From NCBI GenBank assembly GCA_964016885.1, contig OZ024744.1:87668001-87732000 (forward strand): 64,000 nucleotides of DNA, given 5' to 3'. This DNA comes from Eledone cirrhosa (taxonomy: Eukaryota). A model generated the notes under the pieces. It saw nothing but the letters and a program-made list of their open reading frames with translations. It was not told the origin of the DNA and made no database searches. A program made the position numbers and the translations under genes. Below, piece after piece: positions 1 to 64,000 of the stretch (position 1 is its first letter; each line of letters starts with the position of its first letter).

Positions 1-3000
1 ATCTATTGTTGTTGTTGTTACCATCTCTCCCTTCAACAGTTGGTACCAACAGTGACACCAAAGTGTCTCTATCTCCCTTGTTCCTATCTATTGTTGTTGT
101 TGTTACCATCTCTCCCTTCAACAGTTGGTACCAACAGTGACACCAAAGTGTCTCTATCTCCCTTGTTCCTATCTATTGTTGTTGTTGTTACCATCTCTCC
201 CTTCAACAGTTGGTACCAACAGTGACACCAAAGTGTCTCTATCTCCCTTGTTCCTATCTATTGTTGTTGTTGTTACCATCTCTCCCTTCAACAGTTGGTA
301 CCAACAGTGACACCAAAGTGTCTCTATCTCCCTTGTTCCTATCTATTGTTGTTGTTGTTACCATCTCTCCCTTCAACAGTTGGTACCAACAGTGACAGCA
401 AAGTGTCTCTATCTCCCTTGTTCCTATCTATTGTTGTTGTTACCATCTCTCCCTTCAACAGTAGGTACCAACAGTGACACCAAAGTGTCTCTATCTCCCT
501 TGTTCCTATCTATTGTTGTTGTTGTTACCATCTCTCCCTTCAACAGTTGGTACCAACAGTGACAGCAAAGTGTCTCTATCTCCCTTGTTCCTATCTATTG
601 TTGTTGTTACCATCTCTCCCTTCAACAGTTGGTACCAACAGTGACACCAAAGTGTCTCTATCTCCCTTGTTCCTATCTATTGTTGTTGTTGTTACCATCT
701 CTCCCTTCAACAGTTGGTACCAACAGTGACAGCAAAGTGTCTCTATCTCCCTTGTTCCTATCTATTGTTGTTTGTTACCATCTCTCCCTTCAACAGTTGG
801 TACCAACAGTGACACCAAAGTGTCTCTATCTCCCTTGTTCCTATCTATTGTTGTTGTTGTTACCATCTCTCCCTTCAACAGTTGGTACCAACAGTGACAC
901 CAAAGTGTCTCTATCTCCCCTGTTCCTATCTATTGTTGTTGTTGTTACCATCTCTCCCTTCAACAGTTGGTACCAACAGTGACACCAAAGTGTCTCTATC
1001 TCCCTTGTTCCTATCTATTGTTGTTGTTGTTACCATCTCTCCCTTCAACAGTTGGTACCAACAGTGACACCAAAGTGTCTCTATCTCCCTTGTTCCTATC
1101 TATTGTTGTTGTTGTTACCATCTCTCCCTTCAACAGTTGGTACCAACAGTGACACCAAAGTGTCTCTATCTCCCTTGTTCCTATCTATTGTTGTTGTTGT
1201 TACCATCTCTCCCTTCAACAGTTGGTACCAACAGTGACACCAAAGTGTCTCTATCTCCCTTGTTCCTATCCTATTGTTGTTGTTGTTACTATCTCTCCCT
1301 TCAACAGTTGGTACCAACAGTGACACCAAAGTGTCTCTATCTCCCTTGTTCCTATCTATTGTTGTTGTTACCATCTCTCCCTTCAACAGTTGGTACCAAC
1401 AGTGACACCAAAGTGTCTCTATCTCCCTTGTTCCTATCTATTGTTGTTGTTGTTACCATCTCTCCCTTCAACAGTTGGTACCAACAGTGACACCAAAGTG
1501 TCTCTATCTCCCTTGTTCCTATCTATTGTTGTTGTTGTTACCATCTCTCCCTTCAACAGTTGGTACCAACAGTGACACCAAAGTGTCTCTATCTCCCTTG
1601 TTCCTATCTATTGTTGTTGTTGTTACCATCTCTCCCTTCAACAGTTGGTACCAACAGTGACACCAAAGTGTCTCTATCTCCCTTGTTCCTATCTATTGTT
1701 GTTGTTGTTACCATCTCTCCCTTCAACAGTTGGTACCAACAGTGACACCAAAGTGTCTCTATCTCCCTTGTTCCTATCTATTGTTGTTGTTACTATCTCT
1801 CCCTTCAACAGTTGGTACCAACAGTGACACCAAAGTGTCTCTATCTCCCTTGTTCCTATCTATTGTTGTTGTTGTTACCATCTCTCCCTTCAACAGTTGG
1901 TACCAACAGTGACACCAAAGTGTCTCTATCTCCCTTGTTCCTATCTATTGTTGTTGTTGTTACCATCTCTCCCTTCAACAGTTGGTACCAACAGTGACAC
2001 CAAAGTGTCTCTATCTCCCTTGTTCCTATCTATTGTTGTTGTTGTTACCATCTCTCCCTTCAACAGTTGGTACCAACAGTGACAGCAAAGTGTCTCTATC
2101 TCCCTTGTTCCTATCTATTGTTGTTGTTGTTACCATCTCTCCCTTCAACAGTTGGTACCAACAGTGACACCAAAGTGTCTCTATCTCCCTTGTTCCTATC
2201 TATTGTTGTTGTTGTTACTATCTCTCCCTTCAACAGTTGGTACCAACAGTGACACCAAAGTGTCTCTATCTCCCTTGTTCCTATCTATTGTTGTTGTTAC
2301 TATCTCTCCCTTCAACAGTTGGTACCAACAGTGACACCAAAGTGTCTCTATCTCCCTTGTTCCTATCTATTGTTGTTGTTGTTACCATCTCTCCCTTCAA
2401 CAGTTGGTACCAACAGTGACACCAAAGTGTCTCTATCTCCCTTGTTCCTATCTATTGTTGTTGTTGTTACTATCTCTCCCTTCAACAGTTGGTACCAACA
2501 GTGACACCAAAGTGTCTCTATCTCCCTTGTTCCTATCTATTGTTGTTGTTACTATCTCTCCCTCCAACAGTTGGTACGTGACACCAAAGTGTCTCTATCT
2601 CCCTTGTTCCTATCTATTGTTGTTGTTACCATCTCTCCCTTCAACAGTTGGTACCAACAGTGACACCAAAGTGTCTCTATCTCCCTTGTTCCTATCTATT
2701 GTTGTTGTTGTTACCATCTCTCCCTTCAACAGTTGGTACCAACAGTGACACCAAAGTGTCTCTATCTCCCTTGTTCCTATCTATTGTTGTTGTTGTTACC
2801 ATCTCTCCCTTCAACAGTTGGTACCAACAGTGACACCAAAGTGTCTCTATCTCCCTTGTTCCTATCTATTGTTGTTGTTGTTACTATCTCTCCCTTCAAC
2901 AGTTGGTACCAACAGTGACACCAAAGTGTCTCTATCTCCCTTGTTCCTATCTATTGTTGTTGTTACCATCTCTCCCTTCAACAGTTGGTACCAACAGTGA

Positions 3001-6000
3001 CACCAAAGTGTCTCTATCTCCCTTGTACCTATCTATTGTTGTTGTTGTTACCATCTCTCCCTTCAACAGTAGGTACCAACAGTGACACCAAAGTGTCTCT
3101 ATCTCCCTTGTACCTATCTATTGTTGTTGTTGTTACCATCTCTCCCTTCAACAGTTGGTACCAACAGTGACACCAAAGTGTCTCTATCTCCCTTGTTCCT
3201 ATCTATTGTTGTTGTTACCATCTCTCCCTTCAACAGTTGGTACCAACAGTGACACCAAAGTGTCTCTATCTCCCTTGTTCCTATCTATTGTTGTTGTTGT
3301 TACCAACTCTCCCTTCAACAGTTGGTACCAACAGTGACACCAAAGTGTCTCTATCTCCCTTGTTCCTATCTATTGTTGTTGTTGTTGTTACTATCTCTCC
3401 CTTCAACAGTTGGTACCAACAGTGACACCAAAGTGTCTCTATCTCCCTTGTTCCCATCTATTGTTGTTGTTGTTACCATCTCTCCCTTCAACAGATGGTA
3501 CCAACAGTGACACCAAAGTGTCTCTATCTCCCTTGTTCCTATCTATTGTTGTTGTTGTTACCATCTCTCCCTTCAACAGTAGGTACCAACAGTGACACCA
3601 AAGTGTCTCTATCTCCCTTGTTCCTATCTATTGTTGTTGTTACCATCTCTCCCTTCAACAGTTGGTACCAACAGTGACACCAAAGTGTCTCTATCTCCCC
3701 TGTTCCTATCTATTGTTGTTGTTGTTACCATCTCTCCCTTCAACAGTTGGTACCAACAGTGACACCAAATTGTCTCTATATCCCTTGTTCCTATCTATTG
3801 TTGTTGTTACCATCTCTCCCTTCAACAGTTGGTACCAACAGTGACACCAAAGTGTCTCTATCTCCCCTGTTCCTATCTATTGTTGTTGTTGTTACCATCT
3901 CTCCCTTCAACAGTTGGTACCAACAGTGACACCAAAGTGTCTCTATCTCCCTTGTTCCTATCTATTGTTGTTGTTACCATCTCTCCCTTCAACAGTTGGT
4001 ACCAACAGTGACACCAAAGTGTCTCTATCTCCCCTGTTCCTATCTATTGTTGTTGTTGTTACCATCTCTCCCTTCAACAGTTGGTACCAACAGTGACACC
4101 AAAGTGTCTCTATCTCCCATGTTCCTATCTATTGTTGTTGTTGTTACCATCTCTCCCTTCAACAGTTGGTACCAACAGTGACACCAAAGTGTCTCTATCT
4201 CCCTTGTTCCTATCTATTGTTGTTGTTGTTACCATCTCTCCCTTCAACAGTAGGTACCTGCAGTGACACCAAAGTGTCTCTATATCCCTTGTTCCTATCT
4301 ATTGTTGTTGTTGTTACCATCTCTCCCTTCAACAGTTGGTACCAACAGTGACAGCAAAGTGTCTCTATATCCCTTGTTCCTATCTATTGTTGTTGTTGTT
4401 ACTATCTCTCCCTTCAACAGTTGGTACCAACAGTGACACCAAAGTGTCTCTATCTCCCTTGTTCCCATCTATTGTTGTTGTTGTTACCATCTCTCCCTTC
4501 AACAGTTGGTACCAACAGTGACACCAAAGTGTCTCTATCTCCCTTGTTCCTATCTATTGTTGTTGTTGTTACCATCTCTCCCTTCAACAGTTGGTACCAA
4601 CAGTGACACCAAAGTGTCTCTATCTCCCTTGTTCCTATCTATTGTTGTTGTTACCATCTCTCCCTTCAACAGTTGGTACCAACAGTGACACCAAAGTGTC
4701 TCTATCTCCCTTGTTCCTATCTATTGTTGTTGTTGTTACCATCTCTCCCTTCAACAGTTGGTACCAACAGTGACAGCAAAGTGTCTCTATCTCCCTTGTT
4801 CCTATCTATTGTTGTTGTTGTTACCATCTCTCCCTTCAACAGTTGGTACCAACAGTGACACCAAAGTGTCTCTATCTCCCTTGTTCCTATCTATTGTTGT
4901 TGTTGTTACCATCTCTCCCTTCAACAGTTGGTACCAACAGTGACACCAAAGTGTCTCTATCTCCCTTGTTCCTATCTATTGTTGTTGTTGTTACCATCTC
5001 TCCCTTCAACAGTTGGTACCAACAGTGACACCAAAGTGTCTCTATCTCCCTTGTTCCTATCTATTGTTGTTGTTACCATCTCTCCCTTCAACAGTTGGTA
5101 CCAACAGTGACACCAAAGTGTCTCTATCTCCCTTGTTCCTATCTATTGTTGTTGTTGTTACCATCTCTCCCTTCAACAGTAGGTACCAACAGTGACACCA
5201 AAGTGTCTCTATCTCCCTTGTTCCTATCTATTGTTGTTGTTACTATCTCTCCCTTCAACAGTTGGTACCAACAGTGACACCAAAGTGTCTCTATCTCCCT
5301 TGTTCCTATCTATTGTTGTTGTTGTTACCATCTCTCCCTTCAACAGTAGGTACCAACAGTGACACCAAAGTGTCTCTATCTCCCTTGTTCCTATCTATTG
5401 TTGTTGTTGTTACCATCTCTCCCTTCAACAGTTGGTACCAACAGTGACACCAAAGTGTCTCTATCTCCCTTGTTCCTATCTATTGTTGTTGTTGTTACCA
5501 TCTCTCCCTTCAACAGTAGGTACCAACAGTGACACCAAAGTGTCTCTATCTCCCTTGTTCCTATCTATTGTTGTTGTTACTATCTCTCCCTCCAACAGTT
5601 GGTACCAACAGTGACACCAAAGTGTCTCTATCTCCCTTGTTCCCATCTATTGTTGTTGTTGTTACCATCTCTCCCTTCAACAGATGGTACCAACAGTGAC
5701 ACCAAAGTGTCTCTATCTCCCTTGTTCCTATCTATTGTTGTTGTTACTATCTCTCCCTCCAACAGTTGGTACCAACAGTGACACCAAAGTGTCTCTATCT
5801 CCCTTGTTCCTATCTATTGTTGTTGTTGTTACTATCTCTCCCTTCAACAGTTGGTACCAACAGTGACACCAAAGTGTCTCTATCTCCCTTGTTCCTATCT
5901 ATTGTTGTTGTTGTTACCATCTCTCCCTTCAACAGTTGGTACCAACAGTGACACCAAAGTGTCTCTATATCCCTTGTTCCTATCTATTGTTGTTGTTGTT

Positions 6001-9000
6001 ACCATCTCTCCCTTCAACAGTTGGTACCAACAGTGACACCAAAGTGTCTCTATCTCCCTTGTTCCTATCTATTGTTGTTGTTACCATCTCTCCCTTCAAC
6101 AGTTGGTACCAACAGTGACACCAAAGTGTCTCTATCTCCCTTGTTCCTATCTATTGTTGTTGTTGTTACCATCTCTCCCTTCAACAGTTGGTACCAACAG
6201 TGACACCAAAGTGTCTCTATCTCCCTTGTAATTATCTATTGTTGTTGTTGTTACCATCTCTCCCTTCAACAGTTGGTACCAACAGTGACACCAAAGTGTC
6301 TCTATCTCCCTTGTTCCTATCTATTGTTGTTGTTGTTACTATCTCTCCCTTCAACAGTTGGTACCAACAGTGACACCAAAGTGTCTCTATCTCCCTTGTT
6401 CCTATCTATTGTTGTTGTTACCATCTCTCCCTTCAACAGTTTGTACCAACAGTGACACCAAAGTGTCTCTATCTCCCTTGTACCTATCTATTGTTGTTGT
6501 TGTTACCATCTCTCCCTTCAACAGTAGGTACCAACAGTGACACCAAAGTGTCTCTATCTCCCTTGTACCTATCTATTGTTGTTGTTGTTACCATCTCTCC
6601 CTTCAACAGTTGGTACCAACAGTGACACCAAAGTGTCTCTATCTCCCTTGTTCCTATCTATTGTTGTTGTTACCATCTCTCCCTTCAACAGTTGGTACCA
6701 ACAGTGACACCAAAGTGTCTCTATCTCCCTTGTTCCTATCTATTGTTGTTGTTGTTACCAACTCTCCCTTCAACAGTTGGTACCAACAGTGACACCAAAG
6801 TGTCTCTATCTCCCTTCTTCCTATCTATTGTTGTTGTTGTTACTATCTCTCCCTCTAACAGTTGGTACCAACAGTGACACCAAAGTGTCTCTATCTCCCT
6901 TGTTCCCATCTATTGTTGTTGTTGTTACCATCTCTCCCTTCAACAGATGGTACCAACAGTGACACCAAAGTGTCTCTATCTCCCTTGTTCCTATCTATTG
7001 TTGTTGTTGTTACCATCTCTCCCTTCAACAGTAGGTACCAACAGTGACACCAAAGTGTCTCTATCTCCCTTGTTCCTATCTATTGTTGTTGTTACCATCT
7101 CTCCCTTCAACAGTTGGTACCAACAGTGACACCAAAGTGTCTCTATCTCCCCTGTTCCTATCTATTGTTGTTGTTGTTACCATCTCTCCCTTCAACAGTT
7201 GGTACCAACAGTGACACCAAATTGTCTCTATATCCCTTGTTCCTATCTATTGTTGTTGTTACCATCTCTCCCTTCAACAGTTGGTACCAACAGTGACACC
7301 AAAGTGTCTCTATCTCCCCTGTTCCTATCTATTGTTGTTGTTGTTACCATCTCTCCCTTCAACAGTTGGTACCAACAGTGACACCAAAGTGTCTCTATCT
7401 CCCTTGTTCCTATCTATTGTTGTTGTTACCATCTCTCCCTTCAACAGTTGGTACCAACAGTGACACCAAAGTGTCTCTATCTCCCCTGTTCCTATCTATT
7501 GTTGTTGTTGTTACCATCTCTCCCTTCAACAGTTGGTACCAACAGTGACACCAAAGTGTCTCTATCTCCCATGTTCCTATCTATTGTTGTTGTTGTTACC
7601 ATCTCTCCCTTCAACAGTTGGTACCAACAGTGACACCAAAGTGTCTCTATCTCCCTTGTTCCTATCTATTGTTGTTGTTGTTACCATCTCTCCCTTCAAC
7701 AGTAGGTACCAGCAGTGACACCAAAGTGTCTCTATATCCCTTGTTCCTATCTATTGTTGTTGTTGTTACCATCTCTCCCTTCAACAGTTGGTACCAACAG
7801 TGACAGCAAAGTGTCTCTATATCCCTTGTTCCTATCTATTGTTGTTGTTGTTACTATCTCTCCCTTCAACAGTTGGTACCAACAGTGACACCAAAGTGTC
7901 TCTATCTCCCTTGTTCCCATCTATTGTTGTTGTTGTTACCATCTCTCCCTTCAACAGTTGGTACCAACAGTGACACCAAAGTGTCTCTATCTCCCTTGTT
8001 CCTATCTATTGTTGTTGTTGTTACCATCTCTCCCTTCAACAGTTGGTACCAACAGTGACACCAAAGTGTCTCTATCTCCCTTGTTCCTATCTATTGTTGT
8101 TGTTACCATCTCTCCCTTCAACAGTTGGTACCAACAGTGACACCAAAGTGTCTCTATCTCCCTTGTTCCTATCTATTGTTGTTGTTGTTACCATCTCTCC
8201 CTTCAACAGTTGGTACCAACAGTGACAGCAAAGTGTCTCTATCTCCCTTGTTCCTATCTATTGTTGTTGTTGTTACCATCTCTCCCTTCAACAGTTGGTA
8301 CCAACAGTGACACCAAAGTGTCTCTATCTCCCTTGTTCCTATCTATTGTTGTTGTTGTTACCATCTCTCCCTTCAACAGTTGGTACCAACAGTGACACCA
8401 AAGTGTCTCTATCTCCCTTGTTCCTATCTATTGTTGTTGTTGTTACCATCTCTCCCTTCAACAGTTGGTACCAACAGTGACACCAAAGTGTCTCTATCTC
8501 CCTTGTTCCTATCTATTGTTGTTGTTACCATCTCTCCCTTCAACAGTTGGTACCAACAGTGACACCAAAGTGTCTCTATCTCCCTTGTTCCTATCTATTG
8601 TTGTTGTTGTTACCATCTCTCCCTTCAACAGTAGGTACCAACAGTGACACCAAAGTGTCTCTATCTCCCTTGTTCCTATCTATTGTTGTTGTTACTATCT
8701 CTCCCTTCAACAGTTGGTACCAACAGTGACACCAAAGTGTCTCTATCTCCCTTGTTCCTATCTATTGTTGTTGTTGTTACCATCTCTCCCTTCAACAGTA
8801 GGTACCAACAGTGACACCAAAGTGTCTCTATCTCCCTTGTTCCTATCTATTGTTGTTGTTGTTACCATCTCTCCCTTCAACAGTTGGTACCAACAGTGAC
8901 ACCAAAGTGTCTCTATCTCCCTTGTTCCTATCTATTGTTGTTGTTGTTACCATCTCTCCCTTCAACAGTAGGTACCAACAGTGACACCAAAGTGTCTCTA

Positions 9001-12000
9001 TCTCCCTTGTTCCTATCTATTGTTGTTGTTGTTACCATCTCTCCCTTCAACAGATGGTACCAACAGTGACACCAAAGTATCTCTATCTCCCTTGTTCCTA
9101 TCTATTGTTGTTGTTACCATCTCTCCCTTCAACAGTTGGTACCAACAGTGACACCAAAGTGTCTCTATCTCCCTTGTTCCTATCTATTGTTGTTGTTGTT
9201 ACCATCTCTCCCTTCAACAGTTGGTACCAACAGTGACACCAAAGTGTCTCTATCTCCCTTGTTCCTATCTATTGTTGTTGTTGTTACCATCTCTCCCTTC
9301 AACAGTTGGTACCAACAGTGACACCAAAGTGTCTCTATCTCCCTTGTTCCTATCTATTGTTGTTGTTACCATCTCTCCCTTCAACAGTTGGTACCAACAG
9401 TGACAGCAAAGTGTCTCTATCTCCCTTGTTCCTATCTATTGTTGTTGTTGTTACCATCTCTCCCTTCAACAGTTGGTACCAACAGTGACACCAAAGTGTC
9501 TCTATCTCCCTTGTTCCTATCTATTGTTGTTGTTGTTACCATCTCTCCCTTCAACAGTTGGTACCAACAGTGACACCAAAGTGTCTCTATCTCCCTTGTT
9601 CCTATCTATTGTTGTTGTTGTTACCATCTCTCCCTTCAACAGTTGGTACCAACAGTGACACCAAAGTGTCTCTATCTCCCTTGTTCCTATCTATTGTTGT
9701 TGTTACCATCTCTCCCTTCAACAGTTGGTACCAACAGTGACACCAAAGTGTCTCTATCTCCCTTGTTCCTATCTATTGTTGTTGTTGTTACCATCTCTCC
9801 CTTCAACAGTAGGTACCAACAGTGACACCAAAGTGTCTCTATCTCCCTTGTTCCTATCTATTGTTGTTGTTACTATCTCTCCCTTCAACAGTTGGTACCA
9901 ACAGTGACACCAAAGTGTCTCTATCTCCCTTGTTCCTATCTATTGTTGTTGTTGTTACCATCTCTCCCTTCAACAGTAGGTACCAACAGTGACACCAAAG
10001 TGTCTCTATCTCCCTTGTTCCTATCTATTGTTGTTGTTGTTACCATCTCTCCCTTCAACAGTTGGTACCAACAGTGACACCAAAGTGTCTCTATCTCCCT
10101 TGTTCCTATCTATTGTTGTTGTTGTTACCATCTCTCCCTTCAACAGTAGGTACCAACAGTGACACCAAAGTGTCTCTATCTCCCTTGTTCCTATCTATTG
10201 TTGTTGTTACTATCTCTCCCTCCAACAGTTGGTACCAACAGTGACACCAAAGTGTCTCTATCTCCCTTGTTCCCATCTATTGTTGTTGTTGTTACCATCT
10301 CTCCCTTCAACAGATGGTACCAACAGTGACACCAAAGTGTCTCTATCTCCCTTGTTCCTATCTATTGTTGTTGTTACTATCTCTCCCTCCAACAGTTGGT
10401 ACCAACAGTGACACCAAAGTGTCTCTATCTCCCTTGTTCCTATCTATTGTTGTTGTTGTTACTATCTCTCCCTTCAACAGTTGGTACCAACAGTGACACC
10501 AAAGTGTCTCTATCTCCCTTGTTCCTATCTATTGTTGTTGTTGTTACCATCTCTCCCTTCAACAGTTGGTACCAACAGTGACACCAAAGTGTCTCTATCT
10601 CCCTTGTTCCTATCTATTGTTGTTGTTGTTACTATCTCTCCCTTCAACAGTTGGTACCAACAGTGACACCAAAGTGTCTCTATCTCCCTTGTTCCTATCT
10701 ATTGTTGTTGTTGTTACCATCTCTCCCTTCAACAGTTGGTACCAACAGTGACACCAAAGTGTCTCTATATCCCTTGTTCCTATCTATTGTTGTTGTTGTT
10801 ACCATCTCTCCCTTCAACAGTTGGTACCAACAGTGACACCAAAGTGTCTCTATCTCCCTTGTTCCTATCTATTGTTGTTGTTACCATCTCTCCCTTCAAC
10901 AGTTGGTACCAACAGTGACACCAAAGTGTCTCTATCTCCCTTGTTCCTATCTATTGTTGTTGTTGTTACCATCTCTCCCTTCAACAGTTGGTACCAACAG
11001 TGACACCAAAGTGTCTCTATCTCCCTTGTTCCTATCTATTGTTGTTGTTGTTACCATCTCTCCCTTCAACAGTTGGTACCAACAGTGACACCAAAGTGTC
11101 TCTATCTCCCTTGTTCCTATCTATTGTTGTTGTTGTTACTATCTCTCCCTTCAACAGTTGGTACCAACAGTGACACCAAAGTGTCTCTATCTCCCTTGTT
11201 CCTATCTATTGTTGTTGTTACTATCTCTCCCTTCAACAGTTGGTACCAACAGTGACACCAAAGTGTCTCTATCTCCCTTGTACCTATCTATTGTTGTTGT
11301 TGTTACCATCTCTCCCTTCAACAGTAGGTACCAACAGTGACACCAAAGTGTCTCTATCTCCCTTGTACCTATCTATTGTTGTTGTTGTTACCATCTCTCC
11401 CTTCAACAGTTGGTACCAACAGTGACACCAAAGTGTCTCTATCTCCCTTGTTCCTATCTATTGTTGTTGTTACCATCTCTCCCTTCAACAGTTGGTACCA
11501 ACAGTGACACCAAAGTGTCTCTATCTCCCTTGTTCCTATCTATTGTTGTTGTTGTTACCAACTCTCCCTTCAACAGTTGGTACCAACAGTGACACCAAAG
11601 TGTCTCTATCTCCCTTGTTCCTATCTATTGTTGTTGTTGTTACTATCTCTCCCTCTAACAGTTGGTACCAACAGTGACACCAAAGTGTCTCTATCTCCCT
11701 TGTTCCCATCTATTGTTGTTGTTGTTACCATCTCTCCCTTCAACAGATGGTACCAACAGTGACACCAAAGTGTCTCTATCTCCCTTGTTCCTATCTATTG
11801 TTGTTGTTGTTACCATCTCTCCCTTCAACAGTAGGTACCAACAGTGACACCAAAGTGTCTCTATCTCCCTTGTTCCTATCTATTGTTGTTGTTACCATCT
11901 CTCCCTTCAACAGTTGGTACCAACAGTGACACCAAAGTGTCTCTATCTCCCCTGTTCCTATCTATTGTTGTTGTTGTTACCATCTCTCCCTTCAACAGTT

Positions 12001-15000
12001 GGTACCAACAGTGACACCAAATTGTCTCTATATCCCTTGTTCCTATCTATTGTTGTTGTTACCATCTCTCCCTTCAACAGTTGGTACCAACAGTGACACC
12101 AAAGTGTCTCTATCTCCCCTGTTCCTATCTATTGTTGTTGTTGTTACCATCTCTCCCTTCAACAGTTGGTACCAACAGTGACACCAAAGTGTCTCTATCT
12201 CCCTTGTTCCTATCTATTGTTGTTTTTACCATCTCTCCCTTCAACAGTTGGTACCAACAGTGACACCAAAGTGTCTCTATCTCCCCTGTTCCTATCTATT
12301 GTTGTTGTTGTTACCATCTCTCCCTTCAACAGTTGGTACCAACAGTGACACCAAAGTGTCTCTATCTCCCATGTTCCTATCTATTGTTGTTGTTGTTACC
12401 ATCTCTCCCTTCAACAGTTGGTACCAACAGTGACACCAAAGTGTCTCTATCTCCCTTGTTCCTATCTATTGTTGTTGTTGTTACCATCTCTTCCTTCAAC
12501 AGTAGGTACCAGCAGTGACACCAAAGTGTCTCTATATCCCTTGTTCCTATCTATTGTTGTTGTTGTTACCATCTCTCCCTTCAACAGTTGGTACCAACAG
12601 TGACAGCAAAGTGTCTCTATATCCCTTGTTCCTATCTATTGTTGTTGTTGTTACTATCTCTCCCTTCAACAGTTGGTACCAACAGTGACACCAAAGTGTC
12701 TCTATCTCCCTTGTTCCCATCTATTGTTGTTGTTGTTACCATCTCTCCCTTCAACAGTTGGTACCAACAGTGACACCAAAGTGTCTCTATCTCCCTTGTT
12801 CCTATCTATTGTTGTTGTTGTTACCATCTCTCCCTTCAACAGTTGGTACCAACAGTGACACCAAAGTGTCTCTATCTCCCTTGTTCCTATCTATTGTTGT
12901 TGTTACCATCTCTCCCTTCAACAGTTGGTACCAACAGTGACACCAAAGTGTCTCTATCTCCCTTGTTCCTATCTATTGTTGTTGTTGTTACCATCTCTCC
13001 CTTCAACAGTTGGTACCAACAGTGACAGCAAAGTGTCTCTATCTCCCTTGTTCCTATCTATTGTTGTTGTTGTTACCATCTCTCCCTTCAACAGTTGGTA
13101 CCAACAGTGACACCAAAGTGTCTCTATCTCCCTTGTTCCTATCTATTGTTGTTGTTGTTACCATCTCTCCCTTCAACAGTTGGTACCAACAGTGACACCA
13201 AAGTGTCTCTATCTCCCTTGTTCCTATCTATTGTTGTTGTTGTTACCATCTCTCCCTTCAACAGTTGGTACCAACAGTGACACCAAAGTGTCTCTATCTC
13301 CCTTGTTCCTATCTATTGTTGTTGTTACCATCTCTCCCTTCAACAGTTGGTACCAACAGTGACACCAAAGTGTCTCTATCTCCCTTGTTCCTATCTATTG
13401 TTGTTGTTGTTACCATCTCTCCCTTCAACAGTAGGTACCAACAGTGACACCAAAGTGTCTCTATCTCCCTTGTTCCTATCTATTGTTGTTGTTACTATCT
13501 CTCCCTTCAACAGTTGGTACCAACAGTGACACCAAAGTGTCTCTATCTCCCTTGTTCCTATCTATTGTTGTTGTTGTTACCATCTCTCCCTTCAACAGTA
13601 GGTACCAACAGTGACACCAAAGTGTCTCTATCTCCCTTGTTCCTATCTATTGTTGTTGTTGTTACCATCTCTCCCTTCAACAGTTGGTACCAACAGTGAC
13701 ACCAAAGTGTCTCTATCTCCCTTGTTCCTATCTATTGTTGTTGTTGTTACCATCTCTCCCTTCAACAGTAGGTACCAACAGTGACACCAAAGTGTCTCTA
13801 TCTCCCTTGTTCCTATCTATTGTTGTTGTTGTTACCATCTCTCCCTTCAACAGATGGTACCAACAGTGACACCAAAGTATCTCTATCTCCCTTGTTCCTA
13901 TCTATTGTTGTTGTTACCATCTCTCCCTTCAACAGTTGGTACCAACAGTGACACCAAAGTGTCTCTATCTCCCTTGTTCCTATCTATTGTTGTTGTTGTT
14001 ACCATCTCTCCCTTCAACAGTTGGTACCAACAGTGACACCAAAGTGTCTCTATCTCCCTTGTTCCTATCTATTGTTGTTGTTACCATCTCTCCCTTCAAC
14101 AGTTGGTACCAACAGTGACACCAAAGTGTCTCTATCTCCCTTGTTCCTATCTATTGTTGTTGTTACCATCTCTCCCTTCAACAGTAGGTACCAACAGTGA
14201 CACCAAAGTGTCTCTATCTCCCCTGTTCCTATCTATTGTTGTTGTTGTTACCATCTCTCCCTTCAACAGTAGGTACCAACAGTGACACCAAAGTGTCTCT
14301 ATCTCCCTTGTTCCTATCTATTGTTGTTGTTGTTACCATCTCTCCCTTCAACAGTTGGTACCAACAGTGACACCAAAGTATCTCTATCTCTCTTGTTCCT
14401 ATATATTGTTGTTGTTGTTACTATCTCTCCCTTCAACACATGGTACCAACAGTGACACCAAAGTGTCTCTATCTCCCTTGTTCCTATCTATTGTTGTTGT
14501 TGTTACCATCTCTCCCTTCAACAGTTGGTACCAACAGTGACACCAAAGTGTCTCTATCTCCCTTGTTCCTATCTATTGTTGTTGTTGTTACCATCTCTCC
14601 CTTCAACAGTAGGTACCAACAGTGACACCAAAGTGTCTCTATCTCCCTTGTTCCTATCTATTGTTGTTGTTACTATCTCTCCCTCCAACAGTTGGTACCA
14701 ACAGTGACACCAAAGTGTCTCTATCTCCCTTGTTCCCATCTATTGTTGTTGTTGTTACCATCTCTCCCTTCAACAGATGGTACCAACAGTGACACCAAAG
14801 TGTCTCTATCTCCCTTGTTCCTATCTATTGTTGTTGTTACTATCTCTCCCTCCAACAGTTGGTACCAACAGTGACACCAAAGTGTCTCTATCTCCCTTGT
14901 TCCTATCTATTGTTGTTGTTGTTACTATCTCTCCCTTCAACAGTTGGTACCAACAGTGACACCAAAGTGTCTCTATCTCCCTTGTTCCTATCTATTGTTG

Positions 15001-18000
15001 TTGTTGTTACCATCTCTCCCTTCAACAGTTGGTACCAACAGTGACACCAAAGTGTCTCTATCTCCCTTGTTCCTATCTATTGTTGTTGTTGTTACTATCT
15101 CTCCCTTCAACAGTTGGTACCAACAGTGACACCAACGTGTCTCTATCTCCCTTGTTCCTATCTATTGTTGTTGTTGTTACCATCTCTCCCTTCAACAGTT
15201 GGTACCAACAGTGACACCAAAGTGTCTCTATATCCCTTGTTCCTATCTATTGTTGTTGTTGTTACCATCTCTCCCTTCAACAGTTGGTACCAACAGTGAC
15301 ACCAAAGTGTCTCTATCTCCCTTGTTCCTATCTATTGTTGTTGTTACCATCTCTCCCTTCAACAGTTGGTACCAACAGTGACACCAAAGTGTCTCTATCT
15401 CCCTTGTTCCTATCTATTGTTGTTGTTGTTACCATCTCTCCCTTCAACAGTTGGTACCAACAGTAACACCAAAGTGTCTCTATCTCCCTTGTTCCTATCT
15501 ATTGTTGTTGTTGTTACCATCTCTCCCTTCAACAGTTGGTACCAACAGTGACACCAAAGTGTCTCTATCTCCCTTGTTCCTATCTATTGTTGTTGTTGTT
15601 ACTATCTCTCCCTTCAACAGTTGGTACCAACAGTGACACCAAAGTGTCTCTATCTCCCTTGTTGCTATCTATTGTTGTTGTTACTATCTCTCCCTTCAAC
15701 AGTTGGTACCAACAGTGACACCAAAGTGTCTCTATCTCCCTTGTACCTATCTATTGTTGTTGTTGTTACCATCTCTCCCTTCAACAGTAGGTACCAACAG
15801 TGACACCAAAGTGTCTCTATCTCCCTTGTACCTATCTATTGTTGTTGTTGTTACCATCTCTCCCTTCAACAGTTGGTACCAACAGTGACACCAAAGTGTC
15901 TCTATCTCCCTTGTTCCTATCTATTGTTGTTGTTACCATCTCTCCCTTCAACAGTTGGTACCAACAGTGACACCAAAGTGTCTCTATCTCCCTTGTTCCT
16001 ATCTATTGTTGTTGTTGTTACCAACTCTCCCTTCAACAGTTGGTACCAACAGTGACACCAAAGTGTCTCTATCTCCCTTGTTCCTATCTATTGTTGTTGT
16101 TGTTACTATCTCTCCCTCTAACAGTTGGTACCAACAGTGACACCAAAGTGTCTCTATCTCCCTTGTTCCCATCTATTGTTGTTGTTGTTACCATCTCTCC
16201 CTTCAACAGATGGTACCAACAGTGACACCAAAGTGTCTCTATCTCCCTTGTTCCTATCTATTGTTGTTGTTGTTACCATCTCTCCCTTCAACAGTAGGTA
16301 CCAACAGTGACACCAAAGTGTCTCTATCTCCCTTGTTCCTATCTATTGTTGTTGTTACCATCTCTCCCTTCAACAGTTGGTACCAACAGTGACACCAAAG
16401 TGTCTCTATCTCCCCTGTTCCTATCTATTGTTGTTGTTGTTACCATCTCTCCCTTCAACAGTTGGTACCAACAGTGACACCAAATTGTCTCTATATCCCT
16501 TGTTCCTATCTATTGTTGTTGTTACCATCTCTCCCTTCAACAGTTGGTACCAACAGTGACACCAAAGTGTCTCTATCTCCCCTGTTCCTATCTATTGTTG
16601 TTGTTGTTACCATCTCTCCCTTCAACAGTTGGTACCAACAGTGACACCAAAGTGTCTCTATCTCCCTTGTTCCTATCTATTGTTGTTTTTACCATCTCTC
16701 CCTTCAACAGTTGGTACCAACAGTGACACCAAAGTGTCTCTATCTCCCCTGTTCCTATCTATTGTTGTTGTTGTTACCATCTCTCCCTTCAACAGTTGGT
16801 ACCAACAGTGACACCAAAGTGTCTCTATCTCCCATGTTCCTATCTATTGTTGTTGTTGTTACCATCTCTCCCTTCAACAGTTGGTACCAACAGTGACACC
16901 AAAGTGTCTCTATCTCCCTTGTTCCTATCTATTGTTGTTGTTGTTACCATCTCTCCCTTCAACAGTAGGTACCAGCAGTGACACCAAAGTGTCTCTATAT
17001 CCCTTGTTCCTATCTATTGTTGTTGTTGTTACCATCTCTCCCTTCAACAGTTGGTACCAACAGTGACAGCAAAGTGTCTCTATATCCCTTGTTCCTATCT
17101 ATTGTTGTTGTTGTTACTATCTCTCCCTTCAACAGTTGGTACCAACAGTGACACCAAAGTGTCTCTATCTCCCTTGTTCCCATCTATTGTTGTTGTTGTT
17201 ACCATCTCTCCCTTCAACAGTTGGTACCAACAGTGACACCAAAGTGTCTCTATCTCCCTTGTTCCTATCTATTGTTGTTGTTGTTACCATCTCTCCCTTC
17301 AACAGTTGGTACCAACAGTGACACCAAAGTGTCTCTATCTCCCTTGTTCCTATCTATTGTTGTTGTTACCATCTCTCCCTTCAACAGTTGGTACCAACAG
17401 TGACACCAAAGTGTCTCTATCTCCCTTGTTCCTATCTATTGTTGTTGTTGTTACCATCTCTCCCTTCAACAGTTGGTACCAACAGTGACAGCAAAGTGTC
17501 TCTATCTCCCTTGTTCCTATCTATTGTTGTTGTTGTTACCATCTCTCCCTTCAACAGTTGGTACCAACAGTGACACCAAAGTGTCTCTATCTCCCTTGTT
17601 CCTATCTATTGTTGTTGTTGTTACCATCTCTCCCTTCAACAGTTGGTACCAACAGTGACACCAAAGTGTCTCTATCTCCCTTGTTCCTATCTATTGTTGT
17701 TGTTGTTACCATCTCTCCCTTCAACAGTTGGTACCAACAGTGACACCAAAGTGTCTCTATCTCCCTTGTTCCTATCTATTGTTGTTGTTACCATCTCTCC
17801 CTTCAACAGTTGGTACCAACAGTGACACCAAAGTGTCTCTATCTCCCTTGTTCCTATCTATTGTTGTTGTTGTTACCATCTCTCCCTTCAACAGTAGGTA
17901 CCAACAGTGACACCAAAGTGTCTCTATCTCCCTTGTTCCTATCTATTGTTGTTGTTACTATCTCTCCCTTCAACAGTTGGTACCAACAGTGACACCAAAG

Positions 18001-21000
18001 TGTCTCTATCTCCCTTGTTCCTATCTATTGTTGTTGTTGTTACCATCTCTCCCTTCAACAGTAGGTACCAACAGTGACACCAAAGTGTCTCTATCTCCCT
18101 TGTTCCTATCTATTGTTGTTGTTGTTACCATCTCTCCCTTCAACAGTTGGTACCAACAGTGACACCAAAGTGTCTCTATCTCCCTTGTTCCTATCTATTG
18201 TTGTTGTTGTTACCATCTCTCCCTTCAACAGTAGGTACCAACAGTGACACCAAAGTGTCTCTATCTCCCTTGTTCCTATCTATTGTTGTTGTTGTTACCA
18301 TCTCTCCCTTCAACAGATGGTACCAACAGTGACACCAAAGTATCTCTATCTCCCTTGTTCCTATCTATTGTTGTTGTTACCATCTCTCCCTTCAACAGTT
18401 GGTACCAACAGTGACACCAAAGTGTCTCTATCTCCCTTGTTCCTATCTATTGTTGTTGTTGTTACCATCTCTCCCTTCAACAGTTGGTACCAACAGTGAC
18501 ACCAAAGTGTCTCTATCTCCCTTGTTCCTATCTATTGTTGTTGTTACCATCTCTCCCTTCAACAGTTGGTACCAACAGTGACACCAAAGTGTCTCTATCT
18601 CCCTTGTTCCTATCTATTGTTGTTGTTGTTACCAACTCTCCCTTCAACAGTTGGTACCAACAGTGACACCAAAGTGTCTCTATCTCCCTTGTTCCTATCT
18701 ATTGTTGTTGTTGTTACTATCTCTCCCTCTAACAGTTGGTACCAACAGTGACACCAAAGTGTCTCTATCTCCCTTGTTCCCATCTATTGTTGTTGTTGTT
18801 ACCATCTCTCCCTTCAACAGATGGTACCAACAGTGACACCAAAGTGTCTCTATCTCCCTTGTTCCTATCTATTGTTGTTGTTGTTACCATCTCTCCCTTC
18901 AACAGTAGGTACCAACAGTGACACCAAAGTGTCTCTATCTCCCTTGTTCCTATCTATTGTTGTTGTTACCATCTCTCCCTTCAACAGTTGGTACCAACAG
19001 TGACACCAAAGTGTCTCTATCTCCCCTGTTCCTATCTATTGTTGTTGTTGTTACCATCTCTCCCTTCAACAGTTGGTACCAACAGTGACACCAAATTGTC
19101 TCTATATCCCTTGTTCCTATCTATTGTTGTTGTTACCATCTCTCCCTTCAACAGTTGGTACCAACAGTGACACCAAAGTGTCTCTATCTCCCCTGTTCCT
19201 ATCTATTGTTGTTGTTGTTACCATCTCTCCCTTCAACAGTTGGTACCAACAGTGACACCAAAGTGTCTCTATCTCCCTTGTTCCTATCTATTGTTGTTTT
19301 TACCATCTCTCCCTTCAACAGTTGGTACCAACAGTGACACCAAAGTGTCTCTATCTCCCCTGTTCCTATCTATTGTTGTTGTTGTTACCATCTCTCCCTT
19401 CAACAGTTGGTACCAACAGTGACACCAAAGTGTCTCTATCTCCCATGTTCCTATCTATTGTTGTTGTTGTTACCATCTCTCCCTTCAACAGTTGGTACCA
19501 ACAGTGACACCAAAGTGTCTCTATCTCCCTTGTTCCTATCTATTGTTGTTGTTGTTACCATCTCTCCCTTCAACAGTAGGTACCAGCAGTGACACCAAAG
19601 TGTCTCTATATCCCTTGTTCCTATCTATTGTTGTTGTTGTTACCATCTCTCCCTTCAACAGTTGGTACCAACAGTGACACCAAAGTGTCTCTATCTCCCT
19701 TGTTCCTATCTATTGTTGTTTTTACCATCTCTCCCTTCAACAGTTGGTACCAACAGTGACACCAAAGTGTCTCTATCTCCCCTGTTCCTATCTATTGTTG
19801 TTGTTGTTACCATCTCTCCCTTCAACAGTTGGTACCAACAGTGACACCAAAGTGTCTCTATCTCCCATGTTCCTATCTATTGTTGTTGTTGTTACCATCT
19901 CTCCCTTCAACAGTTGGTACCAACAGTGACACCAAAGTGTCTCTATCTCCCTTGTTCCTATCTATTGTTGTTGTTGTTACCATCTCTCCCTTCAACAGTA
20001 GGTACCAGCAGTGACACCAAAGTGTCTCTATATCCCTTGTTCCTATCTATTGTTGTTGTTGTTACCATCTCTCCCTTCAACAGTTGGTACCAACAGTGAC
20101 AGCAAAGTGTCTCTATATCCCTTGTTCCTATCTATTGTTGTTGTTGTTACTATCTCTCCCTTCAACAGTTGGTACCAACAGTGACACCAAAGTGTCTCTA
20201 TCTCCCTTGTTCCCATCTATTGTTGTTGTTGTTACCATCTCTCCCTTCAACAGTTGGTACCAACAGTGACACCAAAGTGTCTCTATCTCCCTTGTTCCTA
20301 TCTATTGTTGTTGTTGTTACCATCTCTCCCTTCAACAGTTGGTACCAACAGTGACACCAAAGTGTCTCTATCTCCCTTGTTCCTATCTATTGTTGTTGTT
20401 ACCATCTCTCCCTTCAACAGTTGGTACCAACAGTGACACCAAAGTGTCTCTATCTCCCTTGTTCCTATCTATTGTTGTTGTTGTTACCATCTCTCCCTTC
20501 AACAGTTGGTACCAACAGTGACAGCAAAGTGTCTCTATCTCCCTTGTTCCTATCTATTGTTGTTGTTGTTACCATCTCTCCCTTCAACAGTTGGTACCAA
20601 CAGTGACACCAAAGTGTCTCTATCTCCCTTGTTCCTATCTATTGTTGTTGTTGTTACCATCTCTCCCTTCAACAGTTGGTACCAACAGTGACACCAAAGT
20701 GTCTCTATCTCCCTTGTTCCTATCTATTGTTGTTGTTGTTACCATCTCTCCCTTCAACAGTTGGTACCAACAGTGACACCAAAGTGTCTCTATCTCCCTT
20801 GTTCCTATCTATTGTTGTTGTTACCATCTCTCCCTTCAACAGTTGGTACCAACAGTGACACCAAAGTGTCTCTATCTCCCTTGTTCCTATCTATTGTTGT
20901 TGTTGTTACCATCTCTCCCTTCAACAGTAGGTACCAACAGTGACACCAAAGTGTCTCTATCTCCCTTGTTCCTATCTATTGTTGTTGTTACTATCTCTCC

Positions 21001-24000
21001 CTTCAACAGTTGGTACCAACAGTGACACCAAAGTGTCTCTATCTCCCTTGTTCCTATCTATTGTTGTTGTTGTTACCATCTCTCCCTTCAACAGTAGGTA
21101 CCAACAGTGACACCAAAGTGTCTCTATCTCCCTTGTTCCTATCTATTGTTGTTGTTGTTACCATCTCTCCCTTCAACAGTAGGTACCAACAGTGACACCA
21201 AAGTGTCTCTATCTCCCTTGTTCCTATCTATTGTTGGTGTTGTTACCATCTCTCCCTTCAACAGATGGTACCAACAGTGACACCAAAGTATCTCTATCTC
21301 CCTTGTTCCTATCTATTGTTGTTGTTACCATCTCTCCCTTCAACAGTTGGTACCAACAGTGACACCAAAGTGTCTCTATCTCCCTTGTTCCTATCTATTG
21401 TTGTTGTTGTTACCATCTCTCCCTTCAACAGTTGGTACCAACAGTGACACCAAAGTGTCTCTATCTCCCTTGTTCCTATCTATTGTTGTTGTTGTTACCA
21501 TCTCTCCCTTCAACAGTTGGTACCAACAGTGACACCAAAGTGTCTCTATCTCCCTTGTTCCTATCTATTGTTGTTGTTACCATCTCTCCCTTCAACAGTT
21601 GGTACCAACAGTGACACCAAAGTGTCTCTATCTCCCTTGTTCCTATCTATTGTTGTTGTTACCATCTCTCCCTTCAACAGTAGGTACCAACAGTGACACC
21701 AAAGTGTCTCTATCTCCCCTGTTCCTATCTATTGTTGTTGTTGTTACCATCTCTCCCTTCAACAGTTGGTACCAACAGTGACACCAAAGTGTCTCTATCT
21801 CCCTTGTTCCTATCTATTGTTGTTGTTACCATCTCTCCCTTCAACAGTTGGTACCAACAGTGACACCAAAGTGTCTCTATCTCCCTTGTTCCTATCTATT
21901 GTTGTTGTTACCATCTCTCCCTTCAACAGTTGGTACCAACAGTGACACCAAAGTGTCTCTATCTCCCTTGTTCCTATCTATTGTTGTTGTTACCATCTCT
22001 CCCTTCAACAGTTGGTACCAACAGTGACACCAAAGTGTCTCTATCTCCCTTGTTCCTATCTATTGTTGTTGTTACCATCTCTCCCTTCAACAGTTGGTAC
22101 CAACAGTGACACCAAAGTGTCTCTATCTCCCTTGTTCCTATCTATTGTTGTTGTTACCATCTCTCCCTTCAACAGTTGGTACCAACAGTGACACCAAAGT
22201 GTCTCTATCTCCCTTGTTCCTATCTATTGTTGTTGTTACCATCTCTCCCTTCAACAGTAGGTACCAACAGTGACACCAAAGTGTCTCTATCTCCCTTGTT
22301 CCTATCTATTGTTGTTGTTACCATCTCTCCCTTCAACAGTTGGTACCAACAGTGACACCAAAGTGTCTCTATCTCCCTTGTTCCTATCTATTGTTGTTGT
22401 TACCATCTCTCCCTTCAACAGTTGGTACCAACAGTGACACCAAAGTGTCTCTATCTCCCCTGTTCCTATCTATTGTTGTTGTTGTTACCATCTCTCCCTT
22501 CAACAGTTGGTACCAACAGTGACACCAAAGTGTCTCTATCTCCCTTGTCCCTATCTATTGTTGTTGTTACCATCTCTCCCTTCAACAGTTGGTACCAACA
22601 GTGACACCAAAGTGTCTCTATCTCCCTTGTTCCTATCTATTGTTGTTGTTGTTACCATCTCTCCCTTCAACAGTTGGTACCAACAGTGACACCAAAGTGT
22701 CTCTATCTCCCCTGTTTCTATCTATTGTTGTTGTTGTTACCATCTCTCCCTTCAACAGTAGGTACCAACAGTGACACCAAAGTGTCTCTATCTCCCTTGT
22801 TCCTATCTATTGTTGTTGTTGTTACCATCTCTCCCTTCAACAGTTGGTACCAACAGTGACACCAAAGTGTCTCTATCTCCCTTGTTCCTATCTATTGTTG
22901 TTGTTGTTACCATCTCTCCCTTCAACAGTAGGTACCAACAGTGACACCAAAGTGTCTCTATCTCCCTTGTTCCTATCTATTGTTGTTGTTGTTACCATCT
23001 CTCCCTTCAACAGTTGGTACCAACAGTGACACCAGAGTGTCTCTATCTCCCTTGTTCCTATCTATTGTTGTTGTTGTTACCATCTCTCCCTTCAACAGTA
23101 GGTACCAACAGTGACACCAAGGTGTCTCTATCTCCCATGTTCCTATCTATTGTTGTTGTTACCATCTCTCCCTTCAACAGTTGGTACCAACAGTGACACC
23201 AAAGTGTCTCTATCTCCCTTGTTCCTATCTATTGTTGTTGTTGTTACCATCTCTCCCTTCAACAGTTGGTACCAACAGTGACACCAAAGTGTCTCTATCT
23301 ACCTTGTTCCTATCTATTGTTGTTGTTACCATCTCTCCCTTCAACAGTTGGTACCAACAGTGACACCAAAGTGTCTCTATCTCCCTTGTTCCTACCTATT
23401 GTTGTTGTTGTTACCATCTCTCCCTTCAACAGTTGGTACCAACAGTGACACCAAAGTGTCTCTATCTCCCTTGTTCCTATCTATTGTTGTTGTTGTTACC
23501 ATCTCTCCCTTCAACAGTTGGTACCAACAGTGACACCAAAGTATCTCTATCTCTCTTGTTCCTATATATTGTTGTTGTTGTTACTATCTCTCCCTTCAAC
23601 ACATGGTACCAACAGTGACACCAAAGTGTCTCTATCTCCCTTGTTCCTATCTATTGTTGTTGTTGTTACCATCTCTCCCTTCAACAGTTGGTACCAACAG
23701 TGCCACCAAAGTGTCTCTATCTCCCTTGTTCCTATCTATTGTTGTTGTTACCATCTCTCCCTTCAACAGTTGGTACCAACAGTGACACCAAAGTGTCTCT
23801 ATCTCCCTTGTTCCTATCTAATGTTGTTGTTGTTACCATCTCTCCCTTCAACAGTTGGTACCAACAGTGACACCAAAGTGTCTCTATCTCCCTTGTTCCT
23901 ATCTATTGTTGTTGTTGTTACTATCTCTCCCTTCAACAGTTGGTACCAACAGTGACACCAAAGTGTCTCTATCTCCCTTGTTCCTATCTATTGTTGTTGT

Positions 24001-25170
24001 TGTTACCATCTCTCCCTTCAACAGTTGGTACCAACAGTGACACCAAAGTGTCTCTATCTCCCTTGTTCCTATCTATTGTTGTTGTTACCATCTCTCCCTT
24101 CAACAGTTGGTACCAACAGTGACACCAAAGTGTCTCTATCTCCCTTGTTCCTATCTATTGTTGTTGTTGTTACCATCTCTCCCTTCAACAGTTGGTACCA
24201 ACAGTGACACCAAAGTGTCTCTATCTCCCCTGTTCCTATCTATTGTTGTTGTTGTTACCATCTCTCCCTTCAACAGTTGGTACCAACAGTGACACCAAAG
24301 TGTCTCTATCTCCCTTGTTCCTATCTATTGTTGTTGTTGTTACCATCTCTCCCTTCAACAGTTGGTACCAACAGTGACACCAAAGTGTCTCTATCTCCCT
24401 TGTTCCTATCTATTGTTGTTGTTGTTACCATCTCTCCCTTCAACATTGGGTACCAACAGTGACACCAAAGTGTCTGTATCTCCCTTGTTCCTATCTATTG
24501 TTGTTGTTGTTACCATCTCTCCCTTCAACAGTAGGTACCAACAGTGACACCAAAGTGTCTCTATCTCCCCTGTTCCTATCTATTGTTGTTGTTGTTACCA
24601 TCTCTCCCTTCAACAGTTGGTACCAACAGTGACACCAAAGTGTCTCTATCTCCCTTGTTCCTATCTATTGTTGTTGTTACCATCTCTCCCTTCAACAGTA
24701 GGTACCAACAGTGACACCAAAGTGTCTCTATCTCCCTTGTTCCTATCTATTGTTGTTGTTGTTACCATCTCTCCCTTCAACAGTTGGTACCAACAGTGAC
24801 ACCAAAGTGTCTCTATCTCCCTTGTTCCTATCTATTGTTGTTGTTGTTACCATCTCTCCCTTCAACAGTTGGTACCAACAGTGACACCAAAATGTCTCTA
24901 TCTCCCTTGTTCCTATCTATTGTTGTTGTTGTTACCATCTCTCCCTTCAACAGTTGGTACCAACAGTGACACCAAAGTGTCTCTATCTCCCTTGTTCCTA
25001 TCTATTGTTGTTGTTACCATCTCTCCCTTCAACAGTTGGTACCAACAGTGACACCAAAGTGTCTCTATCCTCCTTGTTCCTATCTATTGTTGTTGTTGTT
25101 ACCATCTCTCCCTTCAACAGTAGGTACCAACAGTGACACCAAAGTGTCTCTATCTCCCTTGTTCCTATCT
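1..25170. repeat. 85/82-bp tandem satellite array (~300 monomers; open at window start)
   Basis: Monomer TGGTACCAACAGTGACACCAAAGTGTCTCTATCTCCCTTGTTCCTATCTA(TTG)3-4TTACCATCTCTCCCTTCAACAGT repeated head-to-tail. Length varies by one TTG. Contains the 12-bp palindrome GTTGGTACCAAC and the hairpin GACAC-caaa-GTGTC. Ends abruptly at ...GTTCCTATCT (25,170). Confidence 0.99.
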
Positions 25171-25282
25171 TTCTTTTTGTTTTTCTAATACACACAACCG
25201 GAAATTAAATATGCTGATCACTCCTTATTAATTACTTTTAATACAATCCTCATTCTTTTAATTCCTAGTTCTTACTCATAGT

Positions 25283-25319
25283 CTCTCTCTCTCTCTCTCT
25301 CTCTCTCCCTCTCCCCCCC

Positions 25320-25351
<32 letters not shown>

Positions 25352-25470
25352 TTTCTCTTTCTCTTACTTTCTTTCTTCATCTCCCACCACCTCTTTTTTG
25401 TCGCCCTCATTCTCTCTCACACAGTCTCACACTCTCTCGCTCTCTTTTCCTCTCTCTCCCTCTCTCTTTC
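25283..25470. repeat. (CT)n-rich microsatellite / pyrimidine tract
   Basis: Seen directly. Confidence 0.9.
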
Positions 25471-25554
25471 CATATATATCTATATATATATTCTCTATAA
25501 CTCCTTTCCTCCTTCTATCATTCTTAGTTTTTTGTTTATCTCTTTCTTTCTTTA

Positions 25555-25945
<391 letters not shown>

Positions 25946-26360
25946 TTAATTCTTTTATGCATCTCATTTTATCTGGTAGATTGAAAAAAAATCCTTGATC
26001 TCATGTGCCGCATCCATATTCTGTCAAATAAACACAGGAAAACGAAATTGTACACATAATAACATTTTCACAAATACACATAAGGACCTGTTTAAAGGCG
26101 AAGCATATATCTAACTATGTTAATTTCGCTATACAGTATGTTACCGAATAAACATTTGGAATAAACATTTGGAGAGTCTTCTAGCTCTGAATATGGAAAG
26201 GCTGACGGCTAGTGCCGTCTAGCGGATTCAAGCAGAAGTATATGTTAATCAAGGGATATAATATAAAACCATTTAGGCTTTACAAATTTCAACAATTTTA
26301 CCAGAGTGTTGTATAAACCATTCAACAATGCACTGCTAAAGCATTATAATATGTATGTTT

Positions 26361-26391
<31 letters not shown>

Positions 26392-26526
26392 AACACACAC
26401 ACACACACCCACACACCCACACACACACACACACGCACAAACACAATCACTCACTCACTCACACACACACTCACTCACTCACATATATATATATGTATAT
26501 ATACATATATATATACATATATATGG

Positions 26527-28300
26527 ATAAGTATGTACACGTACATACATATATGTATACAGACGTACAGTAGTATATATATATATATATATACATACAT
26601 GCACACATATATATATATGTACGTATGGATTCACCGAACATTTATTATAATGCTCGGTGTGTTTGTAAACAAACATCCCCTATTAAGCCGTAGTGTCCAG
26701 CAACCATCGTTGCTCGTTTGTTCAACACTGACAAAGGAACGCTGCACAAGTTTCAAGCTTATTAGCTATCGTCAGCAACGTATATTTTCCTGCCAAATTG
26801 TTGAACGTATATACTTACCCTATGCATATTAACGGCTGATTTGCCCAATTTGCATATCGAGTGGGTTAATTGGCCGTCTGCACCGAAAACGATTGACGGA
26901 AAAGATGAAATGAAATGAAATTTCCGACTCTTAGTACGGCTGTTACTTAAATATAAGTATGTACACGTACATACATATATGTATACAGACGTATAGTAGT
27001 ATGTATATATATATACTTACATGCACACATATATATATACATATGTACGTATGGATTCACCGAACATTTATTATAAAGTTCGGTGTGTTTGTAAACAAAC
27101 ATCCCGTATTAAGCCGTAGTGTCTAGCAACCATCGCTGCTCGTTTGTTCAACACTGACAAAGGAACGCTGTATTAGTTTCAAGATTATTAGCTATCGTCA
27201 GCAACGTATACCTTCCTGCCAGATTGTTGAACGTATATACTTACCCTATGCATATTAACGGCTGATTAGCCCAATTTGCATATTGAGTGGGTTAATCGGC
27301 CGGGTGCACCGAAAACGATAAACGGAAAAAATGAAACGAAATTTCATTTCCCACTCTTAGTACGGCTGTTACTTAAGTATAAGTATGTACACGTACATAC
27401 ATATATGTATACAGACGTATAGTAGTATGTATATATATATACATACATGCACACATATATATATGTACGTATGGATTCACCGAACATTTATTATAATGCT
27501 CGGTGTGTTTGTAAACAAACATCCCGTATTAAGCCGCAGTGTCTAGCAACCATCGTTGCTCGTTTGTTCAACACCGACAAAGGAATTTCGTTTCATTTTT
27601 TCCGTTTATCGTTTTCGGTGCACCCGGCCGATTAACCCACTCGATATGCAAATTGGGCTACTCAGCCGTTAATATGCATAAGGTAAGTATATACGTTCAA
27701 CAATCTGGCAGGAAGGTATACGTTGCTGACGATAGCTAATAAGCTTGAAACTAGTACAGCGTTCATTTGTCAGTGTTGAACAAACGAGCAACGATGGTTG
27801 CTAGACACTACGGCTTAATACGAGATGTTTGTTTACAAACACACCGAGCATTATAATAAATGTTCGGTGAATCCATACGTAGATATATATATGTGTGCAT
27901 GTATGTATATATATATAAATACATACTACTATACGTCTGTATACATATATGTATGTACGTGTACATCCTTATATTTAAGTAACAGCCGTACTAAGAGTGG
28001 GAAATGAAATTTCGTTTCATTTCTTCAGTTTATCGTTTTCGGTGCACGCGGCCAATTAATCCACTCGATATGCAAATTGGGCTACTCAGCCGTTAATATG
28101 CATAAGGTAAGTATATACGTTCAACAATCTGGCAGGAAGGTATACGTTGCTGACGATAACTAATAAGCTTGAAACTAGAACAGCGTTCCTTGTCTACTAT
28201 ACGTATGTATACACATATGTATGTACGTGTACATATTTATATTTAAGTAACAACCGTTCTAAGAGTGGGAAATGAAATTTCGTTTCATTTTTTCCGTTTA
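26527..28300. repeat. Short array of ~426-bp hammerhead-containing units (retrozyme-like), orientation switch at ~27,583
   Basis: ATAAGTATGTACACG recurs at ~26,527, ~26,953 and ~27,379. After ~27,583 the same sequence appears reverse-complemented. Homologous to the 489-bp unit at 54-64 kb (GAAATTTCGTTTCATT, GCAAATTGGGCT, CAAGCTT..AGCTATC, TGTTCAACACTGAC). Confidence 0.92.
27720..27762 (+). ncRNA. Minimal type I hammerhead ribozyme (426-bp family, intact copy)
   Basis: ACGTTG-CTGACGA-tAGCT aata AGCTt-GAAA-CTAGTA^CAGCGT: intact CUGANGA/GAAA/GUA core, helix I ACGTTG/CAGCGT, palindromic helix III ACTAGT. Mutated sister copies at ~26,739-26,781 (-), ~27,165-27,207 (-) and ~28,144-28,186 (+). Confidence 0.85.
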
Positions 28301-28332
28301 TATATATGTACATATATATGTATATATATGTG

Positions 28333-28366
<34 letters not shown>

Positions 28367-28371
28367 TGTAT

Positions 28372-28416
<45 letters not shown>

Positions 28417-28873
28417 GTTCAAGAGTAACCAATCTTAAAGAGAGAGATGGAGATAGTAGAGGAGATATGAGAGGAGAGATTGGCGAGTTAGTTAGAAGCC
28501 AAAGCGTAAAGGCATGTGCTCAATGTGCAATATGGTGTAGAAAGCAGCTAGGTGGCTGGGTTCATGCAGAAGTTAGGTGCGCAGAGCTGGAAATATTCAT
28601 TAGTTAAGCAAAACAAGGCCACAAACTTCACAAGGAAGACATTATTAAAAGATTGTCAACATATTTTAGTTTGATGTAAGGAATGTAGAGAATAATAATA
28701 ATAATATTAATAATAATAATGTCCGTTTACAATTGTTTCGCTACTCCATATAATATTTCTGGATCAGATGATTATATATCATAATTGATCTGCTTCAGTT
28801 GAAAATAATTAACATATTTAAAAAACAGAGTGACTCATCGGCAAAGTACAGCAATTAGATATGGATTTGCCAC

Positions 28874-31203
28874 ATGCAAGAACCCCCCCCCCCCCCCCCC
28901 CCACACACACACAACATCCTGCTGGACCCTTTTGAGAAAGATCTATTCAACTTCGTCAGGAGCATTAAGTTCAAAAAGCATTATAGACACAGGAATAACT
29001 TCCTCATTACATTAGCAACAACTATAAAAAAATTTAAAGATAGCAACCTCTTACATGTTATGTCTGACAAAACCAAAAATCTATACACCATGACTCCTGA
29101 AACTTACAACTCTTTCCTTCTTAAAGAACTCAATAAAAACTATAAAAAAACTACACCCTCCAGTGTAAACGTACTTAACCGAAAAGCCCAGGCTTTGGTT
29201 AAGGACTTTCATTTGGATAGATTTACTCACCCTTATATACCAACAACCCCAAGTTCTCTCTCAAGATCACAAGCCAAACTTTATAGAGAGCCCATCCATT
29301 AGACTCATAAGCCCAATCACATCTGACCTGGGCCGCATCAGTAAGAACATCCTTGATAGGATAATCCCTCGGCTACGGAATGATACCGCCTACAAGGTGT
29401 GGTCCAACACCGGCCAAGTCATCAGATGGTTCTCCGATCTAAGGTCCAAGCAATCTATGAGGTTCATCTAATTTGACATAGACGGCTATTACGCGTCAAT
29501 AACCCCGGAACTGCTCAACAAAGCACTAGCCCTAGCCACCACCAACTCTGACATAACCAATAATGAGATTAACATCATACTTATGGCTAGGCAGACTATC
29601 ATTGAATTCAACGGAGGACTCTGGACTAAAAAAGATAGAACAGACAACTTTGACATTACGATGGGCTCAAGTGACTCCGCGCAAATCACCGATTTAGTTG
29701 GGATTTACCTATTACGTAACATCAGAGCCGAAATCCAACTCATGCAAGGCGGAATATACAGGGACGAGGCCCTATTTGCGGTCCACAATTGCACTAATCG
29801 GGGAATCGATTTGCTAAAGAAACAATTACATAGATTCTTTAAAAATAACTGTCTCTCTATCACCATCGAGCTGAACCATAAAGTAGTAAACTTCGTAGAC
29901 GTCACCCTTGATCTCAACAATAACCTTTATAACCCTTACCATAAACCAGGTAAAATACTCACATATATTAGCCCACACTCTAACCACCCACCAGCAGTCA
30001 TCAGAGCAGTAATCAAATCTATCTCCTATAGGATCTCAATGCTATCAGCAAATGAGGAAATATTTATAAACAACGCACAATATTATAATAAGGCTCTCTC
30101 TGAATCTGGTTATAAACAATCAATTTATTACATACCTAAATGCCATAACACACAATTCATCATAATAAACTTAACACTAGAACTAGAAATACCTTAGCAT
30201 ATAGCGAGATTCGCCGGAATTTTAGCAGTAACAGCACCTATACAGGAAACTTTAATGGTGGCAGCGGCCTGCTCCCCATTCCAAGTAGCAAACTAAAAAT
30301 CAACCCTAGAATAGGAATGAGAAATGGGATGACAAATAACAAATCCCCAGGTAATAATAACCATAGGAAGGCCCCTACCAACTCCACTAGAACCCCTAGA
30401 AGGAATAGACCTAGAAATATCACCTGGCTCAACCCACCATTCTCATCTAATCTAGCCACTAATATCCCCAAACGCTTCTTCTCTATCCTATCCAAACACT
30501 CCCCCCCAACCATAGATATTACAAACCCTGTAATAAAAATAACATTAAAATCTCATTCTCCACAACACCTAACCTAGCTAGCCACATCGCGTTCAGTAAC
30601 CATCATAAGCTAAGACAATATAACTCCCACACCGCGGTACCACCACCCCTATCAAATACACAACGCCACTACACCAATAATTACTCTAGTAGCACCCCCC
30701 CCCATCTAATCCTTCTAGCACGGACCAACCGCTTAGGTTAAACAACCCTACTCTCACTAACCGCAGAAGCAACTGCAACTGCCGTTACCCCAATGCATGC
30801 CCATTAAATGGACACTGCCTGACACCTAACATAGTCTATAGGTGCACGGTTGAGACTGCTTCGAATACCAGCTCTTATATCGGGTCTACCTCTAACCTTT
30901 TAAGGTACGCTATAACGCGCACCATTTTTCCTTCCGAGACCCTAGCAACAGATGTTCGACATCGCTAGCTAAACTCATTAAAAACCTTAAATTAAACAGC
31001 GTTCAACACTCACTAAAATGGGATATTTTAGCTAGGGCCCAACCGTTCAATGGACGAAGAAAATCTTGTGATCTCTGTGTTACGGAAGCATATTACATAT
31101 CTTTATCACGACCTCTACCGATTAACGATAGAACGGAGGTAACCATTAGCTGTCAACATCGAAGGGATAATTCCTTCGCCAATAGAATTGTTGACCCAAC
31201 TTA
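28874..31203 (+). pseudogene. PLE reverse transcriptase-GIY-YIG endonuclease ORF, frameshifted and with stops (Naiad-like by motifs)
   Basis: RT motifs FDIDGYYASI (A, preceded by a stop), ITMGSSDSAQITDLVGIY (B), GIYRDEAL (C; YRDD mutated to YRDE), VNFVDVTLDL, YHKP..YI..SNHPP, RNITWLNPPFS. Then CNCRYPNACPLNGHCLTPNIVYRCTV..SYIGSTS (GIY-YIG) at ~30,770-30,900. Confidence 0.9.
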
Positions 31204-31565
31204 GTCATGTAGCCCCCATTTTTACTTGTAGCTAATAAGTTAAATTGCTATGAACAACTCGATAATTATAAGTTACCTCCCCTACATTGTTTCTCAATTA
31301 AAAAATTTCAAAATTAGCACTTAACTATAAACACTCACAATTTCTAATCTCTCGAGAAGTTACTTCCCCTGAAACCACCCTCTAATTAGTAAGGTAAATA
31401 TGCCCTTTGGCAGCCATATTGTTACCCATAGGCAGATCTCACACAATGCAGCCTCGACAGATGAATACTGCTTGATTATGGCTGACAACTGATGCAACCA
31501 AGACACCATAGTAAAAACCAATATATGGAACACTATATAATTTTAATGTATATTCCTTTGAAGTT

Positions 31566-31686
31566 CCGATGAGCCACTCTGTTTTTTAAATATGTTAATT
31601 ATTTTCAACTGAACCAGATCAATTATGATATATAATCATCTGATCCAGAAATATTATATGGAGTAGCGAAACAATTGTAAACGGAC
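31566..31686 (+). ncRNA. Degenerate hammerhead-like motif in the PLE pLTR, long helix II
   Basis: CCGATGA-GCCACTCT...(~85 nt with internal hairpin)...GGAGTAGC-GAAA-CAATTGTA; palindromic helix III ACAATTGT. Core has U4>C and helix I is weak. Mirror copy at ~28,720-28,841 (-). Confidence 0.45.
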
Positions 31687-31694
31687 ATTATTAT

Positions 31695-31785
31695 TTGCCT
31701 TTCATCCTTACGAGGTCGATAAAATATAGTACCAGTTATACAGTGGATAATTGGTGGCCTTGTGCCTAACGTAGAAACAATTATT
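31695..31785 (+). mobile_element. 5'-truncated SINE 3' part nested in the PLE pLTR
   Basis: TTTGCCTTTCATCCTTACGAGGTCGATAAAATATAGTACCAG...GGCCTTGTGCCTAA..GAAACAATTATT matches the SINEs at 38.6, 41.5 and 53.0 kb. It is absent from the inverted left arm. Confidence 0.8.
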
Positions 31786-31897
31786 ATTAATATTATTATT
31801 ATTATTCTCTACATTCCTTACATCAAACTAAAATATGTTGACAATCTTTTAATAATGTCTTCCTTGTGAAGTTTGTGGCCTTGTCTTGCTTAACTAA

Positions 31898-32049
<152 letters not shown>

Positions 32050-32283
32050 CATATATATAAATGTGTATATATATGTAGAAGTTCTATTTAAATGGTTGGG
32101 ATACAACAAGCAAATAGTTTTATAACTGATATAAAGCACTCAACAAATTAGTGGAGTAAAAATACGATATATTAACAAATGGAAACTATATTTATAAAAG
32201 CATAAAACCGGAATAAAGAGTATTCCGCAGTTCACAGTAATTAGCTCAAAGAAGAATAGAGAATTTCCTCGGAGCTCAAATGC

Positions 32284-32810
<527 letters not shown>

Positions 32811-32812
32811 TT

Positions 32813-32889
<77 letters not shown>

Positions 32890-32891
<2 letters not shown>

Positions 32892-33030
32892 AGGGCGGGT
32901 AAAATTCCCGAGATCCATGGACGAGTTCTCTCCAGCGGTCTCTGTCCCTCATTATTGCTGCCATGCCCTGCGTCTCCAACAGACCAGTGTCTGTCCTTAG
33001 CCTTGGTCTTCCTCTTCTAGTGTGTCCATG
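32890..33030 (-). mobile_element. RTE-like LINE extreme 3' fragment
   Basis: Translates HGHTRRGRPR..DTGL....MAAIMRDRDRWRELV, resembling the GRP...DR..WR C-terminal tail of RTE-clade ORFs. Embedded in (TA)n; a ~25-bp piece recurs at ~34,998-35,023. Confidence 0.6.
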
Positions 33031-33056
33031 AATATATATATATATGTATATATATG

Positions 33057-33106
<50 letters not shown>

Positions 33107-33111
<5 letters not shown>

Positions 33112-34026
33112 GAATAATCGAGTATCGAAAAATCGGCGCACGAGTTCACGATAAACAAAATTCGACATGAGTGGCAGAGGGCTCAATAATTCAGATAAAT
33201 CAGAGCTATAACTATCGTTAAAATACCAACACACATAGATTATGTCTAAAATCAACCATGCAACCGAAAAATTACGATCAGGAAGATTCGGGTCACTCAG
33301 ATAAAATATCAATAAATCAATAAATCATGTGAATGTAAAAAGCTTACCCGGACCCACTAGAAAGATGGTAAATCTAGCTTCTTGGGTTTCTGTAAATCCT
33401 TAAACCGCCCACTATCAGCCCACATAAAAATATATAAGACTTCTAGAGAGCGGCGGACAGGAAATACTTTATCAACGAGCTTTGTCCAGACGAATAAAAA
33501 AGCCAACCCTAGCTGAAAACGCACATGGAATCCAGCAAGGGAGATAACCTCTATATCCGCGAAAAATATTCGGGAATGTGGAAAATCACATATCGAATAA
33601 GAGTGCTCAATAGACATGTTAAAATAAACAGGAGCTATTCATCATTTAATAGAATCGACAAAAAATGAACAATAAAATTAACTGGTCAATAGCTAAGTCT
33701 AGAGCTAAATATAGTAGAATAATCGAGTATCGAAAAATCGGCGCACGAGTTCACGATAAACAAAATTCGACATGAGTGGCAGAGGGCTCAATAATTCAGA
33801 TAAATCAGAGCTATAACTATCGTTAAAATACCAACACACATAGATTATGTCTAAAATCAACCATACGACCGAAAAATTACGATCAGGAAGATTCGGGTCA
33901 CTCAGATAAAATATCAATAAATCAATAAATCATGTGAATGTAAAAAGCTTACCCGGACCCACTAGAAAGATGGTAAATCTAGCTTCTTGGGTTTCTGTAA
34001 ATCCTTAAACCGCCCACTATCAGCCC
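33107..34026. repeat. Partial tandem duplication, period 605 bp
   Basis: 33,107-33,424 is nearly identical to 33,712-34,026. Confidence 0.92.
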
Positions 34027-34249
34027 AAAGGTTAATATATATCTGAGGGTACAATGTACCCCCGGAAATATATAGTGTGTCTATGATTTAAGGTGGTTCT
34101 ATGGTAATAATTTGATATACCAGAACTTAATATCAAGATAAGCAGAACAAGTAAAATTCAACCAATTTTTCAAAATAAATCAAAATTAATATACAATTAA
34201 AATTAATCAAAATTAAAAAATATAATATAAATATTTACCTATTCAAATG

Positions 34250-34329
34250 GCCCTAACTGTACAGTTTCACGGTGCAAAACATTAGATATCACGAGGATAT
34301 TAATGGAAAAGCAACGATCATCAGAGAAG
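34250..34329 (-). ncRNA. Type I hammerhead ribozyme motif
   Basis: Minus strand: CTTCT-CTGATGA-TCGTTGC...GCACCGT-GAAA-CTGTACAGTT^AGGG; palindromic helix III AACTGTACAGTT. Confidence 0.65.
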
Positions 34330-34654
34330 CATTTTCCTGTCCTAGGGTTAAAAACCCCAGGAACGACAAAATATATGACCTCAATCCAACTAATACAGGT
34401 CTGAAAGGTCGTGAAAATGACCCGTAAATACATTGGTGTATAGTGAAGGCGGGAAATCGTAGACTAGCAGTCTATGATCGCTACTAAAAAAGATTTTTAG
34501 CAACTAAATAGAACGACAAGATTTTTCTCTATATACTGGAGAATGTTGAATAAGGTTAATATATATCTGAGGGTACAATCTACCCCCGGAAATATATAGT
34601 GTGTAAAAATTGGTTGAATTTTACTTGTTCTGCTTATCTTGATATATATATATG

Positions 34655-34868
<214 letters not shown>

Positions 34869-34908
34869 CTATATATATATCTATATCTATATATATATAT
34901 ATATATAT

Positions 34909-34963
<55 letters not shown>

Positions 34964-35070
34964 CATACATATATATATATATATATACATACATATATGG
35001 TCTTCCTCTTCTAGTGTATCCATGTATATATATATATATGTATATATATATATGTATATATATATGTATG

Positions 35071-35194
<124 letters not shown>

Positions 35195-35199
35195 ATTAT

Positions 35200-35904
35200 T
35201 TATGTATACGTGCATACATATATGTATACAGACGTACAGTAGCATGTATATATATACATACAGGCACACATATATATATATGCACGTATTAGTTTACCGA
35301 ACATTTATTATAATGCTCGGTTTGTTCGTTTGTAAACAAACAAACAGCCTGAATTACGCCGTACGTCTGTATACATATATGTATGTACGTATACATACAT
35401 ACTTGCATTTAAGTAAGTGCCGTACTAAGAGTGAGAAATGAAATTTCGTTTCATTCTATTCCATTTATCGTTTTCGGTGCGCCTGGCCGACTGAACTCAC
35501 TCGATATGCAAATTAGGCTGCTCAGCCGTTAATTTTCATGAGGAAAGTATAGACTTTCGGACGTTCAACCATCTGGCAGAAAGGTATACGGTGCTGACGA
35601 TAGCTAATAAGCTTGAAACTATTACATCGGTCCTGTGTCAGTGTTGAACAAAAAGGTGACATGGTTGCCTAAACACTGTACGGCGTAATTCAGGCTGTTT
35701 GTTTGTTTACAAACGAACAAACCGAGCATTATAATAAATGTTCGGTAAACTGATACGTGCATATATATATGTGTGCCTGTATGTATATATATACATGCTA
35801 GTGTACGTCTGTATACATATATGTATGTACGTATACATACATACTTGCATTTAAGTAAGTGCCGTACTAAGAGTGAGAAATGAAATTTCGTTTCATTCTA
35901 TTCC

Positions 35905-35910
<6 letters not shown>
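35200..35910. repeat. Third locus of the 426/489-bp hammerhead repeat family (short inverted part plus ~1.1 units)
   Basis: 35,200-35,358 in one orientation, 35,360-35,910 in the other. HHR ACGGTG-CTGACGA-tAGCT aata AGCTt-GAAA-CTATTA-CATCG at ~35,588-35,629 (+), helix III mutated. Confidence 0.88.
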
Positions 35911-35988
<78 letters not shown>

Positions 35989-36015
35989 ATAGAGGTGTAA
36001 CACACGAGTTGTGAT

Positions 36016-36393
36016 ATATTGGTAAAAGGAAAAGAAAATGCTGACAAATTGTTCCCAGTGAAAAATAGTTTAATTAGGAGTAATTAAAAATTAGTAATAA
36101 GTATTGGTTAGTATTCAGTTTTGGTTTTAATTTTTACTGGTTGCACATTTCTAATGTTTTTCAAAAATAATCATGAGATAGAGCGCCCGTGATGTTTGCT
36201 CTAATCCTGATTAGAGCAAACATCACCGTCGCTCTATCTCATGATTATTTTTGAAAAGCATTAGAAATGCGCAACCGGTAAAAACTTAAAACCAAAACTG
36301 AATACTAGCCAATACTTATTACTAATTTTTACTTACTCCTAATTAAACTATTATTCACTGGGAACAATTTGTCAACATTTTCTTTTCCTGTTA

Positions 36394-36400
<7 letters not shown>
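36016..36400. repeat. Near-perfect ~190-bp-arm palindrome with almost no spacer
   Basis: ...GTTTGCTCTAATC ct GATTAGAGCAAAC... centre at ~36,208; arms extend to ATATTGGTAA / TTACCAATAT; flanked by (TA)n. Confidence 0.93.
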
Positions 36401-36459
<59 letters not shown>

Positions 36460-36463
36460 TATA

Positions 36464-37410
<947 letters not shown>

Positions 37411-37440
37411 TATATATATATATATATATATAGGGTAGGG

Positions 37441-37500
<60 letters not shown>

Positions 37501-37568
37501 TAGGGGTGTATATATATATATATATATATATAGATATATATATATATATATATATATATACACCCCTA

Positions 37569-37624
<56 letters not shown>

Positions 37625-37625
37625 C

Positions 37626-37677
<52 letters not shown>

Positions 37678-37755
37678 GGTGTAGGGAAAATACAACAGGT
37701 GATGAGGTTCAACGAAGATATATATTAGTTAAACCACTTAAAATAGTAGCAATAG

Positions 37756-37790
37756 TTTTAACGATTTGGACGCTCGTCCTTCATCAGAAT
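37756..37790 (-). ncRNA. Degenerate hammerhead (same family as 43,678-43,714)
   Basis: Minus strand: TT-CTGATGA-AGGAC gagc GTCC-AAATCGTTAAAA; GAAA core mutated. Confidence 0.4.
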
Positions 37791-38606
37791 ATAAGATGAA
37801 AAAATTAAAGAAGAAATTGGAACTTAGAGGAGAGTGAGCAGGGGCCGAAACGATCGAAATTTCTTCGAGAAGAAGGTCTGTTCATTTCGCCATCTCTTTG
37901 TATATACCGTATAACTATATATATATTACTAAAGCTCTGTGATTGCTTGCTTGCTTGTCTGTAATATAATACAGCCAAAAAGGCGCATAATGGGAAAATA
38001 CTTTAAAAGGAAGTTGACCCTGAAATCCAAAAGATAAAAGTTTCGCGTAAATCAGAGCTCGGGTTCCCGAGATATGGGTTTTTCCTGGGTACCTTCTTAA
38101 ACAGAGAGATAGAAGGATAGAGCGAAAGAGATAGTGGTTGTGAGAGCGTAGTTAGAAAGAGAGACATAAAGAGGAAGAGGAGACAGAGGTGAATGAAAGA
38201 GAGAGAGAGAGAGAGCTGATGGTGTTCTTGTGTGTGTGTGTATATATAATATATATATATGAGTGTGCGTTTATATATATATACATATGTGCGTATATGT
38301 TGTTGTGTCTATGACCAGTGTATATAGATCACAGCCTCCCACATATATATACACACACACACACATTCACACATATATATATATATATATTTGTATATAT
38401 ATATGTACGTATAAAAACACACACATTTATATATATACATACACACATATATATATATATATATATGGGCCTTCCAGTTTCATTTCACATCATATACATG
38501 TCTGTGTATATTTTAATTATTTAAAAATTATTTTAAGTGAACATGATTTTTTAAAAATATTTTCAAATGAATGTAACCCAGCAGGTCGCGGGTGGTCTAG
38601 TGTAAT

Positions 38607-38798
38607 ATAATTGTTTCTATTTTTGATACAAAGCCAGCAATTATTTCAGTGTATTACTGTTACTTTATTTTATCGACCCCGTAAGGATGAAAGGCAAAGT
38701 TAACCTCGGTGGGATTTGAACTCAGACCATAAAGGGCCGTAACTCTTTGCTGGAAAGCATGGCGTCCGACCCTCTACCGATACTGCCAATCCACCGCC
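38607..38798 (-). mobile_element. tRNA-derived SINE (family A)
   Basis: Minus strand: GGCGGTGGATTGGCAGTATCGGTAGAG (A-box-like), GAGTTCAAATCCC (B box), TTTGCCTTTCATCCTTACGGGGTCGATAAAATAAAGT, tail GAAACAATTAT; several copies in the window. Confidence 0.85.
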
Positions 38799-39409
38799 GT
38801 ATAATATAAGACTAGTGAATATCATTACTATAATCTTCTGATTTTCTTTCTTTTTTCATCTCTTTCTTTCGTTATGTTTCTCCTTCATTCATCCACACTC
38901 TCCTGTTTTCGTTCCTTCGTTCTTCAATTGTATTGCTGTTTCATTCCTTTAATTATTTATCCATACTTTCGCTTTTCTTTAAAATGTTCTTTCTGTTCTA
39001 CTAGCGGATTTGATATTGAAATTAGAAGATAACGTACCATACGAAAGAAGGAAACGATGGAACGGCGAATGAGCGAGAAAAGCCACACCCCATCCCACCC
39101 GTCACCCTCCCCCAGAAAGAAGAACAGACGACAAACTATAAATAACTAACTAAATAAATAATTGTTTCTACTTTAGGCACAAGGCCAGCAATTACCCAGT
39201 GCATTACTGGAAAGAAAAAACTATAAAAAACCAGGAATAAGTGACAAAGAGGAAAAGGCATTTATCAAGATTATTTGACGAATAGGAGAGCACGAGTGAG
39301 AGAAATGAAAGAGAGAGGGAGGTGGGGGGGAGGGAGGTAAATAGATATTGTGAGAAAGAGAGAGAAAAAGAAAGAGAGAAAGAGAGAGAGAGAGATGGGT
39401 ATATATATG

Positions 39410-39451
<42 letters not shown>

Positions 39452-39460
39452 TATATAGAT

Positions 39461-39513
39461 GAGGTTCTACAGGACTAGAACTGTTTCATTCTTTAGAAAT
39501 CATCAGGAATCTC
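39461..39513 (-). ncRNA. Type I hammerhead ribozyme inside a small fold-back (39,456-39,550)
   Basis: Minus strand: GAGATTC-CTGATGA-TTTC taaa GAAT-GAAA-CAG ttctagtc CTGTA^GAACCTC. Its 3' half is repeated inverted at 39,516-39,550. Confidence 0.75.
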
Positions 39514-39649
39514 CTAATGAAACAGTTCTAGTCCTGTAGAATCTCATCTATATTAAAACTGTTATACTCTGCTATGTATTGAGTACCTTACTTACTGTGG
39601 TTACCTCCGATTCTACCCAGAATAACGTATATATATATATATATACATT

Positions 39650-39735
<86 letters not shown>

Positions 39736-39994
39736 AAGAGAGAGAGAGAGAGACGGGGTGGGGGTATAGAGAGATTTTTGGCAGGGTGATGGTGGCCGGA
39801 TATAGGGAAGTGTTTGACAATTTGAGAGTTAGTGCCTAATGCGAAAAAGGGAGAAAAAGGTAGATAGGCAGAACGTGTACAGACGTTTAGTAATAGATAG
39901 AAAAAATGGCAGCGAGTGATAAACGAAGGGAAGAGAAAATATCGCCTGAGAAACACAGAGAGAGAGGGAGGGAGAGAGAGAGACGTAAGATGGA

Positions 39995-40845
39995 TGTGAT
40001 GATGGAGGTCTTGATGATAATGATAATGGTGATGCTATTGGTGGTGTTGGTGGTGCTAATGGTGGTGCTAGTGGTAGTGGTAGTGGTGTTGGTGTTGGTG
40101 TTGGTGTCGGTGGTGGTGGTGGTGGTGGTGACGTCTTTGTTGTTGTTGTTGGTGGTGGTGGTGGTGATAATGCGGATGATGATGGTGATGATGGTGGTGG
40201 TGTTGTTGTTGGTGGTGGTGGTGGCGGTGACAATGCGGATGATGATGGTGATGATGGTGGTGATGGTGTTGGTGGTGGTGGTGCTAATGGTGGTGCTAGT
40301 GGTAGTGGTAGTGGTAGTGGTGTTGGTGTTGGTGTTGGTGTCGGTGTTGGTGGTGGTGGTGGTGACATTGTTGTTGTTGTTGGTGGTGGTGGCGGTGACA
40401 ATGAGGATGATGATGGTGATGATGGTGGTGGTGTTGGTGGTGGTGGTGGTGGTGGTGGTTTTAGAGATGGTAGCGGTGGTGGTGGTAGTGGTGGTGGTGT
40501 TGTTGTTGTTGTTGTTGCTGTTGTTGTTGTTGTTGGTGGTGGTGGTGAGGGGACGATGCGGATGATGATGATGATGATGATGATGTTGATGATGAGGATG
40601 ATGCTGGTGTTGGTGGTAGTGGTGGTATTGGCGGTGGTGTTGCTGTTGGAGGTGGTAGTGGTTGTGGTGGTGGTGGTGGTGGTGGCTGTGGTGGTGGTAG
40701 GCCTGGTTGTGGCGCCGGCGGCGGTGTCAGTGGTGGTGTCAGTGGTGGTGTCAGTGGTGGTGTCAGTGTTGGTTGTGATAACGGTGAGGATGACGATGAC
40801 GTTGTGGATGTGGATGACGATGAGGATGACAATGAGTACGATGAG
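39995..40845. repeat. Degenerate (GGT/GAT/GTT)n trinucleotide low-complexity tract
   Basis: Seen directly; gives the poly-P/T and poly-V ORFs. Confidence 0.93.
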
Positions 40846-41502
40846 AATGTGGAGGAGAGGGAAGACTTGAGAAGGAAGAAGGAGGATCTCCATTTCGATT
40901 GAAATCCAGAAGCAAGTTGAAGGTAAAGATAGAAATAACGAATACTGAAAAATGTAAAGAAAGATTATATGAATTACGTTGGAAGTTAAGTGGGCGGAAG
41001 TAAATTGAAAGAGCATCTGATGTATCTTGTGCTATAAAAAAAAATATTAACGCTTCTTCAATCTTTGTCCATTCGCATCTTAGTTTAAACTTGATTCTTT
41101 GTTCTCTGTTTTCCTTTGGTTAATAGTTACCTATTCTTGCCTAAACCGCTGCTTCTGTGATTTTTATATATTTTTTTCATCCTCTTTCTGTCACTTATTC
41201 TCTTTAAGAAAATATTTACTTCATTACGGAGGAGCCGCCGCGCTGCAGCTGGTGGACATGATAGAACGTCTGGCTTCTAGACAACGAGTCGATGGATCGT
41301 TTTCTGACACCGAAACCGATCTGTATCCATTGTAAAAGGCAACTCATTTGAGTGTAGTCGCACACTTTAGTTCTAAATATATACAACGTGGTATATACAA
41401 TACACTGCTCTAAACAACAGAAGCAATGTGTACATATTAATTAAATTGTTAGTTTACGTAGCTAAGTTTCAAGTACACCAAAACACATTGAAATAGAATG
41501 AC

Positions 41503-41718
41503 ATAATAGTTTCTGATTTAGGCACAAGGCCAGCAATTCAGGGGAAGGGGAAAGTTGATCAAATTGGTCTCAGTGCATGACTTCTACTTTATTTTATCGA
41601 CCCCGTAATGATGAAAGGCAAAGCAAACCTCGACCGAATTTGAACACAGAACGTAAAGAGGCGTAACTATATACCGCAAAGCATATTGCCTGACGCTCTA
41701 CCGATACTACCAATCTAC
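41503..41718 (-). mobile_element. tRNA-derived SINE (family A)
   Basis: TTTATTTTATCGACCCCGTAATGATGAAAGGCAAAG...ATTTGAAC...CTCTACCGATACT, as at 38.6 kb. Confidence 0.82.
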
Positions 41719-42451
41719 TATGAATATGATGTGCTCTTTCCATAATTGACTACAGATTTATGCCAATTCTTTACTGGACCACTTCTATTTTCAGGGCTTT
41801 AATTTACCTTCTTCCGTATCCCAATGAATGCCACAAGAAGTAGTCATGACAGAATAAGAAAGTGTAAATGAAAAGCTGGTGTGTGTATATATGAAGAATT
41901 TCATTTCAAAGTTAATATGTATCTCTAGCAATTCAAGCGACTGCTTTGCTATTATCTTCTTATGTTTTCCCAGCAACAGCAGTTAAGTTGCTCTTATTCA
42001 AGAACATCAAGCGCATCGCCCTTATCTGAACTGAATGTCCAGAGACGAACATGACCACAATGCCTTTCTCAAGTTGAACTCCAAAACATTCACCGCATTG
42101 CCAGCACATGAGAGGGCTTAAAAAACATAGGTTAGAAAAATGGAAGAAAGAAAGAGGTATGGAATGAAGGAACGAAAGAAAGAATGGAAAAAATGAAAAA
42201 AAAAAAAGAAAGAAAGATAGAAAGAAAGAAGACACAAAAACGTATAATGAAGAGGGTCCTCTCCCGCCCAGTTTCAGGATGGCCGAAAATAAAGAGAATA
42301 TCATTTAAAACTAGATTCAAAGTTCTTGAAAATTCTTTGACATTTAAAACATGAAGACACTGTTTATAATTTCACATTCTTTCCTGCTCTTCTAGGCAAC
42401 ATCAAAATTTGGAAACCTTAAATAAAACAGAAATATATATATACATATATA

Positions 42452-42494
<43 letters not shown>

Positions 42495-42563
42495 TGTATA
42501 TATATATATAGAGATATATATCTGTGTGTGTGTTTTGTGTGTGTGTGTGTATGTATATCTATG

Positions 42564-42596
<33 letters not shown>

Positions 42597-42603
42597 GTGT
42601 GTA

Positions 42604-42677
<74 letters not shown>

Positions 42678-42827
42678 TATATGTATATATATATGTGTGT
42701 ATATGTATATATATATATGTGTGTATATATATATGTGTGTGTATACTTACATACACACACACATATATATATATATTCATATACACGTGTGTCCTTGTGC
42801 GTATTTAAGTATATATATATATGTATA

Positions 42828-42936
<109 letters not shown>

Positions 42937-43299
42937 GTGTGTGTGTGTGTGTATACACGCTTAAAAACAAAAATATCCATATATTTTCACATAGTTACGA
43001 CTTATGATGCTTAACTTCTCAACGTCAGCTATCAACTGATTTAAGCACTTTCTGACAATATCACAGTCGCCGGCGATGTCAAGCAGTTTATATTCGAGCT
43101 GGAATGTTCTGCTGATTCGAAGGATGTATGGATGATTTTATCCATATATATATATATAGGGATAAAATCATCCATATATATATATATATGTTTGTGTGTG
43201 GATGCATATGTATGAAAGGGTGTGCAGGTGCATATATGTTTATGTATATATATATATATATATATATATACAGAGAGAGCGAGAGAGAGAAGGAGAGGG

Positions 43300-43562
43300 A
43301 GATGTGAACAGTCTGCTCAAGAATTTTAAGTGTAATTGGCTGAGCCTACCATGTGCACTCGTAATGTGAGATTCAACTTGAGCCAGTGAGATAAACCTGC
43401 CTCCTTGAAAAAGTAGAACCACTTTTGCTAGTTGAGTTAAGTGGGGCAACGTGAAAAGAAATGTCTTGCTCAAGGGCACAACTCGCCGCCCAGTGCGGAA
43501 ATCGAACTCACGATTTTACGATCGTTAACTCAGCACCTTAACCACTAAGACTCGCGCCTTCA
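43300..43562 (-). mobile_element. tRNA-derived SINE (family B, CORE-like central domain)
   Basis: Minus strand: GGCGCGAGTCTTAGTGGTTAAGGTG (A box), GTGAGTTCGATTTCC (B box), GTTGTGCCCTTGAGCAAGACATTT..TTCACGTTGC. Confidence 0.82.
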
Positions 43563-43677
43563 ATTATAGACATATACGTATATATATGTACGTAAAAAGT
43601 AAACAGAAATAACAACACAATCATTATAGTATATGGAAGAAATATATTAGGTTAATGCTTGAAATAGCTGGTAGAGG

Positions 43678-43714
43678 GTCTTAACGTTTCCGACGCTAGT
43701 CCTTCATCAGAAGA
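43678..43714 (-). ncRNA. Minimal type I hammerhead ribozyme
   Basis: Minus strand: TCTT-CTGATGA-AGGAC tagc GTCG-GAAACGTT^AAGA; helix I TCTT/AAGA; palindromic helix III AACGTT. Confidence 0.7.
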
Positions 43715-43874
43715 AAGAATGGGAAATTAGAAATATTTAGGGGACGGGCATGGCGGAATCGGAATTATACATTTTTTTTTTTAGAAAAATAACAGGTTCA
43801 TTCGGGGTAGGGCAAATCGAAAAAAAATGCTTTTGGAGAAAAATAATAGGTCCAGGTCCATTCGTGTTGCCATC

Positions 43875-43924
<50 letters not shown>

Positions 43925-44207
43925 GTGTGTCTACGTGGGTTTATGTGTCTATGTATATGAGTCTGTGTGTGTGTGTTAGCTCATCCCTGCATTTGGATAT
44001 CTGCATGCCATATGTATATTAGCCTGCCGTATATATAGGGCTGTGTTATCGTTTCTAACGATCTGACGAATCCATAAGTCAATGCATGTTTGTATGTATT
44101 TCCTTTACCTCGACCGCCCTTGGTAAAGACAAGTCTGTCGTAATAACCATGATAACAATCAGCAACTGATGATGATTTATCCTACTAATTAGAAACTTAA
44201 AATTATG

Positions 44208-44360
44208 GCTGGGTGTTTAAAAATGTCATTAAAAATCTCGTAGTTCTGGGTTCGATCTAATTCTGAGCCACTTTAGGAATCGCCTCATCTACTATAGCCT
44301 CGACATGATCTAAATAATTACGAGTAAAATGAGAGTGACGAAAACCGTGTAGGAGGATCC
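44208..44360 (+). mobile_element. Degenerate SINE (family C)
   Basis: GGCTGGGTGTTTAA..., B-box-like GGGTTCGATCT, then CTACTATAGCCTCG..GACGAAAAC. Confidence 0.45.
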
Positions 44361-45084
44361 CTTCGAATGGGTGGTACACGTTATGTCTGGGTAGATATAA
44401 ACGCATCATTGATTTAACACCACTAAATTATAATTGAGAGGTTTCAATTGAAACCATTATAGGCCTCCATATCTTGTGAGACCAAAAATCTACACGGAAA
44501 TTATTATTCAAACTCAGGCCTACGTAAGATTCTTTTTTAAAAGATTCACCCTTGCGTACATTTCTCCACTCTCCACGCCACCTATGTTGTCCAAATGTAA
44601 AACAAATGAAAATCTTGGCACTAGAGACGTCGTGGAAGCACTCAGAATACAAAGAGCATCACACGCAATGTTCTAACACATTCCACCAACCAAAGGGGGC
44701 GGCGGCCTACTTTATTTATTGAAATACGAAATTATGAAATGAAAAATTGATCTCGGTGAGATTTAAAATAAGTTTGCAGAGAGCTGCAACAAATACAGCG
44801 TAACATAATGCAATGCTCTAACGAGTCAACCAATTCACCGTATTACCACTTAGTTGTAAAAACCAGTTTTCCAGTTCCATCATTTCTTCACTCATCCGTA
44901 TCTGAGCCACAGCTAAATTGTCATAGCTGCAGCAAGTGCTACTCTGATTAAGACATATAGATATATAATGTCAAGCAGTAGTATTATTTTTTATTCTGCT
45001 GGAAGGAATAACTATATATTCAAAATATGTTTTAAGGTGTGAGCTAAAAAAAGAGAAAAAAAAGGCCTACCTTAATACATCTTT

Positions 45085-45163
<79 letters not shown>

Positions 45164-45310
45164 TTTGAGTTCATGTTGGTTGTATACCAACACCTCAGTA
45201 TGCAGTTCCTCAGTGAATTAACAACCCAACAAGGAACTGGGCATATCAGAGTATTGACAATATTATACACCTAAACAACATATGTACTTGTCTATACCAT
45301 ACTAATTCAA

Positions 45311-45365
45311 ACTGCCTGAAGAGGTCACAGCCAAAGATGGCTGTCACTGAAATATATATAGCAGT
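45311..45365 (+). ncRNA. Minimal type I hammerhead ribozyme
   Basis: ACTGC-CTGAAGA-GGTCACAGCCA aaga TGGCTGTCACT-GAAA-TATATATA^GCAGT: perfect 5-bp helix I, long helix II, palindromic helix III. Confidence 0.82.
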
Positions 45366-45409
45366 AATGAACGAAGCTAAATTTTAATCATTTGACTTTT
45401 ATTTAACTT

Positions 45410-45551
<142 letters not shown>

Positions 45552-45779
45552 TATATATATATAATATATATATATATATAATATATATATATATATAATA
45601 TATATATATAAGGGATAACAAGTTATCGTTATAGGTAATCCAGTTAGATGTTGTAAATACTCCGTATTGTGGATAGTTTTAGCGTACGGCGTTGTTTGAC
45701 TCAACAAGAGGTTTCCTTAGATGACGAGTATATAAGTTCTCGGAAGTTCCTATGTAAGTTAATCTTGGAGTAATAATAG

Positions 45780-46023
45780 TGAAAGAGTGAAGAATAACAT
45801 AGTCAACAGCACACAAAGGGTTTTATTTACAGTATTAACAATTGCTAGTATAATTTTAAACAGATTTTTTGATGATTTGGTTAAACATACATCGTCTTTA
45901 AAATTGAGTGACACGACTTCAAGTGATTAGCAATTTTAAGACAACTTAATCAATGAAACAATTGTTAATACTGTAAATAAAACCCTTTTTGTACTGTTGA
46001 CCATCTTATTCTTCACTCTTTCG
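45780..46023. repeat. Fold-back pLTR-like remnant with degenerate hammerhead on +
   Basis: 45,780-45,845 is the reverse complement of 45,959-46,023. TTGATGA-TTTGGTTAA...TTAATCAAT-GAAA-CAATTGTT-AATACTGT at ~45,860-45,975 (core C3 mutated). Confidence 0.7.
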
Positions 46024-46024
46024 C

Positions 46025-46100
<76 letters not shown>

Positions 46101-46102
<2 letters not shown>

Positions 46103-46210
46103 AAAAGAGTCAGGACCCCGACGGCTGAGTTCCGGTCGTTTCGACAGCTAGATCCGAACAGCTAGCTGTCGAAACAGCCGGAGCTCAGCTCCGGGGTCCT
46201 GACTTTTTCT
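46101..46210. repeat. GC-rich ~50-bp-arm fold-back next to (TA)n
   Basis: AAAGAGTCAGGACCCCG..GTTTCGACAGCTAG / CTAGCTGTCGAAAC..CGGGGTCCTGACTTTT. Confidence 0.88.
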
Positions 46211-46318
46211 TATTACCCACCCTACCACCCTAAGTATTGAGTACTCTGGTAGGTTACGGTACACCTGGCATCTTATCACACCCTCTTTGGTTACACACAC
46301 ACACACACACACACACAC

Positions 46319-46397
<79 letters not shown>

Positions 46398-46402
<5 letters not shown>

Positions 46403-46552
46403 ATAATAATAAATTTGAAGACTAAAATCCAAAGAGGGCTCGATAAGGATAAATATATATCAGATATATAAGAACCGTAGAGAAAATATTTATTAAAATA
46501 ACAGATTAAAGTTTAAGCAAAGAATCGCTGCTTTCACCCTCAACGGGATCTT

Positions 46553-46555
<3 letters not shown>
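46398..46555 (-). repeat. Inverted partner of 51,293-51,450 (hammerhead-bearing pLTR-like sequence)
   Basis: Reverse complement of 51,293-51,450; both ends abut (TA)n. Confidence 0.88.
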
Positions 46556-46600
<45 letters not shown>

Positions 46601-47464
46601 TTTAAAGCGCTAATGTTGTAGCTTAGTCAGGCCATCAGTTATAATAACTTGCAGTATTGCTTACAGCGACCTGTAATGTAATTCAAATGCCACTGTGATC
46701 AATTTTCCTTTAGCTACATCGGGCTATATACAAAAATTAACAGTTGCCCTGTTGCATCAAAGAATTCAAGTCAGCGCCCCCCCCCCCCCCCCGTAGTCAC
46801 AGTTACGAAAATTTGCAAGAGAGAAATGACAGTCTCTCTCTTGTTTACTTTTTTTTCATTTTTTCTTTCTTTCTAAATGCTGTCCACCATGGATAGTAAT
46901 GGGTACCACCGACCTTCATAAAATAACGGAGCCCGCCCGTACAACTTGATTATGATTTGAAGACCTATTGCAAATTAAAACATACAGTTTATTAGAATAA
47001 TAATTAACTCATTTACCGGGCAATATATACCTTGAAAGTGTTCCTTATCTGAACTGGTAGATGGATGTACTAAGTTCAGTACAAATTATTCCACTCACTA
47101 TGAATCATGCTAATACTTGCCAACTGAAGTAAGCTAATAATTTGCTGCCGCCTTTGAATTCAGAAATATAAAGCTTGACACTTTTTTAACAAATACTTTC
47201 TATTCATTTTTGTTTTAAAGAAAATGATTATCTTATTTCAAAATGCTCAAATGTATTACATGAAAATGATAATGAAAATTAATATTTAGTTAAACATATG
47301 GACAAAGAAAGTAGTATTGGAAAGGACTATAAAGGCTATAAATGAGAGGAAAAGGAGGTAAAAAGCAAGGATTATTAGGCAACGAAAAAAAAAAGAGGAA
47401 GGGGGCAGGGTGACAGACTGCACAACTAGGTCACATTTGTGTTTCGACTGCACGCTGTGGACAA

Positions 47465-47760
47465 AATGGCAAAGGCATTTCCATGGACAATGCCAAGTGA
47501 CACCCGCTGCAACAGCTACTCCCCCTCGTGGGGATCCTTCCTAAGACGAGCTGCTGTAATTCCAATTTTACGGAGGAGGCCAGCTGTCCTGGTTCCGAGA
47601 ATGCCTGGGGTCTCAATGGTGACCGCTGCAAAGAATTGGCTGGACAAGCACCGATATTTGCTTGTATTTCCGTCCTCTGCATTGCGTGTCGCAGTACCGG
47701 GGTTTGTGACCGAGGTGACTAAGTTGGAGGCGGAGAACGTGTCGCAGTGTGTCATGAACT
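47465..47760 (-). mobile_element. CRE-like (restriction-like endonuclease) non-LTR retrotransposon 3' fragment
   Basis: THCDTFSASNL...AEDGNTSKYRCL...FAAVTIETPGILG...DPHEGE*LLQRVSLGIVHGNA matches the T..DT...AE..K..KY...F.P..ET.G...QR.S...RGNA C-terminus of CRE-clade elements; one in-frame stop. Confidence 0.72.
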
Positions 47761-48918
47761 GTTGCCTAATAGTCATTTCTCTTTTCTCCCCTTTTCCTCT
47801 CATTTATTCATTTATGACATTATAGTCCTTTATTTTCACCTCCCTATACAACCACATATACCTTTTTTTTCTTTACTTATATTTTTTTTTTATATTTCCA
47901 ACATTGTATATAAGTTTTGTTCGACCAATATCGGGATTTTTTGGGGGAAAAAATTTCCACAAGTGAGCAACGAACAAACTCCAATAAACATCTATCAATT
48001 TGACAGTTTCTCTTTCCACTCAACTTTCATTCGTTTTAGAATATGACTAAAACATTCGTCTCTATTTTCTCATAAAGAATATTTCTTTTGAAATCACTTT
48101 TAGTTATCCCTCATATTTTATTAATGTTTTCCTTTGGTGATGAATTGATTGCCAGATAATTCTGTTGAATATATTTTGTTAATTGAATTAAACTTTGAGT
48201 GGGTTTTTTTTTCAACGATATTGCGACTTCTTTTTAAAATTAAAACAGCATTGAAATCCCCCAATAGTCTTTCTTCACTGCCTGGCACATATCGTATACA
48301 TTATGCGAGGATTAGTATTTTCAATATAATTTAATTTTTCTGTATTGCTTACCCACAGACATTTTGCCTTAATCGTAGTCATAAGCAAATATATTTATTT
48401 AGCAAATGTCGGATTTAATACATTATCCTTTTAACAGACTGAATAACTAATCCTATCTCTAAATATCATTCTTATGTCTCATCATATAAATTTCAAAGAC
48501 AACGTTGTTGTCAATCGTAATCTTCAAAATCAAAATTTTTAATTGTGATTTATTTTTATTTTCAAATATATTGATTATTGATATCATCCACATACACGCA
48601 TTACTGAACATAATTATTAATAATTAGAAAGTTTTGTCAAGATATCATAATCGCTTTTATAAACCAGCAATTTTATAAGCACCCTTGTTTATTTCAGTTT
48701 AATCCCTAATCCCGGTGAACAATGATCTAACAACCCTAGGCTCATGCGGGAACAATCACGTTATAGCTTGCCATATATAATCCATAATCAGATATGAAAT
48801 GTTTAGTATATTAGCTTGGCCTAAAAGCCACAACATTCCCGTTGTTTGTTGATATAGCCAATGATAAAATTACTTTTATTATATATATACATGTACGTAT
48901 ATATAATCTCTCTCTCTC

Positions 48919-48964
<46 letters not shown>

Positions 48965-48972
48965 CCTCTCTC

Positions 48973-49018
<46 letters not shown>

Positions 49019-49089
49019 TCTCTCTCTCTCCCTCTCTCTGAAATATATATATGAAGCCAGTTAAAGTAAATGCTTAATAATGAAATATT

Positions 49090-49159
<70 letters not shown>

Positions 49160-49501
49160 TTCGTTTCTGAATTTGTTTAGCAAGATTCTTTATCTGAAAT
49201 CGTGTGTTGAAACCGATATTGTTATACTTTGGGAGGGTCATGTTGCCAATAAGAAACACACGCACCAGTTGCTTCACTTCAATTTATTATATATTTATAA
49301 ATTTATAAATTTACAAATCCACAAATTTATAAATTTCTGGTTGGTTGGTTGGTTCCACAACCAGATAGTTGTTTATATATAGTCATAGTTGCTTTCACTT
49401 CAATTTATTATATATTTATAAATTTATAAATTTACAAATCTACAAATTTATAAATTTCTGGTTGGTTGGTTGGTTCCACAACCAGATAGTTGTTTATATA
49501 T

Positions 49502-49546
49502 AGTCATAGTCCTTTCGTCACACACTCTGTGACCTCTTCAGTGACT
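49502..49546 (-). ncRNA. Minimal type I hammerhead ribozyme in PLE pLTR
   Basis: Minus strand: AGTCA-CTGAAGA-gGTCAC agagtgt GTGAC-GAAA-GGACTA^TGACT; perfect helices I and II. Confidence 0.82.
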
Positions 49547-49789
49547 GGGGATTCCTTTCTTTGTTTCTGTGCCTTTCCTTTCTTCTGTCCTACGCCATTT
49601 TGTTTCTGTGTGTGTGTTGTGTGCTCAGTTTGCGCATGCGCCACATCCGGGTGTCTGTGTGTGTTTGTGTTCATTTATCTATTTGTTTATTTATTTACAT
49701 GTTGTTGGTTGGTTGTTTGTTCTATGTGTGTGTGTGTTTTCATTTTGTCCTTAATTGTAAGTTGTGATGTTGCTGTTCCACTCATATTT

Positions 49790-50801
49790 TCTATTTAATT
49801 TTGGTTGTAATTCTTTTATGTTTACTGCCTCTGTAATTTGTCTAAACATTGCATCTTTTCTGTGTGTAGATTCTATTTTTATTTCTATGTTCTCTAATTT
49901 ACCCTTGTGTTCTATCTTGGTAGATTACAGATGATTCTTTATTATCTTGAAGGTCTCGCCAGTGTTCATTTATCCGTTCCCCTATACTACGAGCTGTCTC
50001 ACCTATGTACACTATATTTTTGTTTCTACATTGTCCTTCAGTACATCTTATGCTATACACTACATTTCTAGTTTTACAGTTAATATGGGGGCTTATTTTA
50101 CAGGTTATACATTTCTTATCTATACATGAGGGTCTTTGGAACGGGTATGTCTTGCTAATAAGTGTTTTTACGGAGGTACCTGGTCTTTCTACTATCTTAA
50201 TATTGAGTTTATGTTTATTTAGGGCCCTTCTAAATTTGTAGGCTAGTTCGCCTCTAGGGGTTGTATTGATGAACATTACACTCTGGTATTTATTGCTATC
50301 ATACCATGAGTTTATTCTATTAGCCTTGTTCCTAGTTCTTTCTATTCTATTCCAAAATTTGCTCCTATACAAGGGGCAGGTCCCATTTATGTCATTATTT
50401 ACCATTTTTTCCCATTTGGTTCTGGCTCCTCTATACACTCTGATTCTATCTCTCTGATTGTAGCCAGAGAACTGCATACGGTAGGTGAAGTGTTGTATGT
50501 GTCTCTCTAGTTCTTCGGGGTTGCACATGCGGGACACATTTCTCATCACCCGTACCAAATCCGCAATCAGTATATTGATTGTGGTATGGTCCGAAATGGC
50601 CGAGTTTCGGTGGATCAGATGTTTGGAAGTCATGGGTTTGGCATAATGGGAATGGAGGATTTGTTTTTGGTTGTTAATGGTATCTAACCAGAGCTCTGTG
50701 TCTAGTACAGGTAATCTATGGTTGGGGTGTCTACTTGGGTAGTCTATAGTAACTCTAATGCTCTGGTGGATGGAGTTTGCTATTTGCTGGATGCTTTCCA
50801 T
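49790..50801 (-). pseudogene. PLE RT C-terminus + GIY-YIG endonuclease (truncated, frameshifted; possibly Neptune-like)
   Basis: VTIDYPSRH..LPVLDTELW..HYAKPMTS..SA..MQFSGY; CKTRNVVYSIRC..C..YIGETARSIGERINEH; after a frameshift KDAMFRQITEAVNI (~49,860-49,820). Confidence 0.88.
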
Positions 50802-50935
50802 TGTGTTTTTCTCTAGGCTTGTGTATGTACGTATCTGTTTGCGTGTATGTATTTATTTGTTTCTATTACTTCTGTATTGTATTTATTTACTTTGTTCTTA
50901 ACTCTGTAGCGGAGATTCATTTGGTCTCCTAGTTA

Positions 50936-51200
50936 GAATTTTAGTCTACAACTTCTGCTATACCATTTACGTGGTTTTGTCTTTGCGTGCTATTGTTCTC
51001 CACGCTCCACATATGACTTATTATCTTCGTTTTTTCGTTCATTGCCAGAGAATGTCTCTATGCACCACCTAAGAGAACATTAGTCTACGACCTCTTTTAT
51101 ACCATAAACGTGGTTCTGTCTTTGCGCGTAATTGTTTTTCACCGCTCCTATTAATGACGTATTATTCGTTTTTTCCCGTTCTTTGCCAGCGAACGTTTCC
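50936..51200. repeat. Diverged ~140-bp tandem dimer
   Basis: TTAGTCTACAACTTCT..ACGTGGTTTTGTCTTTGCG..TTGCCAG occurs twice. Confidence 0.75.
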
Positions 51201-51287
51201 ACGAACCAAAGTATCGTCTTCCTGTCTTCCTCCGGTTGCAACGTTTTTTGAAATATCCAGTTCTGCGTTTACAGATTGACTTTGTTA

Positions 51288-51336
51288 GTTTCAGAAGATC
51301 CCGTTAAGGGTGAAAGCAGCGATTCATTGCTTAAAC
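51288..51336 (+). ncRNA. Hammerhead-like motif (U4>A variant)
   Basis: GTTT-CAGAAGA-TCCC gttaa GGGT-GAAA-GCAG cgattca TTGCTT^AAAC. The inverted copy at 46.5 kb retains TGAAGA. Confidence 0.55.
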
Positions 51337-51443
51337 CTTAATCTGTTATTTTAATAAATATTTGCTCTACGGTTCTTATATATTTGATATATATTTTCCT
51401 TATCGAGCCCTCTTTAGATTTTAGTCTTCAATTTTATTATTAT

Positions 51444-51533
<90 letters not shown>

Positions 51534-51993
51534 CGTCTCATTCTGACGTCAATAGCCATTTTTTCCTCGTGTGCGTTTTTCGTGATCACGCATGATGTTG
51601 GACTGGCCAGCTTTAAAATTCCCTTTTTGGTATATTAATCTGCGAGAATCCTGGTTATCGAGTTGAGCTCTGCTGATGATGAGTTCCAACCTTGACCATC
51701 TCCGCTGAAAGTTTTCATGAAATAGTTTTACGACTATACAGAGCATTTGAAGTTTTTCCAAATTGAAGGATAGGTATCTTGAACTTTATTTTATCATTAG
51801 TTAAGGCTCTATTGATTTTTCCCTGGATTTCACTAGATTCTGTGGATGAATTTATATCCTGATTCTCTTTAAGATGAGTTTAAATTATTTTTCCCACATC
51901 TTACGTTAACTATTTTTCCCATTTTGACGCTATAGTCACTTATATACTATGGAATGCTGTTCGCTTTTCGTTGCAGTGTTTTCTATGCTTTTC

Positions 51994-52094
<101 letters not shown>

Positions 52095-52107
52095 CATATA
52101 TACACAT

Positions 52108-52360
52108 AAATGGTTAGAGCAGTGGGCTTGCAATGGAAATGTTGTGAGTTCAATTGTCGGACCGGGTGATGTGTTTTTTCCTTGAGTAAGACACTTTATT
52201 TCATGTTGCTCCAGTTTACTCAGCTGTAGAAATGAGTACCAGCCTGCCCGCTCAGCCAGTGGGATGGCGTTATCTTATGGCTAAAAGAGTACGACGTGCT
52301 GTGACCAGCGGCGCCGATTGGCGCCCGACAAACTGGTCGGTCAAGGTGATTAAGGTGATA
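52108..52360 (+). mobile_element. tRNA-derived SINE (family B)
   Basis: AATGGTTAGAGCAG.., GTGAGTTCAATT (B box), CCTTGAGTAAGACACTTTATTTCATGTTGCTCCAGTTTACTCAGCTGTAGAAATGAG; similar to the 43.3-kb copy. Confidence 0.82.
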
Positions 52361-52593
52361 TACATATATATAAAGATTGTTTATATATATATATATATAT
52401 ATTATAAAGCTGAGTGTCGTATGTAAATTCGGTCAACACGTATGTATCCTACACACCTCCCTATAGTTTCTTAGCTTTACTCTCTCCGTCGCTCTTCCCT
52501 CTCTCTATAATAGATCATTCCCCCTCTCTATAATTTAACTGCTTTACTCTCTCTGTCGCTCTTCACTCTCTAATATTATAAAGCTGAGCGTCG

Positions 52594-52625
<32 letters not shown>

Positions 52626-52915
52626 AGCCTCTCTATAATTTAATTGCTTTACTCACTATCTCTCCTCACTATCTATATGACAACACTCTTTTACTTTCCG
52701 TATCTACCTTCAATATATCAACATAGAGATGAGCGTCGTATGTATGTTTATTTCAAAAGGATAACCTCCTTCAAATTCGGTCATCACACAAGCAGGTAAT
52801 ACATTCTTCAAAAGGCAACCCTCTTAGAGAGACAAAGAGTGAAAGAGACAGATTAGGAAAACTACACACATATATAAAGAGAGAGAGAGATAGAGAGAGT
52901 GAGAGAGAGTGAGAG

Positions 52916-52953
<38 letters not shown>

Positions 52954-53010
52954 GAGGGACGGGCAGTAGGTAATACATACATCAAAAATCATTTTGGATA
53001 CAAATATAAT

Positions 53011-53167
53011 ATAATTGTTTCTATTTTAGGCACAAGGCCAGCAATTACCCAGTACATTACTGATACTTTATTTTATCGACCCCGTAAGGATGAAAGGCAA
53101 AGTTAACCTCGGCGGGATTTGAACTCAGATCCTGGTGTCCGACTCTATACCGATACTGCCAATCCAC
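53011..53167 (-). mobile_element. tRNA-derived SINE (family A, internally deleted)
   Basis: ATAATTGTTTCT..GGCACAAGGCCAGCAATT..TTTATCGACCCCGTAAGGATGAAAGGCAAAGTTAACCTCGGCGGGATTTGAACTCAG. Confidence 0.85.
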
Positions 53168-53258
53168 AAATATCATAATATAATGGTTGTAGAAGGAAAA
53201 TACAGAGAAATATAATAATGTATGTATCCCACATACTTCTTCTGTCGTCGCTCACATA

Positions 53259-53311
<53 letters not shown>

Positions 53312-53358
53312 TACACACACCCAGTTTCCGTATATCTCCCTTCAATATATACACACAT

Positions 53359-53444
<86 letters not shown>

Positions 53445-53544
53445 GGAAAACTACACACACACAGAGAGACAGAAAAAGAGAGGGAGGGGAAAGAGGGAGA
53501 TAGGCCATTAGACAGAGAGACATACAATTAAAGTGTTAGTTATA

Positions 53545-54090
<546 letters not shown>

Positions 54091-54093
54091 ATT

Positions 54094-54130
<37 letters not shown>

Positions 54131-54144
54131 ATATAAATATACTT

Positions 54145-54181
<37 letters not shown>

Positions 54182-54313
54182 AATATATATATATATAGTT
54201 GAAAAAAAATGAAAACGAAATTTCATTTCTCACTCTTAGTATGGCACTTACTTAAATGTAAGTATGTATGTATACGTACATACATATATGTATACAGACG
54301 TACAGTAGCATGC

Positions 54314-54350
<37 letters not shown>

Positions 54351-54521
54351 TACACATATGCATACAGGTACACATACATATATGCACGCATCAGTTTAGC
54401 CTACGTTTATTATAACGCCGGCCGCTTTGTTCGTTTGTTTGTCAACAAAGCGAACAGCCTGAATTTATGCCATACGGTGTTAAGGCAACCACGTCACCTT
54501 TTTGTTCAACACTGACACAGG

Positions 54522-54566
54522 AACGATGTACTAGTTTCAAGCTTGTTAGCTATCATCAGCACCGTT
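54522..54566 (-). ncRNA. Minimal type I hammerhead ribozyme, first of 13 minus-strand copies (last at 60,391-60,435)
   Basis: Reverse complement reads AACGGTG-CTGATGA-TAGCTAACAAGCTT-GAAA-CTAGTA^CATCGTT. Confidence 0.9.
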
Positions 54567-54804
54567 TACCCATCTGCCAGATAGTTGAACATTCGAAAGT
54601 ATATACTTTCCTTATGAAAATTAACGGCTGAGCAGCCTAATTTGCATATTGAGTGAGTTAAATCGGTCAGGCATACCGAAAACGATTAGTTGAAAAAAAA
54701 TGAAAACGAAATTTCATTTCTCACTCTTAGTATGGCACTTACTTAAATGTAAGTATGTATGTATACGTACATACATATATGTATACAGACGTACAGTAGC
54801 ATGC

Positions 54805-54839
<35 letters not shown>

Positions 54840-55293
54840 TACACATATGCATACAGGTACACATACATATATGCACGCATCAGTTTAGCCTACGTTTATT
54901 ATAACGCCGGCCGCTTTGTTCGTTTGTTTGTCAACAAAGCGAACAGCCTGAATTTATGCCATACGGTGTTAAGGCAACCACGTCACCTTTTTGTTCAACA
55001 CTGACACAGGAACGATGTACTAGTTTCAAGCTTGTTAGCTATCATCAGCACCGTTTACCCATCTGCCAGATAGTTGAACATTCGAAAGTATATACTTTCC
55101 TTATGAAAATTAACGGCTGAGCAGCCTAATTTGCATATTGAGTGAGTTAAATCGGTCAGGCATACCGAAAACGATTAGTTGAAAAAAAATGAAAACGAAA
55201 TTTCATTTCTCACTCTTAGTATGGCACTTACTTAAATGTAAGTATGTATGTATACGTACATACATATATGTATACAGACGTACAGTAGCATGC

Positions 55294-55328
<35 letters not shown>

Positions 55329-55782
55329 TACACATATGCATACAGGTACACATACATATATGCACGCATCAGTTTAGCCTACGTTTATTATAACGCCGGC
55401 CGCTTTGTTCGTTTGTTTGTCAACAAAGCGAACAGCCTGAATTTATGCCATACGGTGTTAAGGCAACCACGTCACCTTTTTGTTCAACACTGACACAGGA
55501 ACGATGTACTAGTTTCAAGCTTGTTAGCTATCATCAGCACCGTTTACCCATCTGCCAGATAGTTGAACATTCGAAAGTATATACTTTCCTTATGAAAATT
55601 AACGGCTGAGCAGCCTAATTTGCATATTGAGTGAGTTAAATCGGTCAGGCATACCGAAAACGATTAGTTGAAAAAAAATGAAAACGAAATTTCATTTCTC
55701 ACTCTTAGTATGGCACTTACTTAAATGTAAGTATGTATGTATACGTACATACATATATGTATACAGACGTACAGTAGCATGC

Positions 55783-55817
<35 letters not shown>

Positions 55818-56271
55818 TACACATATGCATACAGGTACACATACATATATGCACGCATCAGTTTAGCCTACGTTTATTATAACGCCGGCCGCTTTGTTCG
55901 TTTGTTTGTCAACAAAGCGAACAGCCTGAATTTATGCCATACGGTGTTAAGGCAACCACGTCACCTTTTTGTTCAACACTGACACAGGAACGATGTACTA
56001 GTTTCAAGCTTGTTAGCTATCATCAGCACCGTTTACCCATCTGCCAGATAGTTGAACATTCGAAAGTATATACTTTCCTTATGAAAATTAACGGCTGAGC
56101 AGCCTAATTTGCATATTGAGTGAGTTAAATCGGTCAGGCATACCGAAAACGATTAGTTGAAAAAAAATGAAAACGAAATTTCATTTCTCACTCTTAGTAT
56201 GGCACTTACTTAAATGTAAGTATGTATGTATACGTACATACATATATGTATACAGACGTACAGTAGCATGC

Positions 56272-56306
<35 letters not shown>

Positions 56307-56761
56307 TACACATATGCATACAGGTACACATACATATATGCACGCATCAGTTTAGCCTACGTTTATTATAACGCCGGCCGCTTTGTTCGTTTGTTTGTCA
56401 ACAAAGCGAACAGCCTGAATTTATGCCATACGGTGTTAAGGCAACCACGTCACCTTTTTGTTCAACACTGACACAGGAACGATGTACTAGTTTCAAGCTT
56501 GTTAGCTATCATCAGCACCGTTTACCCATCTGCCAGATAGTTGAACATTCGAAAGTATATACTTTCCTTATGAAAATTAACGGCTGAGCAGCCTAATTTG
56601 CATATTGAGTGAGTTAAATCGGTCAGGCATACCGAAAACGATTAGTTGAAAAAAAAATGAAAACGAAATTTCATTTCTCACTCTTAGTATGGCACTTACT
56701 TAAATGTAAGTATGTATGTATACGTACATACATATATGTATACAGACGTACAGTAGCATGC

Positions 56762-56796
<35 letters not shown>

Positions 56797-57250
56797 TACA
56801 CATATGCATACAGGTACACATACATATATGCACGCATCAGTTTAGCCTACGTTTATTATAACGCCGGCCGCTTTGTTCGTTTGTTTGTCAACAAAGCGAA
56901 CAGCCTGAATTTATGCCATACGGTGTTAAGGCAACCACGTCACCTTTTTGTTCAACACTGACACAGGAACGATGTACTAGTTTCAAGCTTGTTAGCTATC
57001 ATCAGCACCGTTTACCCATCTGCCAGATAGTTGAACATTCGAAAGTATATACTTTCCTTATGAAAATTAACGGCTGAGCAGCCTAATTTGCATATTGAGT
57101 GAGTTAAATCGGTCAGGCATACCGAAAACGATTAGTTGAAAAAAAATGAAAACGAAATTTCATTTCTCACTCTTAGTATGGCACTTACTTAAATGTAAGT
57201 ATGTATGTATACGTACATACATATATGTATACAGACGTACAGTAGCATGC

Positions 57251-57285
<35 letters not shown>

Positions 57286-57739
57286 TACACATATGCATAC
57301 AGGTACACATACATATATGCACGCATCAGTTTAGCCTACGTTTATTATAACGCCGGCCGCTTTGTTCGTTTGTTTGTCAACAAAGCGAACAGCCTGAATT
57401 TATGCCATACGGTGTTAAGGCAACCACGTCACCTTTTTGTTCAACACTGACACAGGAACGATGTACTAGTTTCAAGCTTGTTAGCTATCATCAGCACCGT
57501 TTACCCATCTGCCAGATAGTTGAACATTCGAAAGTATATACTTTCCTTATGAAAATTAACGGCTGAGCAGCCTAATTTGCATATTGAGTGAGTTAAATCG
57601 GTCAGGCATACCGAAAACGATTAGTTGAAAAAAAATGAAAACGAAATTTCATTTCTCACTCTTAGTATGGCACTTACTTAAATGTAAGTATGTATGTATA
57701 CGTACATACATATATGTATACAGACGTACAGTAGCATGC

Positions 57740-57774
<35 letters not shown>

Positions 57775-58228
57775 TACACATATGCATACAGGTACACATA
57801 CATATATGCACGCATCAGTTTAGCCTACGTTTATTATAACGCCGGCCGCTTTGTTCGTTTGTTTGTCAACAAAGCGAACAGCCTGAATTTATGCCATACG
57901 GTGTTAAGGCAACCACGTCACCTTTTTGTTCAACACTGACACAGGAACGATGTACTAGTTTCAAGCTTGTTAGCTATCATCAGCACCGTTTACCCATCTG
58001 CCAGATAGTTGAACATTCGAAAGTATATACTTTCCTTATGAAAATTAACGGCTGAGCAGCCTAATTTGCATATTGAGTGAGTTAAATCGGTCAGGCATAC
58101 CGAAAACGATTAGTTGAAAAAAAATGAAAACGAAATTTCATTTCTCACTCTTAGTATGGCACTTACTTAAATGTAAGTATGTATGTATACGTACATACAT
58201 ATATGTATACAGACGTACAGTAGCATGC

Positions 58229-58263
<35 letters not shown>

Positions 58264-58718
58264 TACACATATGCATACAGGTACACATACATATATGCAC
58301 GCATCAGTTTAGCCTACGTTTATTATAACGCCGGCCGCTTTGTTCGTTTGTTTGTCAACAAAGCGAACAGCCTGAATTTATGCCATACGGTGTTAAGGCA
58401 ACCACGTCACCTTTTTGTTCAACACTGACACAGGAACGATGTACTAGTTTCAAGCTTGTTAGCTATCATCAGCACCGTTTACCCATCTGCCAGATAGTTG
58501 AACATTCGAAAGTATATACTTTCCTTATGAAAATTAACGGCTGAGCAGCCTAATTTGCATATTGAGTGAATTAAATCGGTCAGGCATACCGAAAACGATT
58601 AGTTGAAAAAAAAATGAAAACGAAATTTCATTTCTCACTCTTAGTATGGCACTTACTTAAATGTAAGTATGTATGTATACGTACATACATATATGTATAC
58701 AGACGTACAGTAGCATGC

Positions 58719-58753
<35 letters not shown>

Positions 58754-59207
58754 TACACATATGCATACAGGTACACATACATATATGCACGCATCAGTTT
58801 AGCCTACGTTTATTATAACGCCGGCCGCTTTGTTCGTTTGTTTGTCAACAAAGCGAACAGCCTGAATTTATGCCATACGGTGTTAAGGCAACCACGTCAC
58901 CTTTTTGTTCAACACTGACACAGGAACGATGTACTAGTTTCAAGCTTGTTAGCTATCATCAGCACCGTTTACCCATCTGCCAGATAGTTGAACATTCGAA
59001 AGTATATACTTTCCTTATGAAAATTAACGGCTGAGCAGCCTAATTTGCATATTGAGTGAGTTAAATCGGTCAGGCATACCGAAAACGATTAGTTGAAAAA
59101 AAATGAAAACGAAATTTCATTTCTCACTCTTAGTATGGCACTTACTTAAATGTAAGTATGTATGTATACGTACATACATATATGTATACAGACGTACAGT
59201 AGCATGC

Positions 59208-59242
<35 letters not shown>

Positions 59243-59695
59243 TACACATATGCATACAGGTACACATACATATATGCACGCATCAGTTTAGCCTACGTTT
59301 ATTATAACGCCGGCCGCTTTGTTCGTTTGTTTGTCAACAAAGCGAACAGCCTGAATTTATGCCATACGGTGTTAAGGCAACCACGTCACCTTTTTGTTCA
59401 ACACTGACACAGGAACGATGTACTAGTTTCAAGCTTGTTAGCTATCATCAGCACCGTTTACCCATCTGCCAGATAGTTGAACATTCGAAAGTATATACTT
59501 TCCTTATGAAAATTAACGGCTGAGCAGCCTAATTTGCATATTGAGTGAGTTAAATCGGTCAGGCATACCGAAAACGATTAGTTGAAAAAAATGAAAACGA
59601 AATTTCATTTCTCACTCTTAGTATGGCACTTACTTAAATGTAAGTATGTATGTATACGTACATACATATATGTATACAGACGTACAGTAGCATGC

Positions 59696-59730
<35 letters not shown>

Positions 59731-60184
59731 TACACATATGCATACAGGTACACATACATATATGCACGCATCAGTTTAGCCTACGTTTATTATAACGCCG
59801 GCCGCTTTGTTCGTTTGTTTGTCAACAAAGCGAACAGCCTGAATTTATGCCATACGGTGTTAAGGCAACCACGTCACCTTTTTGTTCAACACTGACACAG
59901 GAACGATGTACTAGTTTCAAGCTTGTTAGCTATCATCAGCACCGTTTACCCATCTGCCAGATAGTTGAACATTCGAAAGTATATACTTTCCTTATGAAAA
60001 TTAACGGCTGAGCAGCCTAATTTGCATATTGAGTGAGTTAAATCGGTCAGGCATACCGAAAACGATTAGTTGAAAAAAAATGAAAACGAAATTTCATTTC
60101 TCACTCTTAGTATGGCACTTACTTAAATGTAAGTATGTATGTATACGTACATACATATATGTATACAGACGTACAGTAGCATGC

Positions 60185-60219
<35 letters not shown>

Positions 60220-60673
60220 TACACATATGCATACAGGTACACATACATATATGCACGCATCAGTTTAGCCTACGTTTATTATAACGCCGGCCGCTTTGTT
60301 CGTTTGTTTGTCAACAAAGCGAACAGCCTGAATTTATGCCATACGGTGTTAAGGCAACCACGTCACCTTTTTGTTCAACACTGACACAGGAACGATGTAC
60401 TAGTTTCAAGCTTGTTAGCTATCATCAGCACCGTTTACCCATCTGCCAGATAGTTGAACATTCGAAAGTATATACTTTCCTTATGAAAATTAACGGCTGA
60501 GCAGCCTAATTTGCATATTGAGTGAGTTAAATCGGTCAGGCATACCGAAAACGATTAGTTGAAAAAAAATGAAAACGAAATTTCATTTCTCACTCTTAGT
60601 ATGGCACTTACTTAAATGTAAGTATGTATGTATACGTACATACATATATGTATACAGACGTACAGTAGCATGC

Positions 60674-60710
<37 letters not shown>

Positions 60711-60738
60711 TACACATATGCATACAGGTACACATACA

Positions 60739-60773
<35 letters not shown>

Positions 60774-61011
60774 GCATGCTACTGTACGTCTGTATACATA
60801 TATGTATGTACGTATACATACATACTTACATTTAAGTAAGTGCCATACTAAGAGTGAGAAATGAAATTTCGTTTTCATTTTTTTTCAACTAATCGTTTTC
60901 GGTATGCCTGACCGATTTAACTCACTCAATATGCAAATTAGGCTGCTCAGCCGTTAATTTTCATAAGGAAAGTATATACTTTCGAATGTTCAACTATCTG
61001 GCAGATGGGTA

Positions 61012-61056
61012 AACGGTGCTGATGATAGCTAACAAGCTTGAAACTAGTACATCGTT
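61012..61056 (+). ncRNA. Minimal type I hammerhead ribozyme, first of 7 plus-strand copies (61,501; 61,990; 62,479; 62,968; 63,457; 63,946)
   Basis: Helix I AACGGTG/CATCGTT (7 bp, one G-U), core CTGATGA, helix II AGCT-aaca-AGCT, GAAA, palindromic helix III ACTAGT, GUA cleavage triplet. Confidence 0.9.
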
Positions 61057-61227
61057 CCTGTGTCAGTGTTGAACAAAAAGGTGACGTGGTTGCCTTAACA
61101 CCGTATGGCATAAATTCAGGCTGTTCGCTTTGTTGACAAACAAACGAACAAAGCGGCCGGCGTTATAATAAACGTAGGCTAAACTGATGCGTGCATATAT
61201 GTATGTGTACCTGTATGCATATGTGTA

Positions 61228-61262
<35 letters not shown>

Positions 61263-61716
61263 GCATGCTACTGTACGTCTGTATACATATATGTATGTAC
61301 GTATACATACATACTTACATTTAAGTAAGTGCCATACTAAGAGTGAGAAATGAAATTTCGTTTTCATTTTTTTTCAACTAATCGTTTTCGGTATGCCTGA
61401 CCGATTTAACTCACTCAATATGCAAATTAGGCTGCTCAGCCGTTAATTTTCATAAGGAAAGTATATACTTTCGAATGTTCAACTATCTGGCAGATGGGTA
61501 AACGGTGCTGATGATAGCTAACAAGCTTGAAACTAGTACATCGTTCCTGTGTCAGTGTTGAACAAAAAGGTGACGTGGTTGCCTTAACACCGTATGGCAT
61601 AAATTCAGGCTGTTCGCTTTGTTGACAAACAAACGAACAAAGCGGCCGGCGTTATAATAAACGTAGGCTAAACTGATGCGTGCATATATGTATGTGTACC
61701 TGTATGCATATGTGTA

Positions 61717-61751
<35 letters not shown>

Positions 61752-62205
61752 GCATGCTACTGTACGTCTGTATACATATATGTATGTACGTATACATACA
61801 TACTTACATTTAAGTAAGTGCCATACTAAGAGTGAGAAATGAAATTTCGTTTTCATTTTTTTTCAACTAATCGTTTTCGGTATGCCTGACCGATTTAACT
61901 CACTCAATATGCAAATTAGGCTGCTCAGCCGTTAATTTTCATAAGGAAAGTATATACTTTCGAATGTTCAACTATCTGGCAGATGGGTAAACGGTGCTGA
62001 TGATAGCTAACAAGCTTGAAACTAGTACATCGTTCCTGTGTCAGTGTTGAACAAAAAGGTGACGTGGTTGCCTTAACACCGTATGGCATAAATTCAGGCT
62101 GTTCGCTTTGTTGACAAACAAACGAACAAAGCGGCCGGCGTTATAATAAACGTAGGCTAAACTGATGCGTGCATATATGTATGTGTACCTGTATGCATAT
62201 GTGTA

Positions 62206-62240
<35 letters not shown>

Positions 62241-62694
62241 GCATGCTACTGTACGTCTGTATACATATATGTATGTACGTATACATACATACTTACATTT
62301 AAGTAAGTGCCATACTAAGAGTGAGAAATGAAATTTCGTTTTCATTTTTTTTCAACTAATCGTTTTCGGTATGCCTGACCGATTTAACTCACTCAATATG
62401 CAAATTAGGCTGCTCAGCCGTTAATTTTCATAAGGAAAGTATATACTTTCGAATGTTCAACTATCTGGCAGATGGGTAAACGGTGCTGATGATAGCTAAC
62501 AAGCTTGAAACTAGTACATCGTTCCTGTGTCAGTGTTGAACAAAAAGGTGACGTGGTTGCCTTAACACCGTATGGCATAAATTCAGGCTGTTCGCTTTGT
62601 TGACAAACAAACGAACAAAGCGGCCGGCGTTATAATAAACGTAGGCTAAACTGATGCGTGCATATATGTATGTGTACCTGTATGCATATGTGTA

Positions 62695-62729
<35 letters not shown>

Positions 62730-63183
62730 GCATGCTACTGTACGTCTGTATACATATATGTATGTACGTATACATACATACTTACATTTAAGTAAGTGCC
62801 ATACTAAGAGTGAGAAATGAAATTTCGTTTTCATTTTTTTTCAACTAATCGTTTTCGGTATGCCTGACCGATTTAACTCACTCAATATGCAAATTAGGCT
62901 GCTCAGCCGTTAATTTTCATAAGGAAAGTATATACTTTCGAATGTTCAACTATCTGGCAGATGGGTAAACGGTGCTGATGATAGCTAACAAGCTTGAAAC
63001 TAGTACATCGTTCCTGTGTCAGTGTTGAACAAAAAGGTGACGTGGTTGCCTTAACACCGTATGGCATAAATTCAGGCTGTTCGCTTTGTTGACAAACAAA
63101 CGAACAAAGCGGCCGGCGTTATAATAAACGTAGGCTAAACTGATGCGTGCATATATGTATGTGTACCTGTATGCATATGTGTA

Positions 63184-63218
<35 letters not shown>

Positions 63219-63672
63219 GCATGCTACTGTACGTCTGTATACATATATGTATGTACGTATACATACATACTTACATTTAAGTAAGTGCCATACTAAGAGT
63301 GAGAAATGAAATTTCGTTTTCATTTTTTTTCAACTAATCGTTTTCGGTATGCCTGACCGATTTAACTCACTCAATATGCAAATTAGGCTGCTCAGCCGTT
63401 AATTTTCATAAGGAAAGTATATACTTTCGAATGTTCAACTATCTGGCAGATGGGTAAACGGTGCTGATGATAGCTAACAAGCTTGAAACTAGTACATCGT
63501 TCCTGTGTCAGTGTTGAACAAAAAGGTGACGTGGTTGCCTTAACACCGTATGGCATAAATTCAGGCTGTTCGCTTTGTTGACAAACAAACGAACAAAGCG
63601 GCCGGCGTTATAATAAACGTAGGCTAAACTGATGCGTGCATATATGTATGTGTACCTGTATGCATATGTGTA

Positions 63673-63707
<35 letters not shown>

Positions 63708-64000
63708 GCATGCTACTGTACGTCTGTATACATATATGTATGTACGTATACATACATACTTACATTTAAGTAAGTGCCATACTAAGAGTGAGAAATGAAA
63801 TTTCGTTTTCATTTTTTTTCAACTAATCGTTTTCGGTATGCCTGACCGATTTAACTCACTCAATATGCAAATTAGGCTGCTCAGCCGTTAATTTTCATAA
63901 GGAAAGTATATACTTTCGAATGTTCAACTATCTGGCAGATGGGTAAACGGTGCTGATGATAGCTAACAAGCTTGAAACTAGTACATCGTTCCTGTGTCAG

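What the first reader, a model, noticed from the sequence alone, without database searches (positions are those of the whole stretch)
60570..60880. Array flips at ~60,724 into a >6.5-kb palindrome with divergently oriented ribozymes
Seen: the left arm ends at ...CACACATATAT (60,711), a ~26-nt spacer follows, and the right arm starts ATATATGTGTG (~60,738). The switch falls at an ATATATG microhomology, as expected for fold-back or template switching. Private left-arm variants (GAGTGAA at ~58,570; A7 at ~59,585; A9 at ~58,605) are not mirrored on the right, which argues against a simple mirrored-read artefact. Inference: this resembles the 5' inversion typical of Penelope insertions, scaled up to multimers. 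A read-through transcript would form kilobases of dsRNA, with one arm self-cleaving.
Basis: partly seen in the sequence, partly recalled or inferred. Interest (0 to 1): 0.75.

Follow-up and report, generated by a model that had tools for sequence, protein, structure and literature searches.

The report
Two-armed ribozyme retroelement insertion
This 13-kb mirror-image array is one of many similar insertions of a 489-base repeat carrying a predicted self-cutting RNA motif, and the fixed, always different outer ends of its two arms suggest that a Penelope-type jumping-gene enzyme likely copied one RNA, probably a circle, from both sides of a DNA break and joined the two copies in the middle.

Summary
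The flip is real in the assembly. The palindrome is 12,996 bp (54,196 to 67,191, past the window edge): 13.4 + 13.2 copies of a 489-bp unit with a minimal type I hammerhead, head-to-head in a (TA)n tract. The '26-nt spacer' is left-arm sequence; the arms overlap in ATATATG (60,738-60,744). The layout recurs: 101 head-to-head junctions in 134 genome stretches. The two outer ends sit at two fixed unit positions 57 nt apart (274, 331) and pair as one of each: 44 of 44 and 12 of 12 typed partners. Junction phase is random and arm lengths uncorrelated, so fold-back is not the rule and this locus's symmetry is chance-level. This is the known Penelope footprint (inversion, one-sided tail, TA target) on a non-LTR retrozyme. 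Best model: both target ends prime reverse transcription on one RNA, likely circular; the cDNAs join by microhomology. Not shown: read support for this junction, RNA, cleavage, the partner element. The scan noted the same architecture before in other retrozyme families of this genome.

The parts
54196..60744 (-). Left arm: 13.4 tandem copies of the 489-bp retrozyme unit, ribozyme sense on the minus strand; outer end at unit position 331 (with tail), inner end at position 145
60738..64000 (+). Right arm: 13.2 copies, ribozyme sense on plus; starts at unit position 178 and runs past the window to 67,191 (G000:C28:87,735,191; L001:4191), outer end at position 274 (no tail), then (TA)n
60738..60744 (.). 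7-nt microhomology ATATATG shared by both arms: the head-to-head joint
60712..60737 (-). 26-nt unpaired centre of the palindrome; ordinary left-arm sequence, not a foreign spacer
61013..61055 (+). Predicted minimal type I hammerhead, first copy of the right arm (6-bp stem I, CUGAUGA, 4-bp stem II with U.U at its base, GAAA, palindromic ACUAGU stem III); predicted cut between 61,049 and 61,050 = unit position 1
   Evidence: sequence; motif table; cleavage not tested
60392..60434 (-). The same hammerhead motif, innermost copy of the left arm
   Evidence: sequence
54196..54252 (-). 57-nt one-sided 'tail' (unit positions 275-331), present at the left outer end and absent at the right outer end
53938..54195 (.). 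(TA)n target tract at the left boundary; a (TA)n tract of about 80 nt bounds the right end; a TSD cannot be read in such a target
61184..61321 (+). Internal TA/CA microsatellite part of the unit (positions ~135-272), predicted to fold as one long hairpin that ends just before the 274 end
   Evidence: circular fold, (prediction only)
60987..60987 (+). T at unit position 427 (C in the closest other arms), carried by all 26 copies that cover this position, in both arms

Best explanation
This is a young, 13-kb head-to-head insertion of a non-coding 489-bp hammerhead repeat (a non-LTR retrozyme) in a TA microsatellite, likely made when a Penelope-type enzyme primed reverse transcription from both cut DNA ends on one RNA, probably a circle, at two fixed sites 57 nt apart, and the two cDNAs were likely joined at a 7-nt microhomology. 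Shown by sequence: unit, motif, head-to-head polarity, TA target, two fixed complementary ends, random joints with excess microhomology, arms longer than one unit, arms of a locus sharing one haplotype. Inferred: the enzyme is a Penelope-like RT/GIY-YIG protein acting in trans; both ends prime; one RNA molecule serves both; the template is circular and copied round and round (about 13 turns per arm here); the hammerhead cuts. The near-perfect symmetry of this locus is likely chance within that process.
For: Complementary ends: of 80 loci picked by a 331 end, 56 are two-armed and the far end is 274 in 44, 331 in 0, untyped in 12; of 32 picked by a 274 end, 20 are two-armed, far end 331 in 12, 274 in 0, untyped 8 (11 one-armed, 1 mis-fetched; Fisher p 2e-12). 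Over all 101 junctions, 68 of 71 with both ends typed are 274+331, 3 are 331+331. Polarity: in 32 loci not chosen by an end motif, 24 hold a head-to-head junction (27 junctions); the 4 opposite adjacencies there are 3' ends meeting at TA or TA-type microsatellite. Random phase (Rayleigh p 0.48) and uncorrelated arm lengths (rho -0.03, n=50 end-anchored) fit two independent cDNAs. Microhomology of 3+ nt in 61% of 72 direct joints vs 7% for random joints. Arms of a locus are alike: median 0 differences within vs 4.3% between loci (39 loci); focal, L013, L046, L083, L084 have both arms identical and no other fetched arm as close. 0 of 208 inner ends lie within 3 nt of the hammerhead cut (3 expected) and most 331 arms exceed 331 nt, so the template was not a cut linear monomer. 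331 arms stop in excess at positions 275-281, next to the other priming site (6 of 81 at 50-59 nt length vs ~1.1 per 10 nt, p 0.001). The genome holds RT+GIY-YIG ORFs (938 aa, L181). Literature: inversion plus one-sided tail is the PLE signature (PMC8557442, PMC3846280, passages); the tail lies between two RT start sites and both strands are cut and extended in vitro (PMC11167929, main text).
Against: No read or contig was shown to cross this junction: the tool masks it as simple repeat, and a test junction elsewhere (L013) was not bridged in 4 runs. No autonomous element sharing this unit was found among 35 GIY-YIG loci. No RNA data. The tail is 57 nt, longer than the 30-40 bp reported. This locus alone also fits fold-back (equal turns, 26-nt loop). 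Left arm has 7 deviating sites, right arm 0 (p about 0.016), unexplained; over 12 loci the arm types do not differ (37 in 59 vs 38 in 63 units). T427 is a CpG site found at 43 other places, so it is private only as part of the full haplotype. Two long older arrays show 6-7-unit higher-order periodicity, so arrays can grow after insertion. The stop pile-up at 275-281 also fits stalling at the predicted hairpin, and two multi-turn arms end there too. Microhomology may be overestimated (longest match over 149 units; 9 vs the true 7 here). Over all 68 mixed loci arm lengths correlate weakly (rho 0.25, p 0.04), driven by loci picked for many units.
Confidence: 0.66

Rival explanations
1. Same Penelope-driven, two-ended insertion, but the template was an uncut linear multimer transcript of a donor array, or the insert was short and both arms grew later by unequal exchange.
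For: Higher-order 6-7-unit periodicity in two long older arrays. PAc uses unprocessed RNA in vitro and its hammerhead needs protein (PMC11167929); 8 of 9 Xenopus retrozymes did not cleave (10.64898/2026.07.22.740005). Stops at 275-281 after several turns (C2:379.86 Mb, C3:356.48 Mb) fit twin priming on a linear multimer.
Against: No donor array with the focal haplotype and 13+ units is in the assembly: the T427 33-mer has 69 places, 26 here, the longest other run is 8 copies with other substitutions. 20 of 24 full units are identical and unit-length patterns are not shared between arms at other loci.
Confidence: 0.17
2. Fold-back (self-priming): one cDNA snapped back at ATATATG over a 26-nt loop and copied itself, giving the palindrome.
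For: This locus has equal turns (6,549 vs 6,454 bp) and a small loop; self-priming was proposed for PLE inversions (PMC3846280, Discussion passage); shared haplotype is also predicted.
Against: Near-symmetric joints are not in excess (13 of 101, 16.7 expected); arm difference of 50-140 nt in 7 of 68 vs 4.5 by permutation (p 0.15); either arm can be the long one (331 arm longer in 32 of 68; e.g. 52 vs 2,266 and 6,047 vs 1,178 bp); fold-back gives no reason for the second end to fall on a different fixed site; 7 left-arm deviations are not mirrored.
Confidence: 0.09
3. Assembly or library artefact: a fold-back chimeric read, or a mis-join of two separate arrays.
For: No read-level support could be obtained; the joint lies in a TA/CA microsatellite; the right arm has no unit variation at all, which could reflect consensus collapse.
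Against: Flanks are not mirrored; the two ends differ and are exactly the two family-typical ends; same layout at 101 junctions with one polarity, including two old diverged examples in this window; a contig of run X3 holds a strand-switch joint of this family at another phase.
Confidence: 0.07

Closest known systems
Metazoan non-LTR retrozymes (Cervera and de la Pena 2020, PMC7229834: passages and Discussion read; Li, Clavereau, Pollet 2026, 10.64898/2026.07.22.740005: parts 1-3 of 5 read, through Discussion)
   Same: Non-coding, AT-rich tandem unit of a few hundred bases with one type I hammerhead per unit, dispersed multimers, co-occurring with PLEs; short palindromic stem III and U.U at the base of stem II as in axolotl motifs; circle-templated multimer cDNA by a PLE RT is their proposed route.
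   Different: Neither text, in the parts read, describes two-armed head-to-head multimers or fixed paired ends ('inverted' occurs 0 times in PMC7229834). Circles, expression and cleavage were shown there and are untested here; homology to a pLTR was shown for Xenopus and not found here.
EN+ Penelope-like elements, inverted pLTR with one-sided tail (PMC3846280 passages; PMC8557442 passages; PMC11167929 main text)
   Same: Head-to-head inversion, extension at one end only, (TA)n/AT-rich targets, microhomology joints, two fixed 3' ends downstream of the hammerhead.
   Different: No ORF; arms are many-turn multimers of one small unit; tail 57 nt vs 30-40 bp; joints at random phase, not palindromic as in A. 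vaga; here the two ends are strictly one of each, which those texts state only as 'often at one end'.
LINE-1 twin priming (recalled; the paper was not retrievable)
   Same: Both target ends prime on one RNA; inverted 5' part joined by microhomology; head-to-head polarity.
   Different: In L1 the second site is variable and each RNA base is copied about once; here both sites are fixed and both arms cover the same sequence many times.

Membership tests
Non-LTR retrozyme | Tandem non-coding unit of about 150-1000 nt with a type I hammerhead in each unit | tested here: met
   489-bp unit, GC about 35%; CUGAnGA core intact in 148 of 149 natural units (these were picked by the GAAA-side motif, so that half is conserved by construction). 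Not called by Rfam.
Non-LTR retrozyme | Dispersed copies as monomers to multimers, no LTR | tested here: met
   736 exact 274-ends and 156 exact 331-ends genome-wide; arrays on many contigs.
Non-LTR retrozyme | Self-cleavage of the transcript | not testable with these tools
   Monomer MFE fold does not give the active shape (z 0.25); dimer or protein help would be needed.
Non-LTR retrozyme | Expressed as linear and circular monomer RNA | not testable with these tools
   No RNA run with more than 4% of the words.
Non-LTR retrozyme | Sequence relation to the pLTR of an autonomous PLE | tested here: inconclusive
   No pLTR match in 35 of >10,000 GIY-YIG candidate loci examined.
PLE-type insertion footprint | Inverted 5' segment, head-to-head | tested here: met
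   101 junctions; 56 of 80 and 20 of 31 end-anchored loci two-armed.
PLE-type insertion footprint | Tail at one end only | tested here: met
   44:0 and 0:12 partner ends; 68 of 71 overall; length 57 nt.
PLE-type insertion footprint | AT-rich or (TA)n target | tested here: met
   Both focal ends and most ends in the unanchored loci abut (TA)n.
PLE-type insertion footprint | Target-site duplication | tested here: inconclusive
   Cannot be read inside (TA)n.
Autonomous PLE | RT plus GIY-YIG ORF within the element | tested here: not met
   The whole insert is painted as the 489-bp unit; it is non-autonomous.

The most novel reading that the evidence does not exclude
These arrays are a genomic record of the unresolved Penelope integration reaction: a dimeric enzyme opens the target and hands each DNA end a different, dedicated start site on one RNA circle, both active sites roll around it, and the two cDNAs are stitched head-to-head. 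That one reaction would explain the PLE tail, the PLE inversion and retrozyme multimers together.
Probability: 0.45. Interest if true: 0.72.

Novelty: new variant of a known kind. Interest (0 to 1): 0.5.

Why it matters
How Penelope-like elements make their inverted ends and one-sided tails is stated as open (PMC8557442, PMC11167929), and retrozyme mobilisation by PLEs is proposed from co-occurrence and pLTR similarity only. The end-pairing rule, random joints and shared haplotypes give a sharp, testable model (two ends, two fixed sites, one RNA) and argue against self-priming for this family. The single junction itself is not special: it is one long, by chance symmetric, member of a common class, and the scan has seen this class in other families of the same genome.

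Tried and rejected
Rfam gathering scan: 0 hits. Read support: the focal joint is masked as simple repeat in read laying; the L013 joint was not bridged by any listed contig in X1, X2, X3, X7; these runs may be another individual or species and short unitigs are filtered, so this is inconclusive. Partner search: 20 short and 15 long GIY-YIG loci show PLE-type ORFs, some with other hammerheads, none sharing this unit apart from separate nearby insertions. A suspected 274+274 pair at C1:242.17 Mb was a same-strand duplicate. Coupled arm lengths (two enzymes stopping together, or fold-back) not supported. Run-off at the hammerhead cut not seen. T427 as a unique marker rejected: CpG site, 43 other places. 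First chaining scripts broke in the microsatellite and were replaced. Rows dropped: 3 of 104 junctions as duplicates; L053 as duplicate of L052; L169 mis-fetched. Literature searches without a hit: 'retrozyme'+'head-to-head'; 'Penelope-like, rolling circle, inverted, circular RNA, target-primed'; 'twin priming'+'Penelope' gave 3 listings, none on PLE mechanism by title (listing only). Supplements were not read (those of the bioRxiv preprint are closed; Fig. S9 of PMC7229834 and Figs S1-S2 of PMC11167929 may bear on the model).

Full report
Observation. The unit is 489 bp. With position 1 set after the predicted hammerhead cut (window 61,050), the left arm runs antisense from position 331 at 54,196 through 13 turns to position 145 at 60,744; the right arm runs sense from position 178 at 60,738 through 13 turns to position 274 at extended coordinate 67,191. 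Total 12,996 bp. The arms overlap in ATATATG; the 26-nt 'spacer' is left-arm sequence. Both outer ends abut (TA)n; the flanks share only scattered repeats and are not mirror images. The left arm has 7 deviating sites (2 substitutions, 3 A-run changes, 2 TA+2), the right arm none.

The unit. It carries ACGGUG-CUGAUGA-stem II-GAAA-CUAGUA-CAUCGU, a minimal type I hammerhead by motif, with a palindromic stem III. 148 of 149 natural units keep the CUGAnGA core (units were picked by the GAAA side). Rfam does not call it and the monomer does not fold into the active shape by MFE; activity is untested. Positions ~135-272 are a TA/CA microsatellite predicted to form a long hairpin.

The family. The genome (G000, 3.0 Gb) has 736 exact '274 + TA' ends and 156 exact '331 + TA' ends, with 0 for reversed control patterns. 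I painted 134 stretches: 104 head-to-head junctions (101 after dropping 3 duplicates) and 12 opposite adjacencies, most of them 3' ends meeting in a TA tract. Because end-anchored sampling favours head-to-head, I counted separately the 32 loci taken from the plain similarity search: 24 hold such a junction.

End rule. Of 80 loci anchored on a 331 end, 24 are one-armed and 56 two-armed; the far end is 274 in 44, 331 in 0, untyped in 12. Of 32 anchored on a 274 end, 11 are one-armed, 1 was mis-fetched, 20 are two-armed; the far end is 331 in 12, 274 in 0, untyped in 8 (Fisher p 2e-12). Over all junctions with both ends typed, 68 of 71 are one of each and 3 are 331+331. This is the PLE one-sided tail (PMC3846280, PMC8557442, passages), which in the anole element is the stretch between two RT start sites, with both target strands cut and extended (PMC11167929, main text). 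Here it is 57 nt.

Joints. Inner-end phases are uniform: 13 of 101 within 40 nt of symmetry against 16.7 expected, Rayleigh p 0.48. Arm lengths are uncorrelated in the end-anchored set (rho -0.03, n=50), weakly correlated in all 68 (rho 0.25, p 0.04), and either arm can be longer. Of 101 joints, 72 are direct and 29 carry extra or unassigned bases; 61% of the direct ones have 3+ nt microhomology against 7% by chance, an upper estimate. So the arms behave as two independent cDNAs joined by microhomology. The focal symmetry (35-nt phase offset, equal turns) is the only such case among 17 long loci, and it was picked for that look; a rough estimate puts one such case in 17 well within chance. Fold-back cannot be excluded for this one locus.

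Template. Arms of one locus are alike (median 0 differences, 4.3% between loci, 39 loci; in 13 no other arm is as close). All 26 focal copies covering position 427 carry T where the closest arms have C; the 33-mer occurs at 43 other places, none in an array over 8 copies, and that array differs at four other sites. No inner end lies within 3 nt of the hammerhead cut (0 of 208, 3 expected) and most 331 arms are longer than 331 nt. A ligated circle explains this most simply; an uncut multimer or later array growth is not excluded, and two long old arrays do show higher-order repeats.

Enzyme. The genome has over 10,000 first-look GIY-YIG candidates, and long ORFs with RT and GIY-YIG matches, several in tandem or inverted layout. 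None of 35 loci examined shares this unit as its pLTR, so the partner is unidentified.

Artefact check. Direct read support was not obtainable. Indirect evidence (unmirrored flanks, two family-typical ends, one polarity at 101 joints, two old diverged two-armed copies in this window) makes an artefact unlikely.

Comparison and verdict. It files as a non-LTR retrozyme by sequence features, with expression and cleavage untested, and it works like a PLE insertion. Two-armed multimers with paired fixed ends were not found in the papers read or in searches. Earlier notes of this scan report the same architecture for 310-, 316/318- and 592-nt families in this genome; my reading was recorded before that look-up, and no note matched this unit by sequence or place. 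Those notes are not independent evidence. Verdict: real, a new variant of a known kind, valuable for the family-level mechanism more than for this junction. Interest 0.5.

Noticed in passing
window 1-25,181: 85-bp satellite, about 299 copies, 96% matches.
   Followed up: no
window 26,527-28,307 and about 35,190-35,909: Two older, diverged two-armed insertions of the same retrozyme family, each head-to-head in TA tracts with a 331-type right end.
   Followed up: partly
window 53,541-54,001: Unrelated inverted repeat, 87% over about 470 bp, centred on a (TA)n tract and directly left of the array's target tract.
   Followed up: no
L001 about 4,280-5,020 (G000:C28:87,735,280-87,736,020): An old copy of the same family (69-81% identity) begins about 80 nt of (TA)n right of the array: the young insertion landed in the TA tract at an old element's 3' end.
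   Followed up: partly
L165+L166 (G000:C3:356.48 Mb) and L137+L167 (G000:C2:379.86 Mb): Very asymmetric insertions (29+ and 27 units against 525 and 203 bp) whose unit lengths repeat with period 6-7, suggesting later duplication or a multimeric circle; their 331 arms end at 281 and 278.
   Followed up: partly
L181:4308-7121 (-), L183:1274-4561, L182:1987-4518: Long open frames of 938, 1,096 and 844 aa with RT and GIY-YIG matches: candidate intact Penelope-like elements; L183, L184, L187, L191, L195 carry other hammerhead motifs.
   Followed up: partly
L110, L022, L134: Minimal two-armed inserts with a 274 arm of only about 10-25 nt next to a 57-69-nt tail arm.
   Followed up: partly
window 54,196-60,744 vs 60,738-67,191: All 7 unit-level deviations lie in the left arm, none in the right; unexplained.
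   Followed up: partly
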